In this document: positions 1-64,000 of the stretch, in pieces
Layout of the letters: every line of letters begins with the position of its first letter
Position numbering within the stretch: the first letter of the stretch is position 1
Assembly: GCA_051294905.1 (NCBI GenBank)
Contig: CM119377.1
Span: 8,680,001 to 8,744,000, forward strand
Reading direction: 5' to 3'
DNA from: Botryllus schlosseri
Lineage: Eukaryota
Length of the DNA stretch: 64,000 bases
Notes under the pieces: model-generated
What the model saw: the letters and a program-made list of their open reading frames with translations, nothing else
Told to the model about the DNA's origin: nothing
Database searches by the model: none
Translations under genes and position numbers: made by a program

Positions 1-52
1 CTGTAATCGTCGTAATCGATTACGATTACTAATCGCGATTACCCCATTTCTG
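1..52. mobile_element. Terminus of a (GTAATC)n-subterminal-repeat hAT-type element (rest lies outside the window)
   Basis: Reverse complement of the left end at 42497-42550; ends in accccatttctg, like the terminus at 44783. Confidence 0.75.
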
Positions 53-63
53 GTACTGATATA

Positions 64-578
64 TAGGGCTGGGCGTAATCGAGTACCTGGTTTATTCGAT
101 TCTGAATCACGTATTATGCTTCGAGTCGAGTATTCTCGAGTATCACTCATTATGACGTCACAACAAAATATAATATGTCAAAGTTCAAATATGTATCTTT
201 TGTGACAACACAAAGAATATAATGCCTGTTATCTATCACATTAAATATACTTTGGTATTTTTTCGACCCCACCAATTTCATTGCACTTTGTGACAATTTT
301 GTGGGAGGAGCATGACTTCAGAAATCTTCCGGTAACGTTCATAGCTTTGTATCATATGTTTTGTCGGCTGCGATTAGGTCAATCAAAGTCTCAAGGCTTC
401 CGCAGTGGAAAATAGTATCGAAACCATATTTCTCGGTGATAAAGTAACATTCAGTAGCGAGGAGCGTATAATTTCAGTAATCGAAAAAATCGTCGTTTGC
501 TACTCGACTTGATTCATTACAATAATTACTCGATTCAGATTCGAGTACTCGAATCATTGTGCGTTGTACCCAACCCTA
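64..578 (+). mobile_element. Non-autonomous hAT MITE (TAGGGCTGGG ends, tactcga subterminal repeats)
   Basis: TIR tagggctggg / cccaacccta; perfect 8-bp TSD ctgatata (56-63 and 579-586); homologous copy at 3877-4348. Confidence 0.88.
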
Positions 579-1095
579 CTGATATACTATCGGTGGTCGA
601 ACGATCAATCGATTGTCCCATAACAAATCCAAGAGATATTTTGACGATATAAAGGTGTAAATATAACCAATGGCCTTAATTATGATATCATAATACCGTC
701 CTACATAATGGAATATTATGAGTTTTTAAGCAATCTAATAATACTCTGTTGGCTTTTCACAAGTGTGCCCAAATTGTACTACGAAGGTGAATCGCGAATG
801 ATAGTTGGTCCCTCCAGTGTTCTATATATTTTAGTGCTTTGACGCTACCCGGTAATTATTCGTAAGTCCATGCTAGCAAACTATATTAGCAAACTATATG
901 AATTAAATTCGTTGTGTTACCGAGATGCGTGCTGACATGAAAATATCACAACTGCATTCGTATAATGACTTGATGAGTGGTTGATACCGGAAAATTAGTC
1001 AGTGTGTATGTTGTTTATGAATCCTCCTGTGGAAACATGAAATATATAGATTCCCGGGAGATGAAAAATTACCGTTCCTCATTCCTCAAGTCCAG

Positions 1096-3799
1096 ACTAG
1101 AGGTTCTGATGATGATGTCCAACAACATACGGTGTTTGCGGAAGAAGACGTTGCGGACAGCAAGACGGCTGAGAGAACTTGGATTGCAGAATAATGAAAT
1201 AACCAACGGAGGTTTGGAGAAAGGCGCTCTCAGGTCACTGAGACACTTGACAAACATTGACTTGAGCGGGAATAAATTAAAAGCCCTCCCTACTTTGCCC
1301 AGGCAAGTATATCAATGAATTTTGATCATGTTTATGAAAGCGGGATCTAATTACATTTCCCAATAATTATAGTCATCAGTCTGACAGTGCGAGACATCCC
1401 TTCAATCGGCTGTGGTTAATGCGATGTCACTGTAAATTTAAAAGATGTATGTCATCTCTCTTACAGGATACCTGTATGAATATGGAGAGTAATTCCCGCA
1501 CTTTTCGACACATTTACATTTATATATCTTTTCAAATGTGTTACAGAGGTTTATGAAGAAGTAATGTATTTAGTCAATACCAGTACGAAAAAGGAACTTG
1601 AAAGTCAATTCGAGACTTTGCTGTGCCCCATTTTTGGCAAGCGAAGGCAGCATATTGGAATGAATAATGGTGTTCATATATTTCCATCTCATGTGCTTGA
1701 ATGAATGCAAGAAATTAATATCACTTGTACTAATGTATTAGCGGACTCCCCGCTATTCCGTTTTTGTTGGCAAACAGTCATGCAGAAACTCACACGGTAG
1801 CTAAATTGTTTCAACTCTGTTCTAAGACAGCTGATATGGTGCTGTATGCTCTGTTATTAAGCATTTGCGGCATTCAAAGCCCTTTTAGTCTCGGGTTGTC
1901 AAAATATTTGTCATCATCCTTTCTTTGCATTATTAAGATCGAATCAATATACTCTGTTCAGGTCCGTTGAAACTGTGGTGCTTTCGGATAATCGGATTGT
2001 GAGAATACCGCTTAACTCTGTCGCGCGGTTGAAACGAGTTCGCGACTTGTTGTTAGATGGGAACCGGATCATGGAAATCGATGGAATCTTTGCCAATCTA
2101 ACATCTCTAAAAGTAAGAGAGGTCGTATGTGCTACGCCGCCCTTACTTACATCGATTGTATTGAAGATAATTGTGTTCATACACCAACTCAAGTAGAGAG
2201 GCAACTAAAAGGCCGCAGAGAGTGATTCCCAAAATTTTCTGCTTGCGACACACTAGCAAAATTATAAAACGCTCGTGACATGCTCAGTGAGCTCACAGAA
2301 GTAGTTACTGAAAAAATATTTTCACGTATTAATTGCGATGGATGTGCCTGTTTATACGAGCAGACATGACAGAAACGAGGCTGCATTTCTGACAAACATA
2401 CTCGTAGTCGCGTTTCGCCGTGATGAACGTATTCCTCTATATAATTACGCTTAGAATTTTGCTGCGGTGTATCTTTCTGCTTGGATCAAATGGGTGTGGT
2501 GTACTAGCTTATCAAAACACATTTCCATAAATTTGCTTGATATTTAGGATTATGCAGATTTGAATATATGACTGGCGGTACCACACTCATATATTGCTTT
2601 CAAGATACTACATTGATGCATTTGAATCTCCATTTATATGCTCTCCGTGGTAGTGTTAACTCTTGATATGGGGCAGACGAAAAGCTTTTGAGTTAATAAA
2701 TGATGCTACAATGAATGTAGTATTGATACGAATATTCAAGATTATACAAGCTGATGTCTCAGTACGAATACATAAGCAAGTCTTTACCTATCGAGAATTG
2801 AGGTTAGATTCCCCTGCCGTTAGCAGGAATAATGCGACGTACGAGCGGCCCGGACATTTAATTCCAACATAACTGCCCAATTATGACGACAATTATACGT
2901 TACTCTATCGGCAATGTCCTAATTGATTTCAGTGTTGAATGTGTTGATTTATCACTAATTGAAGCAGTTAGAGCGCATGGACAATTGTCTGGTTTCCTCA
3001 TTTTAGATATTTATTCTTTATACAGTTCTTTTTCGAAATCCCGAAAAGATTCTAGGCACACCTTAGAATCGGTGACTGTTTGGGAATATTTATTGCGCCG
3101 CTTGGTAATAAAATGTAATATAAATATAAATAATATCATGACCAACGTTCCACGCCACCAGTGCATATCGTCATACTTGACAGAGATCAGGTTTATTTTA
3201 GGCTGCACCGTCGCAGTGCTTTAATCATGACCATGAAGATACGATACATCATTTAAGCGAAGTTATACCAGTCTTCACCACCTTAATTTCTCCTGCGTGA
3301 TATTCCTGATCGCTGATCCCTATAAGCGGAAAGCTGCCGTTTTCAAGTCATTGGCCTGGGCCAGTCGAGGATTAAACCCACGACCAAGAAGCAGGACGTA
3401 ATCGCTCTAGTCTCTAGTTAGAGGCCCGATCCACTCTCAATTTGGCGTAATTCTGTTTACCTGTTATTTAACCGTTTGTATCGATGAAGCAATTGATTTT
3501 TCAGAGACTCGATCTGAGCTACAATCTGTTACGCAACCTTCCACAAGGTTTGCCTCCAAACCTCGAGTACCTCAACCTGAATCACAATAAATTGTTTGAG
3601 ATACGCGATGGGTCTTTCGATTCGACTCCAAATTTAAAAGGTAATCCTATTAGGATAGTCAGGAGCGTATGGTGGTCATGTATAAAACACATATCTAGAT
3701 CTTTTCCTCGATGAAAATAAATTCACTCAAGAGGCTGTCAACGCAAACGCATTCGCGGTGCTGAAGCATGGAAAGAATCTCACTATTGCTTGGAATTAG
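1096..3799 (+). CDS. PODN: Podocan-like small leucine-rich repeat protein (class V SLRP-like), 3' part; exons 1096-1302, 1962-2112, 3505-3640, 3699-3799; 5' exons upstream of the window or not found
   Basis: Four exons splice in compatible phases (2, 0, 1). They give continuous LRRs: RLEVLMMMSNNIRCL...LRELGLQNNEI...LTNIDLSGNKL...R/SVETVVLSDNRI...FANLTSLK/RLDLSYNLLRNLPQGLPPNLEYLNLNHNKLFEIRDGSFDSTPNLK/DLFLDENKFTQEAVNANAFAVLKHGKNLTIAWN*. The end closely resembles the vertebrate podocan C-terminus as I recall it (LEYLYLQNNKI..AFDSTPNLKGIFLRFNKL..AFRRLKHLQVLDIEGN). Orthology needs a tree. Confidence 0.8.
3290..3440 (-). mobile_element. Degenerate tRNA-derived SINE-like fragment
   Basis: B-box-like gggtttaatcct on the minus strand, followed by a body weakly resembling 55380-55500. 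Confidence 0.35.
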
Positions 3800-3876
3800 A
3801 TGAGATGAAAGCCCATCGGGTGTGGAGATTGGCATACTGTTATGAAGATATTGGTGTCAGTATTTACGACCTTTGT

Positions 3877-4348
3877 TAGGGCTGGGCAAAATCGAGTACC
3901 TGAGTGATTCGATTCGGAATCATGTACTATGCTTCGAGTCGAGTCGAGTATTCGAGTATCACTGATTATGACGTAATAGTACCTTAAGTACCATTTATGC
4001 CATCACAAATAATATATTGCCGGTTATCGTCACATTACTTATACTTTGGTATTATTTCAACTCTTATACCGATTTCCTTTCACTTTGTGACTTCGGAAAT
4101 GTGTTATTTCCAGTAACGTTCGTAGTTTGTACTATGTTTCGTATGCTGCGATACGGCCAATCAAGGTTTCCGGGCTTCCACAGTGAAATATAGTATCGAA
4201 ACCATAATTCTCGTCGATAAAATAACTTCCAGTGGCGAGGAGCGTATAATTTCAGTACTCGAAAAAATCGTCTTTTGCTACTCGACTCGAATCATTAAAA
4301 TAATTACTCGATTCAGATTGAGTACTCGAATCATTGTGCCCAGCCATA
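3877..4348 (+). mobile_element. Second copy of the TAGGGCTGGG hAT MITE, just 3' of the podocan-like stop
   Basis: Colinear similarity with 64-578; TIR tagggctggg / cccagccata; TSD not intact. Confidence 0.8.
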
Positions 4349-5622
4349 CCTTCGACCTTCAACTGAAGCAAATCTATTGATTGGGGGTTTGCCATCCTAT
4401 ACGTCACATCGCACCATATTCGTTTGTTGATAATTCATTTCTTAATACCGGCAACACACAACAATTTGCAAGTTTCCTGACTCAATGGATCCGACAGATC
4501 CCAGTTAGTAAATGAAGAACATTTTTCATATGACATATATTACTTTTGCAGTTTTATTTAATAAATGAATTGTCGATTTCTTCTATCGTTTAACACTAGA
4601 ACTAATTGCAAGAGAGGAAGAATGTCTTGAATTTGCATTACATTAGAGATTTAAAAATTCATGGTCACAGCCCATTCGACTACCCGTCTCGCTAGAAGTC
4701 GCAGCAAGACAGAAACAATAAGGCAAAACTCGGTCTGGACTTGCAATGTGCGAGACATAATGACGATATTGTAATGTTGATATTATAGTGAGACGTTCGG
4801 AGTACCAAACTGAAGAAGAATTGAATTGTGTATGCGCTGTCCCACTATGAATGAAATGCGAAGATATATTGACGTTGTTGGCATTGCTCTCGCAATATAT
4901 ATCCGGCTTGTTTTCCGCAACTGCATTTCTCTGCGACCATAGTATCTGCTGCGTCATTAGATAGATCATCTGTAACAGAGGTCTTGACCTATGTGCTCCC
5001 AAGTCGCAGTATCAACAATAGGGATATTCAATGTCTTTCAAGCAGGCAAGTTGGCTCAACTTGACGAGACCATGCGGAATGACATTCCACACCCACGTGA
5101 TGAAATGTGATTCACTATTACAATTGGGTTGTACTTGATTTCGAGGCAGTCGCTCGTGTTTAAGACGCCTGAACTGAACACACTTTATATCCCATCCGAT
5201 AAACTCTAATGGTAGAAGTGTTCGCTTGCAAACCAGAAGACTTCCGTGAAACAATCCATGGTTGTGTAAATGCAACGACCAGTAATATTAGGCGATGTGT
5301 TCAGTTCTATCACAGAAACGGAAGTAAGCAAGCTGATGATTACCATGAAAGAGATAAGGTATCAAGTGTTCTAGTGCTATATTGCTGCCGCTGTAACTCC
5401 AGTTTTAAGAACACGTAGAAAATCCCGTCCTACAGCAAATCGACTGTCTATTGGTCCGCGTTACCAGATTCCTTCGACCATACTCCAATGACTTTCAAAT
5501 TAAACACACCCAAACAAGAACGTGAACTCTCTTTCTACGAAAACCCATGATTACCAAAACGAAATCGCAAAATAGCAAAAGCAAAGAAATTGAAGAAACG
5601 AAACGCAAAATAATCAAATCAC

Positions 5623-8600
5623 TCAAAGCATGTACTCGAACTTAGAAATCTTACTTTGCACGTCGTCGAGACCCATGTTCGAATTAGGATTCACCGAAGC
5701 GACCGGGTATACCGCAGACGACGCCGGTGTGCTGCTGTGGTACCGATAAAACAAGTTCTGTCCGTCATGCGGCGAGTGCGAAATAGTCGGATACGGACTG
5801 CACACTCTCTCCTGCCTTGTCAAAAGCGGAGCGTACCCGCCTGACGATGTGGTCGGCAGCATATCTTCCGTTTCGTAAACAGTCTCCAAATGACTGCGCG
5901 GTAGCTCCCTGAAAGTTCTATCGTCTCTCAGAGACAAAGACCGCTGCAGCATAGGCGCAGTGTTTGTGGCGTACGCTGACGCGTGACACGTACTAGGAAT
6001 GCCGTACTCCGTAATCAGTGCCGGGCTGGAAGCGTGCGGACGGCTGTACTGCAAGCACGGGTTGGAATGCGGTCTGTCTGGAAGCAGTTTTCTGGGAAGG
6101 CTGTAAGCGTCGATGTCGCTTAAGTTCACGGCGTGCGAGGAATAGTGGCCGTACGAGGCGGCTCTGCGAAGGTGGCGCGACCGGTCATCGTGCGTGGTCG
6201 GTATTTGGTGGCGCGGGTCGTGGCCGTTCCTTGATGGATGCGACAGTGTCGCGTTTGCTTCGGGCCTCGCGGATGTGACCGTTTCCTCTGCAACGAAATA
6301 CCGGGATTTATGTATTTTGTTACCGCCACAGTTGGTTGGTGAAAGTGGTCAGCTTTGCTACTCAACTAGGACTTGAAGTATACCCATGCATTTCTGCTAA
6401 ATTACAATATTTACTCATAGAAACTACTTCAAGGGAAAGTGTAGGAAGTGAAAGGTCCGAAAAATTCTTTTCAAAGAAGTACTTTTAAAATGTAGATTTG
6501 ATCGATGATACGCAATACGCATGCTTTTAGTGGTTGATGACAGTTGCCTATACTATCGAAATAGCAACATGCATCTTCAGGATTAAGCCGAAATGGCTGA
6601 TTAATACATACACAAACACATACATCTTGGTGCCTAGTGTCGTATTCACCAAGTTCCCTAAAGCACAATTCACGCTTATATTCCGTGAAACATCCATTTT
6701 ATAATTCATAAATACAGTATTAATGTATCGCTTTCGTAATAATGATAGGTATCATATTTCTGATGCCAAATTCACGAAGTGTCGAATACACTGGTAACCA
6801 AAACAAAAGTCTAGCACGAAAGTGAGCCGTGCTACAAGTTGGCAGCTCGGGAATCATCGGCCAGGTGTAAAATGACAAATGTAAACGAAGCAGCAAGAAT
6901 GCTAACTCCACAGCAACGGTTATGTTGGTAATTTCATGAATCCACTACAGATCGTGATGAGATGTGTCAACAATTGCCCTGGAATCGGGAACTAAATATC
7001 GTTGAGTACATCACGATAGACCACTAGCAATGCACATACTCTTGTCTAGGCGGGTAACAGCCTCGGGTTGTACGTCAGAAAGACGAAACATCGCATTAGA
7101 CAAGGATATACCTTGAAACACTCACAACTTCGTTTCGGCTGAGATTTTTATGATCTGCATATCAGATTACATCAAAGAATTCCATTGTGTTCAGAATGAG
7201 AAAGGTATGCACTATGCATACATTGTATAGTTAACAGAAATATGAGATTTAAACTAGTTAATCAATTCCGCTTGATAGAGATCAATTCAATTGGCGATAA
7301 CACCCAGCCCACACACGTCAAGACGATAACGACAAACGCACCTCTATCCGGCATCCAGCACGCGTCGCCGTGCCCGTATTTCCTGCATTGTTCGCCGCAC
7401 TTGCGATTGGTCGCTTCGACTTTGGCCAGATACATCTGCGCCTTGGCGTCTTGCTCTTGCAAATCAGTTATGCTTTTCGGCGGGGGTACAGTAACGCTGT
7501 TTTGACCCGCGCAACCGCCGTCCAAATCGCTGTCGCCGCGTCCGCTGTCGCTGTCGGACTGCTGGGGGCATAACTGCGATTGAAATTGTTGGGTTAGGTC
7601 AGACTTGCCGTGTTAAGTGCGAGTGTACGAAAATGGAAAATTTGGCACTGGAACATACGAATGACAGGTAAAAAGATAGGTAGTGTACAAACAGTGTGCA
7701 AAATGCGCTGCAAACAAACATAGGAATTAGATTCGATATGCAGCTGGATATTGTTGCCGAAGACATCGTCATAAGTGGGACCGTACTTTGATACATACCG
7801 CTTTAGTTTGGTCTTCGGCAGTCGTTGGAATCGTGTCCCCTTTTGTGGTATTCCTGCGCGATAAAAAAGATTATAAGTCATCGTAATAAGCTTGAGGTTA
7901 CGGCAAATGCCAGATAACACGGTGTACGCCTTGATACTGTGGCTTGTTGACAATATAATCGTTTGAAAAGCAATACAGAGTAGACTATCTGACAAGCGGC
8001 AGGCGATTAGCTCGCCTTGATCGCCTGCGCGTCTACTGTGCGCCGTGACGCGTGAGACGGCAACGATAACAACCAAGACTCTCTTCACGGCGATATGCAG
8101 CGTCTGAAATGATCACGACAGACGAATTCTGGGTGATTATGTTGGCCCTGGATACTCTACTATAGTTCAAGCCGACATTCGCATCATACAATATTCAATC
8201 AATCAAGTTTATTAATCATCACAGTGAGATACTTTATCAGAGAAACAACATAAAAAGAAATGTTGATCAATGGACTGCAGTAAAGTTATCTGAAAATCAC
8301 GGTGTCAGCAGTAGCACCACTATAATAGCATGTTAAGTCGAGGCGAAACCATACGAATAAATATTTAGAAGCATTATACTCATATATTCAAATACATAAA
8401 TAAGTTCAGGCATCACTTTGAGAGGAGGAAATTAAAGATCACCTGTCAACATAATTTGATATATAAACAAAATAAATGTACAAAATCTAGTTGATCGGCC
8501 ACAAACACATAGTATATTTTCTTTGACGAAGGGGTGATAGGTTTCTAATGCTAAGTGAGATGGAGTTCTGCAGGGCTTTGAAGTAAATGAAAGTACGGCG

Positions 8601-11600
8601 TCCTCTATACAGACGGTGTGAGGTAGCAAGAAGTTAATGCAAAATGTTTGATAATATGGGGATTTTTGCAGGTGAGTTGTGTAAAATGTAATCAATTAGG
8701 GCGGTAGGAGCCTTCCTACGGTTAAACAGACACTTGATTCTCAAGTTAGTAATATAGATGCGCAATATGGTATAATTGTATAAGCTCATACGTGTCAAAA
8801 CGCAACAAATACGATTACTCTTACTTTTCGGATTGTACAGCATCCGCAGAGTGACAGCTGTGTGGTCGGAAGATATCGTAAGGTAGATTGTTGTCCTGGT
8901 ATTCGAACTTGGAGTCGATCAGTTCCTCACTTTGTTTCGAGTCAGCTGCCTTCAAGTCCCGGTCATTTTGTTCCTAAACACAGTTCAATTTGCATATTAG
9001 AGGTAGACAGACCATATGGTGTATGAGAATGACAAGTGTCCAGATATACCAGCTAATTTCACATAGTTGTCACAAATAATAAGATATCCGACAAATCTAA
9101 TACGGTAGTATGCATACTTGCATAGTCTTCTCGACAGGTGTTCCCTATACGACTTGTTTACCAAGTATACTGCGCGATGTAGTAACACACGATTACGACT
9201 TGCCACGCCTACCTTTATACGCCTGCAACGCACGAACGCCAAGACAGCGAACACAATCAGTAAGAAAGCCACGCCGCCCAGTAATATCGACATGAAGTAC
9301 GGGTCTTTGAATATGGAAGATTTCCTCAGGTGCGGCGGGGAATTTCCTTTCACGTCACTGGAATACAGGCTGACCAAGACTTTCACAAGAAGACGCGACC
9401 GCAGTGGCGATTTCCCTTTGTCCTCCGCCTGTAAGATGTGGTCGTGTTAAGTTTGACAATAACAGTTGATTAAAGTAGTCAGTGGTTCTCAAACAGGGGT
9501 CCGCGGTCCTTTTGAGGTCCGCGAGACAATTTTTCAGGACCGCGAAGCAAGTTCCAGCCCATCCACATGATACGGAAAAAACAAATCTCTGTAACACAAG
9601 ATTTTTAGGCGACTAATTTTTCAAGCCAAACTCTTAGATGACGCAAAATTTTATCGTTAGTTACATATCGTATAAGTAATTCGATGAAGAGTTATTGAGA
9701 AAATCAGCTACAACTGTCACATTGGCACCGCAAAATCCAACGTGTTGTTCTGTCCAGATTCTATAAGGAGCCACGAGTCAGTTAGAAATTTGCCAAGGGA
9801 CCATTTCGTGAATTTTGTTAAAAAGTTTCGAGAACCACTGTTTTAGCCGTTAATCCGAGGTGGTTACATTATAAATTGAAAGATTTATCAAACTGAATAA
9901 CACAAAATTATAAATGAGATATTAAATAGGCAAAATCTACGTAAAGAATATTCAGTTGCAGTGATACGGGGGCTATATCACGGGGTTCTTATGAAAGATT
10001 TACTTATAAAACATATACTTGAGGTAGCGGCACTTCGTTACCGATCACTTCTGCAAGAAGGTTCAACTTCCAAGGGCTAATCAAAACAACTGAGACAAAT
10101 TGGACGGTCCAAAGCACCTTGGTTACTTATACAATCGTTTCGGTTCGGTTGAACCGTGAATTATTATGGTAAAACATCAGGCAGGGCCTACGATATTCAT
10201 ATTGAATACCGTAGGCCCCGCATCAGGCGACGGAGTTACTCCAATAGCAGAGTGCAGTACGCCATGTCATTCTTTATGTCGACTCAAAGTCCAATTCTGG
10301 CCCCGTGATGAAATAAGACGAGAACAGTAAGACATAAATGGACAATTGTACAAGTACAGTAAAGTATTCATCATGTCACGCTGACTCGAATCCTCGCAAA
10401 ATAGATGCATTCGATTCAAGCATTCTTACCATTATTTCCAATTGATATTCCCCAGTTTTCTCAGTAACGTTTTCCGCGCTGATGTTGAGCTTCAGTTCGC
10501 CGCTCATTTGATTGATCATAAACAACTCTCTATAATCGTAGTAAGCTTGCTGGGTCCCGTCGGCCGCCGCAAGTCCCGCTTTACTTATGCTGAACGCGAT
10601 TTCTCCATTATTCCCGCTGTCGGTATCAATCGCCTGCAAGAGTCCATCAAATGATTTCGATTAGCCCGCAAATTTGGCGATCTGAAACATACCTTTATCG
10701 TGGAGATGCGGTCTCCCTGCGATAGGTAAGCATACAGCATGGAGCCGTTGGCGGTGGGGTTCACGAAGCGCGGTGCGTTGTCGTTGACGTCATTCGCGAT
10801 GATCGTGACGTCGGTGGTCGTTACTCGGGGAGGCGACCCGCCGTCAGTAGCCGAGACAGTGAGCTAAATATATTGTCTATGATTGAGAAGAATTCAAAGC
10901 GGATACGACAGACTGATTCTGCCAAGATTTATAGCGGGAAAAGATTTTCGGGATCAAAAGCCGTAGATGTCATTCAAGGTACCCCAGTGAGGTGCATATG
11001 TCTGCGAACAATTCTGATCAAGGCTTTTGTCGGGACAGTTAACTAAAATGATCAGTGCGCCTTGTGGCCCGGCCTGGATAAGCGGTTCTCAAACCGGGAG
11101 GCGTGAAAGCACCGGAAGAGGGCGCAAATGGCAAAGCCGCTGAGAATTTTTTCGCGCACCGCGCGATTTACCTACGATCATGGCCTACTTTTTAGTAGGC
11201 CATGCTCCGATTTTTAGTTATTGCTCATTGCTCATCAGTCTGTGTATGGTCCTAATTTCATATTTGAGAATTCTGTCATCAACAGTCATAAGCTTCCATG
11301 CCATCAAACTATCCGTTGGGATGCTAGCGTTCTGGTTGCATTTTGTGACATGACGATAAGGGGCGCCAAACGTGCCTAAAAAAGTTTGAGAAGTACTGGC
11401 CCAGTTAAACCTCCAACACCTGGGTATGTAGTGATTCTGAATAAATTCAGTTGCGTTTCCAGACAGTAATCATTTCATGGCGCTTTGAAACCATGCTGTT
11501 AGCCGGTCGCAAAAATGTCGTTTCCGTTAATATATGTAGCCTTGTGCTAAATATTGTGTATGTTACGATACGACCGGTCGAGGGTTTTAAGGCTCCCATT

Positions 11601-14600
11601 CAGGTTAGAAGGCTTAAAAGATATATTTCTCGCTGGCAAAAGCGTATAAGTTCGTTGCTCGAAAACCCCGCCTCAAAACATTACAACAGGTACTCGACCT
11701 GACTTTGCGTACTTGAATCGGCATAATTCTTGAGGGACATTATCTAATTTTCGGTACCGTGACGTGAAGCGGTTTCTGATTGAAGGTCAGTAGTAAGCCA
11801 GCTGCGCCAACTTTAGTGACATTCGCTGCCCTGTATACGCCCAGTCTCGTTTATGTACAGTTGTACACTGTACAGTGTACACTGCAGATACTTCCGCAAC
11901 AGGTACTGAAAGCGGCAAATATATTCCGCGCGTCTTTGACTCTGGCTGATGATAAGTTTCGTTTACCGTACAGAAGATAAGTCAACACGGACGATGTGCG
12001 TGCGCTATCCGCGTACTTGAAGTATCATTGCTAACGACGCCGAAGGAAGAGAGCAAATATAGCCGCGTTGATGAGTTTGCAGTGTAAACAATACCGGTGT
12101 CAACGCTACTGTGTGTACGAAATTTCATAGTATCTCCCCACAAGTACGACAAATATTACCAGCGAAAGCGTGGATCATGTTTTTAAACGCTTGGGACAGT
12201 GACTATGAAACAGACAACGAGATAATTCTATAGTTGCCTGATTCGGCTAAACAGAGCGAAATGCCGGTGAACCAATTTGTGAAATTTTCTTTGCTCCGAT
12301 TCTAATTTGAATCTAATTTGTGAAATGTCTTATGCTCCAATTTAAATTTTAATCTAATTCCTAGTTTTCCTGAAAATGCAACAGGGGAACCGTACAGTGC
12401 GAAACAAGCCAAGACTGTTGTACAGACATTTGCTATTCGCATGCTAACGGGAACGAAGTCTGATTTGATATGAACTATACCTGACTTAATTTCCAAGTTT
12501 TCGCGCATTCCGCAATTTTAGTTCTAATCTAATATTGAAAAAGATGCCTACTTTCAAGTCTAATTCAAGTCTAATTTGGAGAAAATGTGCAGCAATAAAT
12601 CTAATACTAATCTGATTCCGAAAAGGTGAAGATTTAGAAGTTGTTCGAATCTGCAATAAAATCAGCCGGTCATATAAAGGAACCTTTCCGAATAGCAACC
12701 CGTTGTTTATTCGTGTATCAATCATCGCGAAATGCCCGACTCACACCGTGGCAGATAACGTCACGGCGATTTCGTTATCCGCCACGAATGGGAGAAAGAA
12801 AACTTTGCATTTGCAATATGCATGACAGCCATGGCCGGCAAAGCTTTGAGAGTTCCAGGAGATTTCCCAGATAAGGATATAGTTGACAAAATGAGATATC
12901 GCAACGTCGACGCGTGAAGCTCGACGACCGTAAACAGCGATTCACGGCACGAGCGTGAATAAATAACAGCTTCCCGGTAATGATAACGATCGCGAACGCT
13001 TTCTCGGTGTTATTTTAAGCATCCGGCCTGCAATGTAGACATTGCGTTTTCGGAATGAGCACAAGTGGAACGCCGGTCCTGCTAAATCCCGAGGTTTTCC
13101 GCAAGGCAAGGCACGAATACACAACCGTATCCATGTGGTTCAGCTACCATAACTTGACACTTGGACTGTTAAACAGTACTACGCAATGTATTCTACTCAG
13201 TACCGAGATGAAAAGGAATAGTATAGAGAGCTCGATGAGCCTGACCGAATTTGGTGTAGATTTTGCAGGGGGGGATTAGGCGGTAACATCGCTCTTTCTA
13301 TATTTTAGAATGTATATTTAAAATTTTTAGCTATTATTCATTACAGGTTCAATGGGCACGCACAAACCAGAGATGGACGTGAATTCAGATTTCGGCGGGA
13401 TTCGAAAGTTCGAAGCTTGACTTTCGAACTGCCACACGTATTTCTTTAAAGTAATTCGAATCGCTACCAGAGGCAGTCAAATTCGTTTGCCTTGTTACTC
13501 AAGTATAGAAGTATAGCAAGTCCCAATACATGTCAAAACTACTTTCAGTGGAACTGGAAAATACAAAGACTGATATCTACTCAAATCGGTAGGAGGCGGC
13601 TACATCCGAAATTTGGAGATGGATCTTCGCGACTGATGACACTACAAATAGAGGTCCCATTATCGACAATATATTGGTAATTAGTTACTAGGAAACGGGG
13701 GATATTTCATGCGGTTCTTCTGACCATTTCCTCATAAAAGTGCTAAAAACTGATCACAAAACTATTCCTACTTTTCGACTCCAGAGTGAAAAAAGTCACC
13801 GGGAATGTGGCCTGTTTCGAGAACACGGAAAGAGAAATCCCTATTCCGCCTACCTTCCAGCTTTGTACTTCCTCCCTGTCGAGCGCGGACTTGATCCTGA
13901 TTCTCCCGTCGCGTTTTCCTATCGCGAAATGTCCACCTCCGCCCTTCTCAATGGCGTAAGTGACTTCTCCGTTTTTAGACGGGACGATGCGCTCGTCCTG
14001 AACGGAAGAATTTGGATAAAATCACGGACGGGTTACGTAATGTCGATGCAAAATGTGGTCGCGGAAGAGTCGCGGTATCGGCGAGACATTATGCAGTAAA
14101 ATCCAGAGGTGGTCAAGTGTTGTTTACAAGAATATGTAGCGTCGAGGTGATGATAGAGACCGTCTAAGGCTCTAAGTAGTCAGCGTTGCTAGTCGAGTAT
14201 AGACTTAGAACTAAGTCCGTAAGTTTATACTCAATTAGAAACGAAAGTTGCGATTTATAACACATTTCAAAACTGAAAGTATAAAAAGAAAGCCTTGAAA
14301 AGTACTCGAGTAGGTAGCTTCAAAGAGTAGACCTGGTTGGGGCGCGTGCTTTTATCGGTTAATCGAAGGTGGCTTACTTGCAAGATGCATTACGTTGGAA
14401 ACAAAAAATGGAATCGATTCATCACACTGAGCGATTACTTTTCATTATTATTGCAGCCGGATTTGCAATTGAATTTATGATGATTTACAAATCTCTTACG
14501 ACTTCCGGATAATTCATAGTCATCGCCTCGCAGGGACTTGGATTTCGACACGAAAGGAAACGCGGGCAAGGATTCTCAAATGCGGAACAAGATTCATGTT

Positions 14601-17600
14601 TGAAAATATCACATCCTGAATACGTTTCATTATGAAGCGTTGGCGACATCTGGCGGCAAAGTACAACTGGGAACTGAGAGCCAAAATGGAAACGAAAACC
14701 GTGTATTTGACCGATTTTCACCACGGTGCAAATTAGGTAAACGAGCACTATCTGGTGAAAAATAGTGCTTCCACCCGTATTGGTGAAAAGAGACAAATAC
14801 ACCGCTACTCCGGGGTGAGGTGAGTTCTATTACCCCAGAAGGAGTAAAAAGTGGCTACGCGCTACTGGAATCCACTGCGTCCTTGGAATACATATCGGCG
14901 AATAATAATTGATCTGTTTGACTCGTTTTTACGAATTGAAATGAGTGTGAAAGCGAAATAGTTTGGTAGTAGAGAGTGACTGATAACATGTTTGCACCCT
15001 ACGCCATAAGGGGAAATCTGGTATTTACATCTATTTCACGTTCTCTCTCAAAGATGAGCGTGAGACCCACGATGTAAACGAAAACCGTGTATTTAGCCGA
15101 TTTCCACCACATTGCAAAGGTAAACGTACACTATCTGGTGCAAAATAGTGCTTTCACCCCATTCCAATAGGTGAAAAGATACAAAAACACAACTTTTTAT
15201 GGATGAGATGGGTTGTATTAGCCCCAGAAGCAAAAGGTGGCTACGCGCTAATGGAATTCACCGCATCCTTCGAATACATATATAGATAGGGGTGGAGTGA
15301 AAAAAAGTAAAAATTAGGATTTCAAAAAACGCTTTTGCCAGTTGGTCCCAAATAATAACTTCTGTCATGATTTCAGGTTCTTTCGCCCTCTAGTGGCGGT
15401 GCAATTCCACCAAACGAGCCTAAAAAAGCTAATTTTGCCATATCTTTATAACCGCTCACGCTAGAAAGCCAGTTTGGGGTTTAAAATCTGCGGAAGCAAC
15501 ATGTTTCTATCTCACTACCATAGAAATTTGTCTTGAAAATGTACAGAAAAAAGGTTACAAGCAAATTCTTGATTTTTAGACAGCCATTTAAAATCTTGGT
15601 TTATTTTACCAAGTTTACAATGCCAATTTGCATGTGACTGTTTGTTACATTGCTGCTTTAACAACAAACTATTGTCTGAAGGACTTATAAGTATCGATAT
15701 CGAATGCACTAATGAGTTTTGATGAACTTGATATACGCCTCTAGCCTATATACGGATTGGTAAACAACGACAACAACTCGTAAACACGAACCTCAGTCAT
15801 CATCAACGCGGGCGAGTTGACGCTATCGTCGTCGCGAGCCTTGACGGTCGCGGCCACGTGTCTCACGGCGGCATCCTCGTCGACTTCAAATTCTTTGCTG
15901 GCATCGGTGAACACGGGCGCGTATTCGTTTACGTCCAGTATCGAAACGTGTATCGTTTTCGATGTGCATCTGCCAATTAAAACGATAACGGACGTCAACT
16001 GGTGCCCGGTTGTCCACATCCAAGTCGTAATGCAAGCAGATTCTACAGTAAGTAGAAATGCCGAAGTGGTGGTAGTCTAATAACTAGTGCAATTTTTATT
16101 TGACATGTCGAAAAAAGTTTAAATTAGGTCAAAATTGTAACGTTAGGTCAAAAAATGTCAAAATGATAAACAAAGTCAAAAAATTTTAATAACCTGCATT
16201 TCGTTTTAATTGTAGATTTGGCACTGCGGGAGAACTAATCATTTGATGTTTTACAGTTTGTAGCCTACTTTATAGGCCTACCGTTGTCGACAGCCCATTG
16301 TCTGCAAATTGTGAATCATAAACATTCAAATAAAGCAAATAGGTTAACATGTTGTTATGCTCAACGTACCGCAAAATCCTAACAGAAGCAAGACTGCGTG
16401 AGCATTGGTTCTTATATCAAAAAGCACATGAAGAAAAATTGTGATGTAGACAACATTGTCAGAATGAAGCAACACGGTGTGTCACCAGCAGTGTACGCAC
16501 AACTTCAGTGTGGCCAGCCAATAACTGCTGCTGTTGAACGTTCTCACTTCATTCTTGGCAAGCTACTTAGTAAGGAGAATGAAGGAAACTATCTTTCGTT
16601 GTACTACAACAAATTTCAATTATTTCTACCATAATGCGTGGTGTAACTTCTGCAATCCTTCATAGGTCCAGATTTCGTTAACATAGTTTTTTCATGCAAA
16701 CATTTGATAGTTTTCAAGTCAAATGAGTCTTTCAGGCCAAACTACTTCGTAAAGACAGACAGTTCCAACCAGAGATATGGATAGTAGTACAATTCTAACA
16801 CTATGCAGGAAAACACCTAATTTACATACATAAGGTCAAAATTTGGTCAAAATGAAGTATATTAAGGTTAAAAAAATGTCAAAATTTCAATTTTTTAGTT
16901 CGAAATCTTCCCTTTTTTAGGTCAAAAAATCGCCCTATTAATCACCTATGGCTGACAGCAGCCGCCAACCCCCCTTAAAACTGACACTAATTTACTCACA
17001 AGCTCGGTTCGCCTTTGTCACAGGCCTTCAGCACGACTCTATAATTCCCGCACGTTTCCCGATCGAAAGGCGCCACGCTTCGTAGCAATTTATCGCTCGT
17101 CAGATTGAAGTAGGGTCTTTTACCTGCGGCACGAGATTGTTCGATGGTGATCCAGCGAGATCCACCCACCAAAGATACACAAAGCAGTCACCGTTGATAC
17201 CAAGCGCATGTATAAGGAAAGCCATGAATTTCTACTCAATTGGAAGTACAAGTAGCAATTTTAAAGACATGTCACCCTATCCTTCAAGAGGAAGTGGAAT
17301 ATGGCATTGAAGTGCGCAGTTTGACAGCAAAGGGAGTCAACATAGTCCGATCAAGTCGACGTATAGACGTGTATCAGCAAATGTCGACTTAATTACGAGT
17401 GGAACTAGCGTTTTCCGAGACATGTCAAACATATTTCAAATGGCCGTAGAATATGAAAGGTCTCAAAACTATTCGAGTATGCAGACTTGTACGAAATACT
17501 GGATTTTCAAAAAGCGCAACTATAACTCAAACCAGAACTACCAAATTTCCAAAATCCGCATCAAAACTCGAACTAGAACTACCAACTTTTCAAAATCCGG

Positions 17601-20600
17601 AATTAGAACTAGAACTAGAACTACTAAATGATTTAAATTCGCAACTAGAACTAGAACTGCTCACTTTTCAAAAAAGGCCACTAGAACTAAAACTAGAACT
17701 AAAACTAGAACTAACCACCTTCATGTTCTATACCACGAACCAGCTGGTTAAAACTAATTGTGTATCTCGAAAAAGAATAAGAACTTGGTTACCGATCCCC
17801 TATGCCACGCACTCACCTCGAATCGAGCTACACCCCCTGTCCGTCAGCGTGATTTCCACTTCGCCGTTCGCTCCTATGTCATCATCCTTGGCCGATATGT
17901 CGGCTACGTACGACACAGCCGACTCGTCGGTCGGCGATTCCGGTAGAAACACTAAAATATTCAGACCACAATTACTCATGAACTCGGTTTTGCTTAGACT
18001 CTAACTTTGGCAGTATGCGAAATAAGTGGCGGTGATATGCGGTAAAATGGACTAACCTCTGGAACCGTTGTGTGGCGCTATGTAACCGATCTCCAGTCGC
18101 GGCGCGTTGTCATTTTTATCTTGCACGGAGACGTCAACGAACGCCTCCTTGGTCTTAGGGTTGCTGGGAGCCGAATCGCTGGCCTCGATCGAAATTCGAA
18201 AACTGAACAGCATGGACGCAATTCGTTACATATCTCCCGCGCAGATTAATGTACAGCGTGTATATGTAAAAACTCTGCGCCCTGATAAGATAACAGCTAC
18301 CAGGAAGAAAGAAAATATGTTTCCACAAATAGTCTCTTGAACGAAAATTGCCACGATGTAATCTAGTAATCATCACAGCGTAACTGCCGATACATTGATT
18401 TCGTCTACAACTCTATACACATGTACTCGCGAGTCCAGACATCTCTTGCAAAAATATATATTCAAATTCAGGATAAATTTAATATCTTATACAATCATAC
18501 CTCCAACTTTATGTAATATTAATTACGTATAGATGTTATCTGTGCTTTTTGAGAAGGTTACGTTCGAGTGACTCTAGTTTGCTTACGAGACATTTGACCG
18601 CAATGTCGGAATTATGAATAATTTCCGGTCACCGGTGTGGCATGGATACCATTAGCCGTAGCTGCAGTACTATTAACAGCGAGACACTGCATGTGCGACA
18701 CATATTCCGTTATAATTCAGGCACGGAAAGGTAGGGAACCCCCGGCTGATTCATATTCCCGTAAAACTCTACAGCATATGACTAAACCCGCCCAGAAAAT
18801 CGTTAAATATGTGCAATCTCTATGCCGAAAAGCGATACGCCTGTAGTTTGATAACAGAACGACAGGTTGACGGATTATTTTCATATTAACTGCACCTCAG
18901 CAGAGACGATGACAGGTAAAGAGTGTGGTGGAGTGATTGAAATGATGTAACCCTTATCAGCGTCGATAAGCTACTTGTCTAGATAGTAGGCGTGTTAACG
19001 GATAACGATGTTTGACTCAGGCCTTAAATAAGCTTATCGCCATCCTTCAAACCATGCTCATCATCGCCATCTCATTTCAATCAACCGACTAAGGTATTTT
19101 GATTATTATACGAGGCCCTTTTGCCGGGAATCACCTCTAGAGGCTTGTCGGATTCAGAGCAAAGCGGAAATTTACTTGACATTTAAAGCAGATAACATCG
19201 TCCACGTTTACACGGAACGCATTCCCACCTGGAGTACATTTCCCTGTCGAGAGGTCTCTTCAAGAACAACGCTCCCGTACTGTCGTTAAGCTTGAAATTA
19301 TCGAACACGACTTCGGGATTCGTAAACGACAATCGGTACGTCACAGTCCCGTAGAGTCCGGAGTCGGCGTCGTCGGCGTTAACTCGGATGATTTCATCCT
19401 CCGAAAAGAAGCCCTCAGTGACATTGACTTCGTACTTCTGAAATCAGTGGTTGAAGTTTTAAAAAGTATTTTTGATATAAGGCCGGAAATATCAAATGAA
19501 ATACTTATATCATGATTTTGAGTTCACGCACCATCTATGGGCCGTAAAATTTCACCAAACGTTCCATATCTTGATAACCGGTTATGCTAGAAAGCTAGTC
19601 TTTGGCTTAAAGGCGCAAGAAGTGACATGTTTCTATTTCATTTCCATAGAATTTTGTCTTGGAAACGAACAAACAGAAAAGCGTTACAAGCAAAGTAAGT
19701 TTATTCAGTAAAATTAAGTATTATTGCAGTGGGTGCGATGTCAAAAGCGTATAGTCATTGAGTTTATGACTGACTGAATGACATGTTAAAATAACTATCG
19801 CAATCGGACTGGTCTTCGGAAACAAAACACTACTTTATGATATAGTTCAAAGTCGATTTTCAGAGCCAATATTGTCAATTTAGTTTAGCCCCACATCACC
19901 GCCACAGAAACACACAGCCCATTGTAGATCCGTCGGGCGTTAAGTCATGGAGGTGTAATTTCTAATGCTGAAAGGTCACGTGACAGGTGCTACTGGTTGG
20001 CATCACACCAAAAACATGTTTCCGTAGTTATTTCACTATTTTACAAGTCATACATTTTTCAACAGTGCTTTATTTACCAGCCAACAATTCTGAGCGTACC
20101 TCACTTTCCCCGTGTCGAATTTACAGCTTATAGCATTAGCGGTTTGGACCATCTCAAAAAAGCAATGGAGCGATATTAAAGCTACAACATACATCTTTCT
20201 CGAAGATTGGCGAATGGTCGTTGTCGTCGACTACGCGGATAGCAACTTGCATGGAGTCGCCTAACGACGGATTTCCGGCGTCGTTGACGCCAACAGTGAA
20301 CCTTACAATCTTGTCGACTTCGTAATCTGAAAAACGAATGAATTAAATCGAAATGCGCCGTAACACCGATGCCACAAGTATATGGATGCGGGTATGCGAC
20401 GTGCAGTAAATGATATCCATATTTTATCTCTTTGATCGCGTCTACTTAGTTGAATTCACGGATTGATGCGCTCTTTTTATGATGATACAATCAACTTGGT
20501 AAATCCAAAGTGACATCACCCGGCTTGGTGACGTATACTTTCACTGCGATGCATGATTTATATCAAGGAATATCAAACAGAGCTCACCTAAATCTAATAG

Positions 20601-23203
20601 TGACGTATACTTTCACTGCGATGTATGATTTATATCAGAGAATATCAGCCAGATCGCTCCTAAATTTAACAGGAGGCGAGGGCTCCAACTTCTCTCGATG
20701 ACCACTGAACAGCAAGTCGCAAGCAGTACTATTATAACTACTCCGTCGAGACGTCGGCGTGATTTAAGATGCCGCATTGCTGGCGCGAAGATGTCGTAGA
20801 ATGACAGCGTTGAACTCCGGAAACGGACTATATACACAACAGATCACCGCTCGAAACAGCGTTAGACCTGTTTCAAAGTAACCACTCCAACCAGAATACA
20901 ATTAGAGACGTGACTGTACTGCAGGCAGTTTTGGGTGCCACTAAATCTGCTTGGTTGGATCCCAATGGAGATTTAGATCCACGGATATGAGTATATGACC
21001 GCATCAACTATGGCTGGCTATCGGATAGGTCATCATGGTGTAACATTGTAATCAGAGATTCGCATATTCTTGCTTACATAGCACATTGTGACACGACGTT
21101 TGCAGCCGTGATTTGACTATAGGCAAAGTCGAAACGGGTGCAAAGCGTGCGGGTAATCGTCACCCTGTAAGGCGTGAACAGTCTGAACACTCGGGGCGAT
21201 CTAACGACAATCTCTCACGAGTATCTAGCACTTTAACTTACCCAGGTTTCTCTTCAATTGTAGTACCAAACGTGACGAGTTGTTGTCATCGAAGTAATGA
21301 CGGATTTTGACGTAACGACTGTATGAAGTATTATATCGCAGTCTCGCATTTTCGCCTGTGTAAAAAAATTAACTTGTGGTACGCGTTAAGTCATTGTCTA
21401 TCCGAAACTTCATATAACGTTAAATTGAATAAGATGTGTAGCTGAGCGTCGCTGTGACGCACCCACTGCCCAGTAACTAAAATTGAACTAGTAAATAGAC
21501 ATTTATTGAGATGTTACGGACAGTGATAACTTCGTAGCTTTCGTAGATAACTCGTAGCCTTACTACATCTTTATCGATATCTCAAATTTATACATAAACT
21601 CTAATACCCAGCTTAGTCTTGCATGTATGGTGACACAGACTGGAATCCATTTCAAGCGTACTTCGCCAAATAATAGAACCAGCGGGTGGTAGGTTAAAAT
21701 GGCGGGATTGTCACGCGATTATTCTGAAACTTATTTCTATTTCAGCAACTTACCGTTAAAATAATAATAATCTTATACAAATAGTTCTGCTTACGACATA
21801 ACGCATTTTGAATAAATATATCAATTACTTGGCTCCCTTGATAATCTCATGGCGTTTTCGATGTATTACTTCGCCCATGCTTACCACCAGGCACTGACTA
21901 ATTGCAGTATAGTTAGTTGTGACGTAACTTTGTAACACTGGGGGTGGGGGATCCATCAGACACCAAATGGATAATCACTTGACACTTGTTGATGGCTTGG
22001 ATGCTTATGAATCGATTCCGCTCAAATGTCGCGTGAGTGCCGTGAGAATATCAAGCCCTAAACTTCATAAATTGGCAGTTTGCATTGAACTCTTACCAAT
22101 GTCCCTGTCCGTAGCTTGATACGCGTCTAAATTGACCTCGCGATCAACGAGTGGATTTTCCGACACGTTCAAAACCAGTTTCGAAACTGGGAAAGTAGGC
22201 GCGTTATCGTTGATATCTTCAATTTCGGCGTCGACAACCATCATGTGACTTTGTGAGACGAAGACCTTTCAGACAAACCAATAAAAACCTTGGTCTACAA
22301 TATATCAATGTAAATGTTGACCGCTTACTTTAAATCTGATGATGCATTTGGTGCTCTCTCCACAAAGTTGCTCTCTATCGATTCTCTTCGATAATCCGAG
22401 CACGCCAGAATCCCGGTCTATGCTCAACCAAGATCCTGTAATCTGCTGCGAAGAAGGCCTATCCGAAACGACTTCTTGCGGGGCAATTAATTTGAATTTG
22501 CCCTGTATTTGATATCGCAGAGTTTCGCTTAGTATATTCTTCAGGTTGGCGAGTTCTAACCCTGAATATTCAAGAGAACGATAAAGATCATGTAGGTTAC
22601 CTTACAACTTTCCGGGCTTAGGAACATTGAGTAATTTAACATGTACAATCTTTACGGATTATGGAGATAAGACATTTCACAACCTTCGCAGGAGCCGCTA
22701 TTGGTCGGTAGATTTTGAATCTACCTCTATGGACAATCGGGTATTGAAACAAGCAGCAAAGTGAGCACGACAGGTTGAATAACATTAAATTAATTATAGA
22801 TTAAATGTAAAAGTGTAGTGACAAATCCAAAACATTGTCAGAGTGTCGTCATTTTGTCCTTGGGTTGCGTACACATTGGAAATTACGAAATAAAAGTTGA
22901 TATTCCGAATCCGAAAATCCAGGAAAATGGAAAACGCAGGTAAAGAGGAATATACCCTGCTAGGTCTCAATTTGCAGGCAACACATACTCAAGACAAATC
23001 TCAGAGTCAAGCGAAATAATATATTTCTTAGCGACCCAATAGCTTGATGCTCACACAGCTATGTATTGATGTAATCACAATAATCTCTTACCTGGTCTTG
23101 TTTCTTCTTTGATGGATATTCGCGTGGAAGTTTTCGTTAAGGAAGAGCACGGGTGTATTAATAAAAATATACCGAAAATCCAAATGAACCAACGTTCATA
23201 CAT
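5623..23203 (-). CDS. Delta-type (delta2-like) non-clustered protocadherin, complete, 18 coding exons, 1129 aa
   Basis: Exons (minus strand): 23203-23092, 22561-22329, 22265-22097, 21355-21242, 20326-20193, 19437-19229, 18202-18057, 17951-17817, 17123-17000, 15969-15792, 13997-13854, 10863-10693, 10633-10430, 9428-9213, 8973-8825, 7853-7799, 7573-7342, 6287-5623. All introns are GT-AG and phase-compatible, total 3390 nt. Signal peptide MYERWFIWIFGIFLLIHPCSS; EC1 IDREQLC..C; linkers DINDNAP, DDNDHSP, DKNDNAP, DVNEYAP, DVNDNAP; TM ILLGGVAFLLIVFAVLAFV; CM1-like DSDSGRGDSD; CM2-like CGEQCRKYGHGDACWMP; no RRVTF (CM3). Confidence 0.93.
9480..9840. mobile_element. hAT (Charlie/Buster-like) MITE
   Basis: TIR cagtggttctc / gagaaccactg; same end type as 30620-31458; no intact TSD. 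Confidence 0.75.
11080..11398. mobile_element. Degenerate hAT (Charlie/Buster-like) MITE
   Basis: Ends aagcggttctcaaac / gtttgagaagtactg; flanks gcctggat / gcccagtt match only 5 of 8. Confidence 0.55.
12295..12660. repeat. (TCTAAT)-motif-rich interspersed repeat, probable decayed MITE
   Basis: Many ttctaat/atctaat/gtctaat motifs; ends not clearly resolved. Confidence 0.45.
14691..15281 (+). repeat. Diverged direct repeat: about 205-bp units at 14691-14895 and 15077-15281 (period 386)
   Basis: Both begin aacgaaaaccgtgtattt, share cactatctggtg..aaatagtgctt and ggctacgcgcta, and end aatacatat at the same offset. Confidence 0.8.
15430..15575 (+). repeat. Interspersed repeat fragment; homologous copy at about 19540-19695
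   Basis: Shared catatctt.ataacc..gctagaaagc..acatgtttctat..ccataga..ttgtcttg.aaa..acagaaaa..gttacaagcaaa. Confidence 0.7.
16085..16937 (+). mobile_element. Non-autonomous hAT element retaining the transposase C-terminal dimerisation region
   Basis: TIR tagtgcaatttt / aaaaatcgcccta; aggtcaaaa subterminal repeats; degenerate TSD ctaataac/ttaatcac; ORF 16398-16634 QPITAAVERSHFILGKLL..ENEGNYLSLYYN; homolog at 47226-48064. Confidence 0.82.
17447..17730. mobile_element. MITE with (CTAGAA)n subterminal repeats
   Basis: TIR-like tagaatatgaaaggt / accttcatgttcta; arrays of actagaact; TSD not seen. Confidence 0.6.
20528..20670 (+). repeat. 72-bp tandem duplication in a protocadherin intron
   Basis: gtgacgtatactttcactgcgatg.atgatttatatca..gaatatca occurs at 20528 and 20600. 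Confidence 0.85.
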
Positions 23204-26200
23204 TATGTTAACCCTACAAATGAACAGAGGTCGGTTACTTTCACAGGCATGAAAATCGATACATAAAAATACGCAATTTAGGGTACATGCAGGCAACTTG
23301 TTACCTTCAACAGAGCTAATCCTTCACTTACAGTAGTGGTAATTAGTCGCTAAACAAGCGGTTGTTCAATAACTTAGCTACCTGTCGGTATATCAGATTT
23401 ACGGCTATCTGGCTTGCGATGGTATACAAGAATGCGAATTGAAGTAGGCCTCCCGTTCCGTTGTTTCTTGCCGTATTTTTTATTACAGCCATAGTGTCGT
23501 GAGAAGCACGATATTTATTCACGGTCTATTGCATGAACGACTGCTACAGAAATATTCCATTCATTGTCTCACTACAACTCAACTGTAGCGCGGAAACGCT
23601 TGTACGGTTGAATATCCCAACCATCATTACGGTTTACAAGTTCCTTCGGGACTCTATTTTGATGCAAATTGGATTGGGCAAGACGGATGTTGCCAAGTCT
23701 GGATTATCTTCTGAAACTATGACTAGGGTTTACATGGGCGCTTGAAGACGCCGAATTTATTCATGAATTATTACAAAAGATTGAGCGCTAGAGATGTTAT
23801 CGTGGGTGCTCGCTACGCGGGGAAATTTGGATTAGGCGCGTGGAGATTGCTTATCGCACGCCGTCATAACAAAGTAGCAAACCGAATCGGTTGACATCCT
23901 GCTTTACAAGTGATTTACAGGTCTTAAATACCTCTAACATGACATAATTTCAATAAAAAATATGCACCCCACCTCGGAACTCTACAAGTACACAAAACTC
24001 TTAAAACTCAACAAATGTTAGTACCATGGCTATTGATTTACGATAAAGTATGGACCAATCGGGTACCTGCTCAACGCTAAATCCAAGTTCCGATAAATAT
24101 AATATTTTTATGATAGACATTCAATATGAAGTCGCCAAAAGGACTATTGCGAGCTAATTCTTGGTCTTCTGATATATCATTATTGTCATCAAACAGCATA
24201 CACAGTATCCACTGAACACACTAACATAGCGAAGAGCGACTTTGTTGATAGACGAAACATCTGCATTTAACATGGATATTCGTAACGCTAAAAACACGCC
24301 ACGCCTCAAAATCGCCGCAGTGGTGCATTAAATGAAGCTTCGTAATTTGCAATATCATCGCGCCCTTCATCCTCAACATATATCACACCACGACAAAGAT
24401 GTATATTAGCTATTCTTTTTTGTTTTGGATTGCAGTCACACCAATTAAACGGCAATCAACCGCAGCAACCATGCAATTCCCAGGGCTCATTCCAAACGCT
24501 CCTTTGACTGTACTTGATCAATGCAAGCACACAAACATTCAACTTCATGATACTTACGAACTTATTAACACTATGAAAACTGCTGGTAAAACACATTGAT
24601 CTAATTCAAGCGAAAGCAAAAATTTACCGAAATCCACAATGCAGCACGGCTAGCCTCACGTATCGCTCGCTAACGACGCTTATATGAACTGGAATGAGAC
24701 AAAAACATCTGTTCTTGTAGGTCTGTCAGCGCACGCAACTCCGGGTTCATTGCTACAATAAGCGACGTCCTCCGCAGCGATAAACTTGAGACAAATCCTG
24801 TCAATGCCGTTTTATTGTGCTAGTATTCGATCGAGAGCGATGAAGAGTAATGAATGCAGTCTCACTTTACGCGTGCTAATATGCTTCATCACACGTGTGC
24901 CCGCATTAGAGTAAATTATCACCCGGCAATTTGTCCATTAACTGGATGGCATTGGTGACTTTACCGTATTGAAAAAACTTTGCAAGTGCCGATTATGTTA
25001 TTAATTAGCACTTGGGTGTACTACATGGTGTGGGTACTAAACATATTATGCTTGGTTTGGGGGATAATCATGCCAGACGATCGTGGTAATCTTGACACTG
25101 ATTGGCTGACTCGGAAAATACCAAGCACGGACATTATTGAAATACATAATGAAAATTCAATCGACTCAATTATAGCCTTGTTTCTAGGATTATTGAATTA
25201 CATGCTTTTAATGCATTGATTGCCGCCGCCGCGTACCGGTGACTGACTGCGCATTTGCGCATTCGCAACGAAACAGGGCTCTATTGCTGATTTATGTAAC
25301 ATTATGTCGCGCACGGTGCGAATTGTTAAAAGGACCGATTGTACTTGAAGAGGGCGAGTGTGGTTCCTACAACTACGTCTCTTACTCGCACGAGCTCGTT
25401 CTGTAACTACATTGACAGTTGACTCTAATTCTATCTCCTGATCTACTACGTACGGTATTTAGTGTAGGTAGGCTTCGCATAGACTTAGGCACATTCAAAT
25501 CCATGCCATAGATAATATTATAGCAGATGAACTAACGTAGTGTTACATTTTCAGCGTCAAGTCTATTTGATCCTGGAAATTACGATAATAATTGATCCCC
25601 TGCGTGAGCCTTGCCACAGATTGCTCAGCTGTTTCGAAATATGGCTAACGTACGGAATTAGGTCGGCTTCGGGGAAGCGTGCGACGCAGTCGGTTAAAAC
25701 GCCACCGTCACGGCACCAATGGAAATATGTTCCAACCCCGATTCTGACCGTCATCCACATGCCGGAGGTTTATCTGGAATTCTCATCGCCTTACAGTGCG
25801 TTAAAAGAAGTCCAGTAGAGCAGTCGGTAGCAAATAATCTGACAAGGACGCATAGTATAGCGACAGTAGACGAAGAGTGCTAGAACATAAGTATGAAAGT
25901 CGTCTGAAAGTGAACGAAAAACAAAGAGTCCCAAAAATTTCGAAATTCATGTCGTGTACTGAAAACGCGAAAAACGCGGAGTGTGCAATAATAAATATAA
26001 AATATACCGAACTTTGGTCAAACATTTGCTGGGTATAGTACCGTGATCAAGAAGTAGATTTTACGTAAATGTTACTTAATGAAGACGACAGATATATAAC
26101 CCTCTCTTCTGCTCAATTTCGTTGATCGGAGTCCAACAGCGGATCCATTATTTTACACACTCGAATACTGTCGATTGCCTGTAAAGTTTACCGAGCGCAG

Positions 26201-27760
26201 TGCATCTTTTGCGAAATCTTGTTGGAGAATTTTCAGAAAACTGTGGTATCGTATGTATCCTAACGTGTTCGAGGATGCGCAATATCAATATATTTCGGAC
26301 AACGAATGGCTCGTAGCGGCAGACGCAATTGTGGAGATACCTTGGGAAAACTCCATATAGGCCTAAACATGACATAAAATCGAATAATTATCAATTTTAA
26401 ATGATAGGATCATTGCATTTGCATAGACCGCCATATAGCCAACGAAATGGGACATTAAATGGCATTGCGATAGCCTACCCTATGCATCAAAGGAGAATAT
26501 GGTTGCGGAGTTACGAAATAGGTATTTAGTTTTTGTCGTATTGGTCACGTGAAATAACTCATTGCTACAAAATCCATTTCTTAGGTGTCACCCAGGGATT
26601 TCTAAAACTTTTAGATATCCCTGGGTGTCACCGTGCAACAAAATGCGTCAAGGTAGTATAGATCAGGCAGAACTTGTCCATAAAGTACGCACTCAAGATT
26701 CTATTTGCTACCATATCTTAAACATCCTGGTAAACTCAACGCAATTCCCTGATTATAAATGCTAATTCGCCACAGCTGGTTGTGCAAAAAGTGCAGGGTC
26801 GCGATGCAGCACTCAACATTTTGTCGTTATACAGAAACACTACCAGTATAATTTGCTAGTACTGTGCCTCCATCGACGTTCACGTGGTACGAACGGGAGT
26901 TGGAGTAAGACTGAACCGATTCCATACCAAGAATGAAACGTTATATTATCACGTACCATGTTATCTTTTCAGTTTGACAGCTCTACACTACAAGCTCACT
27001 ACAAGCTAACCAACGCATTTCATATGACATGCAGAGTTCTCACCTCACCCTACTACCAGACATAGCAGTTAGATAACTTAACAAAATTGATCGAATAGCA
27101 AGTGTAGACACGAGCTGTCTCGTCTACTGCCTGCCAAGCGTCTCAGCGTGCGGCCGACCGACGGTCGCAAGCATACGGCAAAGTACTGTCGCCATCGAAA
27201 GTAACGCGCGATGCTACCAGTAAAGCAATTCCATCGACCTTTATTCATTTTCAAGAAATTGATATCGATTCCCATCATTACTGACACACATAACTCCTAA
27301 GGTATTCTTGGCGATGTAGTGTCACTGTCTGTTATTCCGCTAGCCTGAAATCAACATGCAGTGTCCATTATACTCACTAGAAATTTGCCAGTAACTTTAA
27401 TTCAGGAGTCAGGACTGTCGACTGATGACTGTAACAGAACTACATCCTCACACAGATAGAAAAATATAAAGTTTATATCGTCACCAAAGCAGGAATTAGG
27501 CTGCGCTCAAACCCTGGTGGTCTTTTGCCGACTGTAACCTCTCGCTTCTAACAATGACGCTAAAAACTAACGTAACATACATGTATTACGTCACAAAAAA
27601 CCTGGGCAATACTTTTCGGCTCATTGTGACCTGCCAGAAAGTACATTGATGAATGGGTGAACGAACTTATAGACCGGAATAGGTACATCCGTGCTACCAG
27701 TTCCAGCAGTTAAAATATTGTAGTACTGCAAAGCGTGAAAGATGATTAATTGATTATACA

Positions 27761-27823
27761 GTTGTTGTTATTGTTGTTGCTGTTGTTGTTGTTGTTGTTG
27801 TTGTTATCATCATCATCATCACC
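27761..27823. repeat. Compound microsatellite (GTT)n(ATC)n
   Basis: Read directly. On the minus strand it follows an AATAAA, which is compatible with a LINE 3' tail (unproven). Confidence 0.9.
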
Positions 27824-28095
27824 ACTAGTTTATTAGCAATTTTTATCAGTTCAATACATCACAAAATGCGATACAATGAAACGATAGGAAGGTGTCGAAT
27901 TCAAATGCGACAAAGATACAACCGACGATAGGACGCATAAAATGAGAGGCGAAGGCATCCAATGGGCCCAAACCAGTGAGAATAAGTCAATAACAGTAGT
28001 ACCTATTTATGAAACTGGAATTGTGCTTAATATGAGGCAGAAATGTTAAAAGTACATCGATATTGAGTATATTCACTATTCATGGTGTTTCGACA

Positions 28096-28680
28096 CAGGG
28101 TTGTAATGACTCGATTCATGACTCGACTCGAGTCACGATTTTCTGATGACTCGACTTGACTCGAGTCATTTTCACAAAATACGGAAATGACCCGACTCGA
28201 CTCGAGTCAATTTGTCTATTGACTCGACTTGGACTCGAGTCATTGCGCATGACTCGAACGAAGTCTTTTGACTCCAGACTCAGACGGCCAAGACCGACAT
28301 TTCATTGTAATTTCGAAGAACATTAAAGCAACCACATTATTGGGTTTACGTCTATTGGTAGTGGTAGTTGAAAATGCGACCAGAAACTACTAAAATTGAG
28401 GAAATTAGTATATTATAAATGCGAAACATTCGATATCATCAAACAAAGGTATAAAAAGTGGGTTTAACAATACTTTAACTGGAAACTGACCAGTCAACAC
28501 ATTGACTTGGACTCGGACTCGAGTCATAATAGCATGACTCGGACTCGACCCTCATCTCGGTGACTTGGACTCGGACTTGACTCGGGGGTGAATTGCAAAT
28601 GACTCGACTTGATTCGAGTTAAAACTATAAAGGTGAGATTGACTTGTGACTCGGAGCCTTGTGAGTTGGTTACAACCCTG
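28096..28680. mobile_element. hAT MITE with GACTC(G) subterminal repeats
   Basis: TIR cagggttgtaa / ttacaaccctg; perfect 8-bp TSD tttcgaca. Confidence 0.92.
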
Positions 28681-30619
28681 TTTCGACATTTATCATCCAT
28701 TCGTCATAGGTCATTTTATACCAGACCGATATCTGTTTTATGATTCCTTGAGCTGCCGCTGATTTATGGCACGGCCCACTTTCGTTTTAGGCTTTTGCAA
28801 GATACCTCCCCTGCTGATCAGGCGGGAATGATCACTGAGCAATTGAGCATCCTAGATAAACTTCCAACACTTATGGAATTAATGGTAATCCCAGGTGGAT
28901 GTGGAAAACAGAAAACAATCCCACTCTCTTCGTCAATGATCGATCCTAAGTGTAGCTTTGGAATGCGCCAGAACTGATTTGATCAGACTTTTACGAGTGA
29001 ATATATATTTACTGCCATGAGTACAAACTTCAATTCTGGCTGAACATAAAATTCTAAGTGCGTTGCCAAAACCTCGGACGATGTCAGGCGCACGGGCAGA
29101 ATTTCGACAGCAATGCTATTATAACAATACAATAGTATACTGCTCACCTCACTGTAGGCCAGGGATACCTATTACCTCCAGGGGGAGAACATGACATTGT
29201 GCTGAAGTCATATAAAGAATGAGAGCCACAAGTTCAAGCCCTCCAATAAACTGCTTCATTAAACGATTTCGTCATTTGCCGTGGATTAATCATAAAGGAG
29301 GCAAGCTTGGGATCTCCTCACGAAGACATAGGTCGTTCATATTACTGACGGTGTACGAAATTATCAATGTAAAACATGAAAGCTGGTTAGGGGATGTCCA
29401 CTCACCAATAGTTAGCCATAGGGACATTGTTGAAAACTAATCGACATCCCATTATAAACCTTACAGGATGCACGTTACACATACGCTTGTTTTGGAACTT
29501 GTTTACAGGAAGTATGGTGCATGTATATTTGACAGTGACTCCACGCAAAATTCCAAGATAGGGCCTATATGCATTTATCGAGAGGTCATGACTTATGCAT
29601 GTGGAGTTGTCATTCTCTTAGATCCAATTCTTCGATATGAAATCGAGCCCGGAAGCTCAAATCTTTTGGTGCGATTTACACTTTAATTTTGTGATGAAAT
29701 ATATTGAATTATGTATTCGGCATATTCGGCTATACGTCCTGTATTAATTCTAAGGATGTAGCCAATGGAAACGATTGCACCCAGATACCTACGCAAAACT
29801 CTAAATTTCTCAAATATTTCCATCTCAAGTAACCCCATAGCTGATATCATGTCGCCTCGATCTGATTACTCAGAGACCCAGTAACTGCCACGTTCCGCTT
29901 GTTCTTTTGTTATGATGAAAACAATTGTAGTGTGAAATAGCTTCTCTATCGGCGTGCACCTGTGTCAGGTACGTGCCGGCATTAAAATAAGTCACCCAGA
30001 AAAGCGGGGACTGCAATTACGTATGGTTGATCTCTTTGTACACAATTCCAAATATAGCAGTTAGGTTAATGCCTATATTGAGGAGCTAATGCTAAAAGTA
30101 CAGTATGTGTCTTATAAAACACGTCAAACATGGTCGAATGCTTTGTCGCGACTCACAATTTCCGAAGCCCAGTTTATTTTAAGACTTTTTCCAGGTTGAA
30201 AATGAATAATTCATAGTTTAGTCTGAAACAGATGAATTTACGGTTGAAATACCACGAGATTATTCATAATGTGGTGTCTTGACACGAGTTAAGTAGGATT
30301 CTCTGGCATTTGCGCCTAAAAGATTTATTTGATATTGCCTAATTGCATCCGCATTGGCATGAATCGACTATACGTATATGAATTTGGCGATGTGTTACCA
30401 ACAATGTGCAAACCCGCATGGAGCTGTCCTACTCAGTGGCGTACGATTAATCTATACGTAGGCATATCCTTGAGCGCCGGCCTGTAAACATACGATTGTG
30501 AGACTACCATGCAGCAACTTTTCATTCGCTCTTGAGCATACGGAAGGTGTGATGATTGAAAAACCGAACATTCTGCCTACTACCGACCAGCCAATTCCCG
30601 CGGTGCTGTTGGTTTAAAG

Positions 30620-31458
30620 AAGTGGTTCTCAATCGGGGGTCCGCGAAGCATTTTCAGGGGGTCAACGAATCCTTCAAATTTGTAAAATGGCTAATAACCT
30701 AAATCTTATTTAAAAAAAAACTCGCGAGGCATCTCACTTCGTAACTGCTGAAAATTCATAACTGACATATAAGCAGAATTGACGTCTAAGATGAAATATT
30801 CTACTGTGCAAACTTCTTTTAATTGCCAAATTGCCAATAGCCTACTGATACAAACATATTGCTGTTTAGAGATAGTTTGTGGGGTTTAGAAAAATTGTTA
30901 GCATGAATCCATTTTCTTCTTTGATATAAATATTCGCCATTTCAGAATAACTTTAGAAGGAACTGTTAGATAGAAATGACTATGCTGGAAGTTATATGTT
31001 CACTAAAAAGATGTTTACCAATTTTGGAGTTATATATGTTGCAAATTGAAATCATACCTAAAAGTGTCGCCAGAAACGCTGCGCGTTATTATTACATTCG
31101 CCACCACCTTCCTTTGTGGAAAGGGATTTTTGGCAGTCGTTTATATCAAATGTACGGCGTGGAATTTCAAGACACGACCGCGTATTTCAAGAAAATTTAG
31201 CTTCAGATTTCGTGTTGAATTAGTAAACGTCTTCCAAATTTCTACATAAATAGTAAGAAGGGTACGATGTTATTTTCAAGAATGATCATTTTTGTGCTGT
31301 TTACCATTGGCCAATACTTGTTATTTTCACAGGACAAGTGACGGTTGCAAGATAATAGAGCTAAATTTGAAGTAGAACATTGGGGGTCCATGGGGATCCG
31401 TGGGGGCCCGTGACGGTCCAAAAGGGGTCCGCGAAGACAAAAAGGTTGAGAACCACTG
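30620..31458 (+). mobile_element. Charlie/Buster-type hAT deletion derivative with a transposase C-terminal remnant
   Basis: TIR aagtggttctcaa / ttgagaaccactg; perfect TSD gtttaaag; ORF 31046-31249 contains FATTFLCGKGFLAVVYIK, matching the Charlie-family F.TTYLCE.GFS....IK motif. Confidence 0.88.
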
Positions 31459-34400
31459 GTTTAAAGTTTAATCACTGATTAATAACATACGCGCAGCTCA
31501 GTAATCAAAGAAGCGCGTGCCCTGTCTGACAAGCGGCTCCTAACCTGTGTCAATGTCGCACCCCTAAAAAAAGCTAAGGTCAAAAAGTTCATTTCCTATA
31601 CCGCTCGTTACATACGAAGCGAAAAAAGTCACACTCTACATAAGACCACACAGTGCGCACCTTTGATTTACATTCGTGTTTATTATGAGGAAACAGAAAG
31701 AGCTATAATAGGATAGTTACCGCAACAATGAAATTGCTCGCCATTCAGCACTCTCAAGCAGGGTCACATCGGCCAGCTCGGCACCGTAAATAAAGCTATC
31801 TGGTTACGTAATAAGTAAACTCATTGGCACATCGCAATACTAGGAAACTATATTTGGATGAAAGCGCCAATGAGAAGCTTCATACTGAGGTAAAAATCAG
31901 CTCTGTGTGCATGTAAATAACGAATATTCTAACGACGAACTCGTTATTCATGAAATATACCTGAATTCTCGGTCAAGTTGTCTGATTTATAGATGAAAAT
32001 TGAAGTCTACGAAAAACCATGTCGTGCACGCTCAGTGAACCTTGCGCAAAGGGTGAATATGGGAAAAATCTACGAAGTCCTATTTTCATCATAGTCTCGT
32101 CAATTATATATTTGTGACATAATGTTGTGACGTAGGCTTATTGCGCATAGGTTTGTGTCACATTGTTGTTGACAAACTTTGAAAGAACGACATGTGAATG
32201 TAACCTCTGGCCTATACAAAAAATAGGATCCGAAATTTCTAGACTAGACCATATCCGGAAGTATAACTTTCGACAAGAGAATGCAAAGTTCATAATTTCT
32301 TATTTTAGCACAAGCAGCTGTTTTTGCTGGAAGTGTACGCCATCGAATCAAAATGCAGTATCGCGCGTGCATAAATTTAGCTCATGGCGCTGAGATCGAT
32401 TTTGAATTATTCCTCTTAAACTGACGCGGACTAACGACGTACCACAACATCTATCAGTTCAATCAACAAATTTCAGGGCGATAATGCAAGAACATGCGTA
32501 AGGACACCCAATTTGGTCCCTCAAGGTATTGCATAGTTCGATATTGGCTTTCTCTGGGGACGCCCGATTATAACACGTGATAAGAGTGCATGCCAAATCT
32601 GGTCTGGTCAAAATTTGACGTTATGCTATCGTCACTTCCGACTATACTAAACTATACAAAACAGTAAACATATATCGCGTTTTCCCGATACCCAGGGATT
32701 TGGCCTTGCCGGATCCAAAATCCGGAACTAATATGCCGTTGTAATAATTTGCCGTTGTCGGTCGTATATCATAAAGAAGAACACCGGTAGATCTGCTTAC
32801 TCAGAGTCTATCAATCGGAGTTTCAAGCCGAATGTATATCACAATGTTCTGCCAATTATTCCGAATATTTGTGAATGTAAATGTGTGATTGACCAACCCA
32901 ATTTCCAAATACTGTGCACGTATATAAGCATAATACAATACATGTAAGGATGTATATCCCTAAGGCGGATCTAATGGTAGGATATCGTAGCATGTTTCAG
33001 TAACTATATTTTTCCGCTCATATTCCTACTAAAAAATAGTAATAAAATACTGCGAATTGGTTTGCTTGTTGATACGTCAATATTCAGCCCACAGCACAGC
33101 GCTTGTTGCATTCATCATATCAACAAAATAGTAGCAACGGTAGACGCCTATAAATAGACTTACATTCATTGGCGCATTATACCATGCCGCTACGACCCTT
33201 TCTCGGTAACCTAGCTAAATTCTCAACAACTAATCTCCATACCATATCATCTTCATTATTTTAACAGTACACGTGACCAGAAACAAAAAAAAGGGAAGCC
33301 CTGTTGTTTCTTCCGACAGTGACTTTGAACTCTGTTGTATGCTTTTTTTGTAACCGCTGGTAGTTTTTAAATTTCAATCATAGTGCCGTGACTTGATATA
33401 AACAAACATTATTTTTTTCACAGTGGATGCATGCATAGTAAAACAGACAAGCGACGCGAAGTAGCAACAGAGGAAAATTTCCATAAGGGATCTTAAGACA
33501 AAGTCCGTAAAAGCATGTAACGACAATTTTATTAGCAAGATTCCAAGAGCGAACCAAATGTCTAAAACCACGCTATAGCTATATCAGGATGGGTCCGGCC
33601 AGCCTAAACCCATAGAATGTCAAATTGTGTGAATCTCAGTTTACCGAACAATTTATACAGCGGCCTATCACACGCCGGGTCAATCGAACATTTCCCATGA
33701 GTCATCAAATCATCATCATCTGTTTTCTAATGGACCTGGAACAAAATTCCGCGGTCAATCTGTCGCTGAAGAGTCATAACAATGACCTTCTTTGATTGCT
33801 TTGCCCACATATCTCATATGCAGGTCAATATCATTGTGAAACGTTTGCGGGCGGTTCAACATGTGCATTCACTTCGCTGTATCCTTTTATTTAATTAGTC
33901 TAAGGATATCACCAAAGCTGCAGGATTGATACTAAAGCAAAGCACTTCATCACCAAAAAACCTTGTTTATATTCACTCCAGATCTTATCAAAAGTATTCG
34001 CACATCTTTAGCATGTCGATCTGCATTTGACAGGTAATATTTTCTAAAATTGATACAGCATTGATCGGTGTGCTAAAAAGTAATATTGAATTATTTCTCG
34101 ATTTAAATGTAGTGGTGAAGATAACGAATATTCCGCCGGTAAACTAGACGACTTGTTTTAATTCTGACACTGCGCTGTACTGAGCAACGCTTTCTGTTTC
34201 AATTTGAATTACGTTTTTCCCCAAGTCAAAGGACCCTTTTCTGCGTCCATTCGGTGAATTCAGGAACAATTATATGTACAATAAGCTTGATACGCTGCTG
34301 GAATACATGTCCGGACTACCTTGGTGACGATTACAATTTATAACATACAAGCCGAATATGGAGAGAATTCATACCAAATATAATCTTATATTATTGTCGA

Positions 34401-35039
34401 TAAAATTGTTTGAATGGCATCATTTCATTTATATAATACCCTACGGAAATATACAATTGCGAAGCGGTCAATTGCTCATTACTGAAACTTTTGCAGGTGA
34501 GTCATAAGTCCGTCGTTGCTTAGGAGTACACTGTTGATCAATGGTGGGCAACCTTCAGCGTACAAAGAGGCATTTTAACATATTTTCCATCACATAACAC
34601 AAAGCTATAGAAGCCGCGAATTCTGTGTCATCCATAAAATGACGACGACATCACTTACAGTTTCAGAGTTTCATTACGCATTTTTCAAAGTAATTACGAA
34701 ATCAGGAGTTAGATCAGTGATTTTAAACTTATTGTAGCAATCAAAATCCATCCTATACTCGGAAACGCTCGCATTACGTCTTTATCATTTAGAAAAATCC
34801 ATTGTCGTAAACGTATGCCGCTCTTATTACAATAGGAGCAACCAAACCTGAGCATTTCTGAGCAGACCGATATCATTGGTTGAAATTCAATCCAATTTGG
34901 TTCGCTGCGTTTTTGTAGGCAATATAACAGCGGTATTTGAAAATAAGGTTCTTTGAATGGCCCTATTGAACAACAACATTGTTACGAAAAATATACCAGA
35001 AGAACTTCTCTTGGAGGCACATAACTTAATATACATTTG

Positions 35040-35235
35040 AGTAATTGAATAGTATATTCATTTCAATATGAACAATGAATATACTATTCAATTGTATATT
35101 CAAGTTCTCCACCCCCAAGAAGCTCTACAATTGAATAATATATTCATATATAAATAAATCCGAAAATTTTCGGCTGACACTCGTCAGGGGTTGCTGACGA
35201 TTACCCCTGCCAAGTGTCAGCGGACAGTTTGGAAA
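35040..35235. repeat. Palindrome-rich interspersed repeat; related copy at about 42330-42437
   Basis: Shared aa.attttcggctgacactcgtcaggggt and an inverted AT-rich block caattgaat.gtatattcat. Confidence 0.65.
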
Positions 35236-38200
35236 TGACATCAAAAAGTGATATAATATTTCTGTACAATTACTCATAGACGCTTACTTTCAACGCCACG
35301 AAGAGCCGTAGCAGAGGCATATGAACGAGCTGGACGCAACTCGTGAGTTGCGAGTCACCAATGACAGTACGATAGATCGCTCTTGTGCCATTGTTATGAG
35401 ATAACGTATTTTAAACTTAGCATTAAAACAACACGGTCATTATATATACGCTATATTTACGGTATTCGGAAAACTGTAGCACTGTCACGACAATGCATAC
35501 CCTCGTGATGTATTCAGGGAGGCTTGTCTGTATCCTCTGGGGAGCAAATATACACGGGTTACAAAAAGAATCACGGGTGTAATCAATTCATCTTATTGAC
35601 AATTGTATATATATTTAAAACATGAGTGGACACTGGACAGTACGGCTACCAGGCCTGGTGTATCCTATCATTATCATCGTCAGCGACTCCAAGGTTAACG
35701 TTAATTCACCCTGTCAAATATAGTGTGGTCATACTTTGCCGGAGGATTCCTGACACACATATTCAAATTCAGTTGTGATGACGTTGCATCTATCTACCGA
35801 TCGAGTTCATAACATCGTCCGAGTATGATTGATCGTAGATTAAACTTGTACTCTGCCATTTACCAGACAAAATCATACTCTTGAAGTGTTAGACCTATCC
35901 GGCTTTGTTATGCATATATGTTTTTCTGCAATGACATCAAAACGAGCCGTGTATATACGCCAAGCAATAGCAGTACATCATATTTACCGCGATTAAATAA
36001 ATTATATTTTACCGAGGTACTCGGACACATAAATATTGATGAGAGCGCATCAGAGCGATATATGTTTAAACTAGTCCCGACTGTACGGGAACTTTGCGCA
36101 TTATAGATGGACAGATATTTTGCGGAAAGAATAACAGTTTACTGTGGAATCGATTTCCTGTCAGGTCACGGAGAATCTCGACATGGATTTTGGACGGAAA
36201 AATTCAGAGTACTAACATTTTCCGAAGCGTGCCTAACAAGCCGTTCGCTGTAGCGAGTTGCGTTCGGCATGCCAGGTGACATTTAACATGACATTGTCCT
36301 AATGCTTTTGTTTCGACTGTTCCCGGAGCAGCCGTTGTTTGATAAACATCTCCGTGATTCGCATAATTAAAATCCGAGTTCAATGCCGCAATGTAAAGAC
36401 TCCGAACCCGAAATGGTACTGTTATGAAATTGATTTTTTGGAAAGGGGCGAATTCAATAGCATCGCGAAAAATGTAGCGTGGCGCGCAACAGCGTAACGA
36501 AGTATCATAAGTACAGATAACAAATTTCAGACCGATCTCTTAATGTTGATACGTTGTAACCTGAATTGTCTATATGTTCACCATGCCGTCGATTGTAAAT
36601 CTTATTCCCGGCAGTATATGACACGGTAAACAACATTCATTTTCATAGCAGTTGTGTAAATGTACCAAATACACTCATTCTCATGATGCTTTATCCTTGG
36701 GGTGAAGTGGTTTGCACTGAATTTAGTCTTAGAAGGGTTTTATTGGTTCAAGTATTCGGTGCTGAAAGTATATAAACTTTGTTCAGATGAATTCAGCCTT
36801 ACCCTTCACCCTCGATTTGAGGTCATTAATTTTAAAGTTAAGTTGTGCACCATATGTGACAGTTCTAGTTAACTTTAGTTTACTACAATCGACGTATCAA
36901 TGATAACTGTGGTAAGTGTGGTATGGGAATCAAATGGTAAATTGTCATTCATTTTAATACCCAGGAGAGATCGTAGACCTCGCTAAAGGACTTACGAAAA
37001 TAAGCTTTATAATGTGTCTCAAGCACACATCTCTCAAACGCCTTCTTTACCAGATTAAACTTTAATTAGTACTTGAGCCAATCATAAATAAGGATTATCG
37101 CTAATCCAACAAACATCTCGATACGGATAGCATTCACTCGTAATTAACTCGCGCAGCATTTACAGAAATGGTCATCGTGACCATGGGAAATTTTACATAT
37201 CGATTATGTAATTGTTGTTGTTTGAGGCGATTCTGCAGAAATAATAACTCAATTTGGAGAGTATGACACGGATATACTCGAAGTCGAGCGTAAATATCTA
37301 TCGAATGTTTTGCAAATGAGTAGCACTCAACATGGAGACATAACGTCATTCTCCATATAAGCATCATCTCAAGATTTTTGATTTGTGTTTCAGTTTGCCA
37401 GATACACGCCGTGATACGGCGAAAGACACGGGTTGTGAACATACGATCGGTTGAGCATGCGACACAATAACATGAGCATAAGTACTTGCGCATGTCGGTT
37501 AAACGCAGGGCTGGGGTTGCGTTAGTGTTAGATTTAGGGTAAATTTCGGAGTTAAGGTAGTTGGGGGGTTATATAGTTGCATGATGGACTAGTGTCGCAT
37601 GCTCAACTGACGTTTTTTACTGAGTCGCATGTTCAAATGTCTGGCAGTTGCAAGAGACATTCAAGAACTATACGTGTGGTATCATCAGGACCATAGCAAG
37701 ATATGTAGGCCTGGTAACAGTCACATTTGCGATTCCTCATAAGTCATAACCGTCTAGCGTGTTGTAGGCTACACAAAGTATACCATAATTTCCAGTACAA
37801 GCAAAGCTGTATTAAAATCACATACATGCAAGAGATCAGCTGTTGATTGATATATTTTCTCTCTAATTCCTTCTAGAGGCCAAAGTGGCATCTTCAATTT
37901 GGAATTAAACCCAACGCCATCCTGGTTTGAACTTTATCATTAATTCATTAGCCACTTATGATTAGGTGTCAAACCCGAATTTGCGGAGGAACTACAAATC
38001 GAGTATTTGTCGTAAGTTGGTTCACAGTAGACGTCTAGATCGTGGGAAACCTTTCGTATAAAGATAAGATATTCCATCTTTCACAATAATATTGTAATTA
38101 ACGACGCATCTCATATTTTGAAGGATGTTGACAATCTTCTGGTAACATACGTGTTTAGTTTTAGACTTCACGCGATAAAGAGTGAGTGCCTGCCCAGTGC

Positions 38201-41200
38201 CCATACATCCGACTTTCTACTGCAAGAGGAGTATGTTCATCGTTCACATAAGTGATTATTATAATAAATGCAAATCATCTATGCTTACTACGTTATATTT
38301 TGGATCGTATCATCGGCAAATGATATCCCAACTGTACTCCTGCAGGTCGAGGGCAAAACAATCCTTTACATGCAGATTGAAAAGATCTTCATAGTTTAAG
38401 ATATGCATGCGGTGATAATGATGTAGCATTCACAAATAAAGCCAGGGTGGCTTCGTAAGGAGAATGCCAGTCAGTCTCGCATAAATCGCAATTTTGACTC
38501 CTACCTAAAAGCAAAATGTGCACACCACTCGACGTCATTATATATATCGATTATATTGACGAATGGTGCAATCATACCGATTGACTTATTCACACACTCG
38601 ATAATGTGTGACCAACGAATTACAAATCATATCAATTTTTAACGCGATCACTACGTATGTTGAAGAAAAGTTATTTGTCATCTCAAGCACCGTTAGATAA
38701 TCGTTCCTACATTTTAAATTTCAAGATAATAGCTTTTGAATTCGCTGCACTGCGTCCATAAAATTTACCATAGCTATATCGTTTTATAATTCAGTAGCGT
38801 AAATACCCATTTCTGCATGTGATATGTCTTAAATATATCTGGATTACTGAACCCATAGTAACGCATTGTCGGATATTATTTGCATAAATCATTGAATATG
38901 ATCTGTAGATAAGTCCCTACGACCTATACACACATATTACCGATACAAATGAGTATCGTCTATAGTCAATAGATATAGTGCATCGATTCAATCCCTTTCA
39001 ATAAAGTTTCATGTTATCGAGCTCATTCTGCAATACCTCGCTATTTTCCCTGCGGTTCGTTGCATATACCTCGGAAACATTACATTGTTCTAGCACATAT
39101 CTACCAATTTTCCACGAGCTACAGAGAAAGAGCATGTCAATCATTTCGCTAAGTTTACTTTATGCTGACTCCCAGATAAGACTCGGCGAGTATGTAGGTT
39201 TTAACACTGCCGTGAATTCGCGTTCAAAGAGTAGTGTGATTATATCACCTTCCGGTGTGAATTAAACACTCCACTTTCGAGTCTAATCTATTTTTCTAAA
39301 CGCCACCATACCGGTCTATTAGCCATAGTTCAGGTGTTTTTAATCTGACTTTGTTTGTATTGCGACAAATGTAGGAGACATTCACATTTAGACGCGGCGA
39401 GGTGTTAGGTATTGGATTTAGTGTGGTCGTATTTGACACGAAACCTTCAATATCATTCGATCGAATATTTAACTGCCATTCGATATTTGGTATAGTAAAT
39501 TAAATAATATAATCATACTTTATAGTAAATACCGTAGCAAAAAGTTTCTGTCGCACTGCTGCGTGATATGCTTGGAATCTACGACTTTGAGGAATAGTCT
39601 GTATGAACCGAATATAAGATTATAAATTCGGCGTCTATAGTCGCCAGGTGGCTCTGTTTGGCTTATCATTGTGCGACTCGTCTTAAAAATCCTGATGGAT
39701 CGAAAGTTGAGTCAACGATAGATTTAATGTTTTTTTAGTTGGTGTTATGCCGGTGCCTGTACTTCATTGTGATCATTTTGTATCGAATCTACCTATTTAT
39801 AAGCAATAAACGTTCTTCCCGACCATTGAAAGCCTTATTCGCACTTCCTTTGTATATTACCTCTCTATCCAGTGATTGACCAATGACCGCTTGACCAGTC
39901 GCTAGTACAGTCGGAACGGGACTTGTCACACCGACCACCGGGTCTGAAGCTGTACGTACACCCTTGCCAATTGTAAATATTTCAGAAAATAAAGGACTTT
40001 GATATGTCATAGCCATCCATCTTACACAGCTCGCATTTATCGGCACACCACGTTAGCTTGTATATGACGTCGTGACGATGATTTTAGCAAGATTGGTGAC
40101 GAGTAAGTAGTGATATGTTCCAGCACCGCATCACAAACAGGTTCACAGTCCGTTTGCGAATGTCGGCAGATTATCTACATCGTCTCAGCCACGCCACCCG
40201 ATCCGCATAAACATAGAAGTAGGTTTTGCCGCTTACTGTAACTTTCACAGGTGGTAATGTTTTTATAGACTATACTTTCACTTTGAAGGTATAGTTTTTT
40301 TAAGGCGCGAGACGACATACTTTTACATTATGGATGTGGCAAAGCAGAAGGTAGTTTTGGAATAAGCTTGCATAACTCTTATGATTCGAATTGTCATGAC
40401 CAGCAGCTCCAACTTCCCCTGACTCGCGGGATCCGATATATATATCGAAAATTGTGCTTACATTTCAGGTGGGGAGGAACTAGGTTTGATATGTCTGACA
40501 GTGCTACCGCCATACTTTTAGTTGAGTAGAAATTTACAGGGTTACGTCTACTTCACTTGAGTAGCAACACTGTCAACTTGGAGAGTGACCCCCTCTCGCA
40601 ATATGATCAGAATTGTGTGGAATGTAGAACACGTCAGAGACGCTCAGAAAGTCCTGCGACGCCGCCGCCAGCAGTGCAACGTAACTATACTTATCATGTC
40701 AATCTCGAAATCCAATGAATTAATATAACACGCTATCGATTAGAGAGATTCAATGCGAGGTGCTGGCGCCTAATAACAAAGATGTTGCTACAAGCAAAAG
40801 AAATATGCGCGGGCTCATGCGTCCGTGACATATCATTCCGTCAAATGATTTCGCGCACTCATTGTTTTCATGGAACCCGCGTGAGCGCACGGATGACGTC
40901 AGACTGCCTACTTTCGTCCATACAGCCGCGTAGAGTTCCCGTATTAATACAAAATTCATGAGTATGGATCACAATCGTTCAACAAGCAGCTTAGCAGCTT
41001 CCAATCGATTGAGGAAAATTGCGGAAAATTGAATTACAATCTCAACATTCACGCGAAACTATGTCATTTCCGTCGCCCGACATACCTGCCTTCAACAAAA
41101 CATTTTTTCCGGGCGACGAAATGAGATGCAAAATAAATGAAAATTCTGATTAAATTATCGATGGCCGTGTTTAAAATCATTGCGGCAGGTAATAGAGCCG

Positions 41201-42496
41201 TTCGAAACTTAAGATTTGCAAACGAACCGTTTGCCATAAAGATCAGTCACGGGATTGAGTGATTGTAAAGCAACGGGTCGCACAAAAACAGTGCCTTACT
41301 ATGATTCATACATGGAACATAAGTTAAACATCCAAGTTCATAACGAAGCTTTGTAAAATTTGATCCAGGCCAATTCTACTTCTATGGACGTAATTCATGC
41401 TAAACACTATATTCGAAACTCTAAGGGATACGTACATGAATTCAAAACACATTGTATTCCTTGCCCCAATGCTCACACTCATGTATAACTGTCATCAGTA
41501 CTGCGTCGTGATGACTAACAGGATAATATTTGTTAGACTATACTTCATAATCACTTCGCAATACCATCCTCCGGTATATAGACTCACGTCCTCTCAACCA
41601 GTCGAGCCGATTTCTCGATATCTATCTCAACCAATACGCAATTGCAGCTTCTACACGGCACGAAATGTAACATTTATCACAATCGGTAATATACGAAGCA
41701 CCGATCTATTGAGATTGAAACCTATACCAATCCTGGCCGTCGTATCGCATCAAGGCTCAATATCCTCACATCAGCATACATACAGCAATGGTTGTATACT
41801 GTGCTAAACCTGCTTTGAAAGCAATATTGAAGAGTTGAGAATTAGGTTTTATAATTCCTGTTATGGTGAATCATTTATTGTCTTTCACTGAACATATCAC
41901 CAAGACAGAAACGTCTAACGAATCGGCGTATTCCTTCATTCAGAGACCACGTACTTATACTGCAGATATTTGTATGTTTCTTACATTACGACAAGGTAAC
42001 ATTGATCTTGTATAATATATGAATATTCCACTCTTAATTTACGAAAAGTCTTATAGTCGGATTCGCGTTATTCCGCATAAAAATTATCTTGATATATATT
42101 GAAAAGATTAAACAATTGTTCCTGAGTCCCACGAAAAAATACCGAGTATTTATGTGTTGTGGTTTAGCCATATCCTTTCACATGCATAAGGCCCGTTATT
42201 TGTGAATAATTCATTGCTAATGCATCTCGTAGTTTTCCTCGCCCACATCCGAAAATGAATCGCGCGAAGTATATATATGTACGGACTTTGCTCAAGTCTG
42301 AGTTTTCCAGATAACGTACGCGAAAGAGCTTTTTGGAGTTACAGAACTTCAATATACAATTGAATGGTATATTCATATTGAAATGAACCCGAATATTTTC
42401 GGCTGACACTCGTCAGGGGTAATCGTCAGCAACTAGCAGAGAATTGGAAATAACATTGGATATCAATAATCGTATCTCGAAATATGACCTCACCAG

Positions 42497-44783
42497 CAGA
42501 CATGGGGTAATCGCGATTAGTAATTGTAATCGATTACGACGATTACAGCATTTTCAAGTAATCGTAATCGCAATCGATTACATTCGAAAAAATCCCAAAG
42601 TAATCGTAATCGTAATCGACTACTTCCCATATCTAATCGATTTCTTTGTGAAAGAACGATTACTTTTTATTTGTACAAGTACTATGACATAAACTGAACA
42701 TTCATGAACAAGGAAGATGTATTATACCAGGTTCATGATAGCACAAACGTCTGATTTTTAAATGCCATTGCTCATTATTACGTCAGAAGTAGCCTATTAG
42801 CTTTGCTAGTCATTGCGTAAGAAGTATCCACGGTAAACAGATATTCGATGTACGTCACGTACGTCGTACATTCGTGTGATTGTAAGAACACCCGCCGTGC
42901 TGTATGCCAGGCTATCAACACGTTCCACACGCCAGTACGCCGCAGCAGGATAATTAATCACCACTCTACCTAGTAACTTGTGTATTGATGTTCGGTTATG
43001 CAAACGCAGTTTGAGCGTTGCTGCTTGGCGAGCAGTAGGCATATGTAGTACGTAATTACACCGGTCAGAGATTTGAAATTTTGTACTCGTCAAATAAAAG
43101 ATCACGGTTTCCACAACGAAGCAATAAAAATCAACAGCTGCTGATATGTATCATAACCGAGCCGTTTTTGCCGTTTCTCGTAGCGGCAGCTTGCAGTAGG
43201 CCTACATTATCTGTATTAAGTTGAAGGCAGAATTTTATGTTCTCTTCATCTTAATCTCATATGACTCTACTTGAAACAGGCCCCAATCGCTATGTTATAA
43301 TTCTTTACTCAACATTTGGATCTGCCGCCATAGCCATGGGCTTATACATCATGTTAGCGCGGGTTGCAGCTAGAAACAGGACCAAAACAGCAATTCGTCC
43401 CCCAGTCCAAACGTTGGTGTTTAGCCCCCATAGGGTGATATTTTCAAGTTGAAGACTGAATTTCGTCAATAATATTAGTAATTGCATTATATTAATAATA
43501 ATTTTTAATCCTCTCTCTCTCTCTCTCTGCCCCCGATGGCCAGATTTACCTGTAGAGCTAGGGACACGTAATTCATATTTATAACGCCTGTTATCTTGTT
43601 ATAATTACTTTAGTGTATGTTGGTAATTCGTGACTTCCGGTCTGTTATATCATCAAAAGATATTGTTGTATCCCAAACGTAGCAGACTAAAAGAAAAACT
43701 TTCGTGAGACGCACACACAAATTGTCATGTCTTTAATGCTCAGTGGTGTCCTGGTGGCATTTGAATTGTGGGCTCGGATTGAAAGGACCGGACTCTTAGT
43801 CACCCCCACCCAGCGCGGCTATTGACAATGGACACATGCCCTAAGTTTCGGCCAAGGTCTTTCATTAGTAGCACACTCCGTAATGTCGTGTATTGGTCGA
43901 AATTGCATATGTCTTTTGGTGGGTCGTGGCACGGTATTGACTGGAACCTAAATGCCTATTGCTATAAATTAGGGTGCATTTAAAAGAAAAATAGATTTAA
44001 AGCGAGCATGTTTACAACAAGGCCCTTGTTTAAAACATGTTTTTTAAAAGCCATGACATCACGAATGTGGATTGACATTGACAATTGAAAATATAGGGTA
44101 AATATAGCTCCGTTAACGAAATATCTGTACTATGACTGTTGAACCGACTATTTTGAGGGGTTCCAACCATCCCATATCGATGTACGTCGGCTAAATCGGT
44201 TGGAGATTGTGGAAAGCATCTACACAATTATGGCATAATTTTACAACTTAAAAAAACACAATTTAGTTTTTTTTAAACCTTTGTTTAAAACACTGTTTTA
44301 AACATGTTGTAAACAATGTGTTTTAAACAACCATTTGTTTTAAATGCAAGCCTACTATAAATTATGTACGAAATACTTTTGAGTCCCCTTCGAGCTCGCT
44401 CCCCGCCCTATTGGGAAATTTGGGGTGCGGCAGTCATGGACATGGCAAGAATGTAAATCGTTGGGTGCGATAAATCGTTCTCTATAAAAATGGGCAATGG
44501 GTACATTATGACGCAACAAGAAAAATGACGCATCTTTTTTAAATGAAGTTTGTTTTCTCATTTGGCCTTTTGAGCGCAATCCATATATTGTTTTCCAATA
44601 TAACTTCTAAGATACAAAATAAATGTAATCGTGAGTAATCGTGATTACTTTTCAAATGTAATCGTAATCGTAATCGACTACTTCCTGATTTTGCTGTAAT
44701 CGTAATCGTAATCGTAATCGCGTCATTCGGAAGTAATCGTAATCGCAATCGATTACATTCATGAAGTAATCACCCCATGTCTG
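42497..44783. mobile_element. 2.3-kb non-autonomous hAT-type element with (GTAATC)n subterminal arrays and a nested MITE
   Basis: TIR cagacatgggg / ccccatgtctg; perfect 8-bp TSD ctcaccag (42489-42496 and 44784-44791); no intact transposase ORF. Confidence 0.85.
43970..44354. mobile_element. hAT MITE (TAGGGTGCATTT ends, tgttt/aaaca repeats) nested in 42497-44783
   Basis: TIR tagggtgcatttaaaa / ttttaaatgcaagccta; perfect TSD ctataaat; internal sequence homologous (inverted) to 58046-58613. Confidence 0.88.
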
Positions 44784-47225
44784 CTCACCAGCATGAAATA
44801 CACGTAAAAACACACGCAGCGGTCGTACGCGGTTCAAGTCAGAAATGTGATTTGGACTTTTGTTGGGAAATCAGTAACTGGATATGAATACTAGAAAGTT
44901 ATAGAGGCACCTAAGTGACTTATGTAGTCACTTTCATTCTACGATCGGCTTCGATTTCACGGGGCAAACTTGTTCTATACTTACATATGTTGAGAAATAA
45001 CCGCAATAGGGGATTTCAATATGAGACGTAATCTATGTTGAAGACCGCCATTTGATGCTATTGTCATGTAAATGATCACCAAGCATAATCGTATTAAATC
45101 ATTAAAAGCGATTATATTTCCATGACTGCTACTAATCCTATCCACACATTAGCCGCACTCCTTTGTCATACACCCGGCACTTCACTAATCCCACAAAACA
45201 TACTTGCTTGTCGACTGAGTTCAGTCTGTTTCGCCCTGAAACTATCTAATAGGTTTGAATATGTAATATGTCTTATTAGCCTGAACGCTCCTCAGCACAC
45301 TTGTCTCGTAGAAGGATATTTCTATAGAGTTGGCATATCACATTGTAATATGCTAATGACTAGATCAAAGCATGAATTCAAATTGACTTTACACTGAATA
45401 TGCCTTTGATCGCTGTCTGAAATCCGTAACAAACGCACAATGAATCATATCACAGGATAAGAATGTGTTACCTTCTTTTGAGTCGAAATTAAAAGCCATC
45501 CACTTACCAACTGGCGGGCATCGCATTGAAAAACAAACATTGCTACGATCGCGGCAGATCGTATACGATCATACGCTATCCAGCTGCCTCTGCCTTCGGC
45601 GTCAAGAAAAAACTTGGTCCGCAACGTCGGCTTTTGTCGCATTCGGACTTGAATAAATAGCCGTTTTGTGAATTATAAATGCACACGAAGTCGCCTGATG
45701 CGTGCGACAGTCCGTAAACAAAGTTCGCGACAGAATGATGCAGGGCTTAAGGGGCACTGCGCTCTAAATATGATGTTTCAAAGTAAAGTGGACGGTGTGA
45801 CAAACATTTTGGCATTTTCGCTCAGAAAGTCGCCGTATTCGAACTGCAAGTAAAAGATTTTCACAGGCGTTTACTCTTCACTCTAAAGACGAATATCGAA
45901 ACGACAATACCCAGATCAACATCACGAAGGGACGAAATCTATTTTATTCAATTCCGATTACGAACTGTTGGATATTTCTCATTGAAACGGTGTTCTGCAT
46001 CGCCATTGTGTAATCACTGTGGAACGTGCGGACGATACTTCAATCATTTTGGGTTGATTGTGCAGTCATGGCAAAGCTGCGCTGGATACTGAGGAACATG
46101 GCACAAAGAAATAATATCCCATTTGACTTGAATAATTTATTGACTGACGCTAATACTTCATGCCATGTAACCGACTTCGTAGTTGTAACAATAGTTTTCT
46201 GTTTTGATGGGCGTATAGTGCTTTGAGAACTTAATTCATTAGGTTGTGTTGATTGTTGAAATGAATTAGCTCGTGGAGCTAACGATAAGCATGATTGTTG
46301 AAACATTGTATATATATCGTGGTGACAAGTCTGACCGGACCTAATCTATGCGATTATGCAAATACAAGGTGGCGCGGCGATGCATACGATGACGCTGTGA
46401 ATCACCCTCACACTCGGTCAAGGAGCGACCACATTTATTAATTATTGTTACCAAGCATAATGCATACAATATGCTAGCTATGCGGGACGCAAGTTACTTG
46501 CCTGTTTTTGTAGCATAAATTTCGATTCCTCAAGGGGTTTCGTCACCTAACATCTCACACACGAGTGCGATGTTGCCACAGTGAAATTGGCGACTATCAA
46601 AACTTTGATGCGGTTGAAATAATCGCGATCTCTCCTTGAAACAACAGTCCATCCTCCAATGCCCGATAAATGGATGAATCAGATTTTAAGATAAGATTTG
46701 GACTATGTAAACTCGTTTGATCATACGCAATGAATGGAAAGCCGATATGATGGCGATTTCGAGTATGATTTTCTTGGTACAGCATGAGAGAAATGGCGAC
46801 GGTTATAGAGATTAGGTATAGGCAGCTGTCGTCAGCTCCTTTGTGACCGATGGGCCCGTGATGGATATAAGATCCCAATGATCTTACCACAGCAAAATCT
46901 ACCATAGCGGGTCACCTTTATCAGCGGTAATCGTTCCCTTACTCAGATTTGGTTTCATATAGGCTCTGCCCAGATGTGGTCTGTAACGAAGCACTTCTAC
47001 TTTTTCGAAGCACTCAAAATAGGTTTGTCCTACCAGGACCACTCACTTATGAGTTTAGTTATTCTACTTTCACTTTTTACTTGAACCGTTTAAAGGCGAA
47101 ACTTATCAGGTTTTTAAATATGGATTTTGAAAAGTAGATGGTAAGTTGCAACACTTTTATGGGTGTAGTTGTCATTAACACCAGGTGAAATATTTTAATA
47201 TTGCACCTATTGGTAGTGTCATAAG

Positions 47226-48064
47226 TAGAGCGATTTTATAACCTTAAAACGGAAAATTTTGACCTAAACAATCAAGATTTTGACTTTTTTTTAACATAAA
47301 AAACTTAATATAGACCAAATTTTGACCTCGCGTAGGCAAATTAGTGATGATATTATACTACTTATCTTCATTTCTGGTAGGAACTGTCCGTCCTTACGAA
47401 GTAGTTTGGCCTGAAAAAAAAAACTGATTTTGGCTTAAAAACTGACAAATTTTAACTTCTGGACCTATGAAGTAGTCCAATGGTTGCAGCATGCCTTAAG
47501 GGAGAAATGATTTAAAGTTGTAGTAGTACAACGAAAGATACTTTCCGACATTCTCGTGTAGAAAGTGTCTGTCCCTACTGAGTAGCTTGCCAAGAATGGA
47601 GAAAGAACGTTCAACAACAGCAGTTGTTGGCTGGCAACACTGAAGTTGTGCGTACGCTGCTGGTGACACACCGTGTTGCACGATTCTGACAATGTTGTCT
47701 ACTACATCACAATTTTTCAGCATGCTCTTCTTGATATAGGAACCAATGCCCACGCAGTCTTGCTCCAGTTAGGATATTGCTGTGCGATGAGCATAACACC
47801 ATGTAAACATATTTGTTTCATTTGAATGTTTATGATTCACAATGAGCAGACAATGAGCCGTCTACAACGGTAGGCCTATAAAGTAGGCTAAAAGCTGTAA
47901 AATATCAAATGATAAATTCCCCGACAGCGCAAAATCTACGAAACAAACGTATTGCAGAGGTCAAAAAAATTTGCCTTTGTAAACGATTTTGACAAATTTT
48001 GACCTAACGCTACAATTTTGACAAAATTTTGACAAAATTATACGTGTCAACAAAAATCGCCTTT
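47226..48064 (-). mobile_element. Second copy of the hAT derivative with a dimerisation-domain remnant
   Basis: TIR tagagcgatttt / aaaaatcgccttt; perfect TSD gtcataag; ORF 47496-47753 CQPTTAVVERSFSILGKLLSRDRHFLHENVGKYLSLYY. Confidence 0.9.
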
Positions 48065-48968
48065 GTCATAAGTGTTTCACTCTTAACGAAAAGGTATTGC
48101 ATTTCCACCCGCGTACCACCCCTGATATACGAGTGTGAATATACACCAATGGCACACGAAATTAGAACCTGCCTCAGACTTATACCGCGGTATAAACCAA
48201 GTACAACATTTTAATTCGAATGATGCATGCAAATAGGAGCGCAGGACGGTACGCACGTAGGCACTTAGGATTTATGGCCGCGATGTAATTCTGAGTTAGG
48301 TTTTGTATTCGTGTACTGCCCTTTATGGCTCCTAGGGTGTGAATACACCTTCCTGTCTGTAAGAGTGTAGTGCGTAAGTCGTAAAGATGAATATAGCAAT
48401 CTTCAAAGTATCCTTCTTTCGGATTAGCTCCATGCTACCCCTCGACCAACTATACTTTTTACACTATTTACTTGTGTACTTATAGGACATCTCATTTTCT
48501 ACTTTTGCTTGAGTTCGTGTTGACGTGTCTGGGAGATCGCTGATTCTACGCTACTTAGGTAGGAACACCGAAGACTTTGACAATCACTGTGCTTCTACCT
48601 GAGAAAGGTTTTAGAAAGAAGATACCCACACATCGCTTTCGACATGGTTTCTAATATAAATATGAATAATAGTAATCTTCAGTCGCATTTCAATATATAC
48701 CCGAAGCTTGTGTAGACCACTGCAAGTGGACAAGTGGACAACGAGCCTTATCCTATTCCGATAGTAGCAGAATATCATTCTTGTGAAGTCACATTGGAAG
48801 TGAGTCATATGCCAATTGAAGCCTAAATAAACCGAGTTTTGTGGCGAAAATGAGATCTTACTTCGTTGTTTCACGATATGAGACAAAAGGGATAGGCTAT
48901 TATTAGATATATTACTCCTGTGAAGTAAAGCCCTCTAGCGAAGCTTTACAATTCAGTTACTGCCGTCA

Positions 48969-49290
48969 GCTTCCGTAGCTCAGTGGTAAGAACACTGATC
49001 CCACAGTCTAGAAGCTGGGTTCAATTGCCAAGTCCCGGTAAAGAATACCGTTGTGGCAGGAGGTGCACCCGGCGTATAAACCTTAACCGTTCTGTAGTTA
49101 GGATCAGTAATTAGCTGTGGCAACCCAATGAATCCAGAGTCGGTCAACGCGGAATGTCCCCGCGCAATGTAGCCATAAATGTCCCTTCGAAAATAGGATT
49201 GAATCATAGTGCCAACCCAGTCTAAAGCTTTTAGATATCCCTGTGCCAAGTAACACTGCAGCCACCATCTCACATCTCGCGCCGATTTGC
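48969..49290 (+). mobile_element. tRNA-derived SINE (possibly with a Meta-type central domain)
   Basis: A box tagctcagtgg (48976) and B box ggttcaattgcc (49018), followed by a non-tRNA body gttgtggcaggaggtgcacccggcgtataaacc. A 3' segment (ctaaa.cttttagatatccctg) recurs at about 26600. Confidence 0.7.
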
Positions 49291-50340
49291 ACGTATTGAA
49301 GTCAAGTAAATTACTTGCTCCAGCCCGTCACCTGGCGGGAATTCATTTCATATTAGAAAAGCAAACCGCGATTGCCTTTCTCGAGAAATTCTATGCGATA
49401 CCATCCGGTATGCATTGTATGCTCTTCTTCTAGGCATTGTGACATAAGGTAGATAAAAGGGCGAATTGATCGTGGAGAAGGAAGAATTAAACCATCCGCT
49501 TTGACATTCACTGGTATCACCGGTCTGTCAGCGAAAGAAGAAATTCTCTCGCAACCAAAGTCTCACGCATCAAAATGAATTCATTTTTATAGTTAGTAAG
49601 CTACGTCTTTACGGGCATTTATATTACATAGAGAATGCGTAGACAATAGTTGTACGTACCTCAACTCTATGAAACATGTCTTACGCACACGATTGCAAAT
49701 TGGGGTGCATTATTTTCCTCTGATGGCCACATTTGTATTGCGCATCTACTCGGATTGTAAGGACGGGACTATTCGATGCCAACCATTTTGACCAGATAAA
49801 TCAATATCGACCAGTCACGGTCAATTCGAGTCAACGTTTTTTTGCCACCCATCTTTTTGGCACCACACTTTGCCCAGCTGTATGTTGGCCAAAACAGCAT
49901 GTCTTCAAGTGTCCCGGCGCGGAAGGGGTTGGCCTCGAAATACATGTGTATCATATTCCCGCGTCCACTCGTTCCACACCCCTTGCACACATTAACGCAT
50001 CCCAACAGTCCCAGACGATGTTCTCCAGAGAAGCCGATGTCGGACAAATCTTATCATGAATTCAAACAAATTTGTGTATAACAAATGTGGGCATATTTTC
50101 ATTATCAAGCCATATCGTAGTAACGATTTTTTGCGTGTCTCGCTTATTGGCTATAGTAACCAACACCGGCAACACGTTGACCTCGGATATGTACAAATCA
50201 TACACAGGATAGCGCGACGAAGTTATTTTTGTAGTAAGAAATACAACAAATATTATATGCATCATTTCATTACATACTGGTGCCGTCGCGACCAAAAATT
50301 ATACCCTTTGTGACCCATTTTTTGAACCCCTGACATAGAT

Positions 50341-50918
50341 GAACACGTCTGTTGGACAATTCATACGCGATTGCAAGCACGTCATATGGAATATCAAAAT
50401 ATTGATCTCCAACTACGAGATAATGATCACTATACTTACGCTAGATGTCGATATAGCGACATGGTTACTACTAGGGAGTAGGGATAGCGTGAACCTCTGA
50501 AAGGTTCAGGTTGGTGTGAACGCGAACCTTTTTGAAAGGTTCTGTGTGAATGCGAACGTAAACCTCATGACTTCACATTGCTAATTCAAACCCTACATTT
50601 CAGTGAAGTGATAGCCTATATATTAATGCAGTTGTAGGCTACCGTTCACACCATCCCTACTATCACTTCACTGAAACTTTGGGTTCGGAATTAGCATGAG
50701 GTTCACGTTCGCGTTCACACAGAACCTTTCAAAACGGTTCGCGTTCACACGAACCTGAACCTTTCAGAGTTTCACACCATCCCTAATAAACACATCCGTT
50801 GGACAATTCATACGCGATAGCAAGCACGCCCAATGGAATGTCAAAAATATTGATCTCCAATAGTTACTAGCTGATGCTCATTACTTACTAGATGTCGACA
50901 TAGCGATAGGGTTATTAC
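50341..50918 (+). repeat. About 130-bp diverged direct repeats (50341-50470 and 50788-50918) bracketing a foldback element
   Basis: Both contain gttggacaattcatacgcgat.gcaagcacg..atggaat.tcaaaa.attgatctccaa..ctagatgtcga.atagcga. Confidence 0.85.
50479..50785. mobile_element. Foldback derivative of the TAGGGATGGTGTGAAC hAT family
   Basis: The left arm (tagggatagcgtgaacctctgaaaggttcagg...) is inverted at the right; an extra internal terminus gttcacaccatcccta lies at about 50645-50661. Confidence 0.82.
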
Positions 50919-50928
50919 ATAACATTGT

Positions 50929-52246
50929 CAGGCCGTGTTATTTTTGGCATATGCCAAAACTGCCAAAAATAGCTTATTTTTGGCATTTTTCAATTTTTAT
51001 TTTTGGCAATTTTGGCATCGCCCACCAAATAGATAGTTTCAGACTCGAATTAGTCATAGAAACGCTTTATTTGGGTCAGTTTATCAAAAGAAACCACAAA
51101 ATGTGCAGCATCCACTTATAATCAGTGCCAACAAACAATACTAAGAAGATGAAAAATCCTAGCGATTTCATAGGTTAATAATATCAAACGAAATCACAAA
51201 ATTTGCAGTATCATCTCGGAATCGTTGCCAATAGGCAAAAAGAAAGAGAAGCCTAACAAATACTTTCAACACCTGATTGCTATAGCTGTTGAATAGACTT
51301 ATATTGTCTGCACTGTAACAGTGCTTCCAAACTCAGGTCGAATCTGGGAAATATCGGCTTCAACAGTAGCCGTTCAGGGAAAGAATGTAGCCAGTCCTCC
51401 AAAAAGGTTTTCAGAGCTTGAAAATTTTTGGAGAGCCGAACCGGCTTTCAAGCATCATGAAAAGAAATCACTTCGCTAGTGACATCGATCTCATCGCAGA
51501 AAGAATTTTCCTCCCAATACTTTTCCAGGAGTTTCCTGTCTCTCAACACATTCTATTTTGTAGCCCGACCATCCCATCTCCTTCAGTCTATCGAGATATT
51601 TTCGGAGGACTTTTCTCACTTCAGGTGGCTTTAATATTACCAACTCACATGGAAGAGTCCTGGGAGTGTTCGCTTGTTTAAGAACATTGACACAACAAGA
51701 CACTATCTGGCAAAACGAGACTGCAGCTCAGAATAGCCAGACAGTTTGTTGCGTCACAATGTTCAACTCGATCACAATGCAAAAATCGTGGTTGATTTGG
51801 GAGGTTCCAGATCCATGAGCAGAATACAATCTATATTTTAGTAATCAGTACAGCGGCAGCTTTCCATTGATACCCGTTTTATCAAATTTAGCGCTCGGCA
51901 AGCTGGTCAAAAATGGTCGTAAAATTGCCTTTGGACAAATGGAAAGTATGACGTCAACCAAATGCAGTCAGCCGTTCAATCTCGCTGTGCCCACATCATT
52001 TGGGACACCATGCTTTCACCACTAATGAGTGTGCTGGACCCAGATTAAGAAACCTGCCCTTCACACACGCTTTTCTCGCTTGTATCGCGGTCCCGTTAAC
52101 ATAACACCATGAACGAACTATACGCTATTGGCAGGCCGTGTTATTTTTGGCACATGCCAAAAATTGCTTATTTTTGGCATTTTCAAATTTTTATTTTTGG
52201 CAGTTTTGGCATCTGGCTCCTGAAATGCCAAAAATAACACGGCCTG
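50929..52246 (-). mobile_element. DNA transposon derivative with a 9-bp TSD and a decayed hAT-like transposase C-terminus
   Basis: TIR caggccgtgttatttttggca / tgccaaaaataacacggcctg; flanks taacattgt on both sides; a second left end at 52132; minus-strand remnant GGLATFFP*TATVEADIS at about 51345-51400. Confidence 0.82.
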
Positions 52247-54756
52247 TAACATTGTGTTGATTTTGGGCGTATGGCTCTGACTTGTAACAGTACTGTCGAG
52301 GCTCGAGTTGTATGGTACACTCATTAGCGAAAAATATAGCGCCTGACCATAATGAAGGCCTACTTCTACTTGATTTTACATAGAAATTCCGCTTATTGCA
52401 GTATCGTGAATTCGTTGCCACTGACTGAATGAGTGTGTCTTCAATTTATCTACACTACATAGTTGTTGCGAGACCACTATATTTTCATGGAGTGGTTGCA
52501 GTTCCCTAAATTTCCATGCCACATTGCTAGAAGAGTAGAAGCGTCGTCACATCTTCACTTCTATTCAGCATACTAATTTAAGTCAAAATTCTAATTCACT
52601 AGGATCCGAAGGTAAAATATTGTAATAACCGGTACAGTACGATCTGAAAATTGTACGGTGTTTTATTCCGCAGGGAAATCTCCTTATTCGATTAGCAATA
52701 CCTTCGCTCCTGGGGGCATTTCTTATTATTATTGATCGCAATACACGAGAAATCTGATGAGATGGTTAACCTATCGGTCTTCAGTGGTTAATTCGAGCTA
52801 GCGTTTTTGGTATTGTGACGATAAAGCGAGTCTGGTCGCCACGCAACGAGTTGTACGGAATGTCCACTGGATTGTCCAGTGAGTGCTATGGCGGCAAGCA
52901 GCGTTGAATGAAGGCATTCTATGCGGATGGAATCTGACAAATCTTAGACCTAGAGTAGTTGCGTGAACTTGTAAGAGAAACAAATTGAAAAAACTGTCAA
53001 TTTACATTCGTTTTTTCATTTCCTCATGAATTAATAAAGCACGCGGGAGAGCTCAGAGAAGATTAATAGTAAATTGCCCCTATTGTTACATTCGCGCGCC
53101 TAGTGCGATGGAAAGATCAGGTGTTATCTGCAATGATCACGTCAACTGTGCTATAATAGATAGCCTATGTAATAGTGGATAAATAAAAGCATCGGATTGG
53201 AGAGATGAAGAGACCCGTGAGTTTGAAGATGGTATCGTTCACTCTAATATTCTCCAGTAAGAAGTCCGTTGTTTTATCTTTGAAATTTGGGATATGCATA
53301 ATTTAAGCCGCGCAATTCACGTACAATTAGTATAGTCGGTGTGCTGATGAGCTAGAACGACCAAATACTGCTGTATATAACAAAACAACGATGGACTATA
53401 GTGTCACATAGCACAGGTAGTGGCGGTAATCACAAAACCTAGTCTCGAAGATGAAACGCTGACACATTCTAGCTAGTTCCAAGTAGAAGGGGAGATATCC
53501 AAGACAAGCCAAAGGCCTTCAATAGTATAGTAGACACCAAGATCTCATCACGTTTTGTCAATGCAGTATGAGAGCCTACTGAAGGGCTAATGAAGAGCGA
53601 TGATTGATCGAGCTGGAAATAGAGGTATATTTCAATGAAATTTTCCATGATGGAAATAAATGGATAACCTCGTCGATGGTTGTTGGAATTACACTCATCA
53701 ACATGACTCAAACATACTAATAAAGTTGTTTGTGTGATAAAATACGAAATCGACATGTAGTGTGGTGAATTTGGTCTCGTAACGGTAGCCGTAGTGGAAG
53801 CGGTCTATAAACAAAACCATTGCAGTACGCGGTGTAATCATGCAAATTTGATTACACACAACTAGCACTACCTCCGCTAAGGAGTCTGCTATAGCGTATA
53901 GATCAATTAAAGAGCTTACCGTAATTCCGTAATTTAACTTGAATATTACCCATATATTCAGTGTGGCCATCGATTCGACCAGCGAATTGCGCAAAGGAAC
54001 ATAGGGCGGACAGCTCCGTATCAAGCTTCTCTGGGAGACATCTTATACTAACGACCGGCCAAAATTCTAATTCTACACTTCAGAGCGAATGCTCGTGTTT
54101 ATATATTTATCATAATTTCACTTTTTGCACTTTGGAAATGCATGGCGTATTCGATTGGTCAACGTAAGTGAAAGATTTTATGTATTATCATTAACCGTCT
54201 CCCAAAACCAACTGATACCTACTCTATAACAAAAGAGCATTATTAGAAACGTTTTCTCGTGAGTGTTGCGCTGTTTTCCTGAAAATCATGCATGAAGACA
54301 TGACCATTTAACATGCAACCGTCTAGTATCGCCATTGGTTAATAAAATAGATTTTATGATTCGAGCATTCACAGTGCATTGAATGTTTATATTGTGCTTG
54401 TAACCTATCCACATATATAAAAGCGAGAAACGTAGGGATATACTTTGAATATTACAGTGTTGCCGCATTTCTTCACGCTCACGAAGTTTAATCCATTTTA
54501 TATATTACAGCATTTTCTTATCGTCCATTCATTAATATTTATCCCCGTGCTATTATCTTTCAGTTGCACAGCATGGAAGATATATATACAGCCACGCTCG
54601 AATCTGTTACAGTCAGTGCCAGGTTATTTCAATTACGAGTCAAACTGCTCGAAGACGAGGCAAGAAATATCGGTGACAGCAATTGGTAGTAGTTTTTAGC
54701 ATCATTTTCTTTTCTAGTTACTGTCTGACGTGGTGGAATTTATATATTACGATTTC

Positions 54757-56335
54757 ATGTTCGGATCTAGCATTTTCTTTTTTATTTTACATATGTCTGT
54801 CTTTACCGCTAAAAAACTTCTTGACACAGCGCAGGCCAACTTGGCAAGGGTTGCAATGGCGGTTGGGGTTAAACATAACAGCTCACAGGACATGGAACTG
54901 AGAAGTCTTCCGAGCATTGAAGACTGCATGGTACAGAATGTCGGGAAGGTTCGTTCGTGTTTGTACCAAGTTTACTCTTTTCACTTATGGAAGCTTTCTG
55001 TTTTGCTACCTATAGCCTGCCATCGTTCCTCTATAACTCAGCCCTCTGATTTTCGATGAAAAAGTTTCACCTGGCAACATAATTGTAAAGCCAATAAATA
55101 CACATAGACATCTGTAATAATTATATTCAAATGAGCAGTAATACTGAGCAATAGCCACATCTTCTGAGGAGCAGCGAATTGGATGTGGCTAGAAACAGGG
55201 GGTTTGCGAACCTCTGAATTCACAATATGATTGATAACCTAATTTGTGATTTTGTAAGCTAGGGTAGATCGCGTGAAACAGCTTTCCTTCATAGCTGCTG
55301 TAATTGTTCAGGGCTGACATCAGATAAAATATCCTAATACTGTGAGAACTAATTTTAAATGCCTGTCAGCCATCGACGCGATAGCGTAAACGTGCAGAGT
55401 CCGACTTTATCGTAGGTTCAATCCCCGCGGGTCAGAACAAAGACCTGAACTTAAAACTGGTATCCACGAATTTCCCGCTATAGGCGCTCTGTATTTTGGG
55501 GTAGTGTGAAGAAGGCAAATGGCGGTATTGACTCGATAATTATTCTAATGCTTATTTCCTATCTTCATCGTCAAAGCACCTCGATGGTACAGACAAAAAG
55601 AAAACTGATCTCCTTCTCCAATAAAAAGACAATCATGTAACTCTTTGAATGTGAAGCTGTCAGTGCCAGGAAATTTGAGAGCATTTACGGCGGCGAATTC
55701 CTGAGCTACTCTCCTAATCTGTCCCATTGGAGATGAATCCATTTTCTCATGTCCCAGAATAACCTCAAGATGGGCTGCGAGACAAGAATAACTCGACTGT
55801 GCGTGAATGTTGATTGAAAAATTTCAATGTAAATTTTGGTGTCTCATGCTGCAAAACCGCCGAATCAATGCCGGATACATCCCCGCTACGCATTGACATG
55901 CGGTAGACGAATGTTTGTATAATTACCCGTCGAAATACAAATTCCCTCTGGCAAAATATATTCCCTTTGCTTCGATAACGGTGCAGTGTGGACTTGGGCA
56001 TACGCGATCGATTTTACTTTCGTGAATGAAAGATATCACGTGATGGACTATTTCGCTCCTCTCATTTGTAGGACGGAAGAAAAGAACTCTTCAGAAACTC
56101 TTCAACTATTTTCGATATGGCAATTCAATGTGCGCAGAATGCTACGGTAGAGAAATGGAAGTCGCTGAACCAAGTCAAAAGACTCCAACCTGCTTCCTCT
56201 CACGAATTCATGTTAACATTCTACCTAAATGTGGGGGTAGTGGTATTTCTGGTCGGATCGCTGCATTGGCTGTTCAAATTCTATATGAAACGCTGCTCAA
56301 ATGACGATATGGCGGGCGACATGACTTTCATTTAG
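54757..56335 (+). pseudogene. Possible disrupted p24/TMED (GOLD-domain) type I membrane protein gene fragments
   Basis: 54757-54948 gives a signal-peptide-like start (MFGSSIFFFILHMSVFTA) and LPSIEDCMVQNVGK with a GT donor. 55945-56040 gives GKIYSLCFDN. 56072-56335 follows a strong acceptor and gives a coil-length segment plus a TM (FYLNVGVVVFLVGSLHWLF) and a short tail. I could not build an intact spliced frame. Confidence 0.25.
55370..55520 (+). mobile_element. Degenerate tRNA-derived SINE-like fragment
   Basis: B box ggttcaatccc at 55415 followed by a SINE-like body (ggtcagaacaaagac...aaaactggtatcc); A box eroded. Confidence 0.45.
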
Positions 56336-56869
56336 GCATCTAAAGCGAAAATGACCAAGAATATTACGAACTGGTGGATCCCGATAATTATCAAACAGCA
56401 GATATTTGCAATTTCTGATATGAACAGACAACTATTGCTGCAGCGATTTTATGATTCTTAGTCTGCTCCGATTGTTAGCGGATAGTTGGCGATACCTTTT
56501 CCAGTGCGACGTTGAATGTAATAATTATTAACTGATTTCCACATATTTATAGATTTTGTCTCTTCAAACTCGCCTGCGGTACGCGTCCCCCAAGGTTACT
56601 AAGACCACCTGAATTTTTATTTCAGGTATTCTCACAGACCGCAATCGCATCTTAGTTGCGCGAAATATCGCAGTGCGATATTGTTGTTTGAATATTATTT
56701 TGCAGCGATAAATCGTGTTCAACATATCTTTAATACATGTCAAATCACTGAACTTTATGCAAATAAACACGCTATAAAATGTAAAAATGTTAATAAAGAA
56801 AACAGAAGCTGCATATATTCAAGAGCACGGTAAGCCGCTTAGGGAATGTTATACTATGCCTATTCACTT

Positions 56870-58739
56870 TCATTCCGATAAATACTCGTATATACTGACT
56901 ATTATCAAAGAAATGACAGTGAGCGTTAATATACTTTGGCTTGTGTCACCCGTGACAGAGCTGGTTTCACAATCCATGTCTTCTTTTCCGAATTGTTCTT
57001 CAGCTGGACGACCGATGTTCCACACTTCAAACATCTTCCAAGTTCTTCGACAGTGATCCAAGCTCGTGTCAACGCATGTCTGCAATTCTCGCCACCTTTA
57101 CATATTTGTTCGAAATATTGTTATCATATTCCATATTAATTATCGGCTCATAGAAATCTTGAATAATATAGATTACCTGCAGTTGCCCGTGTCGTCTCGA
57201 GTGCTGTTCCAGTCGCGAATTTGTTTGAAGCACTCGTGGAATACGGTCGTCATACCGGATAGCTCGCAGTTTTCTATGTCCACTGTCAAACGAAAGTTGA
57301 CAATTTTGTTGTAAATGTTGCATGATTAGGCACCTCTTGCTATCATTTCGCTATTGCTAGTGTACATTGTTTTCGAGATGGCACCGCTGAGAAACATGGA
57401 CGTCAAACGTTTACTGTTTCACCCGTGATACCTTCCACACAATAACTGCGTACCCTTGATGCAAGTGATAGCGATTAGACCAGTTTCTAAGCCATCGGAA
57501 TCTTCATCAATTCATAGCATGTCACCACGAGCTTAATCACAAGTAATCCTGGTAAATGTTAAACATCCTATGAATAACCAAGTCTCTCGAATCTAGATTT
57601 AAAAATGAATAAGAGGTTATTTGAATGTAGTTTGATTGATGTAATTTGAAGTAACAGTAATTGAAGTTAACTGTGAATTATAGAAAATATATTTAATTAG
57701 GTATGGTTACAACTATACTCCGATGTCTTCTGCAGATTATAAATAGCAGCTAAGTAAATGACGTGGTGTAAATAAGTGGTTACAGTTGTTTACATGCGAG
57801 CTCGCTTGTCAAAACTGAAAAAATACCCAGTATATATACTAACTTGTACGCTGATGCTTGCATTCTCTATCTTCAACCGTGAAGAAAATATCATCGTTCG
57901 CGTTATGATTCCAATACGGCCAGTAACTCCAAACGCCATCAGCACAATTATCGGTTTGAACTCCTACACAGCCCTGTAAATGGATGTCGATTCATGCGGA
58001 TTCATGCTATTCCAGTCTCGATCAAATGTACTGAAATATTACAACTAGTGTTGCAGTTAAAATAATTGGTGTTTTGAAACACTTTGTTTAAACCAATGTT
58101 TTAAAAAAATGACATTTTAGAAAGATGATAATTGTTTTTTTCTTCAAAAGTTGTATAATTATGCAATGACTGTGTAAATACTTTCGCGAAAACATGCAAT
58201 ATGACGCCACGGACGATATCCGCAGTCGATATAGTCGACGTACACGATATGGAATGGTAGGGACTCTCGAAATCATCGTCGGTTCAACAGTTACAGCACG
58301 TAGATCATTGGTACGGAATGGATGTTCTGATGATGATGACCGCCTACTGCACAATGCTGCATTACAATGTAGATCTGGTTAAAGCTATTTTTGACCCGAT
58401 TAAGACATGGATCGGCAGCCTTTGTCAACAAAGGAGCCATATTTACCCTATATTCCTAATTGTCGATGCCATTACACTGTCACATCACAATTAGATTCGT
58501 GACGTCACATCTAATAAAACAAAACAAACGAACAATGAGAAACATGTTTTAAAGAAGCGCCATGTTTTCAATATGTTTGTTTTAAGTTGATTTTTGTTTT
58601 AAATGCAACCCTAATTACAACCCTACCTGGAACGCATGGTAACGGCAACGATAAATTTTGCTGTCCTCGTGTAGCGGGAATGTTCTGGATGGAATGACGC
58701 AGGCGTCAAATAGCTCCAGAGCTCGCTGCCTGCCGCAAT
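56870..58739 (-). CDS. Four exons encoding two six-Cys helical repeats and a GPI-signal-like C-terminus (3' module of the GH9 gene, or less likely a separate small gene)
   Basis: CGRQRALELFDACVIPSRTFPLHEDSKIYRCRYHAFQ/GCVGVQTDNCADGVWSYWPYWNHNANDDIFFTVEDRECKHQRT/MDIENCELSGMTTVFHECFKQIRDWNSTRDDTGNC/RWRELQTCVDTSLDHCRRTWKMFEVWNIGRPAEEQFGKEDMDCETSSVTGDTSQSILTLTVISLIIVSIYEYLSE*. Cys spacing is 11-17-7-7-27 and 11-16-7-7-26. The splice sites are good. Most of these exons are missed by the ORF track. Confidence 0.8.
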
Positions 58740-61700
58740 CTATCAAATTGGATATCGATAATCAGATATGATGGATATAGTATTTAGTAACAAATATTCA
58801 GGAATGTAACCTTGACAACTAATATATCAACGGCAAAATCGAATATTGACGTCAACTCGATTAGGAACGGATTAGGCCCATACTAACTGTATGTTGGTGT
58901 TAGTAGCTATTTGCAACCAGCTGACTACTAGGGATGGTGTGAACCTCTGAAAGGTTCAGGTTCGTGTGAACGCGAACCTTTTTGAAAGGTTCTGTGTGAA
59001 CGCGAACGTGAACCTCATGACGTCACGTGACGTCATATTGCTAATTCCAACCCTATCTTTCAATGAATTGATAGCCTATATTAATGTACACGATACCTAG
59101 CTACGACTCGGGCCACATGATGCCACAATGCTGGAGTACATATTGGCGTTTTAAACGACGCTAAATGTATCAACTGAGGCAATCAAAGGATATAATAATC
59201 CCATAAAATCAATATCTTCCGTCGCTTTGCCAACAATTTCGACGAGGACTTACCAGGGAATATAAGCTTACGCCTAAACGGTCCAGGCCAGACCGGACAA
59301 TGTATTCGGCGTCTGAGTATTGCTACATGGATATTGAGCAGAGTGTAAAACGGGTTTCTATACTTGCTACCGATATTACCCCATTAACAAGTTATACCGC
59401 AATAGCCAACACCTCAATCGCACGGATTTGGTTTTATTGACGCAGTAAAGATATGAAGTCAAGACTGACGCCGTACGCCAGCTAGATTTTGTACATCAGA
59501 AACGATATCAATCTCATTAATTGGTTGAATAAGCATCATTCGCTGACTACTAATTTTGCTCGTGATGTTGTGTGATTGCGGGTCAAGCTCACAGCAGAGA
59601 GTCACTAAATATTCACAAACGGAAAGCTGGATATTTCGAGCAAACTTTTGTAAAAAAGCAAGGAAAACTTTTAAGATTGTAAAGGTGCGTGCTCGTTTAG
59701 TGTTGATTTTTAGTACTGCCAGCGCCATGCATAGAGTGGCCCGCAGTTGAGATGCAATAACTTTGAACCAAAGATGTTTTAATGACGTGGAAAATTGTAA
59801 TATATGAAAAAGGTTCACAGTGCAGAACCTGCCAAGGTTCTGCTGTGAACGCGAACCTTTAAATTTCCGAGGTTCACATACAGAACGCGAACGTGAACCT
59901 CACGTTCACACCATCCCTACTGACTACTATAGTTACAGTCAGTCATACAAACTATATATATCTTTCATAATTAAAATTATATATCTTTCAACGAACGATG
60001 TAACTGTGATCAACGTCACACTTTCGAAGACATCTCATTGGTAATAATTTGAGAAGAGCAAAAGACTAGGTGGATACTACTATATTCGGAGGCTATTTAA
60101 TAATATAGTAAGACGCGACAACAATCAAAATAAAATCCAAATCGCAACCGACTTACACCGCTTTTTCTCCCAGTCGTAGTTTGCATTATGCGCGCTGGTG
60201 GTACCATTTGATATCGTAAACGTTCCACTAGTAGTTGCAAGATACTTCCCCGTTGTCACTGCGGTCGAATATGACGGGATACTCGGGTACGTGCTACTAG
60301 AAGTGGTGTTAGTAGCAATGGAGCCGCTATCCGAAACAGTCTGATCAAAGTTATCGTGATGTACCGTAGATGCACGGGTGGGAATATCGGAATAATTAGT
60401 AGAGGCAGTTGAAACCACGGTAGAGAAAAAGGTAGTTTGATTGGAGCTTAGTGGAAGATCTTGTTCCACCACCTGTACCGTAACTGTCGTATTTGCTGTG
60501 GTCAAGTCTGTGATTGATTCAATCGAAGTAAAGGACGTGTCACTGACACTGGTTGTAGGCGATGGAGTTGTAGTTGATTGAATTGCAGCGGTTGAAGTTG
60601 TGGATTTTTTATTACCGCGGTTGCTCTTCGTAGGCTTCTTGTTCCTCTTGGATTTAGTTTTCGGTTTCGGCGTCGCGGGCGGAAAAATCTCCAAATACCG
60701 CAAACCTGCGACAGCACTTTGGAATGCGGCGTTGTAGGTCAAAGCGACTCTGTTGGATCGGGCGTTGGATCGGTCATCGACGTACTGATCTTTTTTGTCC
60801 GGTCCGCCAACGACAGCTCCGTACAGGGTGTGTGGATTATGCTCCTTTGAGTACAATGCTGTGAAGTTACACGGATGACTCGGTACCGACGGGCAGGAGC
60901 TTGCCCTATGGTACGGCTGTTTGGGCGGCATTGGTCCATATCCAACTACAAAGCTCCGTCCTCCTCCATCCCCTAGTATGTAATCGATTTGTTTCTTGGC
61001 GAACTTCCTATTCTCTTTAACTTTGATCCCAAGGTCCGCTGTCATGAGACATATCAGTGCTGCCCCAGATGCGTATTGAAGAGTTCCCCACTGAGGTCGG
61101 TATAAGAGTCCTTTAGGAGTGTAATCTCCATTTTTGATGATATTATCACAGAACTCTTTGGCTTGTGTTCGGTATTTATTCTTTTTCGTAATCTTTGCCA
61201 GTAGAACGTTAATTCCAGGCAGTTTATCGTCCCAATAAAAATCGCGAGAGGCGTAATTTTTCATACGGAATTGCTGGTACTTTGACGTGGCATCTCGTAA
61301 GTATTTGGTTTCATTTGTAGCCAAGTGGAGCCAAATACTTGACCAAACTAGCTCGTCCTTGTAGCCGTTGAAAGAAGGGTAGGATGGACCAGCATCGGGT
61401 ATAGATCTGAAAATCAGTAGTAATCATGTTCCAATGTGGCTATAATTGACTGATCCTACTCCTGGAACTAGAATGTACTCATAAGATTGGAATAGGATTT
61501 AAAATTCCCCTTTCGAAAATTATCTTAATGTCACAGTCTGAAAATCACATAAGGATGAGGGCGCAAATTTATACTAGACTATGCGGTATGCGCATATGCA
61601 AACTTCATATGTTTTAAATCACCATTTGGGGAGATATATCGGTGTGGAATTGTTCATATTTAAAATATACATGTATCAATAATTTAAAGTTTAAATCAGA

Positions 61701-63736
61701 GTTTAGAACAATGGCATTTTAGGCTATGATATAACGTAATCGCTTGACATAGTACTGTACATGACCAGAATTGAAATTCGCCATGCCTGATTATTGACAA
61801 CGTTTTATATATACCTGTGATAGAGTCCTCTATATTGATCTGCAAATTGGTATAACTCTTTTGCGTGTTTGATAAGTAGCTTGTAATACTTTTCATCTGT
61901 CGTCTTGAATACGATTGCTGCAGCAGACAGCGCTGCCGAAGTCTCGGCTGCAAGCTCTGTACCTGGAGAGATCTTTGTGATCTTGAAGGCAGGTCGGAAA
62001 TAAGTTATATCTTCTGGTCGCAGCCAATGGCTACGTTCAAGTGCACTGGAGCCAACCTGAGACGTACAAATACTTGGTTAAATTGATTGAATATTCCGTG
62101 ATATACAGTAATCAACAACTTCACCTGGCCATATAGTTCAAATTTTGAAGTGTGACACTTCATGAAGTATAAAGTAAACCACCGAAGCAACGATTTCAGT
62201 TGATCGTCTTCCCCTGCACCCTGATAGGATTCTCGGAAGTTAATCATTCCCCATGATAGCACCGTTGCTGTAAACGCCATTGGAAAATTGAATTTTATGT
62301 AGTCGGGTCCATCAAAAAATCCCCCGCTCAAGTCTACTCCGTCAGACGACTTGTCATCTACGCAGGCTGATCTTCTCCATGGTATTCGAGTGCTTGGTGG
62401 TAATCTACCAGATTTCTGTGCCTCGTAGAACATATTTGAAAATCGGAGGACTTGTCCATAATCTTGATGTTTATCGAACTTTGGTAGTATGGCTGGCATC
62501 AGCTCTCCGGGCTCGGGATCAGAAAATGTCTCCATAGCAACTTGAATTTGTAATACTCCGGCAGCAAGAGTTTGGAAACCGGCGTTGCAATAGACACTGA
62601 CGCGGTTGGAGGTGGATGTTCTATCGTCAATGTAGTTATCCCATACATCCGGTCCACTGACTAACGCTCCCGTCAACTCATTCGGATTGTCGGCATCTGC
62701 ATCCCGGTTAGTCCAAGAGCATCTCTGTGATAATTTCGGGCAGCTACTTGCCCTATGAAAGGGCCGCTTGGGCGAGTTCTTTCCATAACCGACGACGAAA
62801 CTCTGGCCCCCATCCCCTACACAACATAAAGCGAAACCATGTACAAAGGAATGTCGTTGTGGCAAAATAAGCTCGATAGCAATACCTCTATTATGAGTGC
62901 ATATTGCTCACCTAAAATGTAGTTGAGTTGTTGCTGGGAAAATTTCCTGTAGACATTCTTACGTAATCCAAGATTTGCGGCAAATAAGCAAATGAACGCC
63001 GAGTTGCTTGCAAGCGCGGTGGAATCCCGTTTCGAAATATACAGAAAACCCTTGTGCGTGTAATTGAAGCTACCTCCCACAAGCATCGAATCACAAAAAT
63101 CAAGCAACTGGAATCGAAATTCCGTCCTGTGTAAAATACAGGTTTATTGATGCATGTTTACAGTGAGGTATAATTACAATCACCACCAGTACATTATGTA
63201 GGCCTACCCCGACCTGTTTGTCATTTGTGCTAGCAGAGCAATCACAGCTACTTGCTTATCGTCCCAATCCAGATAATTCATCTTTTTTGACTGTTGGTGT
63301 TGTGCCAGCCGCCTTATTGATAAATCCAAATACTTCGTTTCCTTCGTCACCCCGTAAAGCCACCCAGCTGCCCACGCGATTTCATCAAAATATCCGGATG
63401 ACCTGAGCGGAAATAGAGACGTATGCTGTACTGTAGTTACAATACAACATATCGCCGGTGGTCGTTTTACTTGTATTTCGAAGTATTTATAGCGTCTTGG
63501 TATTTCCCGCGGTAACGATCGGCGAAGCGTAACAGGGAAATGGATTCATTCACAAGTTTTGCAGAATACACCGGATTTGTAGCACGCAAGGCGATTGAAG
63601 CTGCGGCAAGTGCGGCTGCCGATTCTGCTGCAACGTCCGAGCCTGGTCTACTCCTCGTTACTGCGTACGATGGACGAACTCCACGGATATCCTCGGGTCT
63701 CATCCAGCCAGTGTTGTCAGTCTTCTCGTCTGAGAC
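56870..63736 (-). CDS. Tandem GH9 (endoglucanase-like, probably non-catalytic) - polybasic linker - Ser/Thr stalk - 2x Cys-rich repeat - GPI-like tail protein; 5'-partial (1142 aa in window)
   Basis: Exons (minus strand): 63736-63471, 63402-63214, 63126-62912, 62816-62125, 62056-61815, 61406-60157, 58739-58627, 57973-57844, 57282-57177, 57095-56870. All GT-AG and phase-compatible, total 3429 nt, ending in TGA. The join 60157 to 58739 is inferred from a consensus GTAAGT donor and matching phase 1. Confidence 0.75.
58046..58613. mobile_element. hAT MITE in an intron of the GH9 gene (same family as 43970-44354)
   Basis: TIR tagtgttgca.ttaaaa / ttttaaatgcaacccta; perfect TSD attacaac. Confidence 0.88.
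58929..59919. mobile_element. 991-bp hAT element with gaacc/gttcac subterminal repeats, inside the intron between the stalk exon and the Cys-repeat exons
   Basis: Perfect TIR tagggatggtgtgaac / gttcacaccatcccta; perfect TSD ctgactac. Confidence 0.93.
60125..63736 (-). CDS. GH9 portion of the gene: C-terminal part of GH9 domain 1 plus complete GH9 domain 2 and mucin-like stalk (reads to a stop at 60125 if the 60157 donor is not used)
   Basis: GH9 motifs appear twice: W.RPED, PGSDVAAESAAALAAASI / PGTELAAETSAALSAAAI, DEIAWAA.WLY / DELVWSSIWLH, WDDK, YILGDGG.SFVVGYG, HRASSC, GA(L/V)V(S/G)GPD. The domain-2 N-terminus reads FYEAQKSGRLP..RIPWR..DLSGGFFDGPDYIKFNFPMAFTATVLSWG. Confidence 0.93.
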
Positions 63737-63947
63737 CTATTTCATAGACACTTTATCGAATACCAGCTTCCATTGATTGTAAGACTATACGCACTACCGG
63801 TACTCAGTTGAAGTGGCGAGTGGTTATGCAGGTAATAATCAAATTCACTGTATTTGTCGAGCAAGAACGAGCTATATGATGATATCTATGCCTGCGAATT
63901 GAGCATGTCATTCGTATCCGTGGTGTTTCGATTACAATGTTCTATGG

Positions 63948-64000
63948 CAGGGGTGGGCAAACTTTTCAGCTCGCGGGCCGCATTCAACATCTGAATCCAT
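63948..64000. mobile_element. Start of a hAT-type MITE (truncated by the window edge)
   Basis: caggggtgggcaaacttttc..gcgggccgca is a typical hAT/Charlie terminal sequence. Confidence 0.6.

What the first reader, a model, noticed from the sequence alone, without database searches (positions are those of the whole stretch)
56870..63736. Candidate GPI-anchored tandem pseudo-cellulase: GH9-GH9-basic linker-mucin stalk-2x Cys repeat-GPI
Seen in the sequence: ten phase-compatible exons give one reading frame. It links at least two GH9 domains, through a Lys/Arg patch and a roughly 140-aa Ser/Thr stalk, to two six-Cys repeats and a hydrophobic C-terminal tail. The ORF track hides this because the stalk exon reads past a GTAAGT donor at 60157 into a stop, and the last four exons sit behind two transposons. 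Established knowledge: animal GH9s are usually single-domain secreted digestive endoglucanases; tunicates are the animals that synthesise cellulose; in plants, membrane-bound GH9 (KORRIGAN) and GPI-anchored COBRA proteins assist cellulose microfibril formation. Inference: if this is a tunicate, the protein could be a cell-surface cellulose-binding or organising factor for tunic assembly or tunic-epidermis adhesion. I do not recognise this architecture from any described protein.
Basis: partly seen in the sequence, partly recalled or inferred. Interest (0 to 1): 0.92.

Follow-up and report, generated by a model that had tools for sequence, protein, structure and literature searches.

The report
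Surface-tethered dead tandem cellulase of ascidians
This is a real, expressed sea-squirt gene for a surface-tethered protein made of two cellulase-like domains that have lost their cutting residue but are still strongly conserved, which makes it a testable candidate helper for handling the animal's own cellulose coat.

Summary
RNA contigs from several runs confirm all ten minus-strand exons (63736-56870), including the 60157->58739 splice across a transposon-bearing intron. The frame gives 1142 aa, cut at the 5' end by the window edge.

The order is GH9-1, GH9-2, a Lys/Arg patch, a 142-aa stalk (45% Ser/Thr), two six-Cys repeats and a hydrophobic GPI-signal-like tail. Both GH9 domains carry Arg in place of the catalytic acid Glu. 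Even so, they evolve under strong constraint (dN/dS 0.09 against a sister species).

The gene belongs to an ascidian-only orthogroup: Ciona intestinalis LOC100180615, Phallusia mammillata A0A6F9DI08 and an unannotated genomic contig. These full-length orthologs add a signal peptide and an N-terminal CBM2-fold domain. In Ciona and Phallusia the second GH9 keeps its catalytic residues. In the window lineage both domains are dead.

The Cys repeat models as a disulfide-stapled three-helix bundle with no significant known relative. The neuritin resemblance is weak.

The function is inferred, not shown: a surface-anchored, non-cutting beta-glucan binder for tunic cellulose. Where the gene is expressed is unknown. 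The orthologs are database entries labelled "uncharacterized", and I found no paper on them. Two earlier notes of this scan cover parts of this same stretch.

The parts
56870..63736 (-). 3' part (ten exons, 1142 codons plus stop) of a spliced protein-coding gene. The 5' exons lie beyond the window end.
   Evidence: RNA contigs with GT..AG joints; open frame.
62539..63736 (-). GH9 domain 1, C-terminal ~70% (model aa 1-316; exons 63736-63471, 63402-63214, 63126-62912 and the start of 62816-62125). It is catalytically dead.
   Evidence: Pfam PF00759; hmmsearch domain 1-316; motif table.
62602..62604 (-). CGC codon, Arg295 of the model, at the position of the catalytic acid Glu412 of termite endoglucanase 1KS8 (GH9-1).
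   Evidence: hmmalign motif table; numbering check; codon position.
60686..62466 (-). GH9 domain 2, complete (model aa ~341-775; end of exon 62816-62125, exon 62056-61815, start of exon 61406-60157). DGPD keeps both Asp, but Glu->Arg and several other cleft residues are changed.
   Evidence: Pfam.
60749..60751 (-). AGA codon, Arg754 of the model, at the catalytic-acid position of GH9-2.
60602..60670 (-). Lys/Arg-rich patch (11 K/R in 26 aa). It is present in close relatives but absent in Ciona and Phallusia.
   Evidence: orthologue sequences.
60176..60601 (-). Ser/Thr-rich stalk, 142 aa, 45% S+T, 5 N-x-S/T sites. It is probably heavily O-glycosylated.
60155..60156 (-). GT of the GTAAGT donor that ends the stalk exon. 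The mechanical ORF reads through it to a stop at 60125.
   Evidence: joint 60157->58739 in X1 and X2.
57844..58739 (-). Six-Cys repeat 1 (exons 58739-58627 and 57973-57844; spacing C-x11-C-x17-C-x7-C-x7-C-x27-C).
   Evidence: three-helix-bundle model of the homologous Phallusia repeat, pLDDT 85.
56969..57282 (-). Six-Cys repeat 2 (exon 57282-57177 and the start of exon 57095-56873).
56873..56968 (-). C-terminal tail: small residues after the last Cys, a short polar spacer, a 15-residue hydrophobic stretch, then EYLSE. It looks like a GPI-attachment signal.
   Evidence: Hydropathy and four-species comparison.
58921..59927 (.). Non-autonomous hAT-like transposon in intron 6: 16-nt perfect TIRs at 58929-58944 and 59904-59919, flanked by an 8-bp duplication, CTGACTAC. 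It is a high-copy family.
   Evidence: very high contig depth and many loose ends.
58200..58615 (.). Second high-copy repeat, in intron 7 (approximate borders).
   Evidence: Depth rises from ~10 to 70-2000, and loose ends sit at 58613-58616.

Best explanation
The window holds the 3' three-quarters of a genuine, expressed ascidian gene. It is the ortholog of Ciona intestinalis LOC100180615 and Phallusia mammillata A0A6F9DI08.

The full-length orthologs read: signal peptide, CBM2-fold carbohydrate-binding domain, Ser/Thr linker, GH9 domain 1, GH9 domain 2, mucin-like Ser/Thr stalk, two disulfide-stapled three-helix-bundle repeats, GPI-signal-like hydrophobic tail.

In the window's lineage both GH9 domains have lost the catalytic acid (Glu->Arg) and several neighbouring cleft residues. 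Their sequences are nevertheless under strong purifying selection.

The most likely mechanism, which is inferred: the protein is exported, is anchored to the outer leaflet of the plasma membrane (probably by GPI), and is held away from the cell on a glycosylated stalk. It uses the two inactive GH9 clefts, plus the N-terminal CBM2 if present as in the orthologs, to grip beta-1,4-glucan chains without cutting them.

In a cellulose-making animal the obvious ligand is the tunic's own cellulose. The protein would then tether or order nascent microfibrils at the cell surface.

Shown here: gene structure, expression, domain order, loss of catalytic residues, selective constraint, ascidian-wide orthology.
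Inferred: GPI anchoring, glucan binding, tunic role.
For: - Splicing and transcription of all ten exons.
- Open 1142-codon frame.
- GH9 domains: E 1.8e-51 and 3.6e-56.
- Catalytic residues: Arg sits at the Glu412 position in both domains of the window, of the sister species and of the L003 species. Further changes occur in the DH, WGxLRH, HHR and DYNA motifs.
- Constraint: dN/dS 0.09 (dS 0.32) over 647 codons of the two dead domains, window against sister-species contig L001.
- Shared architecture: the 16-exon, 1490-aa model from L003 is 53% identical over the whole window model. Phallusia P0316 and Ciona P0315 align end to end, C-terminal module included.
- Phylogeny: window and L003 pair in both ascidian-only domain clades at 100% support. 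Tandem GH9 models in arthropods, molluscs and corals are within-species duplicates with intact motifs.
- CBM2: the ortholog N-termini match sea-urchin CBM2 repeats. The AlphaFold model (pLDDT 88.5) hits solved CBM2 structures 3ndy_E, 6qfs and 1exg at probability 1.0, TM 0.55-0.62.
- Tail: in four species the last Cys is followed by small residues, a short spacer and a 13-19-residue hydrophobic end, with no basic cytoplasmic tail.
- Strand: in stranded raw reads most first mates lie on the + strand over the 3' end, which fits a minus-strand RNA.
Against: - No expression site is known. Run and sample names are coded, and I found no paper on the Ciona or Phallusia orthologs.
- No binding or anchoring experiment exists, and no GPI or signal-peptide predictor was available.
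- The window copy ends with five polar residues (EYLSE) after the hydrophobic stretch, which is less typical of a GPI signal.
- The window's own N-terminus lies outside the window, so its signal peptide and CBM2 are inferred from orthologs.
- Two of the three aromatic residues aligned with conserved Trp positions of CBM2 are replaced in the ascidian copies. The CBM2-fold domain may therefore bind weakly or bind something else.
- Arg in both clefts, together with the basic patch, could point to an anionic ligand rather than cellulose.
- Animal GH9 proteins are usually digestive.
Confidence: 0.5

Rival explanations
1. It is a gut-surface protein. It would sit anchored on the brush border of the digestive tract, like many stalked, GPI-anchored digestive hydrolases. 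There it would bind, or in Ciona and Phallusia cut, dietary algal beta-glucans. It would have nothing to do with the tunic.
For: - The nearest characterised GH9 relatives are digestive endoglucanases of termites, molluscs and crustaceans, at about 50% identity.
- GH9-2 of the Ciona and Phallusia orthologs keeps DAGD and the catalytic Glu.
- CBM2-GH9 fusions are common in digestive enzymes of molluscs and sea urchins.
Against: - The window lineage has kept both domains catalytically dead under strong constraint, which is hard to reconcile with a digestive enzyme.
- The full architecture was found only in ascidians, the cellulose makers.
- No expression data point either way.
Confidence: 0.2
2. 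It is a surface lectin for a ligand other than cellulose. Candidates are a pattern-recognition receptor for microbial or algal glucans, or a binder of sulfated or acidic tunic glycans. The analogy is with catalytically dead GH16 (insect beta-glucan recognition proteins) and GH18 (chi-lectins) domains; that comparison comes from my own knowledge.
For: - Arg replaces the acid in both clefts using different codons, CGC and AGA.
- Arg recurs at the same site in GH9-2 of the second tunicate family, in Clavelina and Ciona.
- An adjacent Lys/Arg patch is present.
- An 'endoglucanase' transcript is injury-induced in the ascidian Polycarpa (PMC10087333). Which gene that is remains unknown.
Against: - The Lys/Arg patch is not conserved in Ciona or Phallusia.
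- The ortholog N-terminus has a CBM2 fold, a family typically binding cellulose or chitin.
- There is no direct evidence for any ligand.
Confidence: 0.15
3. The architecture is the same, but the C-terminus is a single-pass transmembrane anchor with a five-residue cytoplasmic stub, not a GPI signal.
For: The window tail has a 15-residue hydrophobic stretch followed by EYLSE. No GPI predictor was run.
Against: - 13-16 hydrophobic residues are short for a membrane span.
- There are no basic stop-transfer residues.
- Three orthologs end directly in the hydrophobic stretch, after a conserved Cys followed by small residues (SSA, NNAG). That is the classical omega-site layout.
Confidence: 0.2
4. It is a decaying former cellulase gene that is transcribed but has no function.
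For: The catalytic acid is lost in both domains, and transposons sit in two introns.
Against: - The 1142-codon frame is intact, with correct splicing in several independent runs.
- dN/dS is 0.09.
- The same dead-site residues are shared with a species only 53% identical.
- All 12 Cys are conserved in four species.
Confidence: 0.02

Closest known systems
Ciona intestinalis LOC100180615 (XP_078490552.1) and Phallusia mammillata A0A6F9DI08, both labelled 'uncharacterized protein'
   Same: Orthologs. They align end to end at 47-49% identity over the GH9 part. They share the domain order: signal peptide, CBM2-fold domain, Ser/Thr linker, dead GH9-1, GH9-2, Ser/Thr stalk, 12-Cys module, GPI-like tail.
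   Different: Their GH9-2 keeps DAGD and the catalytic Glu, so it may be an active endoglucanase. The window protein has Arg there. They also lack the Lys/Arg patch.
Animal secreted GH9 endoglucanases, e.g. Nasutitermes takasagoensis NtEgl (PDB 1KS8)
   Same: Same catalytic-domain fold family. 1KS8 is the best solved match (E 1.5e-68), at about 51% identity.
   Different: They are single-domain, soluble and catalytically active (Asp54, Asp57, Glu412). The window protein is tandem, tethered, and has Arg at position 412 in both domains.
   Same: A GH9 domain held at the plasma membrane of a cellulose-synthesising organism.
   Different: KORRIGAN has an N-terminal type II membrane anchor, one GH9 domain and catalytic activity. 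Here the anchor is C-terminal, there are two domains and neither has the acid. The tree shows no specific kinship: the ascidian domains group with animal GH9.
   Same: Predicted GPI anchor plus a carbohydrate-binding module, in a cellulose producer.
   Different: There is no sequence or fold relationship. The analogy is functional only.
Tunicate Gh6 / GH6-1 membrane cellulase (PMC10334666, PMC10986139)
   Same: A membrane-tethered cellulase-family protein of tunicates, proposed to act on tunic cellulose.
   Different: GH6 is a different fold, was acquired by horizontal transfer, has a transmembrane anchor and has documented epidermal expression. The GH9 gene here is of animal descent, and its expression is unknown.
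Second tunicate tandem-GH9 family (Ciona LOC100176349, Styela LOC120328443, Clavelina LOC143448311)
   Same: Signal peptide, two GH9 domains that both lack the catalytic Glu, and a GPI-signal-like tail.
   Different: These form separate, ancient domain clades. They have no CBM2-like N-terminus, no long stalk and no Cys module.
Neuritin (CPG15, Pfam NRN1)
   Same: A small GPI-anchored protein with six Cys in roughly similar spacing. It appears among weak feature and fold neighbours: atlas score 0.70, Foldseek TM 0.41.
   Different: There is no Pfam match at E up to 10. The Foldseek E-value is 7-9 and RAMP3 scores higher. Homology is not supported.

Membership tests
Glycoside hydrolase family 9 (fold and sequence family) | Significant match to Pfam PF00759 over the domain | tested here: met
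   E 1.8e-51, 3.6e-56 and 3.1e-17 on exon translations. There are two domains by hmmsearch.
Glycoside hydrolase family 9 (active enzyme) | Catalytic acid Glu (Glu412 of 1KS8) in the NEVA motif | tested here: not met
   Arg in both domains (NRVS, NRVA), in the window, the sister species and the L003 species.
Glycoside hydrolase family 9 (active enzyme) | Catalytic base pair Asp54/Asp57 (DAGD) | tested here: inconclusive
   GH9-2 has DGPD, with both Asp kept. The GH9-1 motif lies outside the window. In the L003, Phallusia and Ciona orthologs it reads IDGG or TDGG, with both Asp positions changed.
GPI-anchored proteins | C-terminal signal: small omega-site residues, short polar spacer, hydrophobic end without a cytoplasmic domain | tested here: inconclusive
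   The pattern is present and conserved in four species by inspection and hydropathy. No dedicated predictor was available, and the window copy has five polar residues after the hydrophobic stretch.
GPI-anchored proteins | N-terminal signal peptide | not testable with these tools
   The window's N-terminus lies outside the window. The L003, Phallusia and Ciona orthologs begin with a hydrophobic leader, but no predictor was run.
GPI-anchored proteins | Release by PI-PLC or a detected glycolipid anchor | not testable with these tools
   This needs an experiment.
CBM2 carbohydrate-binding module (in the orthogroup) | CBM2 sequence profile or fold | tested here: inconclusive
   - Pfam CBM_2 is below its cut-off (13.5 bits against 24) on L003 exon 1 and is absent on Phallusia and Ciona.
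- phmmer links the domain to sea-urchin CBM2 repeats.
- The AlphaFold model matches solved CBM2 structures at probability 1.0, TM 0.55-0.62.
- It cannot be tested for the window copy, whose 5' end is missing.
KORRIGAN-type membrane GH9 | N-terminal type II membrane anchor with a single active GH9 domain | tested here: not met
   The hydrophobic anchor is C-terminal, there are two domains, and both lack the acid.
Neuritin / NRN1 (PF15056) | Profile match or a significant fold match | tested here: not met
   - No Pfam hit at E up to 10.
- Foldseek to neuritin models gives TM 0.41, E 7-9.
- A PDB profile search found nothing.
Mucin-like stalk | Long low-complexity Ser/Thr-rich segment | tested here: met
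   142 aa with 45% Ser+Thr. Equivalent stalks occur in all orthologs.

The most novel reading that the evidence does not exclude
Tunicates may run their own counterpart of the plant KORRIGAN/COBRA system. It would be an ancient, ascidian-wide set of membrane-tethered tandem GH9 proteins working beside cellulose synthase at the epidermal surface. In one lineage both GH9 clefts were converted, in parallel and with different codons, from Glu to Arg. If so, gripping the glucan chain, rather than cutting it, would be the activity that microfibril assembly needs.
Probability: 0.25. Interest if true: 0.85.

Novelty: new variant of a known kind. Interest (0 to 1): 0.62.

Why it matters
How tunicates, the only cellulose-making animals, guide cellulose from the synthase into ordered tunic fibres is still largely open. 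So far only CesA and the horizontally acquired Gh6 gene have been studied.

This gene family comes from the animal's own GH9 stock. It is conserved across ascidian orders. It appears surface-tethered, and orthologs carry a CBM2-fold module. In at least one lineage it is kept under strong constraint after losing catalysis.

That gives a concrete candidate that can be knocked out: Ciona LOC100180615. It also offers a natural experiment, active versus dead second domain, on whether hydrolysis or binding matters. Finally, it adds GH9 to the glycosidase folds recycled as non-catalytic binders, and it defines an unclassified six-Cys three-helix-bundle repeat.

Tried and rejected
- Pfam on the four C-terminal exon pieces and on the contiguous Phallusia and Ciona modules gave nothing usable.
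- A PDB profile search with the repeat alignment gave nothing.
- Foldseek of the repeat model against Swiss-Prot models, PDB, AFDB clusters and the ESM Atlas returned only generic three-helix bundles. RAMP3 scored TM 0.48 and neuritin TM 0.41, all with E above 1. I therefore rejected neuritin or RGM kinship as unsupported.
- The language-model atlas gave only weak leads: DUF1397, DUF19, NRN1, CPG4, all at scores of 0.80 or less.
- A region-restricted homolog search with the Phallusia module returned only the query itself.
- Alignment A1, made of exon fragments, was unusable as a profile and was replaced by A2.
- Contig L002 from the sister-species run was first taken as the ortholog of the stalk exon. 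It shows saturated dS where L001 shows dS 0.3-0.4, so it is a second copy or paralog. I left it out of the dN/dS estimate.
- The spliced window protein has no reference, so it could not be handed to Pfam, structure prediction or the big protein searches. I used exon pieces and orthologs with protein ids instead.
- Literature searches for the gene ids, for GH9 in tunicates and for ascidian endoglucanases found no description of this family.
- The organism's name stayed coded. The tunicate origin rests on orthology and the domain tree.


Full report
**1. Gene structure and expression**

The region holds a minus-strand gene. The mechanical ORF list shows GH9-like translations at 63703-63467, 63350-63204, 63107-62817, 62865-62005 and 61324-60125. 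Pfam Glyco_hydro_9 matches them at E 3.1e-17 to 3.6e-56. One ORF contains the end of one GH9 domain and the start of another.

I laid Logan contigs of RNA runs and raw reads of a 2026 RNA-seq run on 56801-62800 and 60001-64000. This gave GT..AG joints for every intron:
- 63400/63469
- 63125/63213
- 62815/62911
- 62054/62123
- 61406/61815
- 58739/60157
- 57972/58626
- 57282/57844
- 57093/57175

Single contigs span many of these joints: X1 record 1 (2388 nt), X2 record 17 (3004 nt) and X6 record 18.

After resolving the 1-2 nt ambiguities to GT/AG, the ten exons join into one open frame of 1142 codons ending at 56872-56870. The ORF track misses this because the stalk exon reads through its GTAAGT donor to a stop at 60125.

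The X2 contig runs 538 nt further upstream than 63738. Its loose end translates in frame to the GH9 segment expected just before exon 1. So the gene starts beyond the window. One X3 contig keeps the 68-nt intron at 62055-62124.

**2. Anatomy of the window protein**

| Model residues | Feature |
|---|---|
| 1-316 | C-terminal ~70% of GH9 domain 1 |
| ~341-775 | Complete GH9 domain 2 |
| from 779 | Lys/Arg patch, 11 K/R in 26 aa |
| 804-945 | Stalk, 45% Ser+Thr |
| 953-1110 | 12 Cys in two repeats |
| 1111-1142 | Tail |

The repeat spacings are C-x11-C-x17-C-x7-C-x7-C-x27-C and C-x11-C-x16-C-x7-C-x7-C-x26-C. The tail has small residues, a polar spacer, a 15-residue hydrophobic stretch and EYLSE.

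Intron 6 carries a 991-bp element with perfect 16-nt inverted ends and an 8-bp target duplication. Intron 7 carries another high-copy repeat.

**3. Loss of catalysis**

I aligned all domains to a GH9 profile. The termite enzyme 1KS8 served as ruler: its Asp54, Asp57 and Glu412 numbering matches protein P0365.
- Both window domains have Arg at the Glu412 position. The codons are CGC at 62604-62602 and AGA at 60751-60749.
- Further replacements occur in the DH, WGxLRH, HHR and DYNA motifs.
- GH9-2 keeps both Asp, as DGPD.

**4. The domains are dead but constrained**

A genomic contig from another sample (L001) is 91-99% identical at the protein level per exon. Over 647 aligned codons covering both domains, dN is 0.030 and dS is 0.32, so dN/dS is 0.09.

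A second contig from the same run (L002, 82% identical) has saturated dS. I treated it as another copy and excluded it.

**5. Relatives and taxon**

*First searches.* An exhaustive representative search with the domain-junction exon found only a fragment close to the query. Everything else was at or below 51% identity. The top named hits were hemichordates, amphioxus, a sea urchin and molluscs. A word-indexed search with the GH9-2 half found L002's product, a 63%-identical product on a 9.7-kb genomic contig (L003), and then Ciona savignyi H2Z0W9.

*L003 model.* I built a 16-exon, 1490-aa model on L003 by enumerating GT/AG pairs that keep the frame and match the window protein. It is 53% identical to the window model over all 1142 residues. 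It supplies the missing N-terminus: a hydrophobic leader, a roughly 100-aa domain, a Ser/Thr linker and the start of GH9-1.

*Profile search for long proteins.* This search surfaced two full-length matches:
- Phallusia mammillata A0A6F9DI08, 1461 aa.
- A 1424-aa protein that the cluster look-up identifies as Ciona intestinalis LOC100180615.

Both align end to end with the L003 model. Among 416 collected proteins, they are the only ones that match the C-terminal Cys module, at E 1e-21 to 1e-30.

*Domain tree.* The tree shows four ascidian-only clades. Two belong to this family and two to a second tandem family (Ciona LOC100176349, Styela, Clavelina). In both clades of this family, window and L003 pair together at 100% support, sister to Phallusia plus Ciona. 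Tandem GH9 models in insects, crustaceans, molluscs and a coral are within-species duplicates with intact motifs.

I conclude that the window comes from an ascidian outside the Ciona/Phallusia group. The species name is coded, and I could not determine it.

**6. A twist on 'pseudo-cellulase'**

- GH9-1 is dead in all four species. DAGD has become IDGG or TDGG, and Glu has become Arg, Gly or Ser.
- GH9-2 is intact in Ciona, C. savignyi and Phallusia (DAGD, DH, HHR, Glu).
- In the window, its sister species and L003, GH9-2 has Arg there plus shared cleft changes.

The fully non-catalytic state is therefore derived. It is old, being shared by species only 53% identical, and it has been maintained.

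**7. N-terminal domain of the orthologs**

- Pfam CBM_2 is only a sub-threshold hit on L003 exon 1.
- The domain matches the three CBM2 repeats of Diadema GH9 proteins by phmmer.
- It aligns with conserved Trp and Gly-Trp positions.
- An AlphaFold model of the Phallusia domain (pLDDT 88.5) matches solved CBM2 structures at probability 1.0.
- Two of the three positions aligned with conserved Trp of the echinoderm and hemichordate repeats are replaced by Tyr, His or Asp in the ascidians. Binding strength is therefore uncertain.

**8. The Cys module**

All 12 Cys and a C-R-[YW]...C...C...W..W..WN pattern are conserved in four species. A single repeat models confidently (pLDDT 85, pTM 0.77) as a three-helix bundle.

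No library gave a significant match. The module is best described as an unclassified domain.

**9. Anchor**

In all four species the last Cys is followed by two to four small residues, a short spacer and a hydrophobic C-terminus, with no basic tail. The second tunicate tandem family ends in the same way.

This is the textbook layout of a GPI signal. I could not run a predictor, so a short transmembrane anchor remains possible.

**10. Function**

Nothing here shows where the gene is expressed or what it binds. The favoured reading is a surface-tethered, non-cutting beta-glucan binder acting on tunic cellulose. It rests on four points:
- restriction to the cellulose-making clade;
- a CBM2-fold module in the orthologs;
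- constraint on the dead clefts;
- the stalk-plus-anchor geometry.

The rivals are a gut-surface protein and a lectin for another glycan or for immune recognition. The literature I could search describes CesA and Gh6 as the cellulose-related genes studied in tunic formation (PMC10334666, PMC10986139). It mentions GH9 in animals only as a digestive family, and it has nothing on these loci. An 'endoglucanase' is listed among injury-induced genes in Polycarpa (PMC10087333), but which gene that is remains unknown.

**11. Verdict**

The structural interpretation is supported, with corrections: orthologs already exist as uncharacterized entries, the family is only partly pseudo-enzymatic, and it carries an extra CBM2-fold domain. 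The functional hypothesis is plausible and now sharply testable, but it is unproven.

Noticed in passing
window 63948-64000: An extremely high-copy repeat starts at the window's end. Summed contig depth there is ~339,000 in the DNA run X15, against ~70 nearby. It is also abundant in RNA runs, with many different flanks.
   Followed up: no
window 50479-50785 and 58929-59919: The same 16-nt terminal inverted repeat (TAGGGATGGTGTGAAC) occurs five times in the window, against 0.03 expected. This marks a hAT-like non-autonomous transposon family with 8-bp target duplications. Copies are embedded in many transcripts of this organism.
   Followed up: partly
window 62055-62124: One RNA contig (run X3) retains this 68-nt intron while the others splice it out. 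Retention would shift the frame between the two halves of GH9-2.
   Followed up: no
L002 (Logan SRR25569784 contig, 1870 nt): This is a second copy of the GH9-2/stalk exon in the sister-species sample: 82% protein identity with saturated synonymous divergence. It has the same Glu->Arg change and a basic patch. It is probably a paralog, so the family may have more than one member in this lineage.
   Followed up: partly
proteins P0330 (Ciona LOC100176349), P0326/P0421 (Styela LOC120328443), P0327 (Clavelina LOC143448311), P0328: This is a second, ancient ascidian family of tandem GH9 proteins. Both domains lack the catalytic Glu (Ser, Ala, Gly or Arg instead). They have a signal peptide and a GPI-signal-like tail, but no CBM2-like domain, long stalk or Cys module. 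All are annotated as uncharacterized.
   Followed up: partly
L003 389-1199: In the L003 species the gene lies just downstream of a presequence-protease-like gene (Pfam M16C_assoc). I did not examine synteny with the window.
   Followed up: no
window 60244-62589: There are many single-base differences between the RNA or DNA contigs and the reference, roughly 1-2 per 100 bases and mostly shared among runs. This fits a highly polymorphic marine invertebrate.
   Followed up: no

What the first reader, a model, noticed from the sequence alone, without database searches (positions are those of the whole stretch)
60735..62610. Both GH9 domains replace the catalytic acid Glu with Arg, using different codons
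The GH9 C-terminal signature is [FYW]-x-D-x4-[FYW]-x3-E-x-[STA]-x3-N-[STA], where E is the general acid. Domain 1 reads YIDDRTSTSNRVSVYCNAG (Arg = CGC, 62602-62604). Domain 2 reads YVDDRSNARSNRVALTYNAA (Arg = AGA, 60749-60751). Other cleft motifs are also altered: PHHR becomes PFHR / PYHR, DAGD becomes DGPD (both Asp kept) in domain 2, and the DH..W motif becomes DNTGW / ERSHW. The rest of the fold motifs are intact with no stops or frameshifts. Arg kept at the same site through synonymous divergence suggests selection for a non-hydrolytic function rather than decay (inference).
Basis: partly seen in the sequence, partly recalled or inferred. Interest (0 to 1): 0.82.

Follow-up and report, generated by a model that had tools for sequence, protein, structure and literature searches.

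The report
Tandem dead cellulase domains in tunicate
A sea-squirt gene that is expressed and evolutionarily conserved encodes a cell-surface protein with two cellulase-like domains, both of which have swapped the essential catalytic glutamate for arginine, so it most likely binds cellulose-type sugar chains rather than cutting them.

Summary
Codons 62602-62604 (CGC) and 60749-60751 (AGA), minus strand, encode Arg. Each aligns with the general acid Glu412 of the termite GH9 structure 1KS8.

Both domains belong to one spliced, transcribed gene. RNA contigs give six GT..AG introns and an open frame. The gene runs from about window position 74,770, outside the window, to the stop at 56,870.

Its layout is: signal peptide, CBM2-like module, Thr-rich linker, GH9 domain 1, GH9 domain 2, Ser/Thr stalk, Cys-rich repeats, hydrophobic C-terminus. 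Domain 1 has also lost both catalytic Asp (DAGD to TDGG); domain 2 keeps them.

Both Arg residues recur in an ortholog at 64-65% identity and in fragments at 80-93%. Against that ortholog, synonymous sites are saturated while pN is only 0.22-0.24. Within-species variants run 18 synonymous to 7 non-synonymous. This is not decay.

Domain 2 groups with a Glu-bearing Ciona savignyi domain (AU p=0.019). The two Glu-to-Arg changes were therefore probably independent.

The genome carries GT2+GH6 (CesA-like) loci, so it is a cellulose-making tunicate. The best reading is a non-hydrolytic, membrane-tethered glycan-binding pseudoenzyme. Binding itself is inferred. This is a new variant of a known kind.

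The scan had already noted this same stretch (s1-249625).

The parts
63471..63736 (-). Exon of GH9 domain 1. It carries the DNTGW motif (63704-63718), where the conserved His124 is Asn.
   Evidence: RNA contig joints, GT/AG check, Pfam PF00759 E=4e-21.
63214..63402 (-). Exon of GH9 domain 1 (middle of the barrel).
   Evidence: RNA joints 63400/63469 and 63125/63213. Open frame.
62912..63126 (-). Exon of GH9 domain 1. The cleft Trp301/Gly302 of active enzymes read Arg/Asp here.
   Evidence: RNA joints. Conservation table.
62125..62816 (-). One exon holding the end of domain 1 (PFHR at 62752-62763; SNRV at 62596-62613), the inter-domain linker (DPEPGEL, 62500-62520) and the start of domain 2 (DGPD at 62302-62313, both Asp kept).
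   Evidence: RNA contigs cross it without a break, so this is one transcript. Aligned to 1KS8.
62602..62604 (-). Arg codon CGC at the general-acid position of domain 1 (equivalent to Glu412 of 1KS8).
   Evidence: The ortholog L005 has AGA here.
61815..62056 (-). Exon of GH9 domain 2 with ERSHW (62024-62038), where Asp123/His124 have become Glu/Arg.
   Evidence: RNA joints. Pfam E=4e-22.
60157..61406 (-). Large exon. It holds the C-terminal half of domain 2 (PYHR at 60905-60916; SNRV at 60743-60760), then a basic stretch and a 175-aa Ser/Thr-rich stalk starting at 60682. It is spliced at 60157, so the in-frame stop at 60128 is intronic.
   Evidence: RNA joint 58739/60157. Pfam E=5e-62. Stalk composition is 40% Ser+Thr.
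60749..60751 (-). Arg codon AGA at the general-acid position of domain 2 (equivalent to Glu412 of 1KS8).
   Evidence: Gap-free alignment to 1KS8..
58627..58739 (-). Exon that begins the Cys-rich C-terminal region.
   Evidence: Covered by RNA contigs X6 and X13. Frame continues.
57844..57973 (-). Cys-rich exon. Its splice sites are inferred.
   Evidence: Canonical AG/GT, open frame, conserved in L005.
57177..57282 (-). Cys-rich exon. Its splice sites are inferred.
   Evidence: Canonical AG/GT and open frame.
56870..57095 (-). Last exon: Cys-rich repeat, small-residue stretch, 15-residue hydrophobic tail (56888-56935) and stop. It is a candidate GPI signal or C-terminal membrane anchor.
   Evidence: Hydropathy and translation. 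No anchor predictor was available.

Best explanation
This is one roughly 1,500-residue gene of a cellulose-making tunicate. In order it encodes a signal peptide, a CBM2-like module, a Thr-rich linker, two tandem GH9-fold domains, a basic and Ser/Thr-rich (probably O-glycosylated) stalk, Cys-rich repeats and a hydrophobic C-terminus (GPI or membrane anchor). Both GH9 folds are preserved by purifying selection, but neither can carry out the GH9 inverting hydrolysis. Both have Arg where the general acid Glu sits. Domain 1 has also lost both Asp residues that hold the catalytic water. The most likely function is a non-hydrolytic, surface-tethered binder of beta-1,4-glucan (cellulose) or a related tunic glycan, with the dead clefts and the CBM2 acting as a multivalent grip. 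Shown here: residue identities, splicing, expression, conservation and selection. Inferred: loss of activity (from GH9 chemistry), glycan binding, surface anchoring and any role in the tunic.
For: Arg sits on the Glu412 position of 1KS8 in both domains. The spliced junction of domain 1 gives GGYY-TDGG-HVKY, so Asp54 is Thr and Asp57 is Gly; L005 reads IDGG at the same place. Three runs carry spliced RNA contigs with six canonical introns. The frame is open from domain 1 to the stop. Both Arg residues are conserved in L005 (64-65% identity), in P0001 (80%) and in P0343 (93%). pS is 0.86-0.88 against pN 0.22-0.24. Polymorphism is 18 synonymous to 7 non-synonymous in the GH9 part, against 1 to 8 in the stalk. 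Of 75 conserved aromatic or charged columns, domain 1 keeps 52-55 and domain 2 keeps 58-59, so the fold and much of the cleft are retained. The N-terminal 121 residues match the CBM2 modules of other animal GH9 proteins (phmmer E 1e-17 to 1e-8 in the local set), with the aromatic positions kept as W, F/Y and Y. An acid-site mutant (Glu439 to Gln) of a bacterial GH9 appears as Q439 in PDB entry 7v0i and lies within about 3 Å of the +1 glucosyl O4, consistent with cleft binding without the acid (PMC10149213). The genome has GT2+GH6 CesA-like loci and at least 12 paralogs that keep Glu, so hydrolysis is covered elsewhere.
Against: No binding or activity data exist. Several cleft residues besides the acid are altered in both domains: His124, His359 in part, Tyr408 and Asp416. 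Domain 1 also loses Trp301. The original cellulose-binding cleft may therefore be remodelled for another ligand, or for none. Pfam does not call the CBM2: the best exon scores 13.5 bits against a cut-off of 24. I could not fold a spliced domain, because no reference exists for a spliced sequence, so the Arg side-chain environment is unknown. The tissue of expression is unknown. The one bulk RNA run read as raw reads showed almost no coverage of the exons.
Confidence: 0.6

Rival explanations
1. The protein is a Klotho-like scaffold. The two dead GH9 folds would serve as protein-protein interaction or receptor modules, and the clefts would no longer bind carbohydrate.
For: Many cleft residues are changed besides the acid, including His124, Tyr408 and Asp416, and Trp301 in domain 1. 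The C-terminal Cys-rich repeats and membrane tether resemble a receptor layout.
Against: An N-terminal CBM2-like module with its aromatic positions kept points to a carbohydrate partner. Most conserved cleft aromatics are retained, especially in domain 2.
Confidence: 0.2
2. Domain 2 is still an enzyme with altered chemistry. It keeps both Asp residues, and Arg or another residue could support a different reaction, such as action on an anionic tunic glycan, transglycosylation, or hydrolysis with an acid supplied from elsewhere.
For: Asp54 and Asp57 are kept in domain 2 in both species (DGPD and DGGD). Strong purifying selection acts on the cleft region. From my own knowledge, Arg acts as a catalytic base in some polysaccharide lyases.
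Against: No conserved new Glu or Asp appears in domain 2 at otherwise conserved columns. His124, Tyr408 and Asp416 are lost along with the acid. Domain 1 carries the same Arg but has no Asp pair, which argues for a shared non-catalytic reason.
Confidence: 0.12
3. The gene is a decaying pseudogene or an assembly artefact.
For: Catalytic residues are missing from both domains.
Against: Spliced transcripts occur in three runs. A 1,266-codon frame is open. pN is far below pS. There is an excess of synonymous polymorphism. The same substitutions occur in at least three other sequences.
Confidence: 0.02

Closest known systems
Animal GH9 endo-beta-1,4-glucanases, such as Nasutitermes NtEgl (PDB 1KS8)
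   Same: Clear homologs: 44% (domain 1) and 49% (domain 2) identity over about 430 residues, a full-length PF00759 match, and most fold-core residues kept. Some relatives also have an N-terminal CBM2.
   Different: The general acid Glu412 is Arg in both domains. Asp54 and Asp57 are lost in domain 1. His124, His359, Tyr408 and Asp416 are altered. Two GH9 domains sit in tandem on a mucin-like stalk with a membrane tether.
Sporadic acid-less GH9 paralogs in other animals: Saccoglossus P0255, Coptotermes P0321, Diploptera P0330
   Same: These are GH9 folds without Glu412 (Lys, Met and Ala respectively), and all three also lack Asp57. GH9 pseudoenzymes are therefore not unique to this gene.
   Different: None of them has Arg. 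No tandem pair of acid-less domains was seen among these hits. I found no paper describing them as binders.
Klotho, a membrane protein with two tandem GH1-like domains that each lack a catalytic Glu (own knowledge)
   Same: Both are tandem glycosidase-fold pseudoenzyme domains on a membrane-tethered extracellular protein, conserved under selection.
   Different: The fold family is unrelated (GH1 TIM barrel against the GH9 alpha/alpha-6 barrel). Klotho acts as a co-receptor scaffold. There is no homology.
GH18 chitinase-like lectins, such as YKL-40, Ym1 and insect IDGFs (own knowledge)
   Same: A glycosidase fold is kept, the catalytic acid is replaced, and glycan binding is kept without hydrolysis.
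   Different: The fold and the ligand differ. These are soluble single-domain proteins.
Plant COBRA (GPI-anchored, CBM2-like plus Cys-rich) and KORRIGAN (membrane GH9 of the cellulose synthase complex; cited in PMC10334666)
   Same: These are surface-tethered proteins of cellulose-making organisms that combine a cellulose-binding module, a Cys-rich region and a GPI-type tail (COBRA), or a GH9 fold (KORRIGAN).
   Different: The resemblance is by analogy only. No COBRA Pfam match was found on the C-terminal exons. KORRIGAN is catalytically active (own knowledge) and is anchored at its N-terminus (own knowledge).

Membership tests
GH9 (sequence family, Pfam PF00759) | Significant full-length match to the Glyco_hydro_9 profile | tested here: met
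   The exons together cover profile positions 1-443 of both domains, with E from 5e-62 to 2e-8.
GH9 (active endoglucanase) | General acid Glu (Glu412 of 1KS8; Glu439 of CelR) | tested here: not met
   Arg is at that column in both domains.
GH9 (active endoglucanase) | Asp pair holding the nucleophilic water (DAGD; Asp54 and Asp57) | tested here: inconclusive
   Domain 2 meets it (DGPD). Domain 1 does not (TDGG across an inferred splice junction, conserved as IDGG in L005).
GH9 (active endoglucanase) | PROSITE-type signatures: the His of P-H-H-R, and [FYW]-x-D-x4-[FYW]-x3-E (recalled from memory) | tested here: not met
   The motifs read PFHR and PYHR. Tyr408 is deleted in domain 1 and is Ala in domain 2. 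Glu is Arg.
CBM2 cellulose-binding module | Homology to PF00553 modules, with surface aromatics | tested here: inconclusive
   Pfam on single exons scored at most 13.5 bits against a cut-off of 24. The spliced 121-aa N-terminus matches the N-terminal regions, where the CBM2 modules are expected to lie, of PF00553-annotated animal GH9 proteins at E 1e-17 to 1e-8 in a 348-protein set, with the aromatic positions kept as W, F/Y and Y.
GPI-anchored protein | N-terminal signal peptide, plus C-terminal small residues, a spacer and a hydrophobic tail | tested here: inconclusive
   There is a hydrophobic N-terminus. The C-terminus reads ...SSVTGDTSQS, then 15 hydrophobic residues, then five polar residues. 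No predictor was available, and a plain transmembrane anchor is equally possible.
Tunicate genome (cellulose producer) | Animal-type introns together with CesA-like GT2+GH6 loci | tested here: met
   GH6 hits lie at C9:15.03 and 15.07 Mb. GT2 hits lie at C9:15.029 and 15.088 Mb on the same strand. The closest named relative of domain 2 is from Ciona savignyi.
COBRA family | Match to the COBRA Pfam domain | tested here: not met
   The Pfam scan of the C-terminal Cys-rich exons returned no COBRA hit. The resemblance is architectural only.

The most novel reading that the evidence does not exclude
Two independent Glu-to-Arg replacements turned both clefts of an ancient tandem GH9 into non-cutting glycan grips on a CBM2-bearing, mucin-stalked, membrane-tethered protein. 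This protein would organise or anchor nascent cellulose microfibrils at the epidermis-tunic interface. It would be an animal counterpart, arrived at by convergence, of the plant COBRA/KORRIGAN accessory proteins of cellulose synthesis.
Probability: 0.25. Interest if true: 0.8.

Novelty: new variant of a known kind. Interest (0 to 1): 0.6.

Why it matters
Tunicates are the only animals that make cellulose. Beyond CesA and GH6-1, the proteins that shape the tunic are largely unknown, and recent papers say they are still looking for cellulase-type factors (PMC10986139). A conserved, expressed, surface-tethered protein with a CBM2 and two catalytically dead GH9 clefts is a concrete candidate, testable by knock-out and binding assays. 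It is also a clean case of pseudoenzyme evolution: the same unusual residue (Arg, at least two nucleotide steps from Glu) is fixed at the acid site of two anciently diverged domains, probably twice independently.

Tried and rejected
- **Structure prediction:** I did not fold a complete Arg-type domain. Each domain is split over three or more exons, and no tool reference exists for a spliced protein, so the step was left out rather than typing the sequence.
- **Full-length orthologs in the protein database:** the length filter (0.55-1.75 times a query of at most 432 aa) kept proteins of about 1,500 aa out of reach. Domain 1 of Ciona could therefore not be examined.
- **Gene conversion between the two domains:** overall third-position identity within a species (0.34-0.36) is no higher than across species (0.33-0.36). 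Only the 15-codon window around the acid site is raised (0.50-0.57 against 0.14-0.36). That could be codon bias or a short conversion tract, so the question stays unresolved.
- **Synteny:** the M16C peptidase neighbour of L005 was not found within 7 kb upstream of the gene.
- **Species of SRR10746996 and SRR25569784:** no paper mentions either accession.
- **Literature on tunicate or other GH9 pseudoenzymes:** nothing relevant was found.
- **Pfam on the C-terminal Cys exons:** no family matched.
- **A second copy in this genome:** none was found.
- **Rfam scan of 58700-64000:** no hits.
Full report
**What is at the coordinates.** The minus strand of 60,100-63,740 carries GH9 (PF00759) coding pieces separated by short stop-containing gaps. 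Codon 62602-62604 is CGC and codon 60749-60751 is AGA. Both encode the Arg of an S-N-R-V motif that replaces the N-E-V motif of GH9 enzymes.

phmmer against all PDB chains puts domain 2's Arg on Glu412 of the termite endoglucanase 1KS8, with no gap nearby. Domain 1's Arg lands on the same residue, with one residue deleted four positions upstream. From my own knowledge, Glu412 is the proton donor of NtEgl and Asp54/Asp57 hold the water. The equivalent triad D71/D74/E439 is described for CelR in PMC10149213.

**It is one spliced, expressed gene that leaves the window.** Contigs from three public runs of the same organism skip six stretches of the DNA, each bounded by GT..AG on the minus strand (refined). 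The resulting exons are 63736-63471, 63402-63214, 63126-62912, 62816-62125, 62056-61815, 61406-60157 and 58739-58627.

- One exon (62816-62125) contains the end of domain 1, a linker and the start of domain 2, so the two domains lie in one polypeptide.
- The stop at 60128 that ends the raw ORF is intronic.
- I fetched the flanking genome. Two upstream domain-1 exons, three downstream Cys-rich exons and the first two exons could be placed by canonical splice sites, open frame and conservation in the ortholog. These are inferred, not RNA-verified.
- From the start of domain 1 to the stop at 56870 the spliced frame is 1,266 codons with no stop.

**Architecture.**

- The first exon starts with a Met and a hydrophobic leader.
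- Spliced to exon 2, it gives a 121-residue N-terminus that matches the CBM2 modules of other animal GH9 proteins. phmmer gives E 1e-17 to 1e-8 in the local 348-protein set. The alignment keeps the W..GF, GW and NKxW/YN landmarks, with aromatic residues at all three positions.
- Pfam on single exons stays below threshold, so I call this module CBM2-like.
- Next come a Thr-rich linker, domain 1, domain 2 and a Lys/Arg-rich stretch.
- A 175-residue stalk follows that is 40% Ser+Thr. After it come Cys-rich repeats and a C-terminus made of small residues followed by 15 hydrophobic ones.
- That tail is a GPI-signal-like or transmembrane anchor. I confirmed the exons but could not run a predictor.

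**Catalytic machinery.**

- Domain 2 keeps both Asp (DGPD here, DGGD in the ortholog).
- The spliced junction of domain 1 reads GGYY-TDGG-HVKY (IDGG in the ortholog), so Asp54 and Asp57 are both gone.
- I compared the four domains with 110 full-length animal GH9 domains. Both domains share changes at His124, His359 (in part), Tyr408, Glu412 and Asp416. Domain 1 also loses Trp301 and Gly302.
- Of 75 well-conserved aromatic or charged columns, domain 1 keeps 52-55 and domain 2 keeps 58-59. The fold core is intact and the changes lie in known or likely cleft positions.
- PMC10149213 names Y435, which by offset from the acid corresponds to Tyr408, and W330, which I tentatively equate with Trp301, as cleft residues.

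**Selection, not decay.**

- A 9.7-kb contig from another sample (L005) carries the same gene with the same exon junctions. It is 64% (domain 1) and 65% (domain 2) identical at the protein level and has Arg in both domains.
- Fragments from a third sample have Arg in domain 2 (P0001, 80% identity) and in domain 1 (P0343, 93% identity).
- Against L005, synonymous sites are saturated (pS 0.86-0.88) while pN is 0.22-0.24 in each GH9 domain. The stalk has pN 0.53.
- Variants between the assembly and the RNA contigs are 18 synonymous to 7 non-synonymous in the GH9 part, and 1 to 8 in the stalk. The binomial test gives p=2e-7 and the Fisher test p=0.004. That list is the tool's best-supported subset.
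- Domain 1's Arg codon is CGC here and AGA in L005, two synonymous steps apart.
- The gene is single-copy in this genome.

**History of the two Arg residues.**

- Domains 1 and 2 are only 41-45% identical, no closer to each other than to the termite enzyme.
- In an IQ-TREE analysis, domain 2 of both species groups with a Ciona savignyi fragment (H2Z0W9, P0003) with support 100/98. That fragment begins in a similar inter-domain linker and has Glu at the acid column.
- Forcing the four Arg-bearing domains into one clade costs 15.5 log-likelihood units (AU p=0.019). The group was defined after the tree had been seen, so this p-value is optimistic.
- The simplest reading is two independent Glu-to-Arg replacements, each needing at least two nucleotide changes.
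- A reversal in Ciona, or a short gene-conversion tract, cannot be excluded. Third-position identity between the domains is locally raised around the acid site, but over only 14 codons.

**Context.**

- The genome has at least 15 GH9 loci. Of the 13 paralog C-terminal exons read, 12 keep N/T/S-E-V (one of these 12 also lacks the conserved Asp pair upstream), and two have Ser instead of Glu.
- It also has two GT2+GH6 loci on C9, the tunicate CesA arrangement. The organism is therefore a cellulose-producing tunicate with plenty of presumably active GH9 enzymes.
- Acid-less GH9 paralogs also occur in a hemichordate, a termite and a cockroach, with Lys, Met and Ala at the acid column. None has Arg.
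- I found no paper describing a tunicate GH9 pseudoenzyme.

**Mechanism proposed.** GH9 enzymes invert by acid-assisted departure of the leaving group. Without the Glu, natural glycosidic bonds are not cleaved at useful rates, and a Glu-to-Gln variant of a bacterial GH9 has been crystallised, its side chain lying against the +1 glucosyl unit in the cleft. Domain 1 also lacks the base pair.

I therefore read both domains as hydrolytically dead but structurally maintained clefts. Together with the CBM2-like module they would form a multivalent glycan binder, held above the membrane on a glycosylated stalk. The natural ligand is most likely tunic cellulose. The extra cleft changes and the new positive charge leave room for another tunic glycan, or for a protein partner.

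**Verdict.** The case is a new variant of a known kind (glycosidase-fold pseudoenzymes). It is of moderate to high interest because of the organism, the architecture and the probable parallel Glu-to-Arg change.

Noticed in passing
window 58930-59918 (inside the 58740-60156 intron): A roughly 1-kb element bounded by 30-nt inverted repeats (58938-58967 and 59849-59878). In all RNA-type runs its contig depth is 100-300 times that of the exons, and many different flanks join at 58926-58929 and 59918-59919. It is probably a dispersed TIR transposon or MITE, not part of the gene.
   Followed up: partly
window 63941-64000: The last 60 bases of the window recur at 93-100% identity at 40 or more places on many chromosomes, and contig depth is very high there. 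This is a short dispersed repeat inside the long intron of domain 1.
   Followed up: no
G000:C13:21833250-21833520 (L019) and G000:C4:20068700-20068980 (L020): Two other GH9 paralogs of this genome also lack the acid Glu (N-S-V and C-S-V in place of N-E-V). A tandem pair on C16 (L017, L018) keeps Glu but lacks the conserved Asp-Asp upstream. The family holds several non-canonical members.
   Followed up: no
proteins P0255 (Saccoglossus), P0321 (Coptotermes), P0330 (Diploptera), P0276, P0338: These GH9 proteins of other animals have Lys, Met, Ala, Val or Asp at the acid column. Three of them also lack Asp57. Acid-less GH9 paralogs seem to arise repeatedly in animals.
   Followed up: partly
G000:C9:15025585-15029719 and C9:15068570-15088831: Two loci each combine a GT2 (PF13632) hit and a GH6 (PF01341) hit on the same strand. 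This is the CesA-type arrangement of tunicates, apparently duplicated.
   Followed up: partly
window 60157-60682 (Ser/Thr stalk): The stalk evolves fast: pN is 0.53 against the ortholog, and 8 of 9 within-species variants are non-synonymous. This contrasts with the flanking GH9 domains.
   Followed up: partly
sample SRR25569784 (P0343, P0345, P0001): One sample holds a 93%-identical version and a 78-80%-identical version of this gene. It either has two paralogs or mixes two species. No DNA could be fetched.
   Followed up: no
protein P0003 (Ciona savignyi H2Z0W9): The Glu-bearing Ciona relative of domain 2 has lost the otherwise invariant R-P-E-D motif (it reads W-R-S-P-P-R-N). It may not be a standard enzyme either.
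   Followed up: no
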